Assembly: GCA_002427535.1 (NCBI GenBank)
Contig: DIRK01000047.1
Span: 1,267 to 65,266 of the forward strand
Length of the DNA: 64,000 bases
Reading direction: 5' to 3'
Origin: Mageeibacillus sp. UBA5438
GTDB taxonomy: Bacteria > Bacillota > Clostridia > Saccharofermentanales > DTU023
Part shown: piece after piece, positions 1 to 64,000 of the stretch
Position numbering within the stretch: the stretch's first letter is position 1
Layout of the letters: every line of letters starts with the position of its first letter
Position numbers and translations under genes: made by a program
Notes under the pieces: model-generated
The model's database searches: none
What the model was told of the DNA's origin: nothing
Seen by the model: only the letters and a program-made list of their open reading frames with translations

Positions 1-183
1 ATCGATAAGAAAGCAGGCATAACGCCCGCTTCTAGGAGATTGTACGCAATTAAACCACCGATTATCAGGCATTTGTTACAGTTCAAGGGCCTATAGTGCA
101 GGTCATGCGCCAATCGGCTTAACAATTATGGATGATGTGTTAAGAATGTATGAATGGGTGAAAACCCCAATCGCCTTAAAAAA

Positions 184-1029
184 TTAAAGAGGTCTTTTTA
201 GTTCTCTTTCCTCAAACCAGACAAACTCTGTAATGCCAAGGCTCTCTAAGTATTGAAGCGTCTCATTCATATGCAAACCATTTTGCTCAACATGGTGCGC
301 ATCCGAGCAGATCGTGAAAAGATCGCCGCCAAGTTCAATATAGCGGTCCAGGATTTTTTCATCCGGCATCGCGTCTTTAAGGGCATAATCCTTGCGCTTC
401 ATAAGAGAGTTCACCGTCCCCACGTTAATCTCTAACGCCTGATTATTTTCCATCATGATCTTGAACAAGCGGTCAAAAGCCTCCGGCGCGTGCTCATAGT
501 GCATCTTCGAATCGCGTTGGGGCGCGTAGCGCGAGAAAAAATCAAAATGCGCGACAATGTTTGCTTCTTTCATATCTTGGGCGGAATCCGCGATCGCATG
601 AATCACCTCAGTATAGACCTTGTGAAGCTTCGAGGTATAGATATGCTCCGCGTGGGTAAAGGGATCGTAGCTTCTAAAATAATGAAGCGACACAATCGAA
701 AAATCAAAGGGATATTCGCGAACAATATTATGGAGGACATCGCTTACCTCGGGCATCCAACCAAGTTCAATACCCACAAGAAAACCGGGAGGATCGCCTT
801 CCTGTCTTTTCGAAGGCATCCTTCTCTTAGAATAAAATGCCTCCATATAGGCCTTGGGATCAAACGTCCAAGGCGAACCGTCCGACATCTCACAATCAGG
901 ATCGTAATGATCCGAGATACCCACGCCGTGCAAGCCTCTTTTTTCGGCCTCTAATAATAATTCCCCGACACTCTGTGTCCCGTCAGGCGACCAGTATCCT
1001 AAATGGTTATGCGCGTCAACAAGCCTCAT
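184..1029 (-). CDS. PHP-domain metal-dependent phosphoesterase (histidinol-phosphatase HisJ family-like)
   Basis: 281-aa ORF. N-terminal VDAHNHLGY plus GISDHYD, SLHYF, AHFD and CSDAHH His/Asp clusters are typical of the PHP fold. Start overlaps the pncB stop by 4 nt. Confidence 0.75.
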   Translation of the reverse strand: MRLVDAHNHLGYWSPDGTQSVGELLLEAEKRGLHGVGISDHYDPDCEMSDGSPWTFDPKAYMEAFYSKRRMPSKRQEGDPPGFLVGIELGWMPEVSDVLHNIVREYPFDFSIVSLHYFRSYDPFTHAEHIYTSKLHKVYTEVIHAIADSAQDMKEANIVAHFDFFSRYAPQRDSKMHYEHAPEAFDRLFKIMMENNQALEINVGTVNSLMKRKDYALKDAMPDEKILDRYIELGGDLFTICSDAHHVEQNGLHMNETLQYLESLGITEFVWFEERELKRPL

Positions 1030-2495
1030 ACCGACTCCTGCTCTTCCATCTCACTGTGCAAGAAGCGCTCTTTTAACGACCACAGCGTATCTGACAGGTC
1101 GACATAGTATTCTTGCGGATTTTCAAAGCGCTTCAATGAATCCCAAAGGGTATCAAGCTGTGCCCTGCAAAAGGCGCGGATGTCTTCGATGTGGCGCTTC
1201 TCACCGATATATTCACCCTTTTCAAAAATCTGCTCCAGAATCGGGACCGCACGAAAATCCGTCAGCGTTTTGCGCTTCCAGGTATGAAGCGGATCAAAGA
1301 TCGTCAAAGGTTTTGTATCGTCGATGACCTCATCGATGAGGGTAATCAGATCGGCCTCGACTAAACCCGTCGTACGGTTGTAAAGTCTGTAAAGGGTCTT
1401 CTCCCCCGGGTTCGTCACCTTCTCAGGATTATCCGACACCTTCATGCGGGGCTCCATGACACCGTCCTTTTCAATTCCCGACAGTTTATACACGCCGCTG
1501 AAAACTGGCTCGGCACGCGAAGTGATCAGGCGCTCACCCACGCCGAAGGAATCAACTCGAGCCCCCTGGCGCAAAAGATCCTGAATCAGGTACTCATCGA
1601 TGGCGCTACTCAAGGTGATCTTACAGTCATTTAAACCTGCCTCATCGAGCATGGCACGCGCCCTGATCGAAAGATAGGCCAAGTCCCCTGAATCAATACG
1701 GATCGCCTTTAAACGGTGTCCTTGGGGCTCCAACACCTCACGGCTCACGCGGATGGCGTTGGGGACGCCGCACTTTAAGGTATTGTAGGTATCGACTAAG
1801 AGTTGGCAGTCGTCGGGGTAAACCGTCGCGTAGGCCTTGAAGGCATCGTACTCCGTATCAAAGGCCTGCACCCATGAATGCGCCATGGTGCCCAAGACAG
1901 GAATTTTGAAGATTTCACCGGCCACCGTACAAGAGGTCCCCGCGACCCCCGCGATATAGGCGGCTCTCGCGCCCAGGATCGACGCGTCCGAACCCTGCGC
2001 GCGGCGCGCGCCAAACTCTAAAATCCCGCGGCCTTCCGCCGCACGGACAATGCGCGAAGACTTCGTCGCGATTAAACTTTGGTGGTTAATCGTCAAAAGC
2101 ACCATCGTCTCCACCATCTGGGCCTGGATAATCGGGCCTCTCACCTTGACAATGGGTTCGCCCGGGAAGATCGGCATCCCCTCCGGAATCGCCCAGACAT
2201 CGCACTCAAACCTAAAATCGCGAAGGTACGAAAGAAAAGCCGGATCAAAGTGATCGAGCTGGACCAAGTACTCGATATCCTTGTCCGTAAACTGCAGATT
2301 CGCCAGGTACTCGACCAGCTGCTCCACCCCGGCCATGATCGCAAAGCCGCCACGCTCCGGGACGTCACGGAAAAACATGTCAAAGACCGCGACCGTATCC
2401 TTCATGCCCTCTTTGTAATACGCGTTTGACATCGTGATTTCATAAAAATCGGTCAACATCGCAAGATTAATATCGTGATCCCATCCGTTTGCCAT
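1026..2495 (-). CDS. pncB: nicotinate phosphoribosyltransferase
   Basis: 489-aa ORF with LTDFYEITMSNAYY N-terminal motif and GTMAHSW and IRIDSGD motifs of NAPRTase. Confidence 0.9.
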   Translation of the reverse strand: MANGWDHDINLAMLTDFYEITMSNAYYKEGMKDTVAVFDMFFRDVPERGGFAIMAGVEQLVEYLANLQFTDKDIEYLVQLDHFDPAFLSYLRDFRFECDVWAIPEGMPIFPGEPIVKVRGPIIQAQMVETMVLLTINHQSLIATKSSRIVRAAEGRGILEFGARRAQGSDASILGARAAYIAGVAGTSCTVAGEIFKIPVLGTMAHSWVQAFDTEYDAFKAYATVYPDDCQLLVDTYNTLKCGVPNAIRVSREVLEPQGHRLKAIRIDSGDLAYLSIRARAMLDEAGLNDCKITLSSAIDEYLIQDLLRQGARVDSFGVGERLITSRAEPVFSGVYKLSGIEKDGVMEPRMKVSDNPEKVTNPGEKTLYRLYNRTTGLVEADLITLIDEVIDDTKPLTIFDPLHTWKRKTLTDFRAVPILEQIFEKGEYIGEKRHIEDIRAFCRAQLDTLWDSLKRFENPQEYYVDLSDTLWSLKERFLHSEMEEQESV

Positions 2496-2505
2496 ATAAG
2501 CCTCC

Positions 2506-3321
2506 TTACTGTGAAGACGTATCCATTATAGACAATTCGCGGCGTCCATCTTCATAGGGCCATTGATCACCGCCAAAAAGTGTTTGTTCAAAATACACGC
2601 GCTCCAAAAGCAAGCCCTCCGGCGGCATCGTCGGACCCGCGAGCACACGCTTTTTCGAAGCGATAATCGCCCCGATGGCCCCGGGTTCAATCTTTTTCTG
2701 ACCCGCGTAGACAAGCGTCCCCGCGATAACGCGCACCATATGATATAAAAAGCCGTCGCCGATGATGCGAAAGCTTATCGTGTTTTCTTTTATCTCCAAA
2801 CTCAATTCATGGATCGTCCTCACAGAACGCTTGGTCGGCGAACCCTGATCCATGAAGGCGGTAAAATCGTGCGTACCGACCATTTCTTTCGCCGCCTCCC
2901 GCATGGCGAAAACATCCAGCTCGCCCGGCACATGAACCGCTTGACGGCGCAAAAGAACAGGACGGATGGATCCCGTGACCACCGTATAGCGATAGGACTT
3001 CCCCCAGCCGTCATAGCGCGGGTTAAAGTCAGCCTCGACGATCATTACCTCCTTCACCGCGATGGACTCGGGGAGCGTCGTATTCCACGCCAAGGCCATG
3101 CGATCGACCGGAATGGACGTTTGGGACAAAAAGGATGACACATGGCCTAAAGCCGACACCCCGGCGTCGGTACGGCTGCCGCCGGTAAGACGGATCGTCT
3201 CCCCCGTCAAATCGAACCAGCTATTTTCCATCGCGGCCTGAACAGAAGGCGCATTTTGCTGACGCTGCCAGCCTGAAAAAACAGTCCCGTCATACTCCGT
3301 CATGATCGCGTAACGCCGCAT
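2506..3321 (-). CDS. truA: tRNA pseudouridine(38-40) synthase TruA
   Basis: 271 aa. EYDGTVFSGWQRQ N-terminus, GGSRTDAGVSA catalytic-Asp motif and FLYHMVR motif. Conserved position after the ecf genes. Confidence 0.92.
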   Translation of the reverse strand: MRRYAIMTEYDGTVFSGWQRQQNAPSVQAAMENSWFDLTGETIRLTGGSRTDAGVSALGHVSSFLSQTSIPVDRMALAWNTTLPESIAVKEVMIVEADFNPRYDGWGKSYRYTVVTGSIRPVLLRRQAVHVPGELDVFAMREAAKEMVGTHDFTAFMDQGSPTKRSVRTIHELSLEIKENTISFRIIGDGFLYHMVRVIAGTLVYAGQKKIEPGAIGAIIASKKRVLAGPTMPPEGLLLERVYFEQTLFGGDQWPYEDGRRELSIMDTSSQ

Positions 3322-4133
3322 CAGAAGAACCCTCCCAATACTTTAGGCCCCACGAACGCAAAGGCTAATAAGAACACCACAAGAACTAAAAAGACAATAT
3401 CCTTCGGATAAAGCTTGGCGGTGTACAACCGGGTCCTCCCCTTCTCTCCCTGGTAACAGCGCGCGTCCATGGCAATCGCCAGATCATCCGCGCGTCGGAA
3501 GCTCGAGATGAAAAGCGGCACCAAAATACTCACAAGACCCCTCGCGCGGCGGATCGGGCCCCCTGTATCGTAATCGGCGCCCCTTGAAGACTGCGCCTTC
3601 ATGATCTTGGCAGACTCATCCATCAGGATGGGAACAAAGCGCAAAGCAATCGACATCATCATGGCAAACTCATGCACGGGAAAACGCAAATAGCGCAAAG
3701 GCGACAAGAGACTTTCCAAAGCATCCGCAATGGCCAAGGGCATCGTGGTCAGCGTCAATAAAAGTGAAGTATTGATCACCATCAAGATGAGGCGCATCGC
3801 CGTCATCGCCCCTGTATAAAGCCCCTCTTTTGAAATCGCGATAGGGCCGATATGAAACAAGATATGTCCCTTTACCGTCACCAGGTGCAAGATGACCGCA
3901 AAAAGAATGATGAATACAAGCGGCCTGACACTTCTTAAGATGGTTGTGATTCGGATTTTGGATAATACCATGAGCATCATGGTCCAAATAAGGAACACCG
4001 CCATAATAATCGGGTCCTGGATGGAGAGGATTGCCACCATGAGAATAATCGCAGCTAAAAACTTGATTCTTGCGTCCAATAAATGGAGCGCCGAATCACC
4101 CGGAATAGAACGGCCGAGCATACTTTTACCCAT
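3321..4133 (-). CDS. ecfT: energy-coupling factor transporter transmembrane subunit EcfT
   Basis: 270-aa polytopic membrane ORF with SRGADYD and RRADDLAIAMDARCY motifs of the CbiQ/EcfT family. Overlaps the ecfA stop. Sits at the canonical rplQ-ecfA-ecfT-truA position. Confidence 0.88.
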   Translation of the reverse strand: MGKSMLGRSIPGDSALHLLDARIKFLAAIILMVAILSIQDPIIMAVFLIWTMMLMVLSKIRITTILRSVRPLVFIILFAVILHLVTVKGHILFHIGPIAISKEGLYTGAMTAMRLILMVINTSLLLTLTTMPLAIADALESLLSPLRYLRFPVHEFAMMMSIALRFVPILMDESAKIMKAQSSRGADYDTGGPIRRARGLVSILVPLFISSFRRADDLAIAMDARCYQGEKGRTRLYTAKLYPKDIVFLVLVVFLLAFAFVGPKVLGGFF

Positions 4134-5931
4134 GGGTGATGCCTCCGACCGATAAACCTTTGACCGCGTTTAAGAGCGCGTTTTTTACATCCAGAGGACA
4201 AAAACAAGCGATTTTTTCTTTTTGGGGTACAAGATCTGAAAATTGATCCAAAAATCTTTTTGAGGGCGGTGTCTCAAGATGAACATTTTTCAAAAACTGC
4301 TCGTCTTGGGTGATCTCAAAGGGCGTTCCAACGCCGGCCACCTTGCCCTCATTCATGACCAGGATGCGATCCGAATAGCGCGTCATCATCTCCATGTCAT
4401 GCGACACAATAACAAGGGTGACGCCCTCCTTTGTGAGCGTCAAAAGATCACGGAACAAATCATCCCGTCCCCTAGGGTCAAGGCCTGCGGCCGGCTCATC
4501 CAAGATGAGAATCTCTGTTTCAGCGGCTAAGACACCCGCGATCGCCACGCGGCGGCGCTGTCCGCCCGATAATTCAAAAGGTGAACGGTCAAGGATATCT
4601 GTGATACCAAGCCTTTTGGCCGCGCGAAGCACCGCACGCTCTACCTCATCCGGACGCTTTTTTTGTTGCTTCGGTGCAAAGGCGATGTCGAGGGCTACCG
4701 TTTCTTCAAACAGCTGGTCCTCCGGGTATTGAAAAAGAAGACCCACATGGCGCCGTATTCCGGACACTTGTTTTTTATCGGAAAGATCGCGGTCCAAGAC
4801 CACGACTTTTCCCTTTTTAGCCCGTATAAGGCCGTTAAAATGCTGGATGAGGGTGGATTTACCCGAACCTGTGTGACCGACAAGTCCCAGTATTTCTCCC
4901 CTTTTTACCTGAAGCGAGACATCGTCAAGCGCCGGGAGCACGCTAAGGCCTTCCGTGTCGTAAGTATAGGACAGGTGAACGACCTTGATTACTTCCGAAA
5001 TATCGCCGCTTTCCCTTGCGACTTGTTCGTTGCTTGAATCACTCATCGCCGCTTCTTGCGAAAGTTTCTCTTCCTGCGGAATATGGATGGAATTTAAGGC
5101 CCCCCGCACATACCGGACGGCTCCGTCAAAGTGAATCAATTCATTCGAATCAAAGGGGACACGGGTTTCTTGGTGAATGAGATGGGCGATCTCAAGATGC
5201 GTCGGCACATCCAGGCCCTTTTGTTTAACCCGTTCTACCTGGTTAAACACCTCGGCCGGGGTGCCGTAAAAGGCGATGCGACCATCGCTTATGACATATA
5301 CAAGATCGGCTAAAAGCGCTTCTTCCATATGGTGCGTGATCTGGACGACGGTGAGTTTTTCTTCCTTTTTCAGGCGTCTTACAAGCGCCATCACCTCATG
5401 CCTGGCCTCAGGATCAAGCATGGCGGTGGCCTCATCGAGTACAAGGCAGTCGGGGCGCATAGCAAGGATTGAGGCAATTGCCAATTTTTGTTTTTGGCCA
5501 CCCGACAATTCATGGGGGGCCCGTTCTTTTAAATCAAAAAGTCCTGTCAATTCCAAGGAGGCATCCACACGGGCCCAGATCTCATCGCGTGAAAGGCCGA
5601 GATTAGAGGGGCCAAAGGCGACGTCATCTTTGACGGTCGTGCCGATGATCTGATTGTCGGGATTTTGGAACACCATGGCGCATTCGCGGCGGATCTCATA
5701 GATATTGCGATCGTCGTCGGTACGCTTCCCGTTCATGGTCACAAGGCCCTCGTCGGGCAAAAGCAGACCGTTCATGAGGCGGGCAATCGTCGACTTCCCT
5801 GAGCCGTTTCGGCCGATCAGGGCGACATGCGTCCCGCGCTCAATGGTAAAAGAGACGTCCGAGACGGCACGCACCGGATACTGGCCTTCCATCGCGCCAT
5901 AGGTAAATGAAACGTTTTGAAAATCAATCAT
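4126..5931 (-). CDS. ecfA: fused ECF transporter ATPase EcfA-EcfA' (two ABC domains in one polypeptide)
   Basis: Two Walker A motifs (GRNGSGKST, GHTGSGKST), two signatures (LSGGQKQK, LSGGQRRR) and two Walker B motifs (LVLDEAT, LILDEPA) in one uninterrupted frame. Start set at ATG 5931 (MIDFQNVSF) because the longer GTG start at 5994 lies inside the rplQ terminator hairpin. Confidence 0.88.
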   Translation of the reverse strand: MIDFQNVSFTYGAMEGQYPVRAVSDVSFTIERGTHVALIGRNGSGKSTIARLMNGLLLPDEGLVTMNGKRTDDDRNIYEIRRECAMVFQNPDNQIIGTTVKDDVAFGPSNLGLSRDEIWARVDASLELTGLFDLKERAPHELSGGQKQKLAIASILAMRPDCLVLDEATAMLDPEARHEVMALVRRLKKEEKLTVVQITHHMEEALLADLVYVISDGRIAFYGTPAEVFNQVERVKQKGLDVPTHLEIAHLIHQETRVPFDSNELIHFDGAVRYVRGALNSIHIPQEEKLSQEAAMSDSSNEQVARESGDISEVIKVVHLSYTYDTEGLSVLPALDDVSLQVKRGEILGLVGHTGSGKSTLIQHFNGLIRAKKGKVVVLDRDLSDKKQVSGIRRHVGLLFQYPEDQLFEETVALDIAFAPKQQKKRPDEVERAVLRAAKRLGITDILDRSPFELSGGQRRRVAIAGVLAAETEILILDEPAAGLDPRGRDDLFRDLLTLTKEGVTLVIVSHDMEMMTRYSDRILVMNEGKVAGVGTPFEITQDEQFLKNVHLETPPSKRFLDQFSDLVPQKEKIACFCPLDVKNALLNAVKGLSVGGITHG

Positions 5932-5965
5932 GCTTGGGTATCCTTTACGCCCCAACCATTCTACC

Positions 5966-6008
5966 AAAATAAAAGGACTTCCCTTTGAAGTCACATCAAG
6001 GGAAGTCC
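5966..6008 (-). terminator. rho-independent terminator downstream of rplQ
   Basis: Minus strand reads GGACTTCCCTT-gatgtgacttc-AAGGGAAGTCC (11-bp perfect stem) followed by TTTTATTTT. Begins 28 nt after the rplQ stop. Confidence 0.7.
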
Positions 6009-6035
6009 GTCATGATTATTTGTCAATCAAAAGTT

Positions 6036-6563
6036 TTAGTCGACCAGTTCCAAAATCGCCATCGGCGCTGCGTCACCGCGGCGCGGACCGATCTTGACGA
6101 TGCGCGTGTATCCGCCTGAACGTGTGGTGTAACGGGGAGCGACAGAATTGAACAGGTGATTCACGGTATTCACACGATTTCCCTCATGATCCTTGGTCTC
6201 CACCATCATGGTCATGATCTTACGACGTGCGGCCAGCCTTGAAGGCATATCGACCTGCACCGTTTTGGTCTTCATTTCACGCTCGACCACATCGTAGGCG
6301 CGGTCATTTTTTGAGGTCGCTGAGCGGAGCACTTTGCGCCCCTTATCATCTAATTTCGCAGCCGATACCTGTACGGTTTTCGTGGTGAAATTGTTTTGCT
6401 CTTTGACCGCTAAGGCAATCGCTTTTTCCGCGATGCGAGCCGCTTCTTTGGCGCGCGTTTCGGTGGTGGTGACCTTGCCCTCCACGATCAGGGTGGTCAC
6501 AAGGTTTCTCAGTATTGATTTTCTCGCCGCTGTCTCGCGTCCGAGTCTTCTATATCCGGGCAT
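6036..6563 (-). CDS. rplQ: 50S ribosomal protein L17 (with ~55-aa internal insertion)
   Basis: [10 protein letters not shown]-terminus and C-terminal [25 protein letters not shown] signature. 175 aa versus ~120 aa in B. subtilis. Confidence 0.95.
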
Positions 6564-6592
6564 GGTTTAAAACTCTCCTCCTGCAAAAATGT

Positions 6593-7558
6593 TTATGAAT
6601 GATCGGGATCAGCCAATTGCAGGCCGTGTGTTCCCAGCTTTTCAATCAGCTCGTCAAGCGATGTGGCACCCAGGTTTCTGACCTTCATCAGATCATCACG
6701 CGAATGGGCGATCAAATCGGCGACTGTATGGATATCGGCGCGCTTCAAGGAGTTAAAAATCCGTGTTGAAAACTTCAAGTCCTCTATAGGCGCATCGTAA
6801 ATGCTCTTCTCTTCCTCTTCTATCAGCAAGGGCTCTTGCCCTGCGACTTCCTGGTCGTGCGTCATGGAAAGGAACAGATTCAGGTGATCGATCAGGATTT
6901 CAGCCGCCCCCACAAGTGCTTCTTCGGCTGTAATCGTGCCGTCTGTCCAGATTTCAAGTGTCAGCTTGTCAAAGTCCGTGATCTGTCCGACACGCGTATC
7001 TTCGACCTTGTAGTTGACCTTTTTCACCGGCGTAAAAATGGAATCCATCGGGATGACACCGATCGGCGCGTTTGCTTCTTTATTCTGGTCCGCGCTCTTA
7101 TAGCCGATGCCCGCGTTAAAGGTGAGACCCATGAAAAGCGGACCGTCGCCGTTCATATGCGCGATGACATGATCAGGATTCACAATTTCGAGTTCATCAC
7201 TCTGATTAAACTCACCGGCGGTCACCGGACCTTTGTAGCCGGCTTCCTTATTGATAAACACCGTTTTGGGGCCCGACACATGAAGGCGTGCACGAATATC
7301 CTTAATATTCAAAAGGATTTCGGTGACATCTTCCACCACACCGGGCACGGTCGAATATTCTTGAAAAATGCCTTCAATTCGGACGGACGTGGCCGCGCAT
7401 CCCGGAAGTGAGGACAACAATACGCGACGCAAAGCGTTGCCCAATGTTGTACCGTATCCGCGCTCGAGCGGCTCCGCGACAAATAGACCGTATGTCTCGT
7501 CTTCCGACTGCTTTTTATATTCAATATTCGTGTCTGTCGCGTTCTTAAATTCGATCAT
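6593..7558 (-). CDS. rpoA: DNA-directed RNA polymerase subunit alpha
   Basis: 321 aa. NTD motif LERGYGTTLGNALRRVLLSS, CTD helix-hairpin-helix FSTRIFNSLKRADIHTVADL. Synteny rpsD-rpoA-rplQ. Confidence 0.97.
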   Translation of the reverse strand: MIEFKNATDTNIEYKKQSEDETYGLFVAEPLERGYGTTLGNALRRVLLSSLPGCAATSVRIEGIFQEYSTVPGVVEDVTEILLNIKDIRARLHVSGPKTVFINKEAGYKGPVTAGEFNQSDELEIVNPDHVIAHMNGDGPLFMGLTFNAGIGYKSADQNKEANAPIGVIPMDSIFTPVKKVNYKVEDTRVGQITDFDKLTLEIWTDGTITAEEALVGAAEILIDHLNLFLSMTHDQEVAGQEPLLIEEEEKSIYDAPIEDLKFSTRIFNSLKRADIHTVADLIAHSRDDLMKVRNLGATSLDELIEKLGTHGLQLADPDHS

Positions 7559-7597
7559 AGCAACCTCCTAGTCGGGTGCGTTGTCGCGTCACAGCTC

Positions 7598-8179
7598 TTA
7601 CTTCGAGTAGAGCTCGACGATGAGCGTCTCTTCCACGTCGATATCAATTTCGTCACGCTCAGGGACACGAAGGACGGTCCCTTTCAGGTGATCCGCGTCA
7701 AAGGATAACCAAGCGGGTACGAGGGTGTTCGGCAACTCGTCGAATACTTTCACGTGGCGTGAATTTTCACGCACGGAAATTTCATCACCGGGCGACACAT
7801 TCATCGAGGGAATGCTTGCGCGTTGACCGTTGATATTGAAATGGCCGTGATTGACGAGCTGTCTTGCCTGCGCCCTTGTGGCGGTAAAGCCAAGGCGGTA
7901 GACGACGTTATCAAGGCGGAGCTCAAGCAGCTTCAAAAGGTTTTCACCGCTCTTGCCCGGCATTTTGCTTGCGCGATCGTAGGTGTTGCGGAATTGCTTT
8001 TCCAACACACCGTAGACAAACTTCACCGACTGCTTGGCGCGGAGCTGACGTCCGTACTCGCCTTCTTTGCGGCGTGATTGTCTGGGATTGCGTTTCGATT
8101 TTTTATTGATACCCAGCATCTGAGGCGCGACTTCCAATGAGCGGCTGCGTTTCAGGATGGGCGATCTGTCTTTAGCCAT
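7598..8179 (-). CDS. rpsD: 30S ribosomal protein S4
   Basis: Start placed at ATG 8179 (MAKDRSPILKRSR) preceded by AAGAGGAG, because the longest ORF would overlap rpsK. Contains YGRQLRAKQ and RLDNVVYRLGF motifs. Confidence 0.95.
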   Translation of the reverse strand: MAKDRSPILKRSRSLEVAPQMLGINKKSKRNPRQSRRKEGEYGRQLRAKQSVKFVYGVLEKQFRNTYDRASKMPGKSGENLLKLLELRLDNVVYRLGFTATRAQARQLVNHGHFNINGQRASIPSMNVSPGDEISVRENSRHVKVFDELPNTLVPAWLSFDADHLKGTVLRVPERDEIDIDVEETLIVELYSK

Positions 8180-8196
8180 AGTATGCGATCTCCTCT

Positions 8197-8601
8197 TTAG
8201 ACTCTTCTGCGTTTCGGCGGACGGCAACCGTTATGCGGGATCGGCGTCACATCTTTGATCGTGGTGATCTCCAGGCCGCCGGTCGACAAGGCCCGGATCG
8301 CAGATTCACGTCCGGAACCCGGTCCGCGCACATACACGTCCACGGTTTTCATTCCGTGCTCAACCGCTTTTCTCGCGGCCTGTTCGGCAGCAAGCTGCGC
8401 CGCGAAAGGAGTCCCCTTACGCGAGCCCTTCATGCCCTGCGCTCCCGCGCTTGACCAGGAGATGACATTGCCCACAGGATCCGTAATCGTCACAATCGTA
8501 TTGTTGAAGGACGAATGGATATGGGCTGCTCCCCGCTCGATATTCTTACGGTCCCGCCTTCTCGTGCGGGCTGCCGGACGTCCACTTTTTTGACTTGCCA
8601 T
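8197..8601 (-). CDS. rpsK: 30S ribosomal protein S11
   Basis: 134 aa with [18 protein letters not shown] signature. Synteny rpsM-rpsK-rpsD. Confidence 0.97.
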
Positions 8602-8613
8602 GGTTCGTCCTCC

Positions 8614-8982
8614 TTATCTCTTTTTCTTAGCCATGGTGCGCTTGGGGCCTTTGCGCGTACGCGCGTTGGTCCTGGTTCTTTGGCCGCGCACGGGAAGACC
8701 CGTACGATGACGGCGACCGCGATAACATCCGATCTCCGCAAGCCTCTTGATATTCATGGCTGTTTCACGGCGCAGGTCACCCTCAACCGTGTAATGGTCT
8801 TCAATCGCTTCACGGATGCGGGTAATCTCTTCGTCCGTCAGATCGCGTACTCGCGTATCGGGATTGACCTCCGCCGTCTGAAGGATCTCATTTGATCGCG
8901 TGCGGCCGATACCAAATATGGCAGTCAGTCCGATTTCAACGCGTTTGTCATTGGGCAAATCCACCCCGGCAATACGTGCCAT
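8614..8982 (-). CDS. rpsM: 30S ribosomal protein S13
   Basis: 122 aa with [11 protein letters not shown]-terminus and basic C-terminal tail. Confidence 0.97.
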
Positions 8983-9049
8983 GCGCTACCTCCAATTATG
9001 TTCGCATTTTGTAATCATGTTGTTTTTTATCTCTACAGAGCAAATAGCT

Positions 9050-9163
9050 CTAACCCTGTCTCTGCTTGTGCTTCGGATCGCTGCAGATCACCATGACGCG
9101 CCCGCGGCGCTTAATCACGCGGCACTTCTCACAGATGGGCTTGACCGATGGTCTTACTTTCAT
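9050..9163 (-). CDS. rpmJ: 50S ribosomal protein L36 (Zn-ribbon form)
   Basis: Below the ORF-track size cut-off. Hand translation of the minus strand gives [37 protein letters not shown] then TAG. Located between infA and rpsM as expected. Confidence 0.93.
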
Positions 9164-9242
9164 GGTTCTTCTCCTTTATACTGCTGTACTCTAACGCACA
9201 GCTAATAATTCTAACCTGTACCGCTCTGAAAATCAAGAAGCG

Positions 9243-9461
9243 TTACTTCGATCTCCAGGTGATGCGGCCTCGCGTCAAATCGTACGGCGAAAGCTCGACG
9301 GTGACGTTGTCTCCGTTCAAGATCTTGATGTAGTTTTGACGCAATTTGCCGGAGATGTGCGCGATCACTTCAAAGCCATTTTCCAGTCTAACCCGGAACA
9401 CGGCGTTTGGCATCGTGTCGACCACAACTCCTTTGACCTCAATTGCTTCTTCTTTCGGCAT
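9243..9461 (-). CDS. infA: translation initiation factor IF-1
   Basis: 72 aa. S1-like fold sequence [63 protein letters not shown]. Confidence 0.97.
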
Positions 9462-9485
9462 CTTTCCCTCCGATCGCCTTACACG

Positions 9486-9818
9486 TCACTTGGTCTTAAT
9501 TTCTCTATCCTGTGTCCATTGCGCGATCAGTTTACGTATCGACAGATTGCACTCACTCTCACACAATTCTCCGCCTAACAACTCTTCTAGTTCCATTTCA
9601 TCGATCGCCTGTCCGAAGGGGCGGACATGCTTCGTGTTTTTCAGCTTCGCATCGACATAGCCCCGGGTTCTTCCGTCTGCCAAAAGCAAACGCGTTTCGC
9701 CCTTACAGGCAAGTACCAGGTACAATCTGCCGCGGTCATGCCCTTTTTTTGACTGAACAATCATGCCGGGACGAAATCGTTCAGGCAGTGCAATTGATAT
9801 GTCACTACCCGAATCCAT
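9486..9818 (-). CDS. KOW-domain RNA-binding protein (map-infA intergenic family of Clostridia)
   Basis: GMIVQSKKGHDRGRLYLVL KOW-like motif at the conserved position between map and infA. Start set at ATG 9818, which forms TAATG with the map stop. The track's GTG at 9830 is an alternative. Confidence 0.7.
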   Translation of the reverse strand: MDSGSDISIALPERFRPGMIVQSKKGHDRGRLYLVLACKGETRLLLADGRTRGYVDAKLKNTKHVRPFGQAIDEMELEELLGGELCESECNLSIRKLIAQWTQDREIKTK

Positions 9819-10621
9819 TACACCAGCCACTTTCGCTTTCGCGCTTGCCAGTCACCCTCATGCATGGTCAAGATAACCGGACCCTCTTTTGTGATGGCAA
9901 ACGTATTCTCATAATGCGCGGACTGTAAACCATCTTCTGTGACAAAGGTCCAGTCGTTGTCCTCGAGCATCACTTCACGCGAACCGAGGGTTATCATCGG
10001 CTCCACCGCAAGCGTCATGCCTTCCATCAGGCGTATGCCGCGTCCCTTTTGGCCAAAATTCGGCACATTCGGTGATTCGTGAAGCAAGGTTCCGATGCCG
10101 TGCCCTGTGAGGTCACGAATCACCCCGAAACCACGCGATTCACAGTATTCCTGGATCGCTGCTGAAATATCACCTATCCTGTTTCCCACAACCGCCTGCT
10201 CAAAGCCGTGCCAAAATGACGCTTCGGTCACTTCAACCAGTTCTCTCACGCGTGCGGGCACTTCCCCTACGATGAAGGTTCTGGCAGCGTCGCCGTGATA
10301 CCCGTCAAGGTACGCGCCGACATCCACCGACACCAGCATACCCTCTTCAAGCACACGTTCGCGGCTTGGAAACCCGTGGACGACTTCATCGTCGACCGAG
10401 ATGCATGTCGCATTCGGAAAGGGCGTCGGCCCTTGTCCGTCATAACCTAAGAAAGAAGGCGTCGCATGGGCGTCAAGGATGACCTGATGTGCAACCCGGT
10501 CAATCTCCCAGGTCGTGACACCCGCTTTCATAAGCGGCTCTATCGCTTCGAAGACATCGGCAATCACGGCGCCCGGACGCCGCATGATGTCAATCGCTTC
10601 TTTCGATTTGAGCCTGATCAT
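9818..10621 (-). CDS. map: type I methionine aminopeptidase
   Basis: 267 aa. Metal-ligand context VDVGAYLDGYHGD, TGHGIG, AVEPMI and HYENT. Confidence 0.95.
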   Translation of the reverse strand: MIRLKSKEAIDIMRRPGAVIADVFEAIEPLMKAGVTTWEIDRVAHQVILDAHATPSFLGYDGQGPTPFPNATCISVDDEVVHGFPSRERVLEEGMLVSVDVGAYLDGYHGDAARTFIVGEVPARVRELVEVTEASFWHGFEQAVVGNRIGDISAAIQEYCESRGFGVIRDLTGHGIGTLLHESPNVPNFGQKGRGIRLMEGMTLAVEPMITLGSREVMLEDNDWTFVTEDGLQSAHYENTFAITKEGPVILTMHEGDWQARKRKWLV

Positions 10622-10631
10622 CTAAACTATC

Positions 10632-11300
10632 CTAACCGTTGTCTTGCCCAAGGCCCAAAAGACCCAGCAATTCATTTTTAGTCGCCTCGCCAGGCGGCGC
10701 CGTATTTGAAAACTCAATAAGCTTGCCGCGCTCGCGATAATATGAAACAAGAGGTTCAGTCTCATCGTGATAAGCTTTAAACCGCTTTTTCAATGTTTCT
10801 TCCGTATCGTCACTTCTTTTGATCACGGGTCCCTGACAGTCATCGCAAACACCTTCCACCATCGGCACCATCGAAGTCGTGTTATAGGGTTTACCGCATT
10901 TTGTGCAAACCCTCCGCGACAAGATACGCTCGATGAGGACGGCTTCGTCGACGACCAGGTCAATAACCGCGTCAATTGACAAATGTCGCTCGTCCAAGAA
11001 TCGTTCCAAAGCTTCGGCTTGGAAAATCGTGCGGGGGAAGCCGTCTAGGATGAACCCGTCTTTGCCCGCTCCCTCACAGATCGTTTTCTCCACCAAAGCG
11101 ATGGTTACTTCGTCCGGGACCAACAAGCCATTTTCCAGATAGTGACGGACTTTTTCCCCAAGCTCACTTTCAACTTTGAGCTCATGGCGAAAAAGATCAC
11201 CTGAGGAAATGTGCGGCAAAGACAATGTGTCTGAAAGAACCTTCGACCACGTCCCCTTGCCGCTTCCCGGCGCGCCTAACATGATAATGCGCTTCACCAT
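10632..11300 (-). CDS. adk: adenylate kinase (Zn-lid type)
   Basis: GAPGSGKGT P-loop. Lid with CTKCGKPY...CDDCQGPV four-Cys motif. Synteny secY-adk-map. Confidence 0.96.
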   Translation of the reverse strand: MVKRIIMLGAPGSGKGTWSKVLSDTLSLPHISSGDLFRHELKVESELGEKVRHYLENGLLVPDEVTIALVEKTICEGAGKDGFILDGFPRTIFQAEALERFLDERHLSIDAVIDLVVDEAVLIERILSRRVCTKCGKPYNTTSMVPMVEGVCDDCQGPVIKRSDDTEETLKKRFKAYHDETEPLVSYYRERGKLIEFSNTAPPGEATKNELLGLLGLGQDNG

Positions 11301-11304
11301 CGTA

Positions 11305-12597
11305 TTAATCCAAGAACCCTTTGTAGTGCCGCATGAGCATCTGAGCTTCTAATTGCGTCACAATATCCATGGCCACGCCGACGAGGATGAGTACGGCCGT
11401 TCCGCCGAACCAGATTCCGTGCGCACCCGTGACGGCGCCTAACAGCGCCGGCATCAGGACGAGGACTACAAGGAACACCGCCTCAAACCAGTTGAGACGA
11501 CGTGCTGTCTTGCCTACAAATTCTGCCGTCGGGCGGCCCGGCCGGATGCCCAGGATGTAACCGCCGTTCTTTTGCAAGTTGTTGGCGATGTCGACGGGGT
11601 TATAGCTGATCATCGAGTAGAAGAATGTAAACGCGATGATCAAAACAGAGTAAACCACGTAGTACAAGGGATTCGTATTGAAGTTCATCAGCCAGGTCGC
11701 AAACTTACCCGTACTGCCCGTGAACGAAGCAATCGTCGACGGAACCATGAGCATGGACATGGCAAAAATGACAGGCAACACGCCTGATTGGTTTACCTTG
11801 ATCGGCAGGTAGGTGCTCTGTCCGCCATAAACCTTGCGGCCCACCACACGCTTCGTGTACTGGACCGGAATACGGCGTTCAGCGGTCTGAATATAGACGA
11901 CCAGCGCGATAATTCCGACGAACACGGCGACTGTCAAGATGACAAGTCCGAGCGCGAGGAAAACATTGCGCGTCACCGTCAGCGTCTGGAAATAGACAAA
12001 CAACTGACGGGCGTAGTCGGGCAGGCGGCTCGCGATACCAATGAAGATAATGAGCGAAATACCGTTTCCGACGCCTTTTGTATCAATCTGCTCACCCAGC
12101 CACATGATGAATGAGGCACCGGCGGCAAAGCTGAGGATGACGACGACAAGGCTCAGCCACTCGGGAATGCCCGGAGTGGTGGCACCGCGTGTCAGCAGCG
12201 CGTATGAGGTCGCCATCACAAGTGAAAGCGCCAGCGTGACCATGCGCGTGATTTTTTGAATCTTCTTTTGGCCCTCTTCCCCCTCTTTTTGCAAACGCTC
12301 TAAGGCGGGGATGGCGAAGGTCAAAAGCTGCATGATGATCGACGCGTTGATGTACGGTGATATACCAAGCGCCAGCACGGACACCGATTTAAAGGCGCCG
12401 CCCGAGATGATGTCGAGGAATTGACCCAGTTGGCCAAAACGCTCAATCAGCGCCGCAAAGGCAACACTGTCAATCATCGGAGTCGGGATCGCCGTCCCGA
12501 ATCGGAAGATCAATACCGCAAACAGCGTAAACATAATCTTCTTCTTCAGGTCGGGAATTCTCCACGCGTTTGCCAGGGTTTGAAACATACTACCCAT
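11305..12597 (-). CDS. secY: preprotein translocase subunit SecY
   Basis: 430-aa 10-TM protein following rplO, with typical N-terminus LKKKIMFTLFAVLIFRFG. Confidence 0.97.
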   Translation of the reverse strand: MGSMFQTLANAWRIPDLKKKIMFTLFAVLIFRFGTAIPTPMIDSVAFAALIERFGQLGQFLDIISGGAFKSVSVLALGISPYINASIIMQLLTFAIPALERLQKEGEEGQKKIQKITRMVTLALSLVMATSYALLTRGATTPGIPEWLSLVVVILSFAAGASFIMWLGEQIDTKGVGNGISLIIFIGIASRLPDYARQLFVYFQTLTVTRNVFLALGLVILTVAVFVGIIALVVYIQTAERRIPVQYTKRVVGRKVYGGQSTYLPIKVNQSGVLPVIFAMSMLMVPSTIASFTGSTGKFATWLMNFNTNPLYYVVYSVLIIAFTFFYSMISYNPVDIANNLQKNGGYILGIRPGRPTAEFVGKTARRLNWFEAVFLVVLVLMPALLGAVTGAHGIWFGGTAVLILVGVAMDIVTQLEAQMLMRHYKGFLD

Positions 12598-12598
12598 G

Positions 12599-13048
12599 TC
12601 AGATTACCTCACATGTTCCCCCGGCCGCTTCAATTTTTTCTTTGGCCGTGGAGGTGAAAGCCGCAGCCTTCACATCGAGCTTCTTTGTGAGCTCTCCGTC
12701 TCCCAGTATTTTCAGTCCGTCGTTCACTTTCGGCAAGGAAATGACGCCACGTTCCGCCAACAATTCCGCGGTGACCGTTTCGCCCTCTTCCATCTTGGAA
12801 AGTTGGCCGACATTCACTGTAATATAGTGTTTCGCAAAACGCTTGTTGTTAAAACCCCTCTTGGGGAGTCTGCGATAAAGAGGCATCTGGCCGCCCTCAA
12901 ACTGCGGACGAACACCGCCGCCTGAGCGCGCTTTTTGTCCCTTATGGCCGCGGCCCGATGTTTTGCCGCTGCCTGAACCGTGGCCGCGACCCACACGCGA
13001 AGCTTTGCGCGTGGCACCGTCCACCGGCTTTAAATCATTCAACTTCAT
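12599..13048 (-). CDS. rplO: 50S ribosomal protein L15
   Basis: Start at ATG 13048 (MKLNDLKP) behind AAGGAGGAG. Gly/Arg/Lys-rich [25 protein letters not shown] region. Confidence 0.95.
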
Positions 13049-13241
13049 TATCGTCTCCTCCTTCGTAGGGTTCAGCGACAACAAGGTGACGGACTTTGCG
13101 GACCATGCCGCGAATCGCGTCGTTATCTTTCTGAATCACGGATTGACCGATTTTTCTCAAACCGAGCGCGTGCACCGTCGCCACCTGATCTTTTCGGCAG
13201 TTGTTGACACTGCGCAACAAGGTTATCTTTAAGCGATCCAT
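13035..13241 (-). CDS. rpmD: 50S ribosomal protein L30
   Basis: Start at ATG 13241 ([11 protein letters not shown]) behind AAGGAGG. The 68-aa product ends EGGDDNEVE, and that tail is encoded by the rplO Shine-Dalgarno region (14-nt overlap). Confidence 0.9.
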
Positions 13242-13251
13242 GTCAACCTCC

Positions 13252-13782
13252 TTACAAGATTTCACTCGGGTGCTTGCCGCGGATCTCGGCGACCTGCTCA
13301 AGCGTGCGGAGCGATTTCAACCCTTCGATCGTCGCGTTGACGATGTTGTTCGGGTTCGCGCTGCCCAGTGACTTGGTGCGGATATCTTTGATGCCCGCCA
13401 ACTCACAGACGGCACGCACCGCACCACCGGCGATAACACCCGTACCGGCGGCAGCCGGTTTCAACATGACACGCGCCGCGCCGAAGCGTCCCACCACTTC
13501 GTACGGAATCGTATCTTTATAGGTCGGAACCTTAAACATATTCTTTTTCGCGTCTTCAATGCCTTTGCGGATCGCCTCGGGAATTTCACTCGACTTACCG
13601 AGTCCCTTCCCGACACGCCCCTCGCCGTCACCGACGACGACTAAGGCTGTGAAGCGGAAATTACGACCGCCTTTAACGGTCTTGGCAACGCGGCCGATAT
13701 GGATGACGCGCTCTTGGAATTCATTGTCACGGTCATCTCTTCTGTCGCGGTCTCGTTCTCTTCTCATATTGCCACTCCTCAA
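13252..13782 (-). CDS. rpsE: 30S ribosomal protein S5
   Basis: 176 aa with [21 protein letters not shown] motif and a charged Arg/Asp N-terminal leader. Confidence 0.96.
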
Positions 13783-14147
13783 AATTCAAGTCCGGCTTCA
13801 CGAGCCGCTTCCGCAAGTGCCTTCACGCGTCCATGATAAAGGAATCCGCCGCGGTCAAAGACCACCTCTTTGATCCCTTTTTCAATCGCACGCTCTGCTG
13901 CGAGCTTGCCGACTGCCTTTGCCGCTTCGACGTTCCCGCCGTTCGGATGCGCGCCCTTTACCTCGGCGTCAAGCGACGAGGCCGCGATCAGCGTCTGATG
14001 GGTCTTATCATCGATGACCTGCGCGTAAATATGGGAAGCGCTTCTGAAAACAGAAAGGCGCGGGCGTTCGGCTGTGCCGCTGATATGCTTTCTCACGCGC
14101 CGATGGCGGCGGAGACGAACTTGATTGCGTGGTTCTTTTTTAATCAT
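13779..14147 (-). CDS. rplR: 50S ribosomal protein L18
   Basis: 122 aa with [24 protein letters not shown] and [24 protein letters not shown] motifs. Confidence 0.97.
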
Positions 14148-14161
14148 TTAATGCACGCTCC

Positions 14162-14701
14162 TTACTTCGCACCGGCTTTACCGGCTTTGAGTCGGATCAC
14201 TTCACCCGCGTAACGAACACCCTTGCCCTTATAGGGGTCAGGCAGACGCGAGCCTCTGATCTTGGCGGCCATCTCGCCGACAAGTTGCTTGTCTGCGCCC
14301 TTCACGGCAATGCGTGTCGGGGAGGCCAGCTCAAAAGTGATGCCTTCCGGCTCTTCAAAAATTACCTGGTGAGAATAACCGAGATCCATGATCAGTTGGT
14401 TACCCTGCTTTTGGGCTCTGTATCCCACACCCTGGATTTCCAGATTCTTTGTAAAGCCTTCGTTCAGTCCGATGACCATATTGTTCACAAGCGAGCGCAT
14501 CAGTCCGTGAAGCGCACGCGTCTCGCGTGCTTCATTTTCACGCTCAACATGGATCACTCCGTCGTCGACCTTAATCGCGATGCCGGGCAGCATTTTCTGC
14601 GACAGCGATTGATCACCACGACGCACTGTGATCGCGTCACCCGTGATATCGACGTCGATACCCTGGGGAATTGTGATCGGCTTTTTGCCAATTCTTGACA
14701 T
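14162..14701 (-). CDS. rplF: 50S ribosomal protein L6
   Basis: 179 aa with MSRIGKKPI N-terminus and GYSH and PYKGKGVRY motifs. Confidence 0.97.
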   Translation of the reverse strand: MSRIGKKPITIPQGIDVDITGDAITVRRGDQSLSQKMLPGIAIKVDDGVIHVERENEARETRALHGLMRSLVNNMVIGLNEGFTKNLEIQGVGYRAQKQGNQLIMDLGYSHQVIFEEPEGITFELASPTRIAVKGADKQLVGEMAAKIRGSRLPDPYKGKGVRYAGEVIRLKAGKAGAK

Positions 14702-14763
14702 AATCGTCCTCCTGCTCTTAAGATTGCGGGTCTACGAAACCCATTTCAGAGTCTTCGCTCCGA

Positions 14764-15159
14764 TCACCAGACATAGGCCAGCACTTCGCCGCCAAGCTTG
14801 GTGCGACGCGCAAACTTGTCCGTCATCACGCCTTTAGAGGTCGAGATGATCGCGATTCCGAGACCGTTTTGGACGCGCGGCAGATTGTCAATATCCGCGT
14901 AGACGCGCAAACCCGGTTTCGAGATGCGTCTGATACCCGTAATCACGGGCTTGGAGCCATAGTACTTCAGTGTGACTGTCAGGATTCCCTGTTTTCCGTC
15001 TTCACGGTGGGAAACCTTCTCAATGTAACCTTCATCGACGAGAATATCCGCGATGGCGCGCTTCATGTTAGAAGCGGGGATCTCACACGTCATTTTGCCG
15101 GCTCTCCCGGCGTTGCGGATGCGTGTCAACATGTCCGCGATTGGATCCGTCACATGCAT
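14764..15159 (-). CDS. rpsH: 30S ribosomal protein S8
   Basis: 131 aa with [14 protein letters not shown]-terminal signature and C-terminal GGEVLAYVW. Confidence 0.97.
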
Positions 15160-15171
15160 GATATCTCCTCC

Positions 15172-15357
15172 TTACCAACTGGCCTTGCGTACGCCAGGGA
15201 TCTGTCCTTTATAAGCGAGTTCACGAAAGCAAAGACGGCAGACACCGAATTTTCTGATATAGGCGTGTGGACGCCCGCACAGCTGGCAGCGGTTCTTCTG
15301 GCGCGTCGAATACTTCGGTACGCGTTGTGATTTTATGATCTGTGATTTTTTCGCCAT
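15172..15357 (-). CDS. rpsN: 30S ribosomal protein S14 type Z (zinc-binding)
   Basis: 61 aa with [20 protein letters not shown] four-Cys motif. Confidence 0.96.
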
Positions 15358-15368
15358 GGTGTACTCCT

Positions 15369-15908
15369 CTACCTGCTAAAAGGCATGCCAAGCTCAGTGA
15401 GCAAAGCTTTTGCCTCTTCATCAGTTTTAGCCGTCGTGACGATCGCGATGTCGAGGCCGTTGATCTTATCGATGCTGTCGTAATCGACTTCCGGGAAGAT
15501 CAATTGCTCACGCGCGCCGAGGGAAAAGTTACCGTGCCCGTCAAACGAGTTCGGATTAACACCGCGAAAGTCGCGCACACGCGGCAACGCGATGCTGATC
15601 AGTTTATCCAAAAACTGATACATGCGATCGCCGCGGATGGTGACCTTCACACCGTTGGGCATGCCTTCTCTCAGCTTAAAGTTCGCAACCGATTTTTTCG
15701 CGTTGACAACCACCGGCTTCTGACCGGCAATGGTCGTCAGGTCGCGGACGGCCGACTCAACCGCTTTCGGGTTTTCGCGCACATTGCCGATTCCCACGTT
15801 CAGAACGATTTTCTCGAGCCGGGGAACCTGCATGATGGAGGAATACGAGAATTCCTTCATCAAGGTGTCACGCACTTCATTTTTATATTTATCTCTCAAG
15901 CGATTCAT
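15369..15908 (-). CDS. rplE: 50S ribosomal protein L5
   Basis: 179 aa. MNRLRDKY N-terminus and [19 protein letters not shown] motif. Confidence 0.97.
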
Positions 15909-15911
15909 GCG

Positions 15912-16280
15912 TTACTCCTTTTTACCCTTGTTGATGACAGAGATGGTCGCGTCGCAAGATTTGCAAAAGCGGACTTTATCACCGTTATCAAGATATTTTT
16001 TCCCCGTTTTCGAGGGTGCTTTACATTTCGGGCATACGAGCATCACGTTTGAGGCGTCGATCGGCATTTCCTGACGGATAATTCCGCCCTGTTGCTGCTG
16101 CGAACGCGGCTTCACGTGGCGCGTCGCGATATTGACGCCTTCCACAATGACGCGGCCTTTTGCAGGATAAGCGGCAATAATTTTGCCTGTTTTTCCCGCG
16201 TCTTTTCCCGTCAGCACATAGACCTGATCGTCTACCTTGACATGTAATTTATTTCGGGCCATCTTCTCCTCCTTTGCCAT
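15912..16280 (-). CDS. rplX: 50S ribosomal protein L24 (with four-Cys Zn-ribbon-like C-terminal part)
   Basis: KOW motif VLTGKDAGKTGKI. C-terminal CPKC...CKSC. Two candidate starts: ATG 16280 (TAATG with the rplN stop) or ATG 16262 (MARNKLHVK, 5 nt after AAGGAGG). Confidence 0.94.
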   Translation of the reverse strand: MAKEEKMARNKLHVKVDDQVYVLTGKDAGKTGKIIAAYPAKGRVIVEGVNIATRHVKPRSQQQQGGIIRQEMPIDASNVMLVCPKCKAPSKTGKKYLDNGDKVRFCKSCDATISVINKGKKE

Positions 16281-16648
16281 TACAGGACCTCCGGTGCAAG
16301 CGAGAGAATCTTCATGTAGTTCTTCTCACGCAGCTCACGAGCGATGGGACCGAAGATGCGCGTCCCCTGAGGGTTGCCGTCTTCTTTTAAAATGACCGCC
16401 GCATTTTCGTCAAAACGGATCATTGAACCGTCTTTGCGTTGGATGGGGGCTTTCGTGCGGACGACCACCGCCCGGACAACTTCGCCCTTCTTCACCGTAC
16501 CGCCCGGCGTAGCCTCTTTGACAGAGCAAACGATCACGTCGCCTACATGCGCGTAGCGGCGGCCTGTGCCACCTAATACACGGATGCACATCAGTCTTTT
16601 GGCGCCGGTATTGTCGGCGGATTTGAGCCTCGATTGTACTTGAATCAT
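16280..16648 (-). CDS. rplN: 50S ribosomal protein L14
   Basis: 122 aa with [18 protein letters not shown]-terminus. Confidence 0.98.
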
Positions 16649-16673
16649 TGACTTTTCCTCCTACCCTGTTGGG

Positions 16674-16934
16674 CTACCTAGCCTTCTCGATGATTTCAAC
16701 GAGACGCCAGCGCTTGTCGCGGCTCAAGGGTCTTGTTTCCATCACGCGGACACGGTCGCCGACGCCGCACTCGTTGTTCTCATCGTGTGCCTTCATCTTC
16801 ACCGTGTGCTTGATGTATTTTTTGTAAAGCGGATGGCGGATGTGCTCGGTGACGGCGACGACAATTGTCTTGTCCATCTTGTCACTTGTCACGGTGCCAA
16901 CGCGCTGCTTTCTCTTATTGCGTTCCATCGTCAT
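16674..16934 (-). CDS. rpsQ: 30S ribosomal protein S17
   Basis: 86 aa with [14 protein letters not shown] and [30 protein letters not shown] motifs. Confidence 0.96.
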
Positions 16935-16948
16935 TTTTTAAATTCCCC

Positions 16949-17158
16949 CTATCTTGCGACAAGCTGCCCCAGCTCCTGCTGGCGCATGACGGTCTTGACG
17001 CGCGCGATGTCGCGTTTGACCCGTTTCAATTCCATCGGGTTCGCAAGCTGGTTTGTCGCGTGCTGGAAGCGAAGCTTAAACAACTCTTCTTTCAGTTCAC
17101 GCAGCTCGGCCGCAAGCTCGGTCTGGTTTTTTTCACGTAATTCTTTCGCCTTCATCAT
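16949..17158 (-). CDS. rpmC: 50S ribosomal protein L29
   Basis: 69 aa with [31 protein letters not shown]. Confidence 0.96.
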
Positions 17159-17169
17159 CAGACCTCCTA

Positions 17170-17745
17170 TTACTCAGCATCCGCTTCAGCTTCAGCTTCG
17201 CCGGATGCTTCATCCGCGCCCTCTGCCGCTTCAGCTTCTGCCGCCTGCTCCGCCAGCTCATCGTCGGTGAGGAGTTCATCCGGTATATCGAGTACTTGCA
17301 CTTCAGCAAATTTCGCGATTTCCTCTTCGGTAAACTTACGTTCACTTTCAACAAAACGGACCTTGCAGGGTAATTTATGCGACGCCAGGCGGAGCGCCTC
17401 GCGCGCTTGTTTTTCGGTGACACCGGCCACTTCGAAAAGAACGCGTCCGGGTTTCACAACGGCAACCCAATATTCGGGGGAGCCTTTACCTTTACCCATA
17501 CGGGTTTCAGCCGGCTTCTTTGACACGGGTTTGTCGGGGAATACTTTGATCCACACCGTCCCGCCACGACGGAAATATCGGTTAATGGCAATACGGGATG
17601 CTTCGATCTGATTCGCGGTGATCCAGCAAGGCTCCAAGGCCTGCAGTCCATACTGACCATAGGTGACTTTGTTGCCCCTTAAAGCCTTTCCCTTCATGCG
17701 CCCGCGATGCTGCTTTCTGCGTTTGACACGTCTAGGCATTAACAT
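17170..17745 (-). CDS. rplP: 50S ribosomal protein L16 with ~45-aa acidic C-terminal extension
   Basis: [20 protein letters not shown]-terminus and [24 protein letters not shown] core. The frame continues past the usual end (..KVRFVESE) into [52 protein letters not shown]. Confidence 0.95.
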
Positions 17746-18415
17746 CGGAGTTCGCCTCCTTTTCTTCCACGGCGACGTTCTTCAATACGCGAACCTCGCC
17801 CTTATAAATCCAAACCTTCACACCGAGCTGACCGTAGGAGGTCTTTGCTTCGGCAAATCCGTAATCAATATCGGCATGCAGTGTATGCAGAGGTATCGAC
17901 CCTTCGCGATACTGCTCAAAACGCGCGATCTCAGCGCCACCCAAGCGGCCTGACACCATTGTTTTGATCCCGCGCGCGCCATTTTTCATGGCACGGTTAA
18001 TCGCCTGTTTCATCGCACGGCGGAAAGACACACGTTCTTCCAGCTGGCGCGCGATGCTCTCGGCTACGAGCTGCGCTTCGACATCGACATTGCGCACTTC
18101 TTTCACATTGATATAGAAGTTGCGTCCGAATTTCTTCGAAAGTCTCTTTTTCAAATTCTCAATTTCAGACCCGCCGCGACCGATGATGATACCCGGCTTG
18201 CCGGTTGTGATCGTAATCGTCGTATTGTCGTCACCCAGGCGTTCGATTTCAATCCTGGAGACCCCGGCGCGTTCTGTCTGTTCTTTGACATAATCGCGGA
18301 TCTTTTTGTCTTCAACGAGGTAGCGCGCAAAATTCTTTTTGTCAGCATACCAGCGTGAATCCCAATCCTTAATAACGCCTACACGCAGTCCGTGCGGATT
18401 AACTTTCTGACCCAT
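17732..18415 (-). CDS. rpsC: 30S ribosomal protein S3
   Basis: 227 aa with [14 protein letters not shown]-terminus and a KH domain. Confidence 0.97.
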
Positions 18416-18416
18416 C

Positions 18417-18902
18417 TTAGACCTCCTCTACCCTTTCCTTAAGAACGACATCGACGTGGCATGTGCGCTTGCGGATCAGGTTTGCCTGTCCTCGGGCACG
18501 CGGACGGATGCGCTTTAGGGTCGGTCCCTGCATGGCATAAAGTTCAGCCACATAGAGCGTTTCGGGGCTCATGCCGTTGTTGTTCACGGCATTCGCTTCG
18601 GCCGACTTAAGCAACTTGGTCAACGGCTGGGCGGCACCGTGCGGGGTGTACTGCAAAATTGCGTACGCCTCCTCGAGTGGTTTGCCGACCACATTACGGA
18701 TCAGCGCGTTGACTTTAAAGGCATTCATGCGAAGGTGGCGGAGCGACGCGCGACCTTCGTCACGCCCGATCCCGAGCACCTTTCGTTCCTTCTTCGTCAG
18801 CACGCGTGTCTTCGCGTTTCGCGGAGTTTGTTTCTTATGCGCCGCAATCAGTTCTTCACGGCGTTCGAGCAACTCTTGTCTGCTCAAAATTCTCTTAGCC
18901 AC
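18417..18902 (-). CDS. rplV: 50S ribosomal protein L22 (GTG start, ~48-aa N-terminal extension)
   Basis: GAGGAGG-N7-GTG at 18902, 23 nt after the rpsS stop. Core [28 protein letters not shown]. The 252-aa track ORF overlaps rpsS and is not credible upstream of 18902. Confidence 0.9.
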
Positions 18903-18924
18903 AGTGTTTCCTCCTCGCCGTCTC

Positions 18925-19206
18925 TTAGCGCATCCTCGCGCGTTTATCAGAGCCGGCATGGCCTCTGAATGTTCGGGTCGGCGCGAATTCGCCGAGTTTA
19001 TGACCCACCATCTCTTCTGTGATGTAAACGGGTACGTGTTTTCTTCCATCATGAACGGCGATTGTGTGGCCCACCATTTCAGGGAAAATGGTGGAGGCGC
19101 GTGACCATGTCTTGAGGACACGGTGTTCATTCTTTTCATTTTGTGCGATGACGCGAGCGAGAAGCCTTTCATCAACGTAGTAACCTTTTTTGGCAGAACG
19201 ACTCAT
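18925..19206 (-). CDS. rpsS: 30S ribosomal protein S19
   Basis: 93 aa with [12 protein letters not shown] and [38 protein letters not shown] motifs. Confidence 0.97.
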
Positions 19207-19222
19207 GCTGTCTCCTCCATTT

Positions 19223-20056
19223 CTAGCTCTTGGTGCGACGTCTGATGATCAGACGATCGGTCGATTTGCCGCGTTTACGCGTGCGATATCCCAGTGTCGG
19301 TTTGCCCCAGGGCGTCACCGGACTCGGCTTACCGATCGGCGCTTTACCCTCACCACCGCCATGCGGGTGATCGACGGGGTTCATCGCGGAACCGCGCACG
19401 TGAGGACGGCGTCCCATATGACGGTTGCGGCCGGCTTTACCGATATTGACAATATCGTTTTCAATATTGCTGACGACACCGATGACGGCGCGGCAGTTTT
19501 GCAGGACCATACGCACTTCGCCTGAGGGCATACGCAAGGTTGCGTAGCGCCCCTCTTTTGCCAAAAGCTGAGCGGAGGTTCCGGCGGCGCGGATTAATTG
19601 TCCGCCGTGACCGGAATTCAGCTCAACGTTATGCACCTGGGTGCCGACAGGGATCGAAGACAAGGGAAGGCAGTTACCCGCCACGATGTCCACATGATCG
19701 CCCGCGATGACCGTGTCGCCTGTTTTCAAGCCGTGCGGCGCCAAGATGTAACTCTTTTCGCCGTCCGCGTACATGATCAGCGCGATAAAGGCTGTGCGGT
19801 TGGGGTCATATTCGATGGCGAGCACTTCAGCCGGAATATCCGTCTTATTGCGCTTCCAGTCGATGATACGGTACTTTTGACGGTTGCCGCCACCTCTGTG
19901 GCGCACCGTGATACGGCCGTAATGGTTGCGGCCGCTATGCTTCTTCTTCGTTGCGAGCAGGCTTTTCTCGGGGGCCTTATCCGTCAGATTGGATCGATCG
20001 GCTCCGGTCATCTGCCTCCTGGCGGGAGAAGTCGGGCGATAGCTCTTAATAGCCAT
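19223..20056 (-). CDS. rplB: 50S ribosomal protein L2
   Basis: 277 aa with [15 protein letters not shown]-terminus and [13 protein letters not shown] motif. Confidence 0.98.
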
Positions 20057-20084
20057 AATAATCTCCTTCTTTCACGCGACCGGT

Positions 20085-20438
20085 TTACTGGCCGAATCCG
20101 AATTCCGCGATTTCCGTTTTGTAACGTTTGGCGCTTGTGCCCGTTTTGCCGCCCGGGAGCGCGTACTCGCCGACTTCGGGATCAAGATCGATCGTCACGA
20201 CCGCCTTTTTCCACGAAGATGTGCGTCCGCTCGTCTTGCCCATACGGCGCTTTTTCCCAATCAGGTGCATCGTATTGACTTTTTTGACCTTGACGCCAAA
20301 AAGCAGTTCACAAGCTTTGCCAATTTCCGTCTTCGTCGCATGCTTGGCCACGACAAAGGTATATTTCCCGAGCATTGTATCTTCCATACTCTGCTCTGTA
20401 ATAATCGGTTTCAGGATGATATCATGCGGATCTTTCAT
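20085..20438 (-). CDS. rplW: 50S ribosomal protein L23
   Basis: 117 aa with IILKPIITEQS and KYTFVVAKHATKTEI motifs. About 20 aa longer than typical at the C-terminus. Confidence 0.93.
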   Translation of the reverse strand: MKDPHDIILKPIITEQSMEDTMLGKYTFVVAKHATKTEIGKACELLFGVKVKKVNTMHLIGKKRRMGKTSGRTSSWKKAVVTIDLDPEVGEYALPGGKTGTSAKRYKTEIAEFGFGQ

Positions 20439-21058
20439 GACGCGTAGACCTCCTCCAAAGTTTCAATCGCTTCACGTGTCGCGATCATGCGGTCATACTT
20501 CATAAGATCAAGCACTGACAACGCGTTCACGGGAGCTGTCTTCACATCCGGCAGATTGCGGGCCGATCTGACCACGCTTTCATTTTTACCGGCAGTGACA
20601 ATGAGCGCACTGGTGTCGGCACCGATATTCTTCAGCACGTCGGCCATGACACGTGTCTTACCGTTCTCAATCGTCAGCTCGTCGAGCACGACCAGTTTTT
20701 CATTTCCCGCCTTAGACGACAGCATGGACAATAACGCCAAGCGTCGCAGCTTCCTCGGCAGGCGCACGCGGTAAGAACGCGGAGCAGGTCCGAAGACCAC
20801 GCCGCCGCCCACATGGTTCGGCGAGCGGGTTGAGCCCTGACGGGCACGTCCCGTTCCTTTTTGGCGGAAAGGCTTCCTGCCGCCGCCACGCACTTCACTT
20901 CTGCCCTTCGCCTTATGCGTCCCCTGACGCTTGTTGGCCTGTTGGGCAATCATTACGCGGTAGACCGCGTCTTCGTTGGGTTCAATCGCGAAGATCTCGT
21001 CTGAAAGATCCATGGATCCGACGACATCACCGCTCATGTTATATACATCGAGTTGCAT
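20435..21058 (-). CDS. rplD: 50S ribosomal protein L4
   Basis: Start at the internal Met (MQLDVYNMSG) 10 nt after the rplC stop. Contains the RGGGRKPFRQKGTGRARQGS motif. The longer track ORF overlaps rplC. Confidence 0.94.
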   Translation of the reverse strand: MQLDVYNMSGDVVGSMDLSDEIFAIEPNEDAVYRVMIAQQANKRQGTHKAKGRSEVRGGGRKPFRQKGTGRARQGSTRSPNHVGGGVVFGPAPRSYRVRLPRKLRRLALLSMLSSKAGNEKLVVLDELTIENGKTRVMADVLKNIGADTSALIVTAGKNESVVRSARNLPDVKTAPVNALSVLDLMKYDRMIATREAIETLEEVYAS

Positions 21059-21068
21059 AAGTCCCCTC

Positions 21069-21695
21069 CTACGCCTTTGCCTTGACGGTTGTCTTGATTT
21101 CAACAAGACCGCCTTTCGGTCCGGGAACCGCGCCTTTGACAACGAGGAAATGACGCTCACCATCGACCTGAACGACGTCCAGATTCTGTACGGTGACGCG
21201 CTTATATCCCAATTGTCCCGGCAATTTTTTACCCTTAAATACCCTTCCGGGTGTCGCGGCCGAGCTCATCGGACCCGCTTTTCTGTGGTATTTGGAGCCG
21301 TGCGAAGAAGGACCGCGGCGCATGCCGTGACGGCGGATACCGCCCTGGTATCCCTTACCCTTCGAGGTGCCGGTAACGTCCACCGCATCACCGACTTCAA
21401 ACATCTCGCTGACCGCGATTGTCTGACCGGTTTCAAACGCGTCGGTCGTGTGGAATTCACGAATCACGCGCATGGGGTTGACGCCTATTTTTTCGAACTG
21501 CCCTTTGTGCGGACGGTTGCCCTTTTTTGTTTCTTCATAACCGACACGAACTGCCTGGTAGCCTTCCTTTTCAACGGTCTTGTTTTGAATGACCGTGAGA
21601 GGGCCGCAGGCGATGACGGTCACGGGGATTGCGAGCCCGTTTTCGTCGAAGATCTGTGTCATCCCGGCTTTACGGCCGAGCATGAATTTCGCCAT
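21069..21695 (-). CDS. rplC: 50S ribosomal protein L3
   Basis: 208 aa with [15 protein letters not shown]-terminus and [12 protein letters not shown] motif. Confidence 0.97.
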
Positions 21696-21753
21696 GTCAT
21701 AACCTCCTGAGTTATTGGTTTACTTTCGCAAACATTGACCCGTTTTTGATGGG

Positions 21754-22065
21754 TTACAGTTTGATCTCAATGTTGACGCCAGCCGGCATTTCAAGACGCA
21801 TAAGCGCCTCAACCGTTTTGGCCGTCGGTGCCAGAATATCGATCAAACGCTTGTGTGTCCTGATCTCAAACTGCTCACGCGCATCCTTATGCTTATGAGG
21901 CGAACGCAAGATCGTGATGATCTCCTTCTCCGTCGGGAGCGGGATCGGACCTGAGACACTGGCGCCTGTTCGTTCCGCTGTGCTGACGATGCGTCTGGCA
22001 CTGTCATCTAATACGCGGGAGTCAAACGCTTTCAATCGTATTCTGATTTTTTGGTTTACAGCCAT
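21754..22065 (-). CDS. rpsJ: 30S ribosomal protein S10
   Basis: 103 aa with [10 protein letters not shown] and GPIPLPTEK motifs. First gene of the r-protein operon. Confidence 0.97.
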
Positions 22066-22320
22066 TCCTTTTATTCCTCCTGCTGTCTGCTTTCATAATC
22101 ACTATGGTCTCGGGCGTGTCAATCTTTACCAATTGAATTCCCAGTCATCTGTCTTCGTTTACAAACGCTGGGATCCCACTGCCAAGGGATTTTGCGCCCG
22201 GTATCATGTCCGGACTTCTCGGATGAAGTTCCCTTCCTGTTTGCAGTGAACCTGGAAGCAATCTCCATCGTCATCGCTATATTTCGCGCACACGAGGGTG
22301 CGCAAAAAGGCGCGACTAGG

Positions 22321-22349
22321 AGTATACAACACGGAACTTAAGATTGCAA
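22321..22349 (-). promoter_or_regulatory. candidate sigma-A promoter of the S10 operon
   Basis: Minus strand reads TTGCAA-N17-TATACT (22349..22344 and 22326..22321), 7 nt below the upstream gene's stop. Implies a ~250-nt leader before rpsJ. Confidence 0.45.
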
Positions 22350-22355
22350 GCTTCG

Positions 22356-23780
22356 TTACTTGACCTTCGTTTTCAAAAGATCCAATGCTTTTTGAAGCTG
22401 TGTATCTTCTTCTAAAGTCCGCTGATTCGGCGCTTTCACTTCCACTTCAGGCGCCAACAGAATGTCGTAGTCGGGGACGAGACCCACCTCCTCAACCGAC
22501 TCACCGTTGGGGAGGAAATATTCAAATCCCGTGATCTGGATCGCCGAGCGGTCAGACAGCTGCCAGGTCATGGTCCCGACGCCCTTGCCGTACGACTGTT
22601 CACCGACAATCACGGCGCCGGCCAGATCGCGCATCGCGCCTGAGAAAAGTTCGCTCGCGCTGGCCGAGTAGCGGTTCAGCAAGATGACAAAGCGCATATC
22701 CTCCGGGACCAATGCCGCAGTCCTCGTTTTCCACTCATCCTTGTAATCTTTACCATCCTCCCGGCCTTCGATGGTCGCAACGGTTGCGGGAGGCAGCAAG
22801 ACATCGAGCATGTTGACACATTCATGCGCATAGCCACCGCCGTTGTTACGCAGGTCAATGACCAGATGTTGGGCACCCTGATCCATAAGATCCAGTACGG
22901 CATTTTCAAAGTTTTCTGCCGCGTGATCTGAAAACTCAGTCATATGGATATAACCGATGCCCGTATCAAGCATCCGGTAGCGCACTGAGACGTTCGTAAT
23001 GCCGCGCCTGATAATGCGAAGCGTCACTTCACGATCCTCGACAGGTCGGTACAATACGAGCGTAACCGCCGTCCCCTCCTCACCCCGGACAAAGGCGGCC
23101 AGTTCGTTCACATCTTCAAAGTTGGACACATCGTGGCCGTCCACCTTGACAAAGATATCGCCGACATAGAGCCCTGCGGATTCCGCGGGACTATCGGGGA
23201 TAATGTCATTCACGACGAAGACACCGTCGCGGTCACGCATGACAATGGCGCCGATCCCGACATACTCACCACTCATAGAGTCTTCCACCGCATCGTGGTA
23301 CTCAGGCGTCAGATAGAAGGTATAAGGGCTCCCCATCTCATTGATAAGGCCCTCGGTCATCTTTTGGATCATCTCGGCGTCGCTGAAAGCTTGGTAATAG
23401 TTATCCTGCAGCAGGTTGTAGACCGTTGAGAACTTATCGAGTGCTTCCTCAATGCCCTCATCATCGGTGAAGGTGAGCGTCCGCTTATCCTCCCCCGTGT
23501 CGATCCCCGAAGGTTTCTCGGCATCTGTCTCACCAGGCTCTGACCCCAAAGAGTTCTCAATACCCTTCCGGACCGCGTCACCATAAAAGATATAACCGGC
23601 CGCGGCGGTCAAGACGAAGGTCAAGGACGCCGTGAGCAGGATGGCAAGGAAAACGGGCCAGAACAGCTTTCGCTTCTGAGCGCTCGGGGAGGCAGGAGCC
23701 AGTGGCTCGGGCATTTCCTGGCGATGCAGGTAATGATTGCCGCCTTCCGGTTGATTTGGATCATTATTTTGTGTGTACAT
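22356..23780 (-). CDS. S41-family C-terminal processing peptidase (CtpA/Tsp-like) with N-terminal membrane anchor and PDZ domain
   Basis: 474 aa. TM segment LFWPVFLAILLTASLTFVLTAAAG, PDZ-like PAESAGLYVGDIFVKVDG, and catalytic context RNNGGGY and ASASELFSGA. Confidence 0.85.
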   Translation of the reverse strand: MYTQNNDPNQPEGGNHYLHRQEMPEPLAPASPSAQKRKLFWPVFLAILLTASLTFVLTAAAGYIFYGDAVRKGIENSLGSEPGETDAEKPSGIDTGEDKRTLTFTDDEGIEEALDKFSTVYNLLQDNYYQAFSDAEMIQKMTEGLINEMGSPYTFYLTPEYHDAVEDSMSGEYVGIGAIVMRDRDGVFVVNDIIPDSPAESAGLYVGDIFVKVDGHDVSNFEDVNELAAFVRGEEGTAVTLVLYRPVEDREVTLRIIRRGITNVSVRYRMLDTGIGYIHMTEFSDHAAENFENAVLDLMDQGAQHLVIDLRNNGGGYAHECVNMLDVLLPPATVATIEGREDGKDYKDEWKTRTAALVPEDMRFVILLNRYSASASELFSGAMRDLAGAVIVGEQSYGKGVGTMTWQLSDRSAIQITGFEYFLPNGESVEEVGLVPDYDILLAPEVEVKAPNQRTLEEDTQLQKALDLLKTKVK

Positions 23781-23884
23781 CGATTCAAACCTCCAACGGT
23801 CGAAAAACTCCGGCCGCGATTATTTCAAGGAAAGTTCCGTCGGAACCGCCTCTTATCATACTACAAAGCGAAAGATGGAACGAT

Positions 23885-25054
23885 TTAGCGGCGGCGAAAA
23901 TAGTTCAAAGGATCTTTTGGCACGCCATTGACCCGTATCTCAAAATGAAGATGGGGTCCCGAAGACCGCCCGGTGTTACCCGTGTACCCCACGACCTGCC
24001 CCGCGGTCACGCGCTGACCGATGTAACTGTTAAAGCCGTTCAAATGACCGTAGCGCGTCTGGTAGCCGTTATCGTGATTGATGACAATCATCTTCCCGTA
24101 AGCCCAATGATACGCCGTCCCGGGCCAACCGACATAGGTGACAACGCCGTCGGCCATGGCGACGATGCGGGAGCCCACAGGTGCCGCAACATCTGTCCCG
24201 TAGTGATAGCGGCCGTATTTGGCCCGCCAGCCAAACACGGATGTAACATTGCTGTGGTCCGGCAAAGGCCAGCGGAACATATGCGTCCCCACCCAGCCGG
24301 TGTTGGCAGCACCGGGGGTGCTCGGCGTCGAAGGGGGAGGGGCCGTTAGCGCCTGCTGCTCTCGGGCCAGTTGCGCTTCTTTTTGACGCGTTATTTCCAA
24401 AGAGGCGGCAATATCCTTTAATTCTTGCTCGGCGACCGATACCTGCTCTTTAATATCCTCCATAGCCCGGTCGGCCTGCTCCACCAAGGCAATCATCTCG
24501 GAGTACTGATCTTCCGCTTCTTCTTTCAACTGGCTGGCCAAGATCGAGGCTTCTTCTAAGTCGTGCAAAGCCTGTTCATCCGCGTCCGTGACCACTTTCA
24601 TGAAACGGAGTGTTGTAAAAAATCCTTGGAGGCTTTCAGACGACAACAACAACTCAATAAGCGATAAGCGATTCCAGGCGTACATCATGGCGACGCGCTC
24701 TTCATATTGGATGAGCTTCGCCTCATAGTCAGCCTGGGCGATATCGGCCGCCTCCTGATTCATCTCCAAGACCATCAAGGCCGCTTCCTTTTGTTGGAGG
24801 GCGTCCTCATAGACAGCGCGCTGCTCTTTCGATCTTGATTCAAGGTAGGCGAGTTCGCCCGACAGTTTTGTCTTTTGATCCGCGAGCTGATTGCGCTTGC
24901 TCCTCACATCCGCCAGTTCCTTTTGGATGTTCTGTAGCGATTGCGCGGCCATGACCGCGTTCGACGGCAGTAAAAAGGGCAGAACGATAAACATCGCCAT
25001 AAGCAAGGCGGCGCTTCTCAATGTCATTCGCATACGATGTCTTTTTTTCACCAA
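23885..25054 (-). CDS. M23/LytM-family peptidoglycan endopeptidase with N-terminal coiled coil (EnvC/PcsB-like architecture)
   Basis: 389 aa. Signal/TM, then ~230 aa of heptad-like Q/E/L/A-rich sequence, then a LytM domain with intact HYGTD (HxxxD) and GPHLHFE (HxH) metal ligands. Confidence 0.85.
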   Translation of the reverse strand: MVKKRHRMRMTLRSAALLMAMFIVLPFLLPSNAVMAAQSLQNIQKELADVRSKRNQLADQKTKLSGELAYLESRSKEQRAVYEDALQQKEAALMVLEMNQEAADIAQADYEAKLIQYEERVAMMYAWNRLSLIELLLSSESLQGFFTTLRFMKVVTDADEQALHDLEEASILASQLKEEAEDQYSEMIALVEQADRAMEDIKEQVSVAEQELKDIAASLEITRQKEAQLAREQQALTAPPPSTPSTPGAANTGWVGTHMFRWPLPDHSNVTSVFGWRAKYGRYHYGTDVAAPVGSRIVAMADGVVTYVGWPGTAYHWAYGKMIVINHDNGYQTRYGHLNGFNSYIGQRVTAGQVVGYTGNTGRSSGPHLHFEIRVNGVPKDPLNYFRRR

Positions 25055-25076
25055 CGCGGCATCCCCCTGTACCTTA

Positions 25077-25976
25077 TTACACGCGTGCGTATTTTCTGAC
25101 GGACACAGCGCTCACGAGCACACATAGCAAAATGCCCACGGCCAAGTTCAACAAGAAGAGCGTTTGCGTCACCTCTGAAGCAGGCAGGAGCAAAAATTCA
25201 GACACTCCTGTGGCCGTCGGGTCGGGATTTAACCGGACGACAAGACGTCCGTAAATAAAGGACGCCAAAATACTTGCCACAAGAGCTCCGCCCAGGCCGA
25301 TGATCGCGCCCTCGATGATGAAAGGCGTGCGGATGAATGCGTTCGTGGACCCCACATACTTCATGACATTGATTTCACGGCTCCTTGAGAGCACGGCAAT
25401 CCTGACCGTATTCGACACCACCACACCGGCGGTAACAGTGAGGATGCAAAAGACAATAATCCCCACTTTTCTCGTCCAATTTCGTACGCTGTCAAGCAGT
25501 GACATGAGGTGCGATTCCATCAGGACCTCATTCACCATATGGTACTCTTCAACTTCTTCTTGAAAGGTAGAGGCATAGGATGGATCTTCAAGCCTCAGGT
25601 TAAAAGTGTAGGGAATGGAACGTTTGTAATCGAAATCTTCCCAGAGTTCGTCTTTTCCGATCTCTTGTTTAAAGCGATTGAAGTTCTCCTCAGGGGTCGA
25701 CATTTGCAACTCCTGTACATACGGGTGATTGGACAAAAAATCGATGACGGTTGTAATCTCTTCAGCCGATGAGCCCACCTTCATGGACACTTCAATCGGG
25801 GGTTGCTGGGCGGCGACTTCCGAGAGGTGATTCGCATTCATAGAAACCGCCACAAAGGCACTCATCAAGAAAAGCATCAGGGCCAACGTCGTCACGGCGG
25901 CCACCGATAAAAGCGGGTGCCGGATGAGCCCGTTGATGCCCGCTTTTGTCGCGTAACGCCACTCGTTAACTTTCAT
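25077..25976 (-). CDS. ftsX: cell division ABC transporter permease FtsX
   Basis: 299 aa. Four-TM FtsX topology with a large first extracellular loop. Overlaps the ftsE 3' end by 11 nt. Confidence 0.88.
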   Translation of the reverse strand: MKVNEWRYATKAGINGLIRHPLLSVAAVTTLALMLFLMSAFVAVSMNANHLSEVAAQQPPIEVSMKVGSSAEEITTVIDFLSNHPYVQELQMSTPEENFNRFKQEIGKDELWEDFDYKRSIPYTFNLRLEDPSYASTFQEEVEEYHMVNEVLMESHLMSLLDSVRNWTRKVGIIVFCILTVTAGVVVSNTVRIAVLSRSREINVMKYVGSTNAFIRTPFIIEGAIIGLGGALVASILASFIYGRLVVRLNPDPTATGVSEFLLLPASEVTQTLFLLNLAVGILLCVLVSAVSVRKYARV

Positions 25977-26964
25977 CGTCTTCGCTTTCCTTTAACCGAA
26001 TCACAGGCACACGTCCCGTGCGCGATAGCGTCTCTTCATCCGTCTGCCGGCTTCGCCTGGCGGAGACATTTTTTCTTAATTCGGTGTAAAAATCGTCACG
26101 CTTCACCGTATCACGCATTTTTTGCGCGCGGCGGTCAATGCGATCGCCGTTTTCATCGCGAAACTGACGCAGCGCGTCACGGCCCTCTTCGAGTTCTTCG
26201 TGAATGATCCGGGCCTGTTCCTCATGATCCAAAGCGCAGATCTCCCGGGCAAAGCGACCGTTTCTGCGCTCACTTTCTAAAATATAAAGTCCCTCGGCGT
26301 CATCGCGCACAAGCACGCCGTCGCAGATCTCAATCACGCGACGGTTCATGCGGTCCACAATGTCGCGGTCGTGGGTGCAGGTGATCACTGTTGTCCCGTT
26401 CTCACGGTTAATGCGCTCGAGCAAGGCCATGATCGCCTCGCCGTTCACAGGATCCAGGTCGCCTGTCGGTTCATCGGCGATGATGAGCCTGGGTTTATTG
26501 ACCAGGGAGCGGGCAATGCATACACGCTGTTGCTCACCACCTGACAGTTGGGTCGGGTAGTGACTCATCTTACGGCGCAGTCCGACAATCGATAAGACAA
26601 GCGGGACACGCTGTTTAATTTTTTTGGGGGATTCCCCGATCATTTCCATCGCGAGCGCGACATTTTCACCGACCGTCAAGGTATCGATCAGCCGGAAATC
26701 CTGAAAAATCATGCCGATCTTGCGGCGGAGGTAGGGAATGCGCCGGTCTTCGAGCTGCGCCAGATCAAAGCCCTCGACGGACACGCGCCCCGCGGTCGGG
26801 TTTTCTTCGCGCGTTAAAAGTCGAAATACCGTTGATTTGCCGGCGCCGCTCTCGCCGATCAGGAAGACAAATTCGCCCTCCCCAATGGAAAATGAGATAT
26901 CATGCAGCGCAAGCGTACCGTTCGGGTAAGTCTTGCTGACATTCTCAAAGGTAATATAGCCCAT
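25966..26964 (-). CDS. ftsE: cell division ATP-binding protein FtsE with ~100-aa charged C-terminal extension
   Basis: MGYITFENVSKTY, GESGAGKST, LSGGEQQR and IIADEPTGDLD motifs. The ABC domain ends near residue 230 and the frame continues for ~100 Arg/Glu/Asp-rich residues. Confidence 0.88.
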   Translation of the reverse strand: MGYITFENVSKTYPNGTLALHDISFSIGEGEFVFLIGESGAGKSTVFRLLTREENPTAGRVSVEGFDLAQLEDRRIPYLRRKIGMIFQDFRLIDTLTVGENVALAMEMIGESPKKIKQRVPLVLSIVGLRRKMSHYPTQLSGGEQQRVCIARSLVNKPRLIIADEPTGDLDPVNGEAIMALLERINRENGTTVITCTHDRDIVDRMNRRVIEICDGVLVRDDAEGLYILESERRNGRFAREICALDHEEQARIIHEELEEGRDALRQFRDENGDRIDRRAQKMRDTVKRDDFYTELRKNVSARRSRQTDEETLSRTGRVPVIRLKESEDDES

Positions 26965-28070
26965 TACTGCCTTTTCGCTTTTTGATCTTCCACATAGGCC
27001 AGATAGTCGCGCACCATGTCCGCCAGCTTGAACAGGACGGCGTCTTCAAAGTTGCGCAGATCAAGCCCTGTGATTTTCTCCACTTTATCCAATCGGTAAA
27101 CAAGTGTATTTCGATGGACGAATAACTGTCTGGAGGTTTCACTGCCATTCAGGTTGTTCTCGAAAAACTTGTTGATGGTTCCCATCGTCACCGGGTCTAA
27201 AGCCTCATAGGTGCCCGGTTCAAACACTTCGCGCAAAAAGAGTTCGCAAAGCGTGATCGGAAGCTGGTAAATGAGACGGCCCAGGCCCAGTCTTTCGTAA
27301 CGCATGACCGGCATTTCTTCGCCCTGGAAAATCTCGCCGACAATGAGCGCGATCGATGCTTCCTGATAAGCCTTGGCGGTCTCGGTCAGATTCGACGCCG
27401 TCATGCTGACGCCAATCTTGACATCGACCATCGCGCTTTCTTTCAAGATGTTGGCAAGCGCCAGCAAGGATTCATCAAGACCCTCAATGTTCTCATCGGT
27501 GGCTTCGATCATGATGACAATATTCTCTTCGTCAACCGGGAGGATATAATCATCCGGGCGACCGCTAAATTGCTGTTCTAATGTTTCCAAAACCGCCTTG
27601 AATTCTTCCGGTTTAAAGTGAAGCAACAGCACCACACGCCGCTCGGCGTAGCGGATTTTAAATTCGCGCGCTTTCAAAGGGATATCGCCGGGAAGTTCAT
27701 TTTCCAAAAGGACGTTCTTTAAGAACATCGCCTTGTGCTCGATCTGCCGTGTTTCGCGTTCCTCACTCTTACATTGCTCTGCCATCATCCAGCGCGACAG
27801 AAGTTCCACATAAGCGCGCGCGATGTCATCGGTGCCCTCAACAAAACAAATAGCAAGGTTGCCGTCGTTTTGCTCCGTCACCCTGTATGTCATGTTGCCG
27901 GCGGTAGCTAAGGTATCCCCGGAGGCTAACAGCGCTCTTACAGCGGGATCCTGTCCACCGATCAGCTGCTCATCCGAGGCGACCAGTACGATCCCCTGAC
28001 CGTCTGTGACGCCGATCACCCGGTTCAGGCTTGAGGCCATCTCCATTAGTGCTTGTTGAATCTGATCCAT
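26964..28070 (-). CDS. PucR/CdaR-family transcriptional regulator
   Basis: 368 aa. C-terminal HTH SETSRQLFVHRNTLVYRLDKVEKITGLDL is typical of PucR_C. Its stop overlaps the ftsE ATG (TAATG). Confidence 0.75.
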   Translation of the reverse strand: MDQIQQALMEMASSLNRVIGVTDGQGIVLVASDEQLIGGQDPAVRALLASGDTLATAGNMTYRVTEQNDGNLAICFVEGTDDIARAYVELLSRWMMAEQCKSEERETRQIEHKAMFLKNVLLENELPGDIPLKAREFKIRYAERRVVLLLHFKPEEFKAVLETLEQQFSGRPDDYILPVDEENIVIMIEATDENIEGLDESLLALANILKESAMVDVKIGVSMTASNLTETAKAYQEASIALIVGEIFQGEEMPVMRYERLGLGRLIYQLPITLCELFLREVFEPGTYEALDPVTMGTINKFFENNLNGSETSRQLFVHRNTLVYRLDKVEKITGLDLRNFEDAVLFKLADMVRDYLAYVEDQKAKRQ

Positions 28071-28131
28071 TTTTATTTATCCCCACTTTCAGGCTTATAC
28101 CGCGACATCCCGGCGCGCTTGTAATTTTTTT

Positions 28132-29811
28132 TTAGAACAATCCGGAAATTTTCCCGCTCTCATCCACGTCGATCTTCTCCGCGGAAGGCACTTTCGGCAA
28201 TCCCGGCATGGTCATGACGTCACCCGTCAGGGCGACAATGAATCCGGCTCCTGCCGAAGCTTTTAGGTTACGTACCGTGATGCGGAAATCTTTCGGAACA
28301 CCGATCATTTTCGGGTCATCCGCAAAAGAATACTGTGTTTTGGCGATGCAGACGGGCAACTTGCCAAAGCCATTGTCCTCTAACACCTTCAACTGTTTCA
28401 CCGCGGGGCCCACAAAGTCGACACCGTCCGCGCGGTACACACGCTTGGCGATCGCTTCAATTTTCTCGCGGATTGTCGTGTCTTCACCGTAGACAAATCC
28501 AAGATCGCCCTGGCTGGGCAGTTCACAAAGGCGAATGACCTCTTCGGCCAGTTCAACACCGCCTTCTCCACCCTTGCCCCACACTTCTGACAGAGCTACA
28601 TGGACACCTTGTTTTTCACATTCTTCACGGACCAGTTCAAGTTCCGCTTCAGTGTCGTCGGGGAAGCGGTTAATAGCCACCACGACCGGGCGGTTAAAGA
28701 CATCGATGACATTTCGCACGTGCTGAGTCAGGTTGTCCATTCCGGCCGCCAAGGCTTCAAGGTTCTCTTCTTTCAGGTCTGCTTTTGCCACACCGCCATG
28801 CATCTTCAATGCGCGGACAGTCGCGACCAAAACAACCGCGCTCGGATCGAGACCCGTTGCGCGGCACTTAATGTCAATGAATTTCTCAGCGCCGAGATCC
28901 GCGCCAAAACCCGCCTCTGTAATGAGGTAGTCTGCGTGCACCAAACCCATGGTGGTCGCAAGCACGCTGTTACAGCCGTGCGCAATGTTCGCGAAAGGTC
29001 CGCCGTGCACATAGGCAGGGGTTCCTTCGAGTGTCTGGACCAAGTTCGGTTGCAAGGCATCCTTTAAGAGCGCGGCCATGGCGCCGTTCGCCTTCAGATC
29101 ACTTGCGAGCACCGGCTCACCGCTGTACGAATAGCCGATGACGATGCGCCCCAAGCGCTCTTTTAGATCGGTAATTGAGGTGGAAAGGCAGAAAACCGCC
29201 ATCACCTCAGAGGCGACCGTAATCTCAAAGCCGTCCTCACGCGGTGTCCCGTTCACACGCCCGCCAAGACCGTCCACGATAAATCGAAGCTGGCGGTCAT
29301 TCATGTCAACCGCACGTTTCCAAGTAATCTGACGCGGGTCAATATTGAGCGCATTGCCTTGTTGTATATGGTTATCGATCAAGGCCGCCAAAAGGTTGTT
29401 AGCCGCACCGATCGCGTGGAAATCTCCTGTAAAGTGAAGGTTCAAATCCTCCATCGGAACGACCTGTGCGTAGCCGCCTCCGGCCGCGCCCCCCTTGATC
29501 CCGAACACGGGACCCATCGAGGGCTCACGGAGCGCCAGGGTACAGCTTTTACCCAAGCGGGTCATGGCATCGGCAAGCCCGATCGTCGTCGTGGTTTTTC
29601 CCTCACCTGCCGGCGTCGGCGTAATGGCCGTCACCAGAACCAATTTTCCCTGTTTGTTCTCATTATCACTAAGCGCGTCAAGGGATACTTTCGCCTTGTA
29701 GCGCCCATAATATTCAAGATATTTCTCGTCGATTCCGGCCCTTTTCGCGATTTCGCTGATGGGTCGCAACTTTGCCTCCTGCGCGATTTCGATGTCTGAC
29801 TTAAAACTCAT
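28132..29811 (-). CDS. fhs: formate--tetrahydrofolate ligase
   Basis: 559 aa with [10 protein letters not shown]-terminus, [17 protein letters not shown]-loop and [16 protein letters not shown] motif. Confidence 0.96.
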
Positions 29812-29891
29812 GATGATCCTCCCAATAACACACCTAAGGCGTGTCTATTATCAGCCCGTTCGTTAAGACACAGGCATTTTACCAAGATAAG

Positions 29892-29911
29892 GGGCGGTTC
29901 AAACACCGCCC
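29892..29911 (-). terminator. possible weak terminator hairpin after the Crp/Fnr gene
   Basis: GGGCGGT-gtttga-ACCGCCC stem 7 nt after the stop at 29918. Downstream sequence CTTATCTTGG is only partly U-rich. Confidence 0.3.
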
Positions 29912-29917
29912 GAGAAG

Positions 29918-30652
29918 TTATTCAGTGTCGCAGTCTTCGTACAGCCCGCACGCGAGCCCGTAAAGATCCATCAGCCAAATATTTCGGCCGCTGACACGTA
30001 TCAGCCCGTCTTTTTCCATGCTGATCAACTCACGCGAAAACGAAGGCCTCGGCATGGCCAACAGCCTTGCCACGACTTCTTTTGAAACAGGTAACATCAC
30101 CGCGGAGGTCGTCGGCACTTCGATCGCCTCACGCAAAGATTTCCCTTCAAAGACGAGCTGCTCTTCCAATAAGGATAGTAAATAACTTGAGATCTTAAGT
30201 CGCAGTGTCTTTTGTGACAGAAGATGAATCCTCTGATCCTGTTCACGGGTGCGGTCGGATAAAAAGGACATGTAGTTCAAAAGCAACTGCGAGCTGTTGG
30301 CAATGAGTGCGAGCAAATCTTCTCTTGAAATGAAAATCGTTTTAACAAGTGTCAACGCTTCCAAAGAGTAAGGATACAGTTTATGGGTGGAAAAAATAAG
30401 ATCTGCTCCGAAGACCGTACCGGGGCCTAACAGATTAAGTGTGGTGAATTCGCCTGTCGGTGTGTACTTCTGACGGGCCACCTGCCCTTCAATGATGACG
30501 CCAATTCCCTGGCAGGCCACCCCCTCCATAATGATCAGATGTCCCTTGCCATGCAGGTGGACATGTGTGTCCTTGCAGTATTCCAGATAGAGTTCGTGAT
30601 CCAGTCCGGCAAACAGCGACGTTGATGCCATTACTTCACAGGTTTTCTTCAT
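29918..30652 (-). CDS. Crp/Fnr-family transcriptional regulator
   Basis: cNMP-binding-like beta-roll (LFAGLD...GHLIIMEG...GVIIEGQV) plus C-terminal HTH (VSKEVVARLLAMPRPSFSRELISMEKDGLI). Start taken at MKKTCEV; the track's longer N-terminus looks non-coding. Confidence 0.8.
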   Translation of the reverse strand: MKKTCEVMASTSLFAGLDHELYLEYCKDTHVHLHGKGHLIIMEGVACQGIGVIIEGQVARQKYTPTGEFTTLNLLGPGTVFGADLIFSTHKLYPYSLEALTLVKTIFISREDLLALIANSSQLLLNYMSFLSDRTREQDQRIHLLSQKTLRLKISSYLLSLLEEQLVFEGKSLREAIEVPTTSAVMLPVSKEVVARLLAMPRPSFSRELISMEKDGLIRVSGRNIWLMDLYGLACGLYEDCDTE

Positions 30653-30859
30653 AATATAAACCAATCCCCCGACAAGCGATTTGTTACTCCTTACCAGAAT
30701 AACAAATATCCGGACGCTTGTCCCACCAAGCGCCAGCTTACGATTCAAACGATCGATACCATCACATCATAAATCATAGCACGTCAAAGGAAGCCTGGGC
30801 CTCCGCGAATCGTGCTAAGATAAGTTTACAACAAGCTCTGAGTAAAGAGGTATTGAGAG

Positions 30860-31513
30860 ATGGACCAAACATTGCGCGTCTCTGGGACGGGTCGGATGTC
30901 CGTGAAACCGGATACCATCCAACTATTTTTAACCCTGAATGACCATTTTAGCAGCTACGAAGAAGCGATCGAAACATCCGCCCTATGGACCGATCAATTG
31001 AAACAGGCTTTTTCGAAAAAGAAGTTCAAAAAGACAGAACTTACGACCCTTCATTTTTCAATCGACAGCCACTTTGAAAATGAACGCGATCCCGACGGAC
31101 AATACCGGCAGAAATTTTCAGGATACCGCTTCAATCACCAGTTATCGATTGAATTCGAGGCCGATCACAAGCGTCTGGGCGACGCGTTGACCGCCATAAT
31201 AACGAGCGCTGTTCCGGTGGAATTCAATATCCACTACGCGGTGAAAAATGTAAAAGCCATCAAGGAGCAACTGCTCCAAAAGGCGGTGTCTGACGCCGCC
31301 GATACGGCTCGCCTGTTGGCTCTATCCGCGAAGGTCAAACTGGGAAAGATGCTTCAGATCCACTACGGCAAAGAAGAACTCATCTTCCGTCAGGAAACCA
31401 TGCGAAGCGCACGCTTTCAAGGCCAGGACATCCAAGCTTCCCTCTCGCTCGACATTGAACCGGGCGAGTTAAACTTTGAAGAAACCGTCGAAATAATCTG
31501 GGAAATTTCATAA
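30860..31513 (+). CDS. SIMPL-domain (DUF541) protein, no signal peptide evident
   Basis: 217 aa. N-terminal LRVSGTGRMSVKPDTIQLFLTL is typical of the SIMPL/BP26 family. Confidence 0.7.
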   Translation: MDQTLRVSGTGRMSVKPDTIQLFLTLNDHFSSYEEAIETSALWTDQLKQAFSKKKFKKTELTTLHFSIDSHFENERDPDGQYRQKFSGYRFNHQLSIEFEADHKRLGDALTAIITSAVPVEFNIHYAVKNVKAIKEQLLQKAVSDAADTARLLALSAKVKLGKMLQIHYGKEELIFRQETMRSARFQGQDIQASLSLDIEPGELNFEETVEIIWEIS

Positions 31514-31526
31514 TAAGGACGAAGAA

Positions 31527-33272
31527 ATGGAGGCCCCTATGACCCACGAAGCACTCAAACACCTGATCGATGTGGCAGCCGGCCGGGAAATCGCCGACCT
31601 TGTCATCAAGAATTGTCAAATAGTCGATGTCGGATCGGGTGAGATCCGAAAAGGAGACATCGCGATTGTCGATGGCCTGATCGCCGGTACAGGCGATTAT
31701 GAGGGGAAAGAAGAGATCGATGCCCAGGGGCTTTACGCGCTCCCCGGCCTGATTGACGCGCATATCCATATTGAATCCGCCTTTGTGACGCCGGAAGAAA
31801 TCAGCCGACTGCTGGTGCCCTTCGGGGCCACGACCATCATCGCGGATCCGCATGAGATCGCCAATGTGGCAGGCCTCGACGGACTGAACTACATGCTCGA
31901 AGCCGCAAAAGAAGCCGCACTTCATATCGAATATGTGGTGCCTTCTTGTGTCCCCGCAACACCTTTTGAAAATGCGGGCGCCATCCTTGAAGCCAAGGAT
32001 CTTGAGGGTCCCCTAGCCGACGACCGCATCTTGGGACTTGGCGAATTTATGAATTTCCCAGGCATTATCTACGCGGACCCGGCCGTGCTTGACAAACTTA
32101 TTGCCGCAAAAAAACATAATAAACTGATCGACGGGCACAGCCCGGGGGTCAAGGGCAAGGAGTTAAATGCCTATACCTCTGCGGGAATCCTTGCTGACCA
32201 TGAATGCTCCACCGCCGAAGAGATGGAAGACCGTCTGGCAAACGGCATGTACATTCTCATGCGCCAAGGATCTGCCTGCCATAACTTAGAAGACCTGCTC
32301 CCTGTAGTGACCGACCGCAACGCGAGGCGCTGCCTTTTATGCTCAGATGACCGCCAGCCCAAAACCATTCTAGAAGAAGGGCACCTGGACGATCACTTGA
32401 GAAAATGTGTAAAATTCGGTATCCACCCGGTTGTCGCCGTCCAGATGGCGACGTTAAACGCGGCGGAAGCCTTCGGCCTGAAAGATCGGGGCGCGATCTT
32501 CCCCGGAAAACGCGCCGATATCGCGCTCATGAATAACCTCGAAGAATTCAAAGCCCGATACGTCTTCATCGACGGAAAGCTTGTGGCCGAAGACGGCCAC
32601 TACCTCCCCGAGGTGAGGCGTGCGGATACCACAGCGGTGAGAAGCAGCGTCCATGTGAAAGATTTTTCCATCGATAAGTTAAAACTGAACTTGAAAAGCG
32701 ATCGCGTGCATACCATCGACATTCTCCCGGGAGGAGTCGTCACCGGCAAGGGCATTGCGACGATCAAGCGCGATGAATCAGGCGATTTCATCTACGATCC
32801 CAACGAGGACATCGTGAAGATCGCGGTCATCGAGCGCCATAAAAATACCGGCAATGTCGCTGTCGCACTCCTTCGCGGCTACGGCATCAAAAGAGGGGCG
32901 GTCGCCTTGACGATCGCGCACGACTCACACAACGTCATTGTCGCAGGCACGAACGACGAGGATATGGCCTTTGCGGTAAAGGGATTGATCCAACAAGAAG
33001 GCGGCGTGATCCTGGTAAAAGGCAAAGAAGTGATCGGAAGCCTCCCCCTCCCGGTGGGCGGCATTATGAGCGACCGTTCGGGAGAATGGGTGAATGACAA
33101 GTTAACCGAACTGCATGAAAAGGCCGTCCGTGATTTGGGCGTCAGCAAAACAGTCGAACCGATCATGACCCTATGCTTCATGGCCCTCCCCGTGATCCCT
33201 GAGCTAAAGCTCACAGACATGGGACTTTTCGACGTCACGATCTTCAATTTCATCCCGATCGAGGCGTCCTGA
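31527..33272 (+). CDS. ade: adenine deaminase
   Basis: 581 aa. Amidohydrolase motif PGLIDAHIHIESAFVTPEE. Length and DLVIKNCQIVDV N-terminus are typical of Ade/AdeC. Confidence 0.88.
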   Translation: MEAPMTHEALKHLIDVAAGREIADLVIKNCQIVDVGSGEIRKGDIAIVDGLIAGTGDYEGKEEIDAQGLYALPGLIDAHIHIESAFVTPEEISRLLVPFGATTIIADPHEIANVAGLDGLNYMLEAAKEAALHIEYVVPSCVPATPFENAGAILEAKDLEGPLADDRILGLGEFMNFPGIIYADPAVLDKLIAAKKHNKLIDGHSPGVKGKELNAYTSAGILADHECSTAEEMEDRLANGMYILMRQGSACHNLEDLLPVVTDRNARRCLLCSDDRQPKTILEEGHLDDHLRKCVKFGIHPVVAVQMATLNAAEAFGLKDRGAIFPGKRADIALMNNLEEFKARYVFIDGKLVAEDGHYLPEVRRADTTAVRSSVHVKDFSIDKLKLNLKSDRVHTIDILPGGVVTGKGIATIKRDESGDFIYDPNEDIVKIAVIERHKNTGNVAVALLRGYGIKRGAVALTIAHDSHNVIVAGTNDEDMAFAVKGLIQQEGGVILVKGKEVIGSLPLPVGGIMSDRSGEWVNDKLTELHEKAVRDLGVSKTVEPIMTLCFMALPVIPELKLTDMGLFDVTIFNFIPIEAS

Positions 33273-33281
33273 GGCTACACC

Positions 33282-34049
33282 ATGAACGGCATGCATCGCC
33301 CCATTCGCATCGCCTGTGCGAACGTCATTTCCAGACTCGATGACATCGAGTACAACATGCGTGTGATGAAACAGGCGATGCGTGAAGCGGTGAACAATGA
33401 AGCGGACTTAATCCTGTTTGGGGAAGCCTTCCTCCAAGGCTTCGAAACCATGCGCTTTGTTTACAAGGAGGATGTTCAAAAGGCGCTCTTTCAGACAGGC
33501 GTTGAAATCACGAAGGTTCGCCAATGGGCCAAAGAACTTAAAACGGCCGTCGGTTTTGGTTACTACGAGAACAAAGCCGGCGGCCTTTATTCGTCTTATA
33601 TGTTCATCGATGAAAAAGGCGCCATCCTCAACAATTACCGCCGTGTGTCACGCGGCTGGAAGAAGTCCCACGCCAATCCCGACTACCGGGAAGGCCGCAC
33701 ATTTCAAAACTTCACATGGCGCAATCTGCGCATGACGCCTTTAGTCTGCGGTGATTTTTGGGAAGATAAATTAATCACGACCATCGCCGCCTGCGATCCT
33801 GTGACCGACCTGTTTCTTTGGCCGGTCCACTGCGACTATCCCGAGGACAAATGGGATAACGAAGAACGCAAAGCGTACAGGGAACGATCGCAGATTTTGG
33901 AAAAACCGATCCTCTTTTACAATAATTATATTGACGAAAAAAACCGCGCCCAAGGCGGAACCTATCTTTGGCAACAGGGAAAAGAGCTCTTTTCACAAGC
34001 CTATGGGGTCTCGAAAATAGCGTATCTGACATTTACTCCCGAACCATAA
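33282..34049 (+). CDS. carbon-nitrogen hydrolase (nitrilase superfamily) protein
   Basis: 255 aa. ADLILFGEAFLQGFE (catalytic Glu context), YRRVSRGWK (Lys) and LVCGDFWE (Cys) match the Glu-Lys-Cys triad order. Confidence 0.75.
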   Translation: MNGMHRPIRIACANVISRLDDIEYNMRVMKQAMREAVNNEADLILFGEAFLQGFETMRFVYKEDVQKALFQTGVEITKVRQWAKELKTAVGFGYYENKAGGLYSSYMFIDEKGAILNNYRRVSRGWKKSHANPDYREGRTFQNFTWRNLRMTPLVCGDFWEDKLITTIAACDPVTDLFLWPVHCDYPEDKWDNEERKAYRERSQILEKPILFYNNYIDEKNRAQGGTYLWQQGKELFSQAYGVSKIAYLTFTPEP

Positions 34050-34099
34050 ATGACCATGAATATTGAAAATAAAGAAAGCTTCGCTCAGCGGACACAGAG

Positions 34100-34444
34100 G
34101 GTCGGGCACGATCTTTAGAACAGCAGTGCGTATGAGACCGTGAGGAGCTTGAAAGACGTCGCGGACATCGTCGATATTTATCGGGTTGACATGATGTTTC
34201 ATGATCGAACGCTCTCCGACGATCTTTGCCGGGCGCTGTACAAGCTTCTTTTCAGGTGTTAGAGCAGATCTCTAAGAAAGTCCCCCTGGATACGGCCCTG
34301 TCCATCATGGGGCAGTACCGTCCGCGCTATTTTAACCCTTGTGAACGTCGCCCGGATATGAGAAGGCATCTCTCAGAACCAGAGTGCTTTTGGGTCTTAG
34401 ATCACGCGGACAGTCTTGGTTTCTCCAACATTTTGAGACAATAA
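34100..34444 (+). pseudogene. degraded 3' remnant of a PflX-type radical-SAM (pyruvate formate-lyase activase-like) gene
   Basis: Translation gives GHDL*NSSAYETVRSLKDVADIVDIYRVDMMFHD..., resembling the NtsgYes...DiYlpDfKy region, with in-frame TAG at 34116 and 34260. It then shifts frame into SIMGQYRPRYFNP...RHLSEPECFWVLDHADSLGF, the family C-terminus. The CxxxCxxC N-terminal half is absent. Confidence 0.55.
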
Positions 34445-34456
34445 CTACGGCGGCTG

Positions 34457-36262
34457 TTAACGAATTGCCATATGCTGTTCTATAAAACGCATCACTTGGG
34501 GATAACAGTCAAGTTTATTTTTAAGTTTCGATAACCCATGCCCCTCGTCGTCGTACACAAGGAGCTCAACTTCCACCCCCCGCGCATTCAAATATTCTTT
34601 TGCCTGATACGCCTCACTCACCGGCACTCTCGGATCATTTTTGCCGTGGATAATCATGAGCGGGCCCGTAATATTATCCACCATGGCAACCGGCGATACT
34701 TCGTAGAGTATGTTTCGATGTTTTTTGAGGCTGCCGTATTCTTCCTCACGGTGGGCACGGCGGTAGTTTGCTGTGTTCTCCAAAAACGTCACAAGGTTGA
34801 ACATCCCCACGGTGCAGACCGCGCAGCAAAATAATTCCGGCATGCGTGCCGCGGCACTCAATGTCATGAATCCTCCGTAACTTACACCCATCACTCCGAT
34901 CCGTTTGGGATCCGCAATGCCACGTTCTACTAAATCTTCCACAAGCGACCTGACATCTTTGACACTGTCCAAGCGTTTCTCAACATCGTCCAGATGCTCG
35001 TACTTTTTTCCGTAACCTGATGAGCCGCGCACATTGGGTTCCACCACTGCGATCCCCGACGCCACCATATAGTGCAAGAGCTCCTTGTAAGCAATGCCGG
35101 GGCGTGCCTGCCCCTCGGGCCCTCCGTGAATATCCAGCATGAGGGCCATCGATCCCTCTAGCCCCTTAGGCCTGTACAGAAAATAGGGTACCTCCAGCCC
35201 GTCAAAAGACTTGAAATGCAAAAGCTCAGGTTCCACAAAGTCGGAGGAGGTCAACCCCGCCATATCCGGCGTGTCAAAACAAATAAACGCATCCTTTTCA
35301 AGATCGAGCATCCACAAAGACGAAGCCTGTGTCGAACCGGCCAGCGTAAAAAGAAGACGATTGCTATCGGGCGCCCAGTGGAAGGGAAGGTATTCGGAGA
35401 TAACACCCTTCGGTGTTGCCGGTATGTTCATGCGCACATCCTCGACAAGATCGACCACATAAAGACTACTATATCCTTCTTCGTTCACATTGATTGCTAA
35501 ATAGCGGTCATTTTGCGATAAAGCGATGTTGTCGACACCCCAATCGAATAGATATTTCGGTGTGAATGTTTGGTCCTCCATACTGTACCAACCGACATAC
35601 GGAAAATCACTCCCATCGTCACTGACACAGTAAAAACCGCTGTGATCCTGTTTCCATACCGGGCTGGAATAACTTGCCTTGCGATCGATTTCAGGTGCTG
35701 CAATGGCCGTCCTCTCCTCGACATCAATCAGCCATAGGGGGTTATCCCCGCCTCCTCTTAACTTATTGACAAGAAGGTACCTGCCATTTTTGGATAGCGC
35801 GGCGGGGATGTTGTAATGGTCTTCATTTTGGATTAATATTTGTGACTTTCCGCTCTCAATATCGATGCCGATAATATCGAACGATCGCTTGTCGCGCCCG
35901 TTCGATGAGACAAGTAACGAACGCCCATCCGAAGATAATCCGCCGATCTGAAAGGCCGTCGCCTTATCAAAAGTCAAGGGGATCGCTTCACCTTTACCAT
36001 CCTTCAAGCGATGGATTTGCGGATTCTCCGTACCGGCTGTGTCGAGGCTGAAGAAGATATCGCCATTTCTGGCAAGATGCAAATCACGTATTCCTTCTTG
36101 GGTCTCAAACAGAGAAGTAATCTCCCCTGTATTGACATTGTGGCGAAGGATCGCGCGTCCTTGGGGCGCATCTCGAAGGCTCACCACCGTATCTCCATTT
36201 AGCCAATCGGCATAGTGATAACCGCTTATACTAAAATAGGCTTTCAAAAGATCCATCAACAT
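34457..36262 (-). CDS. S9-family serine peptidase (beta-propeller + alpha/beta-hydrolase, prolyl oligopeptidase/acylaminoacyl peptidase-like)
   Basis: 601 aa. Catalytic triad context GVMGVSYGGFMT (Ser), IHGKNDPRV (Asp), DDEGHGL (His). Confidence 0.85.
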   Translation of the reverse strand: MLMDLLKAYFSISGYHYADWLNGDTVVSLRDAPQGRAILRHNVNTGEITSLFETQEGIRDLHLARNGDIFFSLDTAGTENPQIHRLKDGKGEAIPLTFDKATAFQIGGLSSDGRSLLVSSNGRDKRSFDIIGIDIESGKSQILIQNEDHYNIPAALSKNGRYLLVNKLRGGGDNPLWLIDVEERTAIAAPEIDRKASYSSPVWKQDHSGFYCVSDDGSDFPYVGWYSMEDQTFTPKYLFDWGVDNIALSQNDRYLAINVNEEGYSSLYVVDLVEDVRMNIPATPKGVISEYLPFHWAPDSNRLLFTLAGSTQASSLWMLDLEKDAFICFDTPDMAGLTSSDFVEPELLHFKSFDGLEVPYFLYRPKGLEGSMALMLDIHGGPEGQARPGIAYKELLHYMVASGIAVVEPNVRGSSGYGKKYEHLDDVEKRLDSVKDVRSLVEDLVERGIADPKRIGVMGVSYGGFMTLSAAARMPELFCCAVCTVGMFNLVTFLENTANYRRAHREEEYGSLKKHRNILYEVSPVAMVDNITGPLMIIHGKNDPRVPVSEAYQAKEYLNARGVEVELLVYDDEGHGLSKLKNKLDCYPQVMRFIEQHMAIR

Positions 36263-36272
36263 CTACCTCCTG

Positions 36273-36635
36273 TTAGAAAATTGCACGAGCCAAAAAGAAG
36301 ATTCCCAAGTACACAGCACCTATAAGCGCGGCCTCAAAGTGCATCACATGCACTTTGTTTTGTTTATATTCAAAATAAGGTTCGATTCGCTCCAGCGCCT
36401 TTCGATCATGAGATCGAAAGGAAGCGAGAATGCGTGTGTAGCCGTAGGAGAACAAATCAAAAAAACCGGTCCATTCAATGACATGAAACAGAAACTTCGA
36501 CACAAACACGAGCACCGTCAAAAACAAGGCATCTTGAACGATGAACCGCGACTGCATTTTCACCGTGACTATGAACATGAGCCCCAGCACAATAACGCCT
36601 GCGAACGCATTGTAAAGAAGGCGCTTTTTACTCAT
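36273..36635 (-). CDS. small membrane protein (DUF3899-like)
   Basis: About 120 aa from MSKKRLLYNAFAG with 3-4 predicted TM helices. Start abuts the oppF stop. Only 10 nt from the downstream S9 peptidase start. Confidence 0.5.
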   Translation of the reverse strand: MSKKRLLYNAFAGVIVLGLMFIVTVKMQSRFIVQDALFLTVLVFVSKFLFHVIEWTGFFDLFSYGYTRILASFRSHDRKALERIEPYFEYKQNKVHVMHFEAALIGAVYLGIFFLARAIF

Positions 36636-37567
36636 ACTGCCTCGCCCTGTCGCACACGCTCCCATTCCGCATCACTGAGCATGACCTGATGGCCCGGCGA
36701 CACCTCCCGCATCTGCGGTTGGTTTTCCTCGGTGTAGCCATGTGCATCGTAATCGTAAGCAATTCGGCTGCGTGTCTTTTCAATGGCGGGATCCGGTATG
36801 GGGATCGCCGAAAGGAGTGATTTCGTATAAGGGTGGACCGGATTGCTGTACAGTTTCTCAGAGTCAGCAAGTTCCACGATACGGCCGCGGCTCATCACGG
36901 CGACACGCTCCGAAAAATACTTCACGACACTTAGCGCGTGGGCAATAAAAAGAATGGTGAGACCCAATTCTCTTCGAAGGTCGTTTAAAAGATTTAAAAC
37001 CTGTGCCTGGATCGACACGTCAAGTGAAGAAATGGGCTCATCGGCGATGAGCAAATCGGGATTTGTCAAAAGCGCGCGTGCGATCGAAATGCGCTGGCGC
37101 TGCCCGCCGGAAAATTCGTGCGGGTAACGAGTCGCGTGCTCGCGTGTCAACCCCACAAGGTCTAACATGCGTTCCATCTCGCGGCGCATCTCTTCCTTGG
37201 TATCATACAGGCGATTAATATAGGCGCCCTCCAAAATAATTTCTTCAACGGTCATGCGTGGGTTCAATGAGGCAATGGGGTCCTGAAACACCATTTGCAT
37301 CTTGCTTGTGACAGCCTTTGTCTCTTCTTTGGAGAGTTTCCCGTCAATTCTTTTTCCGTTAAAAGCGACCGCGCCCGCTGTGGGGCGGTATAACCGGATG
37401 ATCGTCCGACCTGTTGTTGTTTTCCCGCAGCCCGATTCACCGACAAGGCCAAAAGTTTCGCCGCGATCAATGTGGAAACTAATATCGTCGACCGCCTTCA
37501 AAACTGACCGGCGGTGACCGTAAAAGTATTTTGAGAGATTTTCTACTTTTAACAATGGTTCAGTCAC
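36632..37567 (-). CDS. oppF: oligopeptide ABC transporter ATP-binding protein OppF
   Basis: AAGGAGG-N8-GTG start at 37567 (VTEPLLKVENLSKYF) overlapping the oppD stop by 8 nt. GESGCGKTT, FSGGQRQR and LIADEPISSLD motifs plus the oligopeptide C-terminal domain NPVHPYTKSLLSAIP. Confidence 0.88.
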   Translation of the reverse strand: MTEPLLKVENLSKYFYGHRRSVLKAVDDISFHIDRGETFGLVGESGCGKTTTGRTIIRLYRPTAGAVAFNGKRIDGKLSKEETKAVTSKMQMVFQDPIASLNPRMTVEEIILEGAYINRLYDTKEEMRREMERMLDLVGLTREHATRYPHEFSGGQRQRISIARALLTNPDLLIADEPISSLDVSIQAQVLNLLNDLRRELGLTILFIAHALSVVKYFSERVAVMSRGRIVELADSEKLYSNPVHPYTKSLLSAIPIPDPAIEKTRSRIAYDYDAHGYTEENQPQMREVSPGHQVMLSDAEWERVRQGEAV

Positions 37568-38612
37568 GACCAATCCCTCCTTTTTCTTTTCTAAACCTCC
37601 AGCGCAACTCTTCAGGCATGTCTTCAATCGGCGCATCGGGATGTAACAGCCAGGTCGCCGCCCAGTGCGTATCGCTCACTTGGAACATAGGCGGTTCCTT
37701 TTCAAAATCAATTTTCATTGCGTAGTGGTTACGGGGCGCAAACGCATCGCCCTTCGGCGGCATGAGCATATTAGGAGGCGTGCCCGGAATCACGGTTAAG
37801 TCGTCCCCGCGCTTGCTTTCGAGGCTCGGCATCGAAGACAACAGACTCCAGGTATAAGGATGCTTCGCGTTGTAGAAAATATCCTCCACCGTACCGACTT
37901 CCACAATTTTTCCAGCGTACATCACGCAGACACGGTCGGCAACGTTCGCGACCACCCCCAAGTCGTGGGTGATAAAAATGACGGACAAATCTTTTTCTTG
38001 TTGTTTTTCCTTGATAAGATCAAGAATCTGCGATTGGATCGTGACATCCAAAGCGGTCGTCGGTTCGTCGCAAATCAGCAGTTCCGGATCACAGCTTAAT
38101 GCAATGGCAATCACGATTCTTTGCCGCATTCCGCCTGAAAATTGGAAGGGGTATTCGTTGAATCTTTTTTCAACCTCGGGGATGTCAACGCTTTCCATTA
38201 ACTCAAGCGCTTTTTGTTTCGCATCTGCGCGGCTCATACCCTTTTTGATTCTAAGCGTTTCGGTAATTTGCTTACCGATTTTCATCACAGGATCAAGTGC
38301 TGAAAGAGGATCCTGAAAAATCAAGCTGATTTCATTGCCTCGAATTTTACTCATCTCGTGCTCATCAAGCGCCAAAAGATCCGTCCCCTTGTAGCGGATA
38401 CTGCCTCGCAGGATCATGGCATTTTGTGTTAACAAGCGTGTGATGGCCTTTGTCGTCACCGACTTGCCCGATCCCGACTCTCCCACGATCGCTAATGTCT
38501 CGCCTTTAAACAGATCGAAGTTGACCCCTCGGATGGCCTGCACAGATCCGGAATATGTCTTGAAGTGGAGGTGCAGATCACGGACTTCCAAGATTTTCGT
38601 ACGATCACTCAT
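37560..38612 (-). CDS. oppD: oligopeptide ABC transporter ATP-binding protein OppD
   Basis: 350 aa with GESGSGKSV, FSGGMRQR, LICDEPTTALD and KHPYTWSLLSSMP motifs. Confidence 0.9.
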   Translation of the reverse strand: MSDRTKILEVRDLHLHFKTYSGSVQAIRGVNFDLFKGETLAIVGESGSGKSVTTKAITRLLTQNAMILRGSIRYKGTDLLALDEHEMSKIRGNEISLIFQDPLSALDPVMKIGKQITETLRIKKGMSRADAKQKALELMESVDIPEVEKRFNEYPFQFSGGMRQRIVIAIALSCDPELLICDEPTTALDVTIQSQILDLIKEKQQEKDLSVIFITHDLGVVANVADRVCVMYAGKIVEVGTVEDIFYNAKHPYTWSLLSSMPSLESKRGDDLTVIPGTPPNMLMPPKGDAFAPRNHYAMKIDFEKEPPMFQVSDTHWAATWLLHPDAPIEDMPEELRWRFRKEKGGIGRD

Positions 38613-39787
38613 TCTTCTGTCCCCCTTAATCTCGGATCGAAGGCATCACGCAAGCCATTGCCGAAAATATTGAAAGCCAACATCAATATGGATACAACAA
38701 GCGCGGGGAAGATCATCAGGTGAGGCGTGGTGGTCAATTTCTTCTGCGCCTCCGCAAGCAGTACCCCGATGGAGGGCTCCGGCGCGCGAATCCCAAGCCC
38801 GAGGTAGGACAGAAAAGCTTCTGCAAAAATCGCGCCCGGGATGGCAAGTGTTGCCTGTGTGATGATCGGGCCGATCGCGTTGGGGAGGATGTGGCGAAAA
38901 ATAAGGATCCGGTCTTTCGCGCCCATAATGCGTGAGGCCATCACATACTCATAGTCCTTAAAGCGGTAAAATTGTGCACGTATCATGTGACTCATCGGAA
39001 TCCAGTTCACCACGATCAGAACCAGTATAAATGACTGTATCCCTGCCCCGAGCACCATTATGAACAAAATGGACAGGACAAGGAAGGGGATGGAACCTAA
39101 CACCTCCGCTATCCTTTGCATCACCATGTCAATTTTGCCGCCGTAATAGCCTGATATGGAACCGTAAACGACGCCGATCATGCAGTTGATCAGCACTGAA
39201 ACAAAACCGATGATCAGTGAAATCCGAGATCCGCGCCACACGCGCACAAACATGTCGCGACCGATGTCATCGGTGCCAAACCAGAAATAATGGTCCTGGG
39301 CGCCGCGCAGCGTATACATGTTAACCTTAACGCGCGCCATCGGGATATCACGGCGTCTGAATGTCCAGATATACTCTTCCAGGATCTCTTCGACGGCCTC
39401 GCCGTATTCGTCAAGTTCAGCCACCTGAAGCTCCATGGTGCGGGTTCCGTCCAAAATACCGAGTTTTTCAAGCCCCTGAACTCGCGGGGGCAAAATACCG
39501 AAATCCGTATGCTGCTGCCTAAAACCATAGGGGCGAAGCAGGGGTCCGAAAATAGCAAAGGCGATCACAATCATAATGATCGTCAGCGAAACAACGGATG
39601 CGCTGTTCGCCTTAAATCGTAGCCAGGCATCTTTAAAAAAGCTGATCGGTTCCGTTTCGAACTTTTGGTCGTGAAGCACCTCGTGAAGCTGTATCATCTC
39701 AAATTCTTCAGGGGCGAGCTTTTCGCGCAATATCGCTTCTCTATCAGGTGCTTTGTAGACAAAATTATTTTTTGCTTCATCAAGCAT
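38609..39787 (-). CDS. oppC: oligopeptide ABC transporter permease OppC (long N-terminal/extracytoplasmic region)
   Basis: Start at MLDEAKNNF, 13 nt after the oppB stop. Has GTDDIGRDMF and the BPD permease EAA-loop region. Confidence 0.85.
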   Translation of the reverse strand: MLDEAKNNFVYKAPDREAILREKLAPEEFEMIQLHEVLHDQKFETEPISFFKDAWLRFKANSASVVSLTIIMIVIAFAIFGPLLRPYGFRQQHTDFGILPPRVQGLEKLGILDGTRTMELQVAELDEYGEAVEEILEEYIWTFRRRDIPMARVKVNMYTLRGAQDHYFWFGTDDIGRDMFVRVWRGSRISLIIGFVSVLINCMIGVVYGSISGYYGGKIDMVMQRIAEVLGSIPFLVLSILFIMVLGAGIQSFILVLIVVNWIPMSHMIRAQFYRFKDYEYVMASRIMGAKDRILIFRHILPNAIGPIITQATLAIPGAIFAEAFLSYLGLGIRAPEPSIGVLLAEAQKKLTTTPHLMIFPALVVSILMLAFNIFGNGLRDAFDPRLRGTEE

Positions 39788-39800
39788 TCGCTTCCGCTTC

Positions 39801-40763
39801 TTATTCAAGGACTTTACCTCCTCCCATACGAATTCTTGGGTCAACAAGGCTGTAAGACAAGTCAAGAATCAGGATCGAAATCAGCCCGATGATCGAATAG
39901 AAGAACAATGTTGCCAAAGTCAGATAATAATCTGAAACACCGATAGATTGGGACACCAGAGAACCTATTCCCGGGATGCCGAAGATATTTTCAACGACCA
40001 TGGAGCCTCCCAAAATACTCGTAAACATCGGCACAATCACGTTACACAGCGGCACAAAGGAATTGCGGATGGCGTGGCGCACAGTCGACTGCACCTGTGT
40101 TAAACCTTTTGCCTTTGCCAAAAGCATGTATTCCGAGTTCAGCGCCTCAAACAACTCCGAGCGCAGGTAGCGCGTAATCATGGCAATTCCGCCAAATGAC
40201 AGCGCGAGCACGGGTAAGATCATCGACTGGAATTTCGTAAACGACCAGTCGGGCTTCAAGTCCAGCAAAAATGGAAATATCTTTAACTTAAACGCAAATA
40301 TATATTGTAAAAGCGACGCGAACACAAACGATGGGACGGAGATGAAGAAAATCACAAGCAATGAAATGACATTGTCGGTAAATGAATTTTTCTTCAATCC
40401 CGCAATCACACCAAACAATAACCCGAGAGGAATCGTGACCACCAGGGAAATAATGTTGAGTTGCAGCGTCAGCGGAATTTTCATCTTAATGACATCAAAA
40501 ACAGGGGTCCTCGGATAAAGCGCCATGGATTCGCCGAAATCAAGCGAGAAGAAATTTCGAAGGAAGATCATATATTGGTTGACCAGAGGTTTATCCAGAT
40601 GGTAACGTTTTTCAAGCGCCGCTCGAACCTCCGGTAACGCTTCGCGTCCGCCGACCGCGCCGGGAATCAATCGAATGACAAAGAACAAAATGCTCACAAT
40701 AAGAAATAGTGTGATGAGCATCGCGGCGATTCTCTTAGCGATGTATTTCCACAAATCGTTCAC
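39801..40763 (-). CDS. oppB: oligopeptide ABC transporter permease OppB
   Basis: 320 aa. N-terminus YIAKRIAAMLITLFLIVSILFFVIRLIPG and EYMLLAKAKGL motif. Confidence 0.9.
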   Translation of the reverse strand: MNDLWKYIAKRIAAMLITLFLIVSILFFVIRLIPGAVGGREALPEVRAALEKRYHLDKPLVNQYMIFLRNFFSLDFGESMALYPRTPVFDVIKMKIPLTLQLNIISLVVTIPLGLLFGVIAGLKKNSFTDNVISLLVIFFISVPSFVFASLLQYIFAFKLKIFPFLLDLKPDWSFTKFQSMILPVLALSFGGIAMITRYLRSELFEALNSEYMLLAKAKGLTQVQSTVRHAIRNSFVPLCNVIVPMFTSILGGSMVVENIFGIPGIGSLVSQSIGVSDYYLTLATLFFYSIIGLISILILDLSYSLVDPRIRMGGGKVLE

Positions 40764-40785
40764 CTCCGTTTTTTATCGTAATGTA

Positions 40786-40823
40786 CCGCGCGCCCTTGGA
40801 CCGTTCGGTCTTCGGGCGCGCGG
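40786..40823 (-). promoter_or_regulatory. GC-rich intercistronic stem-loop between oppA and oppB (attenuator/mRNA-stabiliser candidate)
   Basis: Minus strand: CCGCGCGCCC gaa GACC gaac GGTC caa GGGCGCGCGG, a 10-bp outer plus 4-bp inner stem with no U-tract following. Confidence 0.6.
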
Positions 40824-40862
40824 CCTGCTAGTTAATGCATTATAGACTCTTTTTACAGAACA

Positions 40863-42647
40863 TCAATCAGGATAGATGTCGCTCTGGAAGAAGCCATAGG
40901 CCACCCAAGGCAAGTAGGTGTACGTCGGCAACTCGACACGCTCGCTCACAAGCCAAGTGTTGTTGTTCTGCATGGTCGGGATGAACACGCAGTAATCCAT
41001 CAGCATCTCTTCCATCTTCGCCAAGGCATCAATACGGGCATCAGGATCGTTCAAAAGTTCACCGTACATGCAATCAAAGTACAGTTTGTCAAATTCTTCA
41101 TTGGCGTAGCCGGGTACAGACTTATTCGGATAGTCGGATGTCCAGACGACAAAGGATGCCCACATATTGAACTCATTTGTCAAATCAACGCCGGTTCCGA
41201 GATCGTAGTCGCCCGCTTCATAGTTGTCATACGCCTGCATCGGCTGCACCGCGCGAAGCACCAGTTCGAAACGGTCGGAGCCAAAGAGCTGCTCCCATTT
41301 CTCCTGACACACTTCACCTGTGCGCTTCATGGCCTCTTGGCCTTCAAAATAGGTCAATTCAATCTTGATCTTTTTGTTGCCGTTGCGCTCATAGGCCGCA
41401 TTGAACAATTCGAGTGCCTTGTCATCATTGTCACTGAATTTTTCAACAATGGCTTTCGCCTGAGGTGTTGAACGATAAGGAATTGTCACCTCATCGCTAC
41501 CAGTGACCGAGATACCGGTTGAGATCAGGTAGTTGGGTGAGTCATAGAGTACATAAACCTGAGTGGCCACTTCAACTCGCGGTGCGGAGTAGTAAAGAGC
41601 CAAGCGGAAATCGTTGTCCTGCATAATCACATTTTTGGAGGACGTGTTCACAAAAAGGCCCCAGACCATCGGTGAAATCTGCTTCACAGCACGCGGGTCA
41701 TTTTTGTTTTCTTCATAGTTGTCACCTGACAGGGCACCCCAGTCGAGCTCTCCGTTTAGGAACATTTGCCAGCGCGTCGCGTTCTCACTGACATAGCGGG
41801 TATTCACCTCATCGAGGAAGTAATAACCTTCTTTGACCAGCGGGTTATCGTCATTGCGTGCCAGCACTTCATAGCCGTCAAGCACCCATTCTTTCAGATA
41901 GAACGGTCCGGAGGCCGCGATCTGATCCATATCAGTCCCGTAGGATGTGCTTGTGCGATCTTCATTCATACCTGCTTCATACAAAGCCTCGTCGACGGGC
42001 CAAATCAGGGCGCCCAGGCTTGTGAAGAAGTCAATTTCAGTGGACGGATAAGCAAGAGTGATCTCGAGCGTATGGTCGTCAAGCACTTTAACGCCAACAT
42101 CCTCCCATTCACAATCACTTGCGAAGTATTCTTTTGCATTCTTAACGACGCAGGGGTCAAAGATGTATCCCGCGTTGGGGTTGCCAAGTGCGGGATCGAT
42201 CATCATCTTGATCGAATACTCATAGGTTTTCGCATTAATAGGCGTGCCGTTTGTAAATTTGATGTCATCACGGAATTTGCAAATCCAAGTGGTTCCGCCA
42301 TCTTCCGAATAGGGAAGTTCTGATGTGTCGTGCGGAACAAACAGTAATTGGTCGCTGCCATCGACGGAGCTCACAATTCCTACCATGGTGCTGTAAATCT
42401 CTAAGTGCTTGCTATTCGTGTACGTGTGCGGATTCCAGCTTGCGCGAGAGGTGGTCCAGTCATAGAAAATCTTGGGTTCACCCGGTTCTGGTTTAACCGG
42501 GGGATCTGTTTCAACAGGATCACTTGCGTCAGGCCCTTTCGTCGGATCAGTCGGCGTTGGTGTTTCAGGTTTACCGCATGCAGCCATGAGGGAGACAAGC
42601 ATAACAAGAACCAATAAGAGCGCTAAACTTTTCCTCTTCATTTTCAT
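40863..42647 (-). CDS. oppA: oligopeptide-binding lipoprotein OppA (family 5 SBP)
   Basis: MKMKRKSLALLLVLVMLVSLMAACGK signal plus lipobox-like Cys, then a Pro/Thr/Asp-rich linker and a ~540-aa SBP_bac_5-like body. Confidence 0.85.
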   Translation of the reverse strand: MKMKRKSLALLLVLVMLVSLMAACGKPETPTPTDPTKGPDASDPVETDPPVKPEPGEPKIFYDWTTSRASWNPHTYTNSKHLEIYSTMVGIVSSVDGSDQLLFVPHDTSELPYSEDGGTTWICKFRDDIKFTNGTPINAKTYEYSIKMMIDPALGNPNAGYIFDPCVVKNAKEYFASDCEWEDVGVKVLDDHTLEITLAYPSTEIDFFTSLGALIWPVDEALYEAGMNEDRTSTSYGTDMDQIAASGPFYLKEWVLDGYEVLARNDDNPLVKEGYYFLDEVNTRYVSENATRWQMFLNGELDWGALSGDNYEENKNDPRAVKQISPMVWGLFVNTSSKNVIMQDNDFRLALYYSAPRVEVATQVYVLYDSPNYLISTGISVTGSDEVTIPYRSTPQAKAIVEKFSDNDDKALELFNAAYERNGNKKIKIELTYFEGQEAMKRTGEVCQEKWEQLFGSDRFELVLRAVQPMQAYDNYEAGDYDLGTGVDLTNEFNMWASFVVWTSDYPNKSVPGYANEEFDKLYFDCMYGELLNDPDARIDALAKMEEMLMDYCVFIPTMQNNNTWLVSERVELPTYTYLPWVAYGFFQSDIYPD

Positions 42648-42706
42648 ACCTCTTTCCAAAATATTTATTCTAATGCACGGTTATTCCGCACAATAAAAAC
42701 CGTTGG

Positions 42707-45031
42707 CTAGGCCGATTCTTCCGCTTCTTCTTTTTCTTGTACCCAAAAATTGGAAGGCGGTATCCGGCTAAGCAAATGACGTACAAAATAATCCCAGCGC
42801 CGTCTGACGACATAGGGAAACTGTCCGACACCGTGTGCACTGTTCGGATAAATGAGCAGGTCAAAATCCTTATTCTCATCAATCAAAGAGGCAGCAAGTG
42901 CAATTGTGGCCGAAGGATGCACATTGTCATCCATGTCGCCATGGATCAGCAGGAGCCGGCCTATTAGATTTTTTGCAAAATTCTTATTGGCCTGGTCGTG
43001 ATAAGTCTCTTCCGAATACGGGCCGATCCAACGCTCACCCCAATGTGCGTGGTAGCGGGCTTGATCGTGGTTACCGCAAAGCGATACACCCACTTTGTAA
43101 AAATCGGGAAACTGCAATAATGCGCGAGCCGTTGCGTAACCCCCACCCGAAGCACCCCAAATGCCTACGCGATCAATATCAATCCAATGATGGCGTCCGG
43201 CTAGTTCTTTAATCGCCGCCACATGGTCTTCCAGACCGCAACATTCTTCTGGTTTTCCATAAGTCATATCGTGAATTTTTTTCCCGCGTAAAGGGGTCGC
43301 CAACCCATCTATGATCACACCCACAAAACCCAACTGTGCGAGACTTTGCAGTCCTCCTTGGGGGTCGGCTCCCAAAAACGAATGAAATTCAAATGCCTTC
43401 GGTGTATTGATTCGCTGTGGCCCCCCGTACACATAGTCAATTACGGGGTATTTTTTAGCAGGATCAAAACCATGAGGCTTAATAAGGATGCCATAAACGG
43501 GGGTTTCCCCGTCCCGGGCGAGCGCTTCAAAGGGTTCCGGCACGATATAACCTTTTTCCATGATGCGCGACAAATCAGCCTTAGCAAGAGGCGACAGCGT
43601 TTGCCCCTTCACATCACAGACTTCGCTTACGGGCTTAGTCGTGATGGTGGAATAAGTATCAATGTAATAGCGTCCGTTTTTCGAAAAGCGTGCCACATGC
43701 TCCGCGATATCCCGGCTTATGCGTGTCACATCACCGCCATCAAACGAAACACAATACAATATCTGATAATACGGATCAACATTTTCTTCTCTGCCGGAGG
43801 CTGAGAAATAAAGCAACCGGTTCACCTCATCAACATAGCGTATCCGACGCGCGTTATAATCTCCGGGTGCCAAATCATTTTTGAACTCTCCTGTATCAGC
43901 ATCAAGCAGGTAAACGGAAGCCCAGTTTTCCTTTTCTAATAGCCAGAGCAACTCGCGCGAATCGGGCAGATAGATAAGTCCCGAGTCGTTGAAACCCTCT
44001 TGGGCAGCATGCCCGTAATACTCGGTAAATCCAAACGTCTCATACGACATCGTCGCGGCTACGCGCGCAGTCGCTGTCTCAACATCAATAATCACAGCTT
44101 GTGAGCGTTTAAAATAGCGATCGTAGCGGACAAGATACGCTTCTTTGCCATCTTTCGTCCATTTCAGCATGTCATTTTCCGAATCAAACATTGACAAAAG
44201 TAAAAGTTCAAAAGGCTGACCGTCAAGCAAGACTTTTTTCGAAGTTTTCTCGGCCACATCCATCAGATACACTTCGCAGGTCAAAATATGATCATCGGAT
44301 GGCAATGAATACGGATACTGGACACCGATCGGGCGTGATTGACCGTTGATCGGAACAGACTGGACCAGATGGAGATCATCCGACCGTCTTGTGTCGCGTC
44401 GATAGGTTAAAAAATGAGTAGCATCAGGGGACCAGTTGATCGCAGGAGGAAAAACACGCGGTTCTTTTTTCAAGCATCGTTCGCTCACCATAGAGAACTG
44501 TTGTGCGTAGTCTCGGTCTTCGCGCCCATCTTCGGTCAGTCGATATTCCTCACCCGTGACATTATCTCGAACGTAAACGTCGTGACATCGAACGAACGCG
44601 CTGTGGGCGAGATCGGGAGATGGCACCTCCTCTTTAGCATGGCGAGGGTAGCGTAGATGCGTGAGGATTCCTTCTTTTAAGTCATAAGCGAATTCCCCCA
44701 CTACGTCCTTGATGTCGAAATAAAATGTTTCGTGAAAGACCGTGTGTGCTGTTATACCTAAGTCAAAGGGCATGGCCTTTTCGTAATATGGTTTTATTTT
44801 TTGAGCCAATAACACATGATCGAACAATACCTCTATTTCATTTGTGTCGCCCAAATAGCGCATAAATTGCGTCTTTATTTCAGCCTTATCGTCCAGGACA
44901 TCGAGTTCAAACCAAAAATCACTCGTGTGCTCAATCCACTTCTCCTGAAGTGTTTCGTTCAAAACATGTTTTTTGGCGTTCGCATTATAAATCGCCGCGG
45001 CTCGTTGATAAGCGTCTAGCATGTCATTCAT
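42707..45031 (-). CDS. S9-family dipeptidyl-peptidase IV-like serine peptidase
   Basis: 774 aa. Long N-terminal propeller region, then GIWGASGGGYAT (Ser), IHGDMDDNVH (Asp), YPNSAHG (His). Confidence 0.82.
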   Translation of the reverse strand: MNDMLDAYQRAAAIYNANAKKHVLNETLQEKWIEHTSDFWFELDVLDDKAEIKTQFMRYLGDTNEIEVLFDHVLLAQKIKPYYEKAMPFDLGITAHTVFHETFYFDIKDVVGEFAYDLKEGILTHLRYPRHAKEEVPSPDLAHSAFVRCHDVYVRDNVTGEEYRLTEDGREDRDYAQQFSMVSERCLKKEPRVFPPAINWSPDATHFLTYRRDTRRSDDLHLVQSVPINGQSRPIGVQYPYSLPSDDHILTCEVYLMDVAEKTSKKVLLDGQPFELLLLSMFDSENDMLKWTKDGKEAYLVRYDRYFKRSQAVIIDVETATARVAATMSYETFGFTEYYGHAAQEGFNDSGLIYLPDSRELLWLLEKENWASVYLLDADTGEFKNDLAPGDYNARRIRYVDEVNRLLYFSASGREENVDPYYQILYCVSFDGGDVTRISRDIAEHVARFSKNGRYYIDTYSTITTKPVSEVCDVKGQTLSPLAKADLSRIMEKGYIVPEPFEALARDGETPVYGILIKPHGFDPAKKYPVIDYVYGGPQRINTPKAFEFHSFLGADPQGGLQSLAQLGFVGVIIDGLATPLRGKKIHDMTYGKPEECCGLEDHVAAIKELAGRHHWIDIDRVGIWGASGGGYATARALLQFPDFYKVGVSLCGNHDQARYHAHWGERWIGPYSEETYHDQANKNFAKNLIGRLLLIHGDMDDNVHPSATIALAASLIDENKDFDLLIYPNSAHGVGQFPYVVRRRWDYFVRHLLSRIPPSNFWVQEKEEAEESA

Positions 45032-45599
45032 CTTCTTTCATGATGCCGTATTTAAAAAATGAAAAATAGAAATATTTTTTCATGTCCCACTTGAGATCAA
45101 GATCATCCCCAAATCCTGTCTCTCTGCAGTACATCTCAAAATTGAACAATGTTGTCGCATACATATAAGCCACAAGTTCAATGTCGATGTCATCGCGCAA
45201 AACACCTTCATATTTAAGTTTTGTAAGTTCGCGCCGGTACTCAGTAATCAGTCTGTCTTTATTTTCGCCAAAATAGTACCGTTGCATCATTTCCGGCGGA
45301 ATCGTATGAAAGAAAAGATTACGGCTTCGCTGCAACTCGTCCGACTCTTCAATAGGCTTGGAAACAAACGAATCGTAAGCTTCTTTATCGCGGAGCGGAT
45401 GGGCAAGTACCTCAATCATCAGGTCATCTTTATCGTGAAAGTAGCGGTAAAAGGTCCCGGCCGGAAGATCAAGCGCCTTAAGTAGTTCCGTGACGGAGAT
45501 CGCATACGAATGTTCGAGAAAGACATGGAGTGCCTTATTTAATATTTCGTCTCGACGTTCCCTTGGCAATCGTGCAAATGTTTTCTTCGGCATAGCCAC
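45024..45599 (-). CDS. TetR/AcrR-family transcriptional regulator
   Basis: 191 aa. N-terminal HTH ILNKALHVFLEHSYAISVTELLKALDLPAGTFYRYF. Its stop overlaps the start of the DPP4-like gene by 8 nt. Confidence 0.85.
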   Translation of the reverse strand: MAMPKKTFARLPRERRDEILNKALHVFLEHSYAISVTELLKALDLPAGTFYRYFHDKDDLMIEVLAHPLRDKEAYDSFVSKPIEESDELQRSRNLFFHTIPPEMMQRYYFGENKDRLITEYRRELTKLKYEGVLRDDIDIELVAYMYATTLFNFEMYCRETGFGDDLDLKWDMKKYFYFSFFKYGIMKEDE

Positions 45600-45613
45600 C
45601 TCCGAGCGGAACT

Positions 45614-45683
45614 TATTTGCGAATATTGCAAATAGAATATCACATTCAACGCAAAAGGAACAAGCGCTATTTGCCGAATATTG
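45614..45683. promoter_or_regulatory. candidate operator: 21-bp palindrome plus a second direct copy of its half-site in the divergent tetR / ATPase-operon intergenic region
   Basis: TATTTGC-gaatatt-GCAAATA at 45614-45634, 15 nt from the tetR start codon. TATTTGCCGAATATTG repeats at 45668-45683. Confidence 0.4.
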
Positions 45684-45822
45684 TTTGTTTATTCACCATT
45701 CTATGGCTAACATGCACGATTACATGTACGATTCAAACGTAATACTTGCAACACATCAAACGCCAAATTTTAAAACTATGATACGATCCTTGCGGATCTT
45801 ATTTATGAAGGAGGAGTGTCCG

Positions 45823-46113
45823 ATGATCCCTTTTAACGAATTATTTGAAAAACACCGCGAAAATTTGGAGCTTTACGTGCCCGTTGTAGCCCGTGTCCAC
45901 GGCGATACGCATCCGGAATTTCATGAAGTCAAAAAGCATTTCGATGTCATTCGCGAAAAATTATACGAACTTGATTTGAGTGAACTGAAAGCTGAATTCG
46001 AACAACTCAGCAAGATCACGGATTATTTTACTGTTCCGGACGATGTCTGTGAGACCTACGAAGCGGTTTACCAGATGCTTTCAGAACTTGAGAAGGCGCT
46101 TTTGGAACTTTAA
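45823..46113 (+). CDS. small helical protein with Ric/ScdA hemerythrin-like segments
   Basis: GAAGGAGGAG-N5-ATG at 45823, 96 aa. ARVHGDTHPEFHEV and VPDDVCETYEAVYQMLSELE resemble the conserved helices of iron-sulfur repair di-iron (Ric) proteins. The upstream part of the 207-aa track ORF overlaps tetR and is rejected. Confidence 0.45.
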   Translation: MIPFNELFEKHRENLELYVPVVARVHGDTHPEFHEVKKHFDVIREKLYELDLSELKAEFEQLSKITDYFTVPDDVCETYEAVYQMLSELEKALLEL

Positions 46114-46118
46114 TCACC

Positions 46119-47972
46119 ATGCAAAGAGTTATCTTAAGAAATAAAAATAAGATCGCGCTTGTGATCGGCATCCTGATCGCAACAGCCTTCATTGTCAAGT
46201 GGAGCACCGGCTTCATGCTCTTTTTTGAATGGACACTCATCACTGCGTCCATACTCGGAGTGCTGCCGATCGCCATCCAGGCCTTCCAAGCCCTGCGCGT
46301 AAAAGTGGTGAGCATCGACGTGCTCGTCACCATGGCTGTGGCAGGCGCTTTTGCCATCCGAAATTTCGAGGAATCGGCCATCGTCACCTTCCTCTTCCTT
46401 TTTGGCGCCTACCTTGAACAACGCACTTTAAACAAGACACGTTCAGCCATCCGAGCTTTAACCGAGATGGCGCCCGAGACCGCCTGGAAGAAAATGGATG
46501 ACGGCGATTTTGAAGAAATCGATGTCGACGATGTCGACATCGGTGATGTGCTTTTAGTCAAAACAGGCGCCAAAATCCCGGTGGATGGAACCGTGTTGAG
46601 CGGCGAAGGTAGCGTCAACGAGGCCAGCATCACCGGCGAATCACTGCCCGTTCTAAAAGAAATGAACGCGCTTGTCTATGCCGGCACTATCTTAGAAAAC
46701 GGCACATTGCAGATCGCGGCCGACCGCGTCGGCGAGGATACGACCTTCGGTAAAATTATCGAGCTTGTCGAAGAGGCACAGGACTCAAAATCTGAAGCCG
46801 AGCGTTTCATCGACCGCTTCGCCAAATACTACACGCCCGTCGTCCTCCTCATCGCCTTATTAGTATTCGCTTTTACCCGTGACATGGAGCTGGCCGTCAC
46901 CATCCTTGTATTGGGATGCCCGGGGGCGCTTGTCATCGGGGTTCCCGTGTCCAACGTCGCGGGGATCGGAAATGGCGCAAGCCACGGCATTCTTCTGAAG
47001 GGGAGTGAGGTCATCTCTGATTTCTCCCGTCTTGATCAGATGATTTTTGACAAAACAGGCACACTGACAATCGGTAACCCGGCTGTCGCCGACACACGCT
47101 ATTATGGAGAAAACATCGAAAGTGCCTTGCATTATTTGGCAAGCATCGAGCGTGAATCCGATCATCCCTTGGCAAAAGCTGTTCTAGAAGAAATAGGACA
47201 AGCAACTATTTTCCCTGTAAGCGACACAAACGTCATACGGGGCGGCGGCATCGTCGCCCGGGTAAATGGCCATCGGGTGGCGGTCGGCAATGTGGCGCTC
47301 ATGGAACAAGAAGCAGTCGTATTATCTGAGGCCGTCCGAGAGGATCTTCATCAGTTCGAAGCAAAAGGTTATTCCCTTGTCCTCACCGCGGTCGATGGTG
47401 AACTCTCAATCCTGATGGGCATCCGGGACCCGATCCGTCCCGGCGTCAAAGAAGACTTAGAGCGCATCAAAAAACTGGGCGTCAAAGAACTCGTTATGCT
47501 CTCCGGCGACAACCAGGGAACCGTCGATGTGATCGCGCGCGAACTGGGACTCTCAAAGGCGCATGGCCATATGCTGCCTGAAGACAAATCCGCCTACGTG
47601 AAAGAACAGATCGGGAAAGGCGCCACCGTCGCCTTCGTCGGCGACGGTGTGAACGACAGCCCCTCACTTGCCACCGCGCAGATCGGCATCGCCATGGGAA
47701 GCGGCACGGAGGTCGCCATTGAAACCTCGAACGTGGTGCTCGTGAACTCCGACTTCTCACGACTGCCTCATGCATTGGGCCTCGTGAAAGCCACCTCAAG
47801 AAATATGATTCAAAATATCGTGATCGCCATCGGGGTCGTGGTCGCGCTTTTAGCCAGTGTGCTCTTCGGAGAATGGATGAATATGTCGATCGGCATGCTC
47901 GTGCATGAAGGAAGCATCTTGGTCGTCATCTTAAACGGCATGCGTTTACTCGGCTACCGTTTGAAATCATGA
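46119..47972 (+). CDS. heavy-metal P1B-type ATPase, P1B-4-like, with CPG in place of SPC
   Basis: 617 aa with ITGES, DKTGTLT, MLSGDN and GDGVNDSPSL motifs. No N-terminal HMA domain. C-terminal HEGSILVVILNG. TM motif LGCPGALVIGVPV (CPG codons at 46917-46925). Confidence 0.85.
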   Translation: MQRVILRNKNKIALVIGILIATAFIVKWSTGFMLFFEWTLITASILGVLPIAIQAFQALRVKVVSIDVLVTMAVAGAFAIRNFEESAIVTFLFLFGAYLEQRTLNKTRSAIRALTEMAPETAWKKMDDGDFEEIDVDDVDIGDVLLVKTGAKIPVDGTVLSGEGSVNEASITGESLPVLKEMNALVYAGTILENGTLQIAADRVGEDTTFGKIIELVEEAQDSKSEAERFIDRFAKYYTPVVLLIALLVFAFTRDMELAVTILVLGCPGALVIGVPVSNVAGIGNGASHGILLKGSEVISDFSRLDQMIFDKTGTLTIGNPAVADTRYYGENIESALHYLASIERESDHPLAKAVLEEIGQATIFPVSDTNVIRGGGIVARVNGHRVAVGNVALMEQEAVVLSEAVREDLHQFEAKGYSLVLTAVDGELSILMGIRDPIRPGVKEDLERIKKLGVKELVMLSGDNQGTVDVIARELGLSKAHGHMLPEDKSAYVKEQIGKGATVAFVGDGVNDSPSLATAQIGIAMGSGTEVAIETSNVVLVNSDFSRLPHALGLVKATSRNMIQNIVIAIGVVVALLASVLFGEWMNMSIGMLVHEGSILVVILNGMRLLGYRLKS

Positions 47973-48214
47973 AAGGAAATGGAAAAATGAAATCAGCCAA
48001 TATTCAATTAGAAACACTCGTATGTCCCTCTTGCACCCAAAAAATTGAGGCGGCTTTAAAAAATATCGATGGCATCGATCAGGATTCACTCAAGCTGTCC
48101 TTTAGCTCAAGCAAGGTCAAATTTGACTTTGATGACAATACCACCTCCATGGAGGCGATTGAAAAAGCCATTAACCGGGTCGGCTTTGAAGTCATTAAGT
48201 CAAGGGTGAAGTAG
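47969..48214 (+). CDS. stand-alone heavy-metal-associated (HMA) domain protein
   Basis: ATGA overlap with the ATPase stop (alternative ATG at 47987). LVCPSCTQKIEAALKNIDGI metal-binding loop and helix with ferredoxin-like length. Confidence 0.75.
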   Translation: MKGNGKMKSANIQLETLVCPSCTQKIEAALKNIDGIDQDSLKLSFSSSKVKFDFDDNTTSMEAIEKAINRVGFEVIKSRVK

Positions 48215-50108
48215 CTTTTATCCTTGCTCGGAGGGCGTAGGCCGCGTCTTTCAGGTGTCGGCCCGCGATCGCCGTGCGATCGTCGGCCGTCATCGGTGAA
48301 AGATCTTCATTGACGAGGACGACCCCTCCCTTATAAGGCTTGGTCATCCAGTTTTTCGCGTACTGTAATTCCTCCGCCTCCCCCCAAAGGTAGGGTACGG
48401 GCAGGAAGCCTGCTGTGAAAATCTGGTAAAAGCCTTCCGCGCTGTAAGGTTTTTCGAGCGATGATTCAATCGCTCGGATTACCGCCTTTGCCTCGGTAAA
48501 GAGCGCCTGTGAACGGCGCTTCACCTCACTATTTTTCCCCATATCGTCCACATCGCCTTTTTTGCGAAGCGCCCGGTAACGCGAAAGCGCGTGACGCGTG
48601 ATCTCGATGCTCTCATGAATGACTTCAGGGGTCGCAAGGTGCAAGGCTTCTGAAAAACTCACCACATGAATCATCCAAGGGCTCCTCTCGTCCCAAGGCT
48701 CGATGTCATCCATGAGGGCCGTGACCGCCGCAAGCTGCGCTTTTGCCAGATCAAGATCAGGTCGAAAGTAATCTAGGCCGGCGCGCGGCTGTAAATAAAT
48801 ACGAAAACCGGAATCTTCCAATTCCCTGACAAGCGCCAGCATGGCCCTTGATTTCGCCAAATCCTGGATCCCCCATGTTGATCGGGGCGTGTTCAGCATA
48901 TCCTGCAAAATAAAATGACGGATGCCCAACCGTTTTGCCCACTTAGCACCAAGGTACGCCGACACGATAAACGTCACGTCATCCGCGCCGCGAAAGGCAA
49001 AATGGTGCGGGACATTGGCCTCTAAGGGCTTATTTTTTTGGGCGATCCAGCGCATGGTCTTTTCATGCTGCAACAGATTTGTATAAAGATCGTTAGGTCC
49101 CCGGCCGTCCAGTTGATTGAACCACCACAAGGACAGGGCATGCCAGGCCATGTTTAATGTCTCTTCGTGCATCTTGGCAAGTTCGGGGATGTTTTTCGTG
49201 CCGGCGTAAGTGCGCACGAGCATGGGGCGCGAAGCCTCCCATACTTGCGCGTATTCCTCGGGTGAGTTAATCGGCACGCCGCCGCCGTTCGGCAAACCCT
49301 CCCAGTCTTCGCCAAAATGGGACTGCGTCAGCTGAGAGCTTCCAATAGACAAAATATCCAGCTGATTGCCGAGGCCAAGTGTCTTGGCCCAGTCGAGAAA
49401 CAAAGCGACCGACGCTTCTCTTGTAAGGGAAGAAGAAAAAGGCCCGATATGCGCGCGAATAAGGGGGAGTGTACCGCGTTCTTGGCAGTATTCTAAGCGT
49501 TTGACAAGCGTATCTTGTGGACTGCCATAACCCTCATAACCCGAGCGATCCGGGGGAGGCTTCCCCCGATAGTCTCCCTTTTTTATAATTTTCTTGCCAA
49601 ATTCCAAAAGCGACTGATCGTAGCGGGAACTTTCACTGTATTCAGAGGGGATCTGTTCAGGGGGAACGCCCATCGCCAAAAGTGTTTTTGCGGCTGTTTC
49701 GCCTCCCTGGAATACCTGGACAAGTCCACGCGATTCTAATTCGATCTTGCGGCAGGCTTCGGGAAGTCCCGCAAAAATGAGAAAGTCCACAGGACCTCCC
49801 TGAAAATCAAAGAGTTGGGCCCGCTTCATCTCCTCCACCAAGGAGCCCATCAGGCGGACGGCTTCCTCCTCATCAAGACGGTAGCTTAAGCCGACGCGCT
49901 GAAGATTATGGGTCTTGATCCAATCGATGACAACAAGGCGCATTCGTTCATCCGTATGACGCTCGAGCGCCTCTGAGACTTCCCCCCCCGCCAAAACGAC
50001 TTCATAACCACAGCTTTCAAGCAAGCTTTTAACGGACTGAATGCCGATCGTATGCGCGTCAACCGATGGTTTGAGTAGTCCGTAACGCGGCTTTTTTCCA
50101 TCATGCAT
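48195..50108 (-). CDS. B12-binding-domain protein of unknown function (N-terminal cobalamin-binding Rossmann domain + ~500-aa uncharacterised domain)
   Basis: Start set at ATG 50108 (MHDGKKPRYGLL), inside ATGCATGA shared with the upstream stop. DxHxxG motif SVDAHTIGI at 50043-50060, followed by the GLSYRL and FAG elements expected of a B12-binding fold. No CxxxCxxC motif. Confidence 0.6.
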   Translation of the reverse strand: MHDGKKPRYGLLKPSVDAHTIGIQSVKSLLESCGYEVVLAGGEVSEALERHTDERMRLVVIDWIKTHNLQRVGLSYRLDEEEAVRLMGSLVEEMKRAQLFDFQGGPVDFLIFAGLPEACRKIELESRGLVQVFQGGETAAKTLLAMGVPPEQIPSEYSESSRYDQSLLEFGKKIIKKGDYRGKPPPDRSGYEGYGSPQDTLVKRLEYCQERGTLPLIRAHIGPFSSSLTREASVALFLDWAKTLGLGNQLDILSIGSSQLTQSHFGEDWEGLPNGGGVPINSPEEYAQVWEASRPMLVRTYAGTKNIPELAKMHEETLNMAWHALSLWWFNQLDGRGPNDLYTNLLQHEKTMRWIAQKNKPLEANVPHHFAFRGADDVTFIVSAYLGAKWAKRLGIRHFILQDMLNTPRSTWGIQDLAKSRAMLALVRELEDSGFRIYLQPRAGLDYFRPDLDLAKAQLAAVTALMDDIEPWDERSPWMIHVVSFSEALHLATPEVIHESIEITRHALSRYRALRKKGDVDDMGKNSEVKRRSQALFTEAKAVIRAIESSLEKPYSAEGFYQIFTAGFLPVPYLWGEAEELQYAKNWMTKPYKGGVVLVNEDLSPMTADDRTAIAGRHLKDAAYALRARIKATSPLT

Positions 50109-51189
50109 GACCGACCCGCCCTTCCAATATTTCATGTAGACAGAGCGTGCCTGAAGAAAGTCCCAGGCTGTCAAGATTCCTACCTACCTTGCGAAAATCG
50201 GTATCCATGAGAAGGGAGGCAAGATCTATGACAAGCGTGGTGTATTGCATGTCAAGTCTTAGATTCTTTCCCACCGCCTCAAGTGGTACGAGACCCGTGG
50301 AGACATCCTCGAAAATATACCGATGAAGGAGCGTGGTGGGGGCCTCGATTTGTTGGTAGGCTTCGTTATTTTGCAGACATTCAAATAATGTTTCGCCTTC
50401 GATCTTGTAGGTACGCCGCATCCAGTCACGTGTCGTTTCGACAGGGTGCCCCAAGGCTTTTGAGACACGCACGCGCTCAGCGTCAATTTTTTCTAAAAAG
50501 GCGCTCACTGTCGGCGTAATGCCGTCATAGTAGTAGCGATAAATATTGGATTCATTCTCTGTCCAACCGGCATTTAAAAGCAGGGGGGCGGAATGAAGGA
50601 TCATGCCGACATTACCGATGGAGGTTTCGATCATGGAGCTTGCGGGAATGAAATATTGTTGAAGGCATTCGGGCAAAGAAGCGATCAATTCTTCATTGGA
50701 TTCTGCGTGAAAAGTTGACAGCAACACATCCGATTTCAACGCAAGGATATGGACGCGGTCGCTCTCGGTTTTGCGGCAGGTGTAGATAATGGTCTGCGCC
50801 TCCGCGATCAACGGCCGCAGTTTTGGATTCACAGATTCAAAAGCGATCTGGAACTCTAAGGCGCCGAAAGTTCGGCCGGGATTTAGTAAAATGAGTGGCT
50901 CATTTTGGATGCTTCTCCCGATGCGGCAGCCCAGCTCCCGATGCGCGTTGGCCGGGGTGGTAATCAAGATTAATTCGGGTTTTTCAAGCGCCTCATCCAG
51001 ATTACAGGTCACCTTGTGAATCGGCACATGGCCTTCGATCATACCCTCCGAATGAATCAACCGTGTTTTCATGAGGGTTTTGACGGTGGCTTCTGTCCGA
51101 TTCCACAAGGTCACCTCGTGCCCTTCCCGGCTCATGTGGGCCGCCATGGCAAGACCTGAATTACCCGCTCCGATCACTGTGACCTTCAT
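50101..51189 (-). CDS. NAD(P)-dependent octopine/nopaline (opine) dehydrogenase family oxidoreductase
   Basis: 362 aa. MKVTVIGAGNSGLAMAAHM Rossmann N-terminus and C-terminal LLHRYIFEDVSTGLVPLEAVG...GRNLDSLGL, typical of the Octopine_DH domain. Confidence 0.8.
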   Translation of the reverse strand: MKVTVIGAGNSGLAMAAHMSREGHEVTLWNRTEATVKTLMKTRLIHSEGMIEGHVPIHKVTCNLDEALEKPELILITTPANAHRELGCRIGRSIQNEPLILLNPGRTFGALEFQIAFESVNPKLRPLIAEAQTIIYTCRKTESDRVHILALKSDVLLSTFHAESNEELIASLPECLQQYFIPASSMIETSIGNVGMILHSAPLLLNAGWTENESNIYRYYYDGITPTVSAFLEKIDAERVRVSKALGHPVETTRDWMRRTYKIEGETLFECLQNNEAYQQIEAPTTLLHRYIFEDVSTGLVPLEAVGKNLRLDMQYTTLVIDLASLLMDTDFRKVGRNLDSLGLSSGTLCLHEILEGRVGHA

Positions 51190-51320
51190 ACATCTCCCTT
51201 TCTGCCGTCGCTAAGACACCTGTTCGAGCAAGTACCGCTACACGCTATTCAATTGTGCTTGGTGTTCAACCGATTTGAATGATTTAGGTATTTATCATAA
51301 CAAAAAGCGAATAATTATGC

Positions 51321-52502
51321 TTAGCCTTCGTAGCGCAGTGCTTCAATCGGATGTTTGTCCGCTGCCTTGTAGGCCGGATAGAGTCCGAACAACACGCCGA
51401 TGGCGATCGCGAAAGCCACCGCGATCATGACAATTTGAAACGATAGGTTGAAGGTAATAAGTCCTTTGGCTATGAGGGTGGCGATTTGCAAAAGCCCAAA
51501 TGACAGCAATATGCCGATCGCGCAACCCATGAGGCTCACGACGAGGGCTTCGATCAGGAACTGGAATAGAATACCGCTTTTGGTCGCGCCGATCGCTTTT
51601 CGGATGCCAATTTCACGCGTGCGCTCCGTGACAGAGACCAGCATGATGTTCATGATGCCAATCCCGCCGACAAGAAGCGAAATCGCCGCGATGCCGCCCA
51701 AAAGATAGGACAGCATATCGGTGACCGTTCCGACAACCTCCATGAGGTTTGACTGGTTGAACACGAAGAACGCGTTTTCATCGTTTTTCAAACGCCGCAT
51801 CAAAAATGAGTGCAGTGTTTCTTCCGCCTCATCCATACTTTTCGGATTATTGGGCGTCACGATAAAATTGGAGATACCGTCCCGCATGGCTGACATACGG
51901 GTCAGCACCGTGTAGGGCGCGTAAATTTTGACAGAGGTGGTCATGGCGCTCATCAGCGAAGTATCTTCTTCTAAAACTCCCACCACGGTGAAATCTCTTC
52001 CGCCGAGGTTGATTTTCTCGCCTAAGGGATCACTTTGACCGAAGAATTTTTCCCAAGCTTCAATACTGAGTACACAGACGTAGGCGCTGTTATCGACGTC
52101 ACTTGTGCGCAAAAAGCGTCCCTGTTTCAATTTCCAATGGTGGATCTCCCCGTAGCTGGGGAGCGTCCCGTAAAGCGTTGATTTTTCTTCGGTGTAGCCG
52201 TGCTTCGCATTCACCACCATCTGCGTTAAGGGCGCAATTTGCCCTACGGAGGGGTGCTGCGAAAGACGTTCCAAGTCATCTAGTTTTAAGGGGTATCCCT
52301 TGTCGTCCAGTACCATCGCCGTCAGCATGTCGGTCCCTAAGGTAGCCACCTGCTCGGTCACGGAGTCGGAGGCGCTGCTTACAAGCGACACGAGCACCAC
52401 GAGCGCGATTACGCCGATGATGATTCCCAGCATCGTCAAAAAGGAGCGGATCTTGTTCGCTGTAATCGATTCAAATGCCATGCGGATCGACTGGAAAATC
52501 AA
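51321..52502 (-). CDS. ABC efflux permease, MacB/FtsX-like (YknZ-like)
   Basis: 393 aa. N-terminal TM, periplasmic-core-like domain, C-terminal FtsX domain with TERTREIGIRKAIGA motif. Confidence 0.85.
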   Translation of the reverse strand: MIFQSIRMAFESITANKIRSFLTMLGIIIGVIALVVLVSLVSSASDSVTEQVATLGTDMLTAMVLDDKGYPLKLDDLERLSQHPSVGQIAPLTQMVVNAKHGYTEEKSTLYGTLPSYGEIHHWKLKQGRFLRTSDVDNSAYVCVLSIEAWEKFFGQSDPLGEKINLGGRDFTVVGVLEEDTSLMSAMTTSVKIYAPYTVLTRMSAMRDGISNFIVTPNNPKSMDEAEETLHSFLMRRLKNDENAFFVFNQSNLMEVVGTVTDMLSYLLGGIAAISLLVGGIGIMNIMLVSVTERTREIGIRKAIGATKSGILFQFLIEALVVSLMGCAIGILLSFGLLQIATLIAKGLITFNLSFQIVMIAVAFAIAIGVLFGLYPAYKAADKHPIEALRYEG

Positions 52503-53185
52503 GAAATTGCCTCCTCGTAGACTTTACCGTCAAGGATATGCACCATGCGGTCAGCGGTTTTTGCAACATCCGGGTTGTGTGTAATCAAGACGATGGTGTT
52601 CCCGGCCTTGTGGAGTTCATGGAATAATTCAATGATCTCCGCCCCCGTCTTGGAGTCAAGGTTCCCTGTGGGTTCATCGGCTAACAACAAAGATGGCTTA
52701 GTCACAAGGGCTCTTGCGATTGCGACGCGCTGCTGCTGGCCACCTGAGAGTTCAAAGGGTTTATGCTTTCGCCGGTCAATCAGGTCCACGCGTTCCAAGG
52801 CTTCTGTCACAAGTTTTTTTCTTTCACCCATCGTGATGCGCTGGTAGATCAAGGGGAGTTCCACATTGGCTTCCGCGGTCAGGCGTGAGAGCAAGTTGAA
52901 GTTTTGAAACACAAAACCGATTTTGTCATTTCGGATATGCGCCAATTCCCTGTCCGAATAACGGTCGATGGAAAGCCCGTCCAGGATGTACTCTCCGCTG
53001 TCGGCCACATCAAGACAGCCAATGATGTTCATCATGGTGGTCTTCCCGCTGCCGGAAGGCCCGACAATGCTGACAAATTCGCCTTCGCGAATCGCCAAGG
53101 AGGCCTCATCAAGCGCGCGCACTTCCTGTCCACCGACATGGTAGATTTTCGAGACATCGCGAAATTCAATCATAGTGTTACGCAT
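52499..53185 (-). CDS. ABC efflux ATP-binding protein (MacB/LolD/YknY-like)
   Basis: MIEFRDVSKIY, GPSGSGKTT, LSGGQQQRVAIARAL and LLADEPTGNLD motifs. 4-nt overlap with the permease gene. Start at 53185 or 53173. Confidence 0.88.
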   Translation of the reverse strand: MRNTMIEFRDVSKIYHVGGQEVRALDEASLAIREGEFVSIVGPSGSGKTTMMNIIGCLDVADSGEYILDGLSIDRYSDRELAHIRNDKIGFVFQNFNLLSRLTAEANVELPLIYQRITMGERKKLVTEALERVDLIDRRKHKPFELSGGQQQRVAIARALVTKPSLLLADEPTGNLDSKTGAEIIELFHELHKAGNTIVLITHNPDVAKTADRMVHILDGKVYEEAIS

Positions 53186-54788
53186 CGTTTGCCCGGGTCG
53201 TTTCGTCACTGTTTCCGCCCCGATGGCCGGGAGGGCCAAAGGGGAACATCATGTCCTGAGACGCGACCGGATAATACACCGTCGTGCCTTCTGTAATCCC
53301 CTCCAAGATCTCGATGCGATCGCCGTCTGAAAGTCCCGTGAGAATTTCTGTTTCACCTTCCAATTCCCCGGTTCTTTCATTCTTTTCGGTGTAGACAAAG
53401 GCACGGCCGCCGCTTTCTTGCAGGGCGATCACAGGGAGTGTTAGGATATCGACTTTTTCATCCACCGTCACGGTAGCGGTCGCGCTCATGCCGATGCGCA
53501 TGACCTCTTCGGCGGGGATGCTGACACGGGCCAGGAATCGGGCGATCCCGCCCATCTCGATTGCGGTGTCAGAGACTTCTTCAATCGTGCCACTAAATGC
53601 TTCGCGATCAATCGCGTCGAAGGTGACCGACACCGATTGCCCTTCTTTCACCGATAATATATCGAGTTCATCAATATCAATCATGAGCTGGTAGCGATCC
53701 GAAGGCGCGAAGGTGAAGGCCGATACCGCTTCAAGTCGCAGATCGCCCATCGCGGTCTGCGAGAAATCTCCGGTCATCTCATCTTCTGTCAATCCGACCG
53801 CTAAAATAATGACGTCTTCGGGTGCTGTGACAGCATTTGTTTTTGACAGCTCAAGTAGCTCATTCAGCCTTATAACGGCGTCATCGCGGTCGGCAAACAA
53901 TTTTTCATACGATGCCTCTGGCGAAAGATCTTCCATGGTCATAAGCGCTCGGCCCATCAATATCTTCTCATTTTCGTTCACATGGATGGTCTTCACTTTT
54001 CCATCCGTCACGATGAGCGGTAACGGGCGGTGAATCACAAGTTCACCCTCAGCTAAATGTTCTTTATCTTTTGTTTCAATCTTAACCGCTTCGCCGATCT
54101 TAGGGCCGTTGTCCGTTAAGGTCACGGTGTAGGTCGAGCCCTTCTTTTCACGCACGGTACCTGTCTTGACTGTCCCGTCCTCTAATACAACGCGCAGTTC
54201 GTCCGAAACTGAAAGTGTCTTTTGGCCGTCAAAGGAGACAGCCATTTTGCCGTCTAAGGAAAGCAATATCACAGATCCGTATTGTTCATGGACATCACGG
54301 GCGAACGCGCCTTCCTCGGCGTAAATAGCCTTCACGCGTCCTTCAACCTGATTTCTCAAGACCCAGGGATCGTCAGGGGTGGCCGCACGTTGAATCGCAA
54401 GGTTCAAGCTGTCAATCTCCGATTCAAGTTGAGCGATGGCAAGTCTTATCGAAAGCGGATCAAAGCTTACGAGCGTGTCTCCCTTTTTGACGCGGTCATT
54501 TTCTTCCACATGAATTGTATCGACTAAGATTCCCGTGGGGACATCAAGTGTCGACTCTTTGCCGTAGCCCAGGTGGCCGGTTCCGACGACCGTCACGGTC
54601 AGGTTTCCCTTTTGGAGTGTTGCCTCCCGTACGTTCGTGCTCGATGTCCCAGTTTGATTCGGCCGAATCAAAAAAAACAAAAACAATGCTACAAGGACAG
54701 GGACTACAATCCAGGACCAGCGTATTCTTCTTCTTTTTTTCGTCTTATTATTGGTGTCACTCATCTTTTTTTCCGCCATACAATTCAT
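53178..54788 (-). CDS. HlyD-family periplasmic adaptor / membrane-fusion protein (YknX/MacA-like)
   Basis: 536 aa. N-terminal basic stretch plus TM (RRRIRWSWIVVPVLVALFLFF), lipoyl-like GDTLVSFD and coiled-coil segments. First gene of the three-gene efflux operon. Confidence 0.78.
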   Translation of the reverse strand: MNCMAEKKMSDTNNKTKKRRRIRWSWIVVPVLVALFLFFLIRPNQTGTSSTNVREATLQKGNLTVTVVGTGHLGYGKESTLDVPTGILVDTIHVEENDRVKKGDTLVSFDPLSIRLAIAQLESEIDSLNLAIQRAATPDDPWVLRNQVEGRVKAIYAEEGAFARDVHEQYGSVILLSLDGKMAVSFDGQKTLSVSDELRVVLEDGTVKTGTVREKKGSTYTVTLTDNGPKIGEAVKIETKDKEHLAEGELVIHRPLPLIVTDGKVKTIHVNENEKILMGRALMTMEDLSPEASYEKLFADRDDAVIRLNELLELSKTNAVTAPEDVIILAVGLTEDEMTGDFSQTAMGDLRLEAVSAFTFAPSDRYQLMIDIDELDILSVKEGQSVSVTFDAIDREAFSGTIEEVSDTAIEMGGIARFLARVSIPAEEVMRIGMSATATVTVDEKVDILTLPVIALQESGGRAFVYTEKNERTGELEGETEILTGLSDGDRIEILEGITEGTTVYYPVASQDMMFPFGPPGHRGGNSDETTRANDA

Positions 54789-54848
54789 TCAACTTGGATC
54801 AGAATACAGGAGGAAGATGGCGATCGCGTGAAATCAATGCAACAACGT

Positions 54849-55490
54849 TCAATTTTTAAGCATATTGCGGATCGCCCTCTTACCCCATTCCATCGCCGGC
54901 ACCATGATGGGACCGACAAGGAAAGCGCCCAGAAGCGTCCCAAACCAGACCGTACCGCCTAAAAGCCATCCGGCAAGCGTCATCAGGATGTCATAGAGAA
55001 TGCGCACATAGCGGTAGGAGATGCCCGTCTTTTTGGCGATGGTCTGGTTAATGCCGTCCGTGGGACCGAGCCCCAGTTCGGCTGATTGGTATAGCCCCAG
55101 CCCGATCCCGATGAACACCGTCCCCAACAAGATCATGACGATGCGGATCAGCATGGAAGGATCGCCGCCCACAACAAAGGGTATAAGGTAGTGAAACAGG
55201 TCAATGAAGGATCCAATGGCAAAGGCATAGATGGCCGTGCCCAGGTGGATGAGCTTGCGGTCGACAATGAGTAAAACAACAAGTGTCACGGCATAAAGGA
55301 TATTGGTGGCCATGCCCGCCGTGACCCCGAGGCTTCGCCCCAACCCCTCCACAAAGGCTGTGACGGGGTCCGACCCGAGTTCGGCGCGCAGATAAAGCGC
55401 ACAGCCCAAGGCGGCGCCCATGACGCCTATGAGGATAAAGATCAATCGGAGAATCAGGCTTTTCAAACCACGTTTTTTATTCATACTCAC
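54849..55490 (-). CDS. YczE/YitT-like integral membrane protein
   Basis: 213 aa with ~6 TM helices. N-terminus LILRLIFILIGVMGAALGCALYLRAELGSDPVTAF is typical of the YczE family. Confidence 0.6.
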   Translation of the reverse strand: MSMNKKRGLKSLILRLIFILIGVMGAALGCALYLRAELGSDPVTAFVEGLGRSLGVTAGMATNILYAVTLVVLLIVDRKLIHLGTAIYAFAIGSFIDLFHYLIPFVVGGDPSMLIRIVMILLGTVFIGIGLGLYQSAELGLGPTDGINQTIAKKTGISYRYVRILYDILMTLAGWLLGGTVWFGTLLGAFLVGPIMVPAMEWGKRAIRNMLKN

Positions 55491-55636
55491 CTGCTCATCT
55501 TGAATTCAACATACAACAGAATACATGAATGATTCAAAAGAGGCGGACGTAACCCAAAAAAGACCGCGACAACGCTCAAACTGATGTATCTCTATGTACT
55601 TTTCTTGTACATTTATAGCGCCTCAGAAGGCAATCT

Positions 55637-56740
55637 TCAAATTTGACGCATGGCCGATACCACCCGGTCTACACTTTCGATCTTGGCGTTGTAGCCCATG
55701 AGGCCGACGCGTACGATTTTGCCGGCCAATGCGCCAAGCCCCGCGCTGATTTCGATATGGCGTTCGCCCAATAATGTCGATCGAAGCGCCGATTCATCGA
55801 CTCCCTCCGGGACCACAAGTGCGTTCAGCATCGGGAGACGGTACGGCTCATCGACCAAAAGTGTCCAGCCCAAAGATCCTAGCTGTTCCACCCAATGTTT
55901 GTGCGCCTTCACATGGCGTTCGAAGACCTTTGCCGGTCCCTCCTCCAGTATATTCAGCACCGCCTGGTACAACCCGTACATCATGTTGATCGGAGGCGTG
56001 TGGTGGTATACGCGTTTGCCGCCGCTCATATATTCTGTTAAGAGTGTCATGTCAACATACCAGTTGGGTACCTTTGTTTTTCTTTTTTTAATGGCTTCAA
56101 CAGCCCTTGGTGAAAAGGTAATCGGCGAGGCGCCCGGCGGGCAGGACAGGCATTTTTGTGAGCCGGCGTAGCAGACATCGACGCCCCAACGATCCGCTTC
56201 AATCGGCATGCCCCCGATGGCGGTGACCGCGTCGACGATGTAGAGGGTATCTTCTTTCAACAACTCCCCGATTTCTTTGACGGGGTTTAACACACCCGTG
56301 GAGGTTTCGGCCATGACGACGGCGACGATTTTGAAAGAGTCTTGTCGCAGCGCTTTTTCAACTTCCTCTATATCAGCGGGGGTCCCCCATTCAAAGGCAA
56401 GCTCTGTCACCTGAGCGCCCAAACGGGTAGCGACCTCCACCATGCGGACACCGAAAACACCGTTTTGCAAGATGAGAACCTTGTCCCCTTGTTCCACAAG
56501 GTTCACAAAGGAGGCTTCCATGCCCAATGAACCGGTGCCGGACAAAGGGATGGTCAGTGTATTTTCGGTACCGAAGAGTACGCGTAAACCGGCCATTAAT
56601 TCATCCATGATCCGGATAAAATAAGGATCCATATGACCCAAGGTGGGCTGCGACATGGCGTGGTAGGTCGAGGGGGCGACACTTGACGGCCCCGCTCCCA
56701 TGAGCATCGTGCTTTGTACGCGATCGAGTAAGTTATTCAT
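55637..56740 (-). CDS. class V PLP-dependent aminotransferase (alanine-glyoxylate/serine-pyruvate type)
   Basis: 367 aa with MGAGPSSVAP N-terminal motif, DAVTAIGG, and the PLP-lysine context YAGSQKCLSCPPG. Confidence 0.82.
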   Translation of the reverse strand: MNNLLDRVQSTMLMGAGPSSVAPSTYHAMSQPTLGHMDPYFIRIMDELMAGLRVLFGTENTLTIPLSGTGSLGMEASFVNLVEQGDKVLILQNGVFGVRMVEVATRLGAQVTELAFEWGTPADIEEVEKALRQDSFKIVAVVMAETSTGVLNPVKEIGELLKEDTLYIVDAVTAIGGMPIEADRWGVDVCYAGSQKCLSCPPGASPITFSPRAVEAIKKRKTKVPNWYVDMTLLTEYMSGGKRVYHHTPPINMMYGLYQAVLNILEEGPAKVFERHVKAHKHWVEQLGSLGWTLLVDEPYRLPMLNALVVPEGVDESALRSTLLGERHIEISAGLGALAGKIVRVGLMGYNAKIESVDRVVSAMRQI

Positions 56741-56862
56741 GAGGCAATTCCTCCGGTTATCATTTTCAGTTCTCTTTTTATCCTACTTGAAATGGTGGAA
56801 AGATTCACTTGTGAACGGACAAGCCATAAGTATTTAAAAGGAGCAGGGACTTCACAATCATT

Positions 56863-58233
56863 TTATATATCATCACCCAAACGCGTAATGATCCCATGCA
56901 CAATCGCCTTTTCGTACATTTCCCGAAACATCTTCTTTGCTCCCTCGCCAAAACTTATGGACATCGAACTCGTAAAGCTGTCATAGATGATTTTGTCCTC
57001 AAAAGGTAACAGCACCGTTTCAATTTGAGTCGGTAATTTCCTCTGCATAGCGTCTGACAGCGACCGGCTAATGCCCTTAATACCGTACAGCCTGTTTTCT
57101 TTTTGCTCGTTAGTGCCAATCACCACCGCATATTCGGGTTTGTAATCCACCAAAAGGAACATATCCTTCTTGTGGTGATCGCGCCAGGCTTCAAGAAGCG
57201 CGATTTTTCTGTCCGTGAGCGACACGGCGTTCAGGTAATCGTCTATCAATTTTGGATTTTCCCACAAAACCTCGCGCACTTTATAGATCTGCTCGTCACT
57301 GACAGGATTGGGGTAAACCGGCTTGACCACCTCGTTAATGACTTTTTTTTGTTCGTTGACAAAGCTCATTAATCCATACCAAGTTTCATAAAACAGGGCG
57401 CATTCGCTTCTTGAAAGTTGCGCCGTTTGGGATTCCTCGATCAGGAGGCAGCATCTTTTATATTTCTTGCCGCTTCCGCAAGGGCAAGGGTCGTTCCGGC
57501 CTATCATTTTCCTTTCCGACAGGAGGATCTGTGACGGATCGTTTTGGGGAAAGTGGTCTGCAAGATACTTATTCATCTCGTTTGGAGTATGACCTTTATT
57601 TGACCAGAGCCGCATATTGTTACAGGCATCCGTAAACAACTCGAGAAACACCTGGGCTTGTTTTTCGCTGCTAAAAATTAGCCCATATTTTTCAAGAAGC
57701 TCGCCAACTTCGTAAATTCCTGCGCTGAACGCCGAGATTTCCTTTAATTCATTGTAGAATCGGTATCTCTGATTGTTATCCGGCCACTCTTTGACGGCAA
57801 ACTCATGGAGTTTATCCCAGAAAGATGCCTGCGTTTTGCTCTCGTAATATGGGTTTGCAAATTTCAAAAACTCATCCTTTTCAGGGATGAACCTCGGCTT
57901 TTCACCTTGCTTTAAAAGCCAAGCGTCTGCATATTCAAAGTCCTCGATTGCCCAGTAATGGACGATGTTTTCTTTATAAAAGCAATACCATTTATGTTTC
58001 AGTACGAGCGGTAGTAGCAATGTGACCACCTCGTCGGGGGTTGTCTGTTCCTCGTTCTGGCGGTTGAATATTTCTGCAAGTTCTTCCTTAGAAATGACGC
58101 CATAGAGATTTACGGCCGCCCTTGCGTACAGATCAAGCAATTTGCGTACGGGCGCGCGCCCGTACGGGCAGCGGGTTACCGCTTCGACCGGGTTATATTT
58201 CTTAAATATTTTCTGCGACTTACTTCCAGTCAA
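56863..58233 (-). CDS. SEC-C-motif protein of unknown function
   Basis: 456 aa. Internal RNDPCPCGSGKKYKRCC SEC-C metal-binding motif. TTG start at 58233 preceded by GAGGGA-N7. No other recognisable domain. Confidence 0.6.
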   Translation of the reverse strand: MTGSKSQKIFKKYNPVEAVTRCPYGRAPVRKLLDLYARAAVNLYGVISKEELAEIFNRQNEEQTTPDEVVTLLLPLVLKHKWYCFYKENIVHYWAIEDFEYADAWLLKQGEKPRFIPEKDEFLKFANPYYESKTQASFWDKLHEFAVKEWPDNNQRYRFYNELKEISAFSAGIYEVGELLEKYGLIFSSEKQAQVFLELFTDACNNMRLWSNKGHTPNEMNKYLADHFPQNDPSQILLSERKMIGRNDPCPCGSGKKYKRCCLLIEESQTAQLSRSECALFYETWYGLMSFVNEQKKVINEVVKPVYPNPVSDEQIYKVREVLWENPKLIDDYLNAVSLTDRKIALLEAWRDHHKKDMFLLVDYKPEYAVVIGTNEQKENRLYGIKGISRSLSDAMQRKLPTQIETVLLPFEDKIIYDSFTSSMSISFGEGAKKMFREMYEKAIVHGIITRLGDDI

Positions 58234-58326
58234 TTATCATTCCCTCACCTTCGGTTTTAAATCCACGGTGCAAGTACCAGCCGAGCACCTCACGGACAAA
58301 CATATTATAAGCTATTTCGCGTTATA

Positions 58327-58865
58327 GTCGAATCAAGAATGTCGTTGTAAATGCCCTTTCCCCGTGGAGGAGTCTTAGTCCTCTTACCTCGCCGTCCTGG
58401 GACGGTCGAACATTTATTCTTATTCGTTTCATGCCCAATAACTTTTCGGTTTCTCTTTCTCGTATCCGATCGTGGTAGTCAGCCATGTCATTGCATTTCT
58501 TGCCCACTGTCCACTGCTCATGGAGCTCCAATAAAAGAGCGCCCGTTAAGCGCGTCAGACCTTCTTCGTTAGGAAAGATCCGGGATTCCTATGTGCGTGG
58601 TAAGCCCGCGTGCACGGTAACCGTTACGATACGTTTGGCGTTCTTCACTTCGTTCGTACAAGCTTCGCTCCGATCTGGCTTTCTGCCTCCGCATTCAAGA
58701 CCGCGTTAAAAACCCGCTCGAGTAATGGCGAAGTGCATCGCTATCCCCTTTTTCGCCATCCTATTCAATACATCCGATGTTTTACATTAGCCGCATCCTA
58801 CAGGACGGGGATGAGGTGGCTCTTTTTGTGCCAAGCAGTTAACACAACTTTATAGGACACTATCA
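58327..58865 (-). mobile_element. internally deleted IS256-family element (MITE-like), copy 1
   Basis: Minus-strand frames give LERVFNAVLNAEAESQIGA and ERSEERQTYRNGYRARGLTTHIG (IS256 Tnp N-terminus). These are fused out of frame to RIFPNEEGLTRLTGALLLELHEQWTVGKK (Tnp C-terminus). The DDE core is absent. ~92% identical to 59947-60485. Confidence 0.72.
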
Positions 58866-59924
58866 TTAGTCTCCTTCTTCCTGCTTATTATCAGCACTGT
58901 TTCTTACGGCCTTCTTCGCATTCTTTTCTATTTCTTTAACCGTGTCCAGGTAGGCTTCCTCAACAGGCGATATTGTTTTAACCTGATATTTTCTGTACTC
59001 TGCCTTGGCCTTATCGAGTGCCTGTTCTCGACTTATCTTTCCAGCTCCCCGCAACAAGGCTCTGTCACCTGAACCTAAGATACGATCGAGTAGTTCAAGA
59101 TAATCACGCATATACATAGGTTTCTGGTCCATGGCATTGATTTCCGCCAAGTCAAAATAACCCGAGACGAGATTATTTAAAATCTTCAGCTCATTTTCGC
59201 TCAAATAATTCTTAGCTATTCGAATATCTTTTAAGGCGGGCAACTCACCTTGAAAAGTTGTCAGTCCCATGAAGGGTTTTTCGCTGTTTGCTCGCTCATA
59301 GATTATCTCTGCTGCCGTGCGGCCATGAGTAGCATAATGGAGCTTGTTTTGCACAATAGCAAAGAATTTGATTGATTCTTCACTTTTCGGATTGTAATCA
59401 ACGCTGGTGGCGTAAAGATCCAGTACTTGACGGTAAAGAACTTTCTCTGAAGAGCGAATATCCCGGATGCGGCCAAGCAACTCTTTCCAATAGTTGCCGC
59501 CGGCATTTCCTTTAAGCCGCTCATCGTCCAGAGTAAAGCCTTTAATCATATACTCTTTCAATCTGGTAGTCGCCCACTGACGAAAGCGTGTGGCTACAAG
59601 AGACTTTATTCGGTAGCCAAGAGAGATGATCATATCGAGATTATAGTGAGGGATTCTCCGTGCAACCTCTCTTTTACCCTCCGTTCGAACCTGTCGGAAT
59701 TCCCGACAAGTCGCTTTTTCTTCCAGTTCCCCATCTGAATAAATGTTTTTAATATGCTCTACAACGTTTGTCCGGCTGGACTGAAATAGCTCTGCCATCT
59801 GCTGCTGAGTAAGCCACACCGTCTCATCTTCCAGTCGCACATCAATTTTTGCAGAACCGTCCTCAGCTTGATAGATGATGATTTTGCTGTTACTGTCGCT
59901 GTTACTATTTTCTACTGATTCCAC
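58866..59924 (-). CDS. rhuM: RhuM-family protein
   Basis: 352 aa with GTG start behind AAGGGGGAG. IIIYQAEDGSAKIDVRLEDETVWLTQQQMAELFQSSRTNVVEHIKNIY and MIISLGYRIKSLVATRFRQWAT are hallmark RhuM sequences. Confidence 0.85.
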   Translation of the reverse strand: MESVENSNSDSNSKIIIYQAEDGSAKIDVRLEDETVWLTQQQMAELFQSSRTNVVEHIKNIYSDGELEEKATCREFRQVRTEGKREVARRIPHYNLDMIISLGYRIKSLVATRFRQWATTRLKEYMIKGFTLDDERLKGNAGGNYWKELLGRIRDIRSSEKVLYRQVLDLYATSVDYNPKSEESIKFFAIVQNKLHYATHGRTAAEIIYERANSEKPFMGLTTFQGELPALKDIRIAKNYLSENELKILNNLVSGYFDLAEINAMDQKPMYMRDYLELLDRILGSGDRALLRGAGKISREQALDKAKAEYRKYQVKTISPVEEAYLDTVKEIEKNAKKAVRNSADNKQEEGD

Positions 59925-59946
59925 TATTTACTCCCCCTTAAAGCAA

Positions 59947-60485
59947 GTCGAGTCCAGACTGTTGGTGTAAATGCCCTTTCCCCGTAGAGGAGTCTTAGTC
60001 CTCTTACCTTCACGTCCTAGGACGGTCGAACATTTATTCTTATTTGTTTCATGCCCTATAACTTCTCGGTTTCTCTTTCTCGCATCCAATCGTGGTAGTC
60101 AGCCATGTCATTGTATTTCTTGCCCACTGTCCACTGCTCATGGAGCTCCAATAAAAGAGCGCCCATTAAGCGCGTCATACTTTCTTCTTTAGGAAAGATC
60201 CGGGATTCCTATGTGCGTGGTAAGCCCGCGTGCACGGTAACCGTTACGATACGTTTGGCGTTCTTCACTTCGTTCGTACAAGCTTAGCTCCGATCTGGCT
60301 TTCTGCCTCCGCATTCAAGACCGCGTTAAAGACCCGCTCGAGTAATGGGCGTAGTGCATCGCTATCTCCTTTTTCGCCATCCTATTCAATACATCCAATG
60401 TTTACATTAATCACATTCTACAGGAAGAGAATGACGTGGCTCTTTTTGTGGCAAGCAATTTACACCACTTTACGGGACACTATCA
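59947..60485 (-). mobile_element. internally deleted IS256-family element (MITE-like), copy 2
   Basis: Same 539-nt unit and orientation as copy 1, offset exactly 1620 nt. The ends share an inverted GGTGTAAAT core. Abuts the tRNA-Leu terminator U-tract. Confidence 0.72.
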
Positions 60486-60526
60486 AAAAACCACCTGCTG
60501 ACAAAATTTCTTTTATCAACAGATGG
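60486..60526 (-). terminator. rho-independent terminator after tRNA-Leu
   Basis: Minus strand: CCATCTGTTGA-14 nt loop-TCAGCAGGTGG (11-bp stem including two G-U pairs) followed by TTTTT(T). Starts 8 nt after the tRNA CCA end. Confidence 0.7.
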
Positions 60527-60534
60527 TATTTTTT

Positions 60535-60617
60535 TGGTGCGGACAACAGGACTCGAACCTGCATGGTTTCCCACTGGAACCTAAATCCAGCGTGTCTGCC
60601 AATTCCACCATGTCCGC
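60535..60617 (-). tRNA. tRNA-Leu (anticodon UAG), CCA-encoded
   Basis: Hand-folded 83 nt: GCGGACA acceptor pairs with TGTCCGC. Anticodon arm is CTGGA-TTTAGGT-TCCAG. Long variable arm, GGTTCGAGTCC T-loop, ACCA 3' end. TATAAT box lies 8 nt upstream of the 5' end. Confidence 0.9.
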
Positions 60618-60683
60618 GCTTATCTATTATAATCGAACAAACAAGACAGCTCGTCATTACCTCCTTATGTATTTATGTTAAGG

Positions 60684-62495
60684 CTAATCTCCTAAGCGGA
60701 GCACACTCATGAACGCTTCCTGCGGAACCTCGACACTCCCGACCTGTCGCATGCGTTTCTTGCCTTCTTTTTGCTTTTCCAAAAGCTTCTTCTTGCGTGA
60801 GATGTCACCGCCGTAACACTTCGCTGTAACATCCTTGCGATATGCCCGAACCGTCTCTCGCGCAATAATGCGGCCGCCGACACTTGCCTGAATCGGAATC
60901 TCAAACTGCTGACGGGGGATATTCTCCCTTAACTTCTCCGCCATGGCCCGGCCGCGGCGGTAGGCGTCATCCCGGTGAAGAATAAAGGTCAAGGCATCGA
61001 CCTGCTCACCATTAATCATCATGTCAAGTTTCACCAAGTCCGACACCTGCCAATCTTTAAACTCATAGTCAAGCGAGGCATAACCTTTAGAATTCGATTT
61101 TAAAGCGTCAAAGAAATCGTAAATGATCTCATTTAAAGGCATGTCATAGTGAAGGTTCACGCGATTTTCATCCACATACTCCGTATTGACATAGACGCCG
61201 CGATAATTATGACAGAGCTCCATGACATTCCCGATATAATCCTTCGGCGTCATGATCGACGCTGAGACGACCGGCTCTTCAATGCTCTGTATCCTTTCAG
61301 GGTTCGGCATATTCGTCGGATTCTCCAGCATCATCTGCTCACCGTCCACCAAGTTCAAGCGGTAAGCAACCGAAGGGGCAGTGGAGATGAGATCGAGATC
61401 AAATTCGCGCTCTAAACGCTCCTGAATAATCTCATAGTGCAAGAGTCCCAAAAAACCGCAACGAAAACCAAAACCCAGGGCGGTGGACGTCTCTGGCTCA
61501 AAGGAGAGTGCCGCGTCGTTCAGCTGCAAACGCTCCAAGGCATCCCGAAGGTCAGGGTAATCCGCGCCATCCACCGGGTACATCCCGCAAAACACCATCT
61601 GGCGCACCGGATGGTAACCGGGGAGGGGTTCTTCGGCCGGATTTTCGGCCAAGGTAATCGTATCCCCGGGAGCGGTATCGCGCACATTTTTAATGCTGGC
61701 GGTGACAAAACCCACGTCGCCCGCGTAAAGCGCTTCTTTTCCTTCCATCGCCGTCGGTGAAAAAGTGCCGAGCGAGGTGACCGTAAAACGCTTTTTCGAA
61801 TGCATCATGAGGATCTCATCGCCCAAAGACAATTTACCCTCGCGGACGTTCACATGCGTAATGACACCGAGATAGGCGTCGTAAATCGAGTCAAAGATTA
61901 AAGCGCGCAACGGCTTTTCAGTGTCACCTTCCGGAGACGGCAGATACTCTGCGATCTTTTCAAGTACTTCATCAATATTGATGTCATTTTTGGCAGAAAT
62001 AAGGGGTGCGTAAGACGCATCGATCCCGATGACCTCTTCAATTTCATGGCGCACTTCCTCAGGCCTTGCGGAATTCAGGTCAATCTTATTGATCACGGGC
62101 AACACTTCCAACCCCGCGTCAATCGCAAGGTAGGCATTGGCCAACGTCTGAGCCTCCACGCCCTGCGAAGCATCCACAATAAGGATGGCACCGTCACAGG
62201 CCGCCAATGAGCGCGAGACCTCATAGTTAAAATCCACGTGACCGGGGGTGTCAATCAGGTTGTAGACGTATTGTTCACCGTCTTTCGCCGTATATTCCAT
62301 ACGCACGGCGCGTGCTTTAATCGTGATGCCCCGCTCGCGTTCAATATCCATATTGTCAAGCAATTGATCGAGTTTTTCACGCGACGAAATCGCCCCCGTA
62401 TGTTCAATCAGGCGATCTGCCAGGGTCGATTTGCCGTGATCGATATGCGCAATCACACAGAAATTTCGAATATTCTTTCTTAAGACTCGTTTCAT
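60684..62495 (-). CDS. lepA: translation elongation factor 4 (LepA)
   Basis: 603 aa with [22 protein letters not shown]1 motif, DTPGHVDF, and the characteristic LepA C-terminal domain. Confidence 0.97.
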
Positions 62496-62535
62496 GGGTC
62501 TTCGTGTTTCCTTATTCTAGCCTCCGGATACGTTT

Positions 62536-63144
62536 TTACCGAGGTTTACCAATTTTGTCAAGCGGATAGAAGCGAACGAGCAAACGCCCTTCAATATCTT
62601 TGCGAGAAATGGGGCCTATATCGCGGCTATCGCGGCTTTTTGTCCGATTGTCCCCCATAAGATAATATTCATCCTCTCCCAATTCCACCACCGCATACTC
62701 TGCCACATGTTCGTAAGTCATGAGCCCTTCTTCCAGGTAGGGCTCTTCCAAAAGGACCCCGTCAATGAACACCTGTCCACCCCTGATCGCGACGCGTTCA
62801 CCGGGAAGTCCGATGACCCTTTTAATAATCACCGTCTCGTCGCGTTCCCCCAGCACATGATGCGAATCGGCCGTCACGATATCACCGCGCCCGATGCCAT
62901 TCGGGAAAAGCCGGGTGATCTTTTCAACGAACACCTCATCATGGTCTTCTAACGTCGGACTCATCGACACACCGATCACGGTGTTTCGCTGCAGGACAAA
63001 CTGCGTGATCAGGAGCACGATCCCAAAACAGACAAAAATCATGAGAAGAAGCCCTAATAGCTTACGTCCCAAGCTCTCCTCTTTTACCGGTTGGTCGGTA
63101 TTTTGATGTTCATCTGTCATGTCAGCGTCGCGATCCAATCCCAT
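62536..63144 (-). CDS. lepB: signal peptidase I
   Basis: 202 aa. N-terminal TM, catalytic Ser box GVSMSPTL, Lys box IIKRVIGLPGE, and [15 protein letters not shown]. Confidence 0.92.
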   Translation of the reverse strand: MGLDRDADMTDEHQNTDQPVKEESLGRKLLGLLLMIFVCFGIVLLITQFVLQRNTVIGVSMSPTLEDHDEVFVEKITRLFPNGIGRGDIVTADSHHVLGERDETVIIKRVIGLPGERVAIRGGQVFIDGVLLEEPYLEEGLMTYEHVAEYAVVELGEDEYYLMGDNRTKSRDSRDIGPISRKDIEGRLLVRFYPLDKIGKPR

Positions 63145-63146
63145 CT

Positions 63147-63785
63147 TTACGGTGTCCCAATTCTATCAAAGGGATAAAAACGAAAAATCATGCGTCCTTC
63201 AACATCACGCAAAGCAAAGGGTCCCATACTGCGGCTGTCGTGACTTACCGAGCGATTATCGCCCATCAGGTAGTATTCATCCGCGGCCAATATCACATTG
63301 GCAAATCGCACATCTCTTATCTCGGTCAAGACACCTTCGGGAAGGTAGGGTTCGTTAAGCATGATCCCATCGATAAAGACATTCCCACCACTCAGAATTA
63401 CGTGCTCCAAAGGAAGCCCCACCACACGCTTAATAATGTATTTTTCTTCCTCACTATCCGTGCGGCCCCGCATATCGACCGTGACAATATCGCCTCTTTT
63501 TAACCCGCCCGAGAGGTGCTTTGAAATTTTCTCCACGAAAATCCCGTCCCGTTGTTCCAATGTGGGCAGCATAGACGATCCGACGACCGTATTATGCTGC
63601 AGGGCAAAGGATCGGATCAGGAACACAAGCGCGAAAGCCATGATAAATGTCAGGAAAAAACCGACAAGCTGTCGTCCAAAAGAGGGCGGCTTCTTGTTTT
63701 TTGCTTTTGGAGACCTCAAATGAAGGCCGTCAAAATACGCCTCCAAATTGTCTTGACATGCTAGATTGTCGGGCCTTTTATTCAT
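63147..63785 (-). CDS. lepB: signal peptidase I (second tandem paralogue)
   Basis: 212 aa with [19 protein letters not shown] and [15 protein letters not shown]. 2-nt gap to the downstream paralogue. Confidence 0.92.
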
Positions 63786-64000
63786 GCTTCGTCCGGATCC
63801 TTTTTGGCGATGGCAAGGCCAAGTTCATCTAATTGCTTTTGCGCCACATAATAAGGCGCGCCCGTCATCACGGATGAAGAATTTTGTATTTTCGGGAAGG
63901 CGATCACCTCGCGAATACTCTCCTCGCCCACAAGCAACATCACGATGCGGTCAAGGCCGTAAGCCAACCCGCCGTGCGGCGGCACCCCGAAACGGAAGGC
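63782..64000 (-). CDS. aspS: aspartate--tRNA ligase, C-terminal end (gene continues beyond the window)
   Basis: [37 protein letters not shown] is class II aaRS motif 3 of AspRS. The frame is open to the window edge. Confidence 0.85.

Follow-up and report, generated by a model that had tools for sequence, protein, structure and literature searches.

Direct repeats of insertion sequences (IS) allow the RecA-dependent loss or tandem amplification of the genes that lie between them, and the compound transposon Tn4001 is built with IS256. Members of the IS256 family generate repeats of 8-9 bp (PMC3189936), and hybrid promoters have been reported for IS256 (PMC6702299). Bacterial MITEs, which are generally smaller than 300 bp, have been proposed to originate by internal deletion of an IS (PMC3189936). 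In multilevel defence linked to R-M systems, RhuM has been suggested to act as a toxin domain (PMC3710099).

Here we describe two remnants of an IS256-family element that surround a single rhuM gene in the window, i.e. the whole 64-kb stretch of DNA that was analysed. The full-length parent of these remnants shares with IS256 and ISPsy17 an IS256-model transposase, and has a length of 1427 bp, imperfect terminal inverted repeats (TIR) and, in one contig, an 8-bp duplication, whereas the window copies are frameshifted, have no catalytic core, start codon or target duplications, and are derivatives rather than functional members of the family. Like bacterial MITEs, they are non-coding and arose from an IS by loss of internal sequence, with the two termini still in place; unlike MITEs, they are larger (539 bp), show no target duplication, have decayed repeats in one copy, and occur only as two to three copies at one locus, with none dispersed in the genome, metagenome and viral scans. 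As in Tn4001, two IS256-family copies enclose one accessory gene, but here neither copy has a transposase, there is no flanking duplication and no second site, and the copies are direct, not inverted. The locus also resembles direct-repeat amplifiable units in occurring with zero, one or two units, with reciprocal chimeric repeats and with two identical rhuM copies (1059 nt), although its variants are known from metagenome assemblies rather than from a followed lineage, and its cargo is a candidate defence gene instead of a resistance gene. The gene itself is full-length to both the RhuM and the PDC-S05 models, but unlike RhuM in R-M-linked defence it stands alone, without R-M or PrrC neighbours.

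We consider it probable that the repeats are fossil, non-autonomous derivatives of the 1427-bp element, left in an island that was trimmed to a rhuM cassette, and that they now act as substrates for recombination. The locus would then provide a detailed case of a dead insertion sequence that still shapes its surroundings, having trimmed an island to one candidate defence gene, left direct repeats for the loss or duplication of that gene and probably supplied promoters to the genes on either side. No new mechanism is involved, as IS-derived miniatures, hybrid promoters and repeat-mediated amplification are all established. For annotation there is a warning: a gene flanked by IS copies should not be called a composite transposon unless target duplications or a second site are found.

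Anatomy and parentage of the two remnants

Both remnants are 539 bp long and lie in the same orientation on the minus strand, copy 1 (58326-58864) downstream of rhuM and upstream of a SEC-C gene, and copy 2 (59946-60484) on the 5' side of rhuM, with its IRL (GATAGTGTCC...) at the 60484 end and its IRR (...GGACTCGACT) at the 59946 end. The repeat was found independently, with a start-to-start distance of 1620 nt. Global alignment (58326-58865 against 59946-60485) gives 39 substitutions and two 1-nt indels, or 92.4% identity (blastn E = 0), and no third copy was found in the window by blastn. Divergence per 100 nt is 16% and 10% at the ends and 2-5% mid-element. A core of 97 nt, at 58569-58665 in copy 1 and 60189-60285 in copy 2, is identical between the two and spans the main deletion junction; an identical run of this length has P = 0.009 under uniform divergence.

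The full-length parent, an IS256-family element of 1427 bp, encodes one DDE transposase of 416 aa and has the termini GATAGTGTCC...T(C/T)GACT. The concatenated remnant peptide, used as the first protein query, returned fragments only, and a query rebuilt from these returned the parent. Two 416-aa transposases (P0005 and P0012) are 95-97% identical to this stitched query, a figure that is partly circular, the query being composed of fragments of a longer relative (P0001, on contig L014), the C-terminal translation of the remnant and an invented linker of 10 residues. P0012 scores 373.8 bits against the NCBIfam model NF033543 'IS256 family transposase' (cutoff 150) and also carries a precomputed Pfam Transposase_mut annotation. 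Independently of the stitched query, the DNA of the remnants matches that of the parent at 87% (copy 1) and 88% (copy 2) over 537 aligned nt. The alignments cover parent positions 1-76/89 (1-76 in copy 2), 163-339 and 1170-1427, and both remnants end exactly at the parent termini. Each has lost the same 830 bp of transposase core and about 59 bp around the start codon, and the deletion junctions are identical in every remnant copy and in all strain variants. At the protein level, tblastn places residues 20-86 and 358-416 of the parent transposase in both copies in different frames, with 71-91% identity except across the N-terminal part of copy 1 (54%), while about 271 residues, the catalytic core included, are absent from both. 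The terminal inverted repeats score 17/30 in the parent, 18/30 in copy 2 and 11/30 in copy 1, where they have decayed. In sum, the two copies derive from an IS256-family element by internal deletion, are non-coding, and retain both termini.

This anatomy agrees with an earlier, sequence-only reading of the locus, which had recognised an IS256-family element, N- and C-terminal transposase sequence joined out of frame, and the loss of a core of some 300 aa with both ends retained, and which had described same-orientation copies offset by 1620 nt that differ by about 40 substitutions and two 1-nt indels (about 92% identity). Its element length of 539 bp stands, but its positions do not: because the full-length parent fixes the true termini, the copies end at 58326-58864 and 59946-60484, 1 nt further left. 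Likewise, rhuM is tightly bracketed as had been claimed, but the gaps measure 1 nt to copy 1 and 21 nt to copy 2, not 0 and 22 nt.

The probable history would begin with one progenitor that lost both segments. It would then have been copied in its deleted form; transposition in trans is the simplest route, given that the two copies end exactly at IS termini.

Mobility and the surrounding island

The arrangement had been read from the sequence as a composite transposon with rhuM as its only cargo, which the parent transposase might have moved as a unit, acting in trans on one IRL (copy 2) and one IRR (copy 1). The bracket that this reading needs is present: a single gene is enclosed by two directly oriented elements of the same family, both of which have their two termini, and the outer IRL of copy 2 is intact and well preserved (TIR 18/30). 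A full-length parent whose 416-aa transposase is intact is also known, and fragments of it co-occur with the locus, at the sample level only (ERZ27283067, ERZ922856); at the locus itself, tblastn of the parent transposase found the remnants and no transposase in cis. However, the search for 8-bp target duplications that had been suggested as a check found none in all four flank pairings, whether around either copy (GGTTTTTT against TGCTTTAA for copy 2, AGACTAAT against ATAACGCG for copy 1) or around the pair, where the outer flanks GGTTTTTT and ATAACGCG match at 0/8 positions and no duplication of 8-9 bp encloses the unit. A missing duplication is weak evidence in such data, because two of the three full-length parent copies for which both flanks are available (in short contigs) also have none. 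The parent itself was found with at least eight different flanks, and the copy in contig L042 (1427 bp, TIR 17/30) is bordered by a perfect 8-bp duplication of TGCCAGTC.

Distribution speaks against the composite transposon as well. The remnant was found at this one chromosomal locus and nowhere else in 185,579 species genomes, 241 million metagenome records and IMG/VR, which were scanned with an exact 23-mer (species genomes) and a 29-nt codon-degenerate pattern (metagenome and viral contigs); both patterns are specific to the remnant lineage, as the parent differs at those sites, and MAGs and short contigs under-represent repeats, so that further copies could have escaped these scans. The identical RhuM protein occurs in 10 places among the matches listed, of 21 contigs read, all of them at this locus, and the places listed, together with all DNA matches, adjoin the same SEC-C and aminotransferase genes. 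The sequence-only reading had itself named confinement of the repeat to this locus as grounds for giving up mobility, and on the present genome, metagenome and viral data the mobile reading fails by that measure. Its description of the copies as MITE-like holds for their anatomy, but dispersal in trans, the hallmark of a MITE family, was not seen in these scans.

The borders of the unit are also at odds with movement as a unit. Directly downstream of copy 1 lies the SEC-C gene (56863-58233, minus strand), which encodes a 456-aa SEC-C-motif protein with no assigned function. The IRR of copy 1 is separated from the SEC-C start by 92 nt (58234-58325, minus strand), which are the 3' stump of a gene of 205-209 aa that is intact in relatives, where it precedes SEC-C in an operon context, and that is cut here exactly at the IS terminus (window IAYNMFVREVLGWYLHRGFK vs relatives QFCDMFIRFIEAHGWFFGGGFK). 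Judged by this comparison, the decayed outer IRR of copy 1 marks where a deletion ended in a truncated gene, not an insertion. On the opposite side, the inner structure does not vary but the DNA beyond copy 2 changes from strain to strain: the IRL of this copy adjoins at least four different sequences across strains, with the junction always exactly at GATAG. Taken with the absent duplication and the single site, these borders make the composite transposon very unlikely, and we regard the locus as an ordinary IS-shaped accessory locus rather than a demonstrably mobile transposon.

The variable region has a conserved edge at a tRNA-Leu gene with anticodon TAG (60535-60617, minus strand; ARAGORN, Rfam tRNA 55.9 bits), which is the only structured RNA that Rfam detects at the locus, and the content between tRNA-Leu and copy 2 varies. 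Homologues of the SEC-C protein (77-81% identity) have a different gene context in every contig examined, in mobile-element-like operons, with a MobA/MobL relaxase gene about 5 kb downstream in one contig; SEC-C itself is therefore island-derived. An empty site wholly without the remnant was not found among the relatives carrying these homologues. To return to the history that we consider probable, the copies would have settled in a degenerate, strain-variable island downstream of tRNA-Leu. Rearrangements that followed, whether adjacent deletions mediated by an IS or recombination of one IS copy with another, would have had their endpoints precisely at the IS ends; they would have erased the target duplications, cut short the operon formerly situated ahead of the SEC-C gene, and trimmed the remaining DNA to a minimal rhuM cassette of a 21-nt leader, the ORF and 1 nt.

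The rhuM gene and candidate promoters

The rhuM gene (58866-59924, minus strand) starts with GTG and encodes a full-length RhuM-family protein of 352 aa. It matches Pfam PF13310 (Virulence_RhuM) with E = 2e-106 and 355 bits (cutoff 33.7) over profile positions 1-248 of 252, and the PADLOC model PDC-S05 (PDLC04843) with E = 1.3e-154 over positions 4-328 of 330. Alignment with plasmid homologues annotated as 'virulence RhuM family protein' reaches residues 327-352. On the strength of these matches, rhuM is a candidate single-gene anti-phage defence system (PDC-S05).

Upstream of the gene, the leader (59925-59945, minus strand) comprises the 21 nt from the IRR of copy 2 to the GTG, has a Shine-Dalgarno sequence (AAGGGGGAG) 6 nt before the start, and shows no differences among the strain variants or between the two units of the two-copy contig. 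Beyond copy 2, tRNA-Leu is followed by an intrinsic terminator (60490-60527, minus strand) with a 17-pair stem and TTTTT, and the IRL of copy 2 begins directly after this T-run. At this length the leader is too short to hold a promoter, as the sequence-only reading had claimed. Because the terminator precedes copy 2 and only 21 nt separate the element from the start codon, transcription of rhuM most likely begins inside copy 2. A search for promoters in copy 2 gave no convincing candidate, the single 9/12 match lying at the terminator/IRL junction and taking two of its T's from the terminator, and reading the sequence gave nothing better in the last 220 nt of the element. A hybrid promoter with its -35 in the IRR was considered for rhuM and rejected, as its -10 would overlap the start codon.

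The SEC-C gene has a candidate hybrid promoter (58304-58331, minus strand), with 10 of 12 consensus positions matching: its -35 (TCGACT) coincides with the final 6 nt of the copy 1 IRR, and a 16-nt spacer separates it from a -10, TATAAT, in the flank. The parent IRR likewise ends in an outward -35-like TTGACT. The outward -35 of copy 1 may, in combination with the flanking TATAAT, drive the SEC-C gene.

Copy-number variants and recombination between the repeats

Related contigs carry the locus with zero, one and two copies of rhuM, with a periodicity of 1620 bp. The contig without rhuM (L029, from JGI 3300029822) reads lepA, tRNA, one remnant and SEC-C, and its remnant is of copy-2 type at the first 21 informative sites and of copy-1 type at the last 20, with no private differences. 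The contig with two rhuM genes (L010, from GCA_964485345.1) has three remnants, of which the middle one is first of copy-1 and then of copy-2 type, and its rhuM copies differ at 0 of 1059 nt. The switch between types falls within the 97-nt identical core in L029 and within an adjoining identical stretch of 44 nt in L010, and the core may accordingly be the crossover zone. As direct repeats of 539 bp with this core, the remnants would be substrates for homologous recombination, which would either remove rhuM, with a single chimeric remnant left behind, or produce a second 1620-bp unit. The chimeric remnants are exactly what reciprocal homologous recombination between the repeats predicts, yet an assembler artefact at the 97-nt core, from wrong traversal of the repeat loop, could give the same sequences.

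We therefore weighed the possibility that the repeats are inert scars, that both variant contigs are artefacts of repeat loops in assembly, and that the locus is stably single-copy in all strains. Both L029 and L010 are short-read metagenome contigs, L010 from a co-assembly; the crossovers lie in identical stretches of 97 and 44 nt, equal to or longer than the k-mer sizes of many short-read assemblers; many contigs and one scaffold gap break exactly at the 97-nt core; and the L029 remnant is without private differences. However, L029 runs unbroken for 7.3 kb through the repeat at which other assemblies break, in a strain that is about 0.4% diverged in the flanks, and the middle and downstream remnants of L010 differ at 9 informative sites in their 5' halves, because of which a simple double traversal of one strain's loop cannot produce the middle remnant. 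Other strains have short gene-conversion patches, one with mostly synonymous changes, flanked by tracts of identity a few tens of nt long. In one of these strains (L043) the switch occurs within 7-17 nt, which is too short for a graph artefact. On balance we find the inert scars somewhat unlikely, while granting them a real share of the probability.

The same two contigs bear on how the second copy arose. Instead of transposition, segmental duplication or recombination could have produced it: only one remnant would ever have inserted, and a circular unit of remnant plus rhuM would have recombined into it. Exactly the partners that this route needs are at hand, the L029 remnant as the resident and the L010 middle remnant as the incoming one; the route would also account for the missing target duplications around the individual copies. 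It merely shifts the origin of a remnant-linked rhuM to another genome, however, and no donor was found; the single remnant of L029 is also without a target duplication, and with 8% divergence the copies must have been separate for a long time. Entry of a circular unit is therefore, in our judgement, unlikely, and we keep to transposition in trans of a deleted progenitor as the simplest source of the pair.

A functional reading goes further, in which the remnants would be kept as a working cassette, copy 2 as the only promoter of a potentially toxic defence gene and the homogenised 97-nt core as the means by which a population could, through recombination, reversibly delete, regain or amplify the 1620-bp rhuM unit. 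If this were true, the locus would be a switch, made out of a dead transposon, that sets the copy number of a defence gene, but we think it improbable that the remnants are retained for this role. Two further irregularities among the contigs have plain causes: an apparent 144-nt insertion in copy 2 of L008 is a scaffold N-run, and the odd head of L021 is a palindrome introduced by assembly.

Two derivatives of one IS256-family element

The description that suits the locus best is that of a rearranged island remnant at tRNA-Leu, with a candidate defence gene lying between two fossil derivatives of the IS256 family; it adds a well-documented example to phenomena already known and is not a new kind of system. 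Along the minus strand, the order of features is lepA (62495-60684), tRNA-Leu (60617-60535), an intrinsic terminator (60527-60490), copy 2 of the derivative (59946-60484), rhuM (59924-58866; Pfam Virulence_RhuM, E = 2e-106), copy 1 (58326-58864) and a gene for a 456-aa SEC-C-motif protein (58233-56863). Tandem signal peptidase I (Peptidase_S26) paralogues upstream of lepA (62536-63144 and 63147-63785, minus strand) are kept in all related contigs. A repeat search of the window placed the direct copies 1620 nt apart, start to start, and global alignment of 58326-58865 with 59946-60485 gave 39 substitutions and two 1-nt indels (92.4% identity), confirming the same-orientation repeat, its offset and the identity of about 92% described in the sequence-only reading; by blastn, these two copies are the only ones in the 64-kb window. 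The 539-bp length in that reading also stands, but both copies sit 1 nt further left than it had placed them, because they end exactly at the termini of the parent element.

Both copies translate to frameshifted pieces of a Transposase_mut protein. As a query, their concatenated peptide returned only fragments, two of which (P0001 and P0003) reach beyond the deletion junction and come from contigs with a longer element at other loci. A rebuilt query, composed of a close relative's fragments, the C-terminal translation of the remnant and an invented 10-residue linker, retrieved 416-aa proteins (one titled 'IS256 family transposase [Saccharofermentanales bacterium]') at 95-97% identity, a value that is partly circular because of how the query was assembled; DNA identity (87-88%) and the tblastn identities are the independent measures of parentage. 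One of these proteins, P0012, scores 374 bits against the NCBIfam IS256 model (cutoff 150). The full-length parent is a previously unnamed 1427-bp IS256-family element, found in metagenomes from anaerobic digesters and fermentation at no fewer than eight different sites (contigs L042, 2896-4322, L013, L014 and L036-L041). In L042 it runs from GATAGTGTCC to GGACTTGACT with a perfect 8-bp duplication, TGCCAGTC, on both flanks, which fits the 8-9-bp repeats reported from this family (PMC3189936). TTGACT closes its right inverted repeat (IRR) and TATAAA lies 10 nt into the left one (IRL); were a circular intermediate to join them with a short spacer between, the two ends would form a -35/-10 junction promoter.

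The copies are collinear with the parent over its positions 1-76/89, 163-339 and 1170-1427, and lack 830 bp of the core (340-1169) as well as ~59 bp where the parent has its ribosome-binding site and ATG. Since they align to the parent and end at its termini, they had been correctly identified earlier as an IS256-family element with an internal deletion. Transposase residues 20-86 and 358-416 are left, out of frame (tblastn). We infer that all remnants descend from one deleted progenitor, because the deletion junctions are identical in every copy of every strain. The inverted repeats match at 11/30 positions in copy 1, where they have decayed, at 18/30 in copy 2 and at 17/30 in the parent.

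Junctions of the remnants and the question of mobility

Copy 1 and the SEC-C start are 92 nt apart, and this interval is a stump from the 3' end of a 205-209-aa gene found ahead of SEC-C in relatives (IAYNMFVREVLGWYLHRGFK vs QFCDMFIRFIEAHGWFFGGGFK). We read this junction as marking a deletion endpoint rather than an insertion, because the break in that gene coincides exactly with the IS terminus and the rest of it is nowhere nearby. The outer end of copy 2 meets at least four unrelated sequences across strains, the junction always being exactly GATAG: the tRNA terminator in the window, a 2.46-kb mazE/ABC-transporter block after the same terminator in contigs L002 and L010 (mazE being an antitoxin gene), an ORF cut by the IRL in L025, whose match to a sigma-70 region-4 helix-turn-helix is weak and below threshold, and a further, different sequence in L004. 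In L026, copy 2 lacks its first ~318 nt, their place being taken by the end of a gene with DUF4368, a domain typical of large serine recombinases. Compared with L002 (6228-8890), L025 (reverse complement, 1-738), L004 (1-266) and L026, the stretch from tRNA-Leu to copy 2 (60485-60534) is a strain-variable hotspot that is empty in the window.

The sequence-only reading had suggested what looks like a composite transposon with rhuM as its only cargo, bracketed by non-autonomous, MITE-like derivatives. In whatever way the four flanks of copies 1 and 2 are paired, they show no 8-bp target duplication, but of three full-length parent copies for which both flanks are available, two, in short contigs, have none either. 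Patterns specific to the remnant lineage matched only this locus among 185,579 species-representative genomes and 241 million metagenome records, where repeats are under-represented in MAGs, and gave zero matches in IMG/VR. Identical RhuM protein occurs in 10 places among the matches listed (21 contigs read), all of which adjoin the same SEC-C and aminotransferase genes. On present data, this single-locus distribution does not support a MITE family or a composite transposon, and the missing duplications, the decayed repeats of copy 1, the deletion endpoint at its flank and the strain-dependent sequence outside copy 2 weigh in the same direction; the pair is not mobile in either sense, or at least not demonstrably. 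The junctions point to rearrangements anchored at IS ends. These may have arisen by adjacent deletions or by recombination between IS copies, either of which would explain the absent duplications and the minimal rhuM cassette, consisting of a 21-nt leader on the copy 2 side, the ORF and 1 nt on the copy 1 side.

Recombination between the copies

Contig L029, found via the window's LepA, carries lepA, the tRNA, the terminator, one remnant and SEC-C, and rhuM is absent. At the 41 sites telling copy 2 from copy 1, its remnant agrees with copy 2 at sites 1-21 and with copy 1 at the remaining 20, with a single clean switch within a 97-nt identical core. In L010, from the GTDB representative 'uncultured Clostridiaceae bacterium', rhuM is present twice (0/1059 nt different) among three remnants, with a periodicity of 1620 nt, and the middle remnant passes from copy-1 to copy-2 type, the reciprocal of the L029 product. 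Along with the conversion patches and uneven divergence described below, these contigs fit unequal homologous recombination yielding 0, 1 or 2 rhuM units. A mis-traversed repeat loop during assembly would yield the same sequences, because the crossovers in these short-read metagenome contigs fall in identical stretches (the 97-nt core in L029, an adjoining 44-nt stretch in L010) at which many assemblies break, and what looks like an insertion in L008 proves to be a scaffold gap there. However, the L029 contig is unbroken and its strain ~0.4% diverged in the flanks, and the 5' halves of the middle and downstream remnants of L010 differ at 9 informative sites on the same contig. Homologous recombination between the remnants probably mediates the loss or duplication of rhuM. 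Two artefacts, a 120-nt N-run with duplicated edges (L008, 3692-3811) and a GC-rich palindromic contig head (L021, 1-86), lie inside the identical core, at the branch point of the assembly graph.

Divergence between copies 1 and 2 is uneven, with 16% and 10% per 100 nt at the ends and 2-5% mid-element, and if divergence is uniform, P = 0.009 for an identical run of 97 nt, which is consistent with a homogenised core. In L043, the type switches within a 7-17-nt identity window. Other strains carry short conversion patches; the changes in one are mostly synonymous in the transposase frame, implying exchange with a coding relative. In a ~65-nt patch at remnant positions ~229-295 (L002, 10512-11050; L010, 3296-3816), most differences from the window copies fall on the third base of a codon (YRNGYRARGLTTHIG vs YSNGYRTRGLTTYIG, old transposase frame), which suggests gene conversion from a still-coding IS relative.

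Function and expression of the flanked genes

RhuM matches the PADLOC phage-defence candidate PDC-S05 (E = 1e-154) over positions 4-328 of 330, the whole profile, and so is not truncated by the adjoining remnant. RhuM has been proposed as a toxin domain in multilevel defence tied to restriction-modification systems (PMC3710099). Its homologues are common on plasmids, and we regard rhuM as a candidate defence gene. The GTG start has AAGGGGGAG ahead of it, and the stop is followed by two further in-frame stops across the IS-terminus junction (TAA TGA TAG, 58860-58872); an IRL of this IS family, when preceded by a T, closes one incoming reading frame. Transcription of rhuM from within or through copy 2 is a reasonable expectation, because the terminator lies directly ahead of copy 2, which ends just 21 nt short of the GTG. 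The sole consensus promoter match for rhuM (9/12) falls at the terminator/IRL junction. A better candidate is the putative hybrid promoter of the SEC-C gene, both promoters being predictions, in which TCGACT, the last six bases of copy 1 (TTGACT in the parent), is followed by a 16-nt spacer and TATAAT in the flank (10/12 consensus); it resembles the hybrid promoters reported for IS256 (PMC6702299).

The SEC-C-motif protein is not a core gene product. Its homologues in contigs L044, L046 and L047 (77-81% identity) belong to a conserved operon, [80 aa][205-209 aa][SEC-C][33/135 aa]..., of which the window retains SEC-C and the 92-nt stump and nothing else; a MobA/MobL relaxase is present in L044, and Macro and WapI genes in L046.
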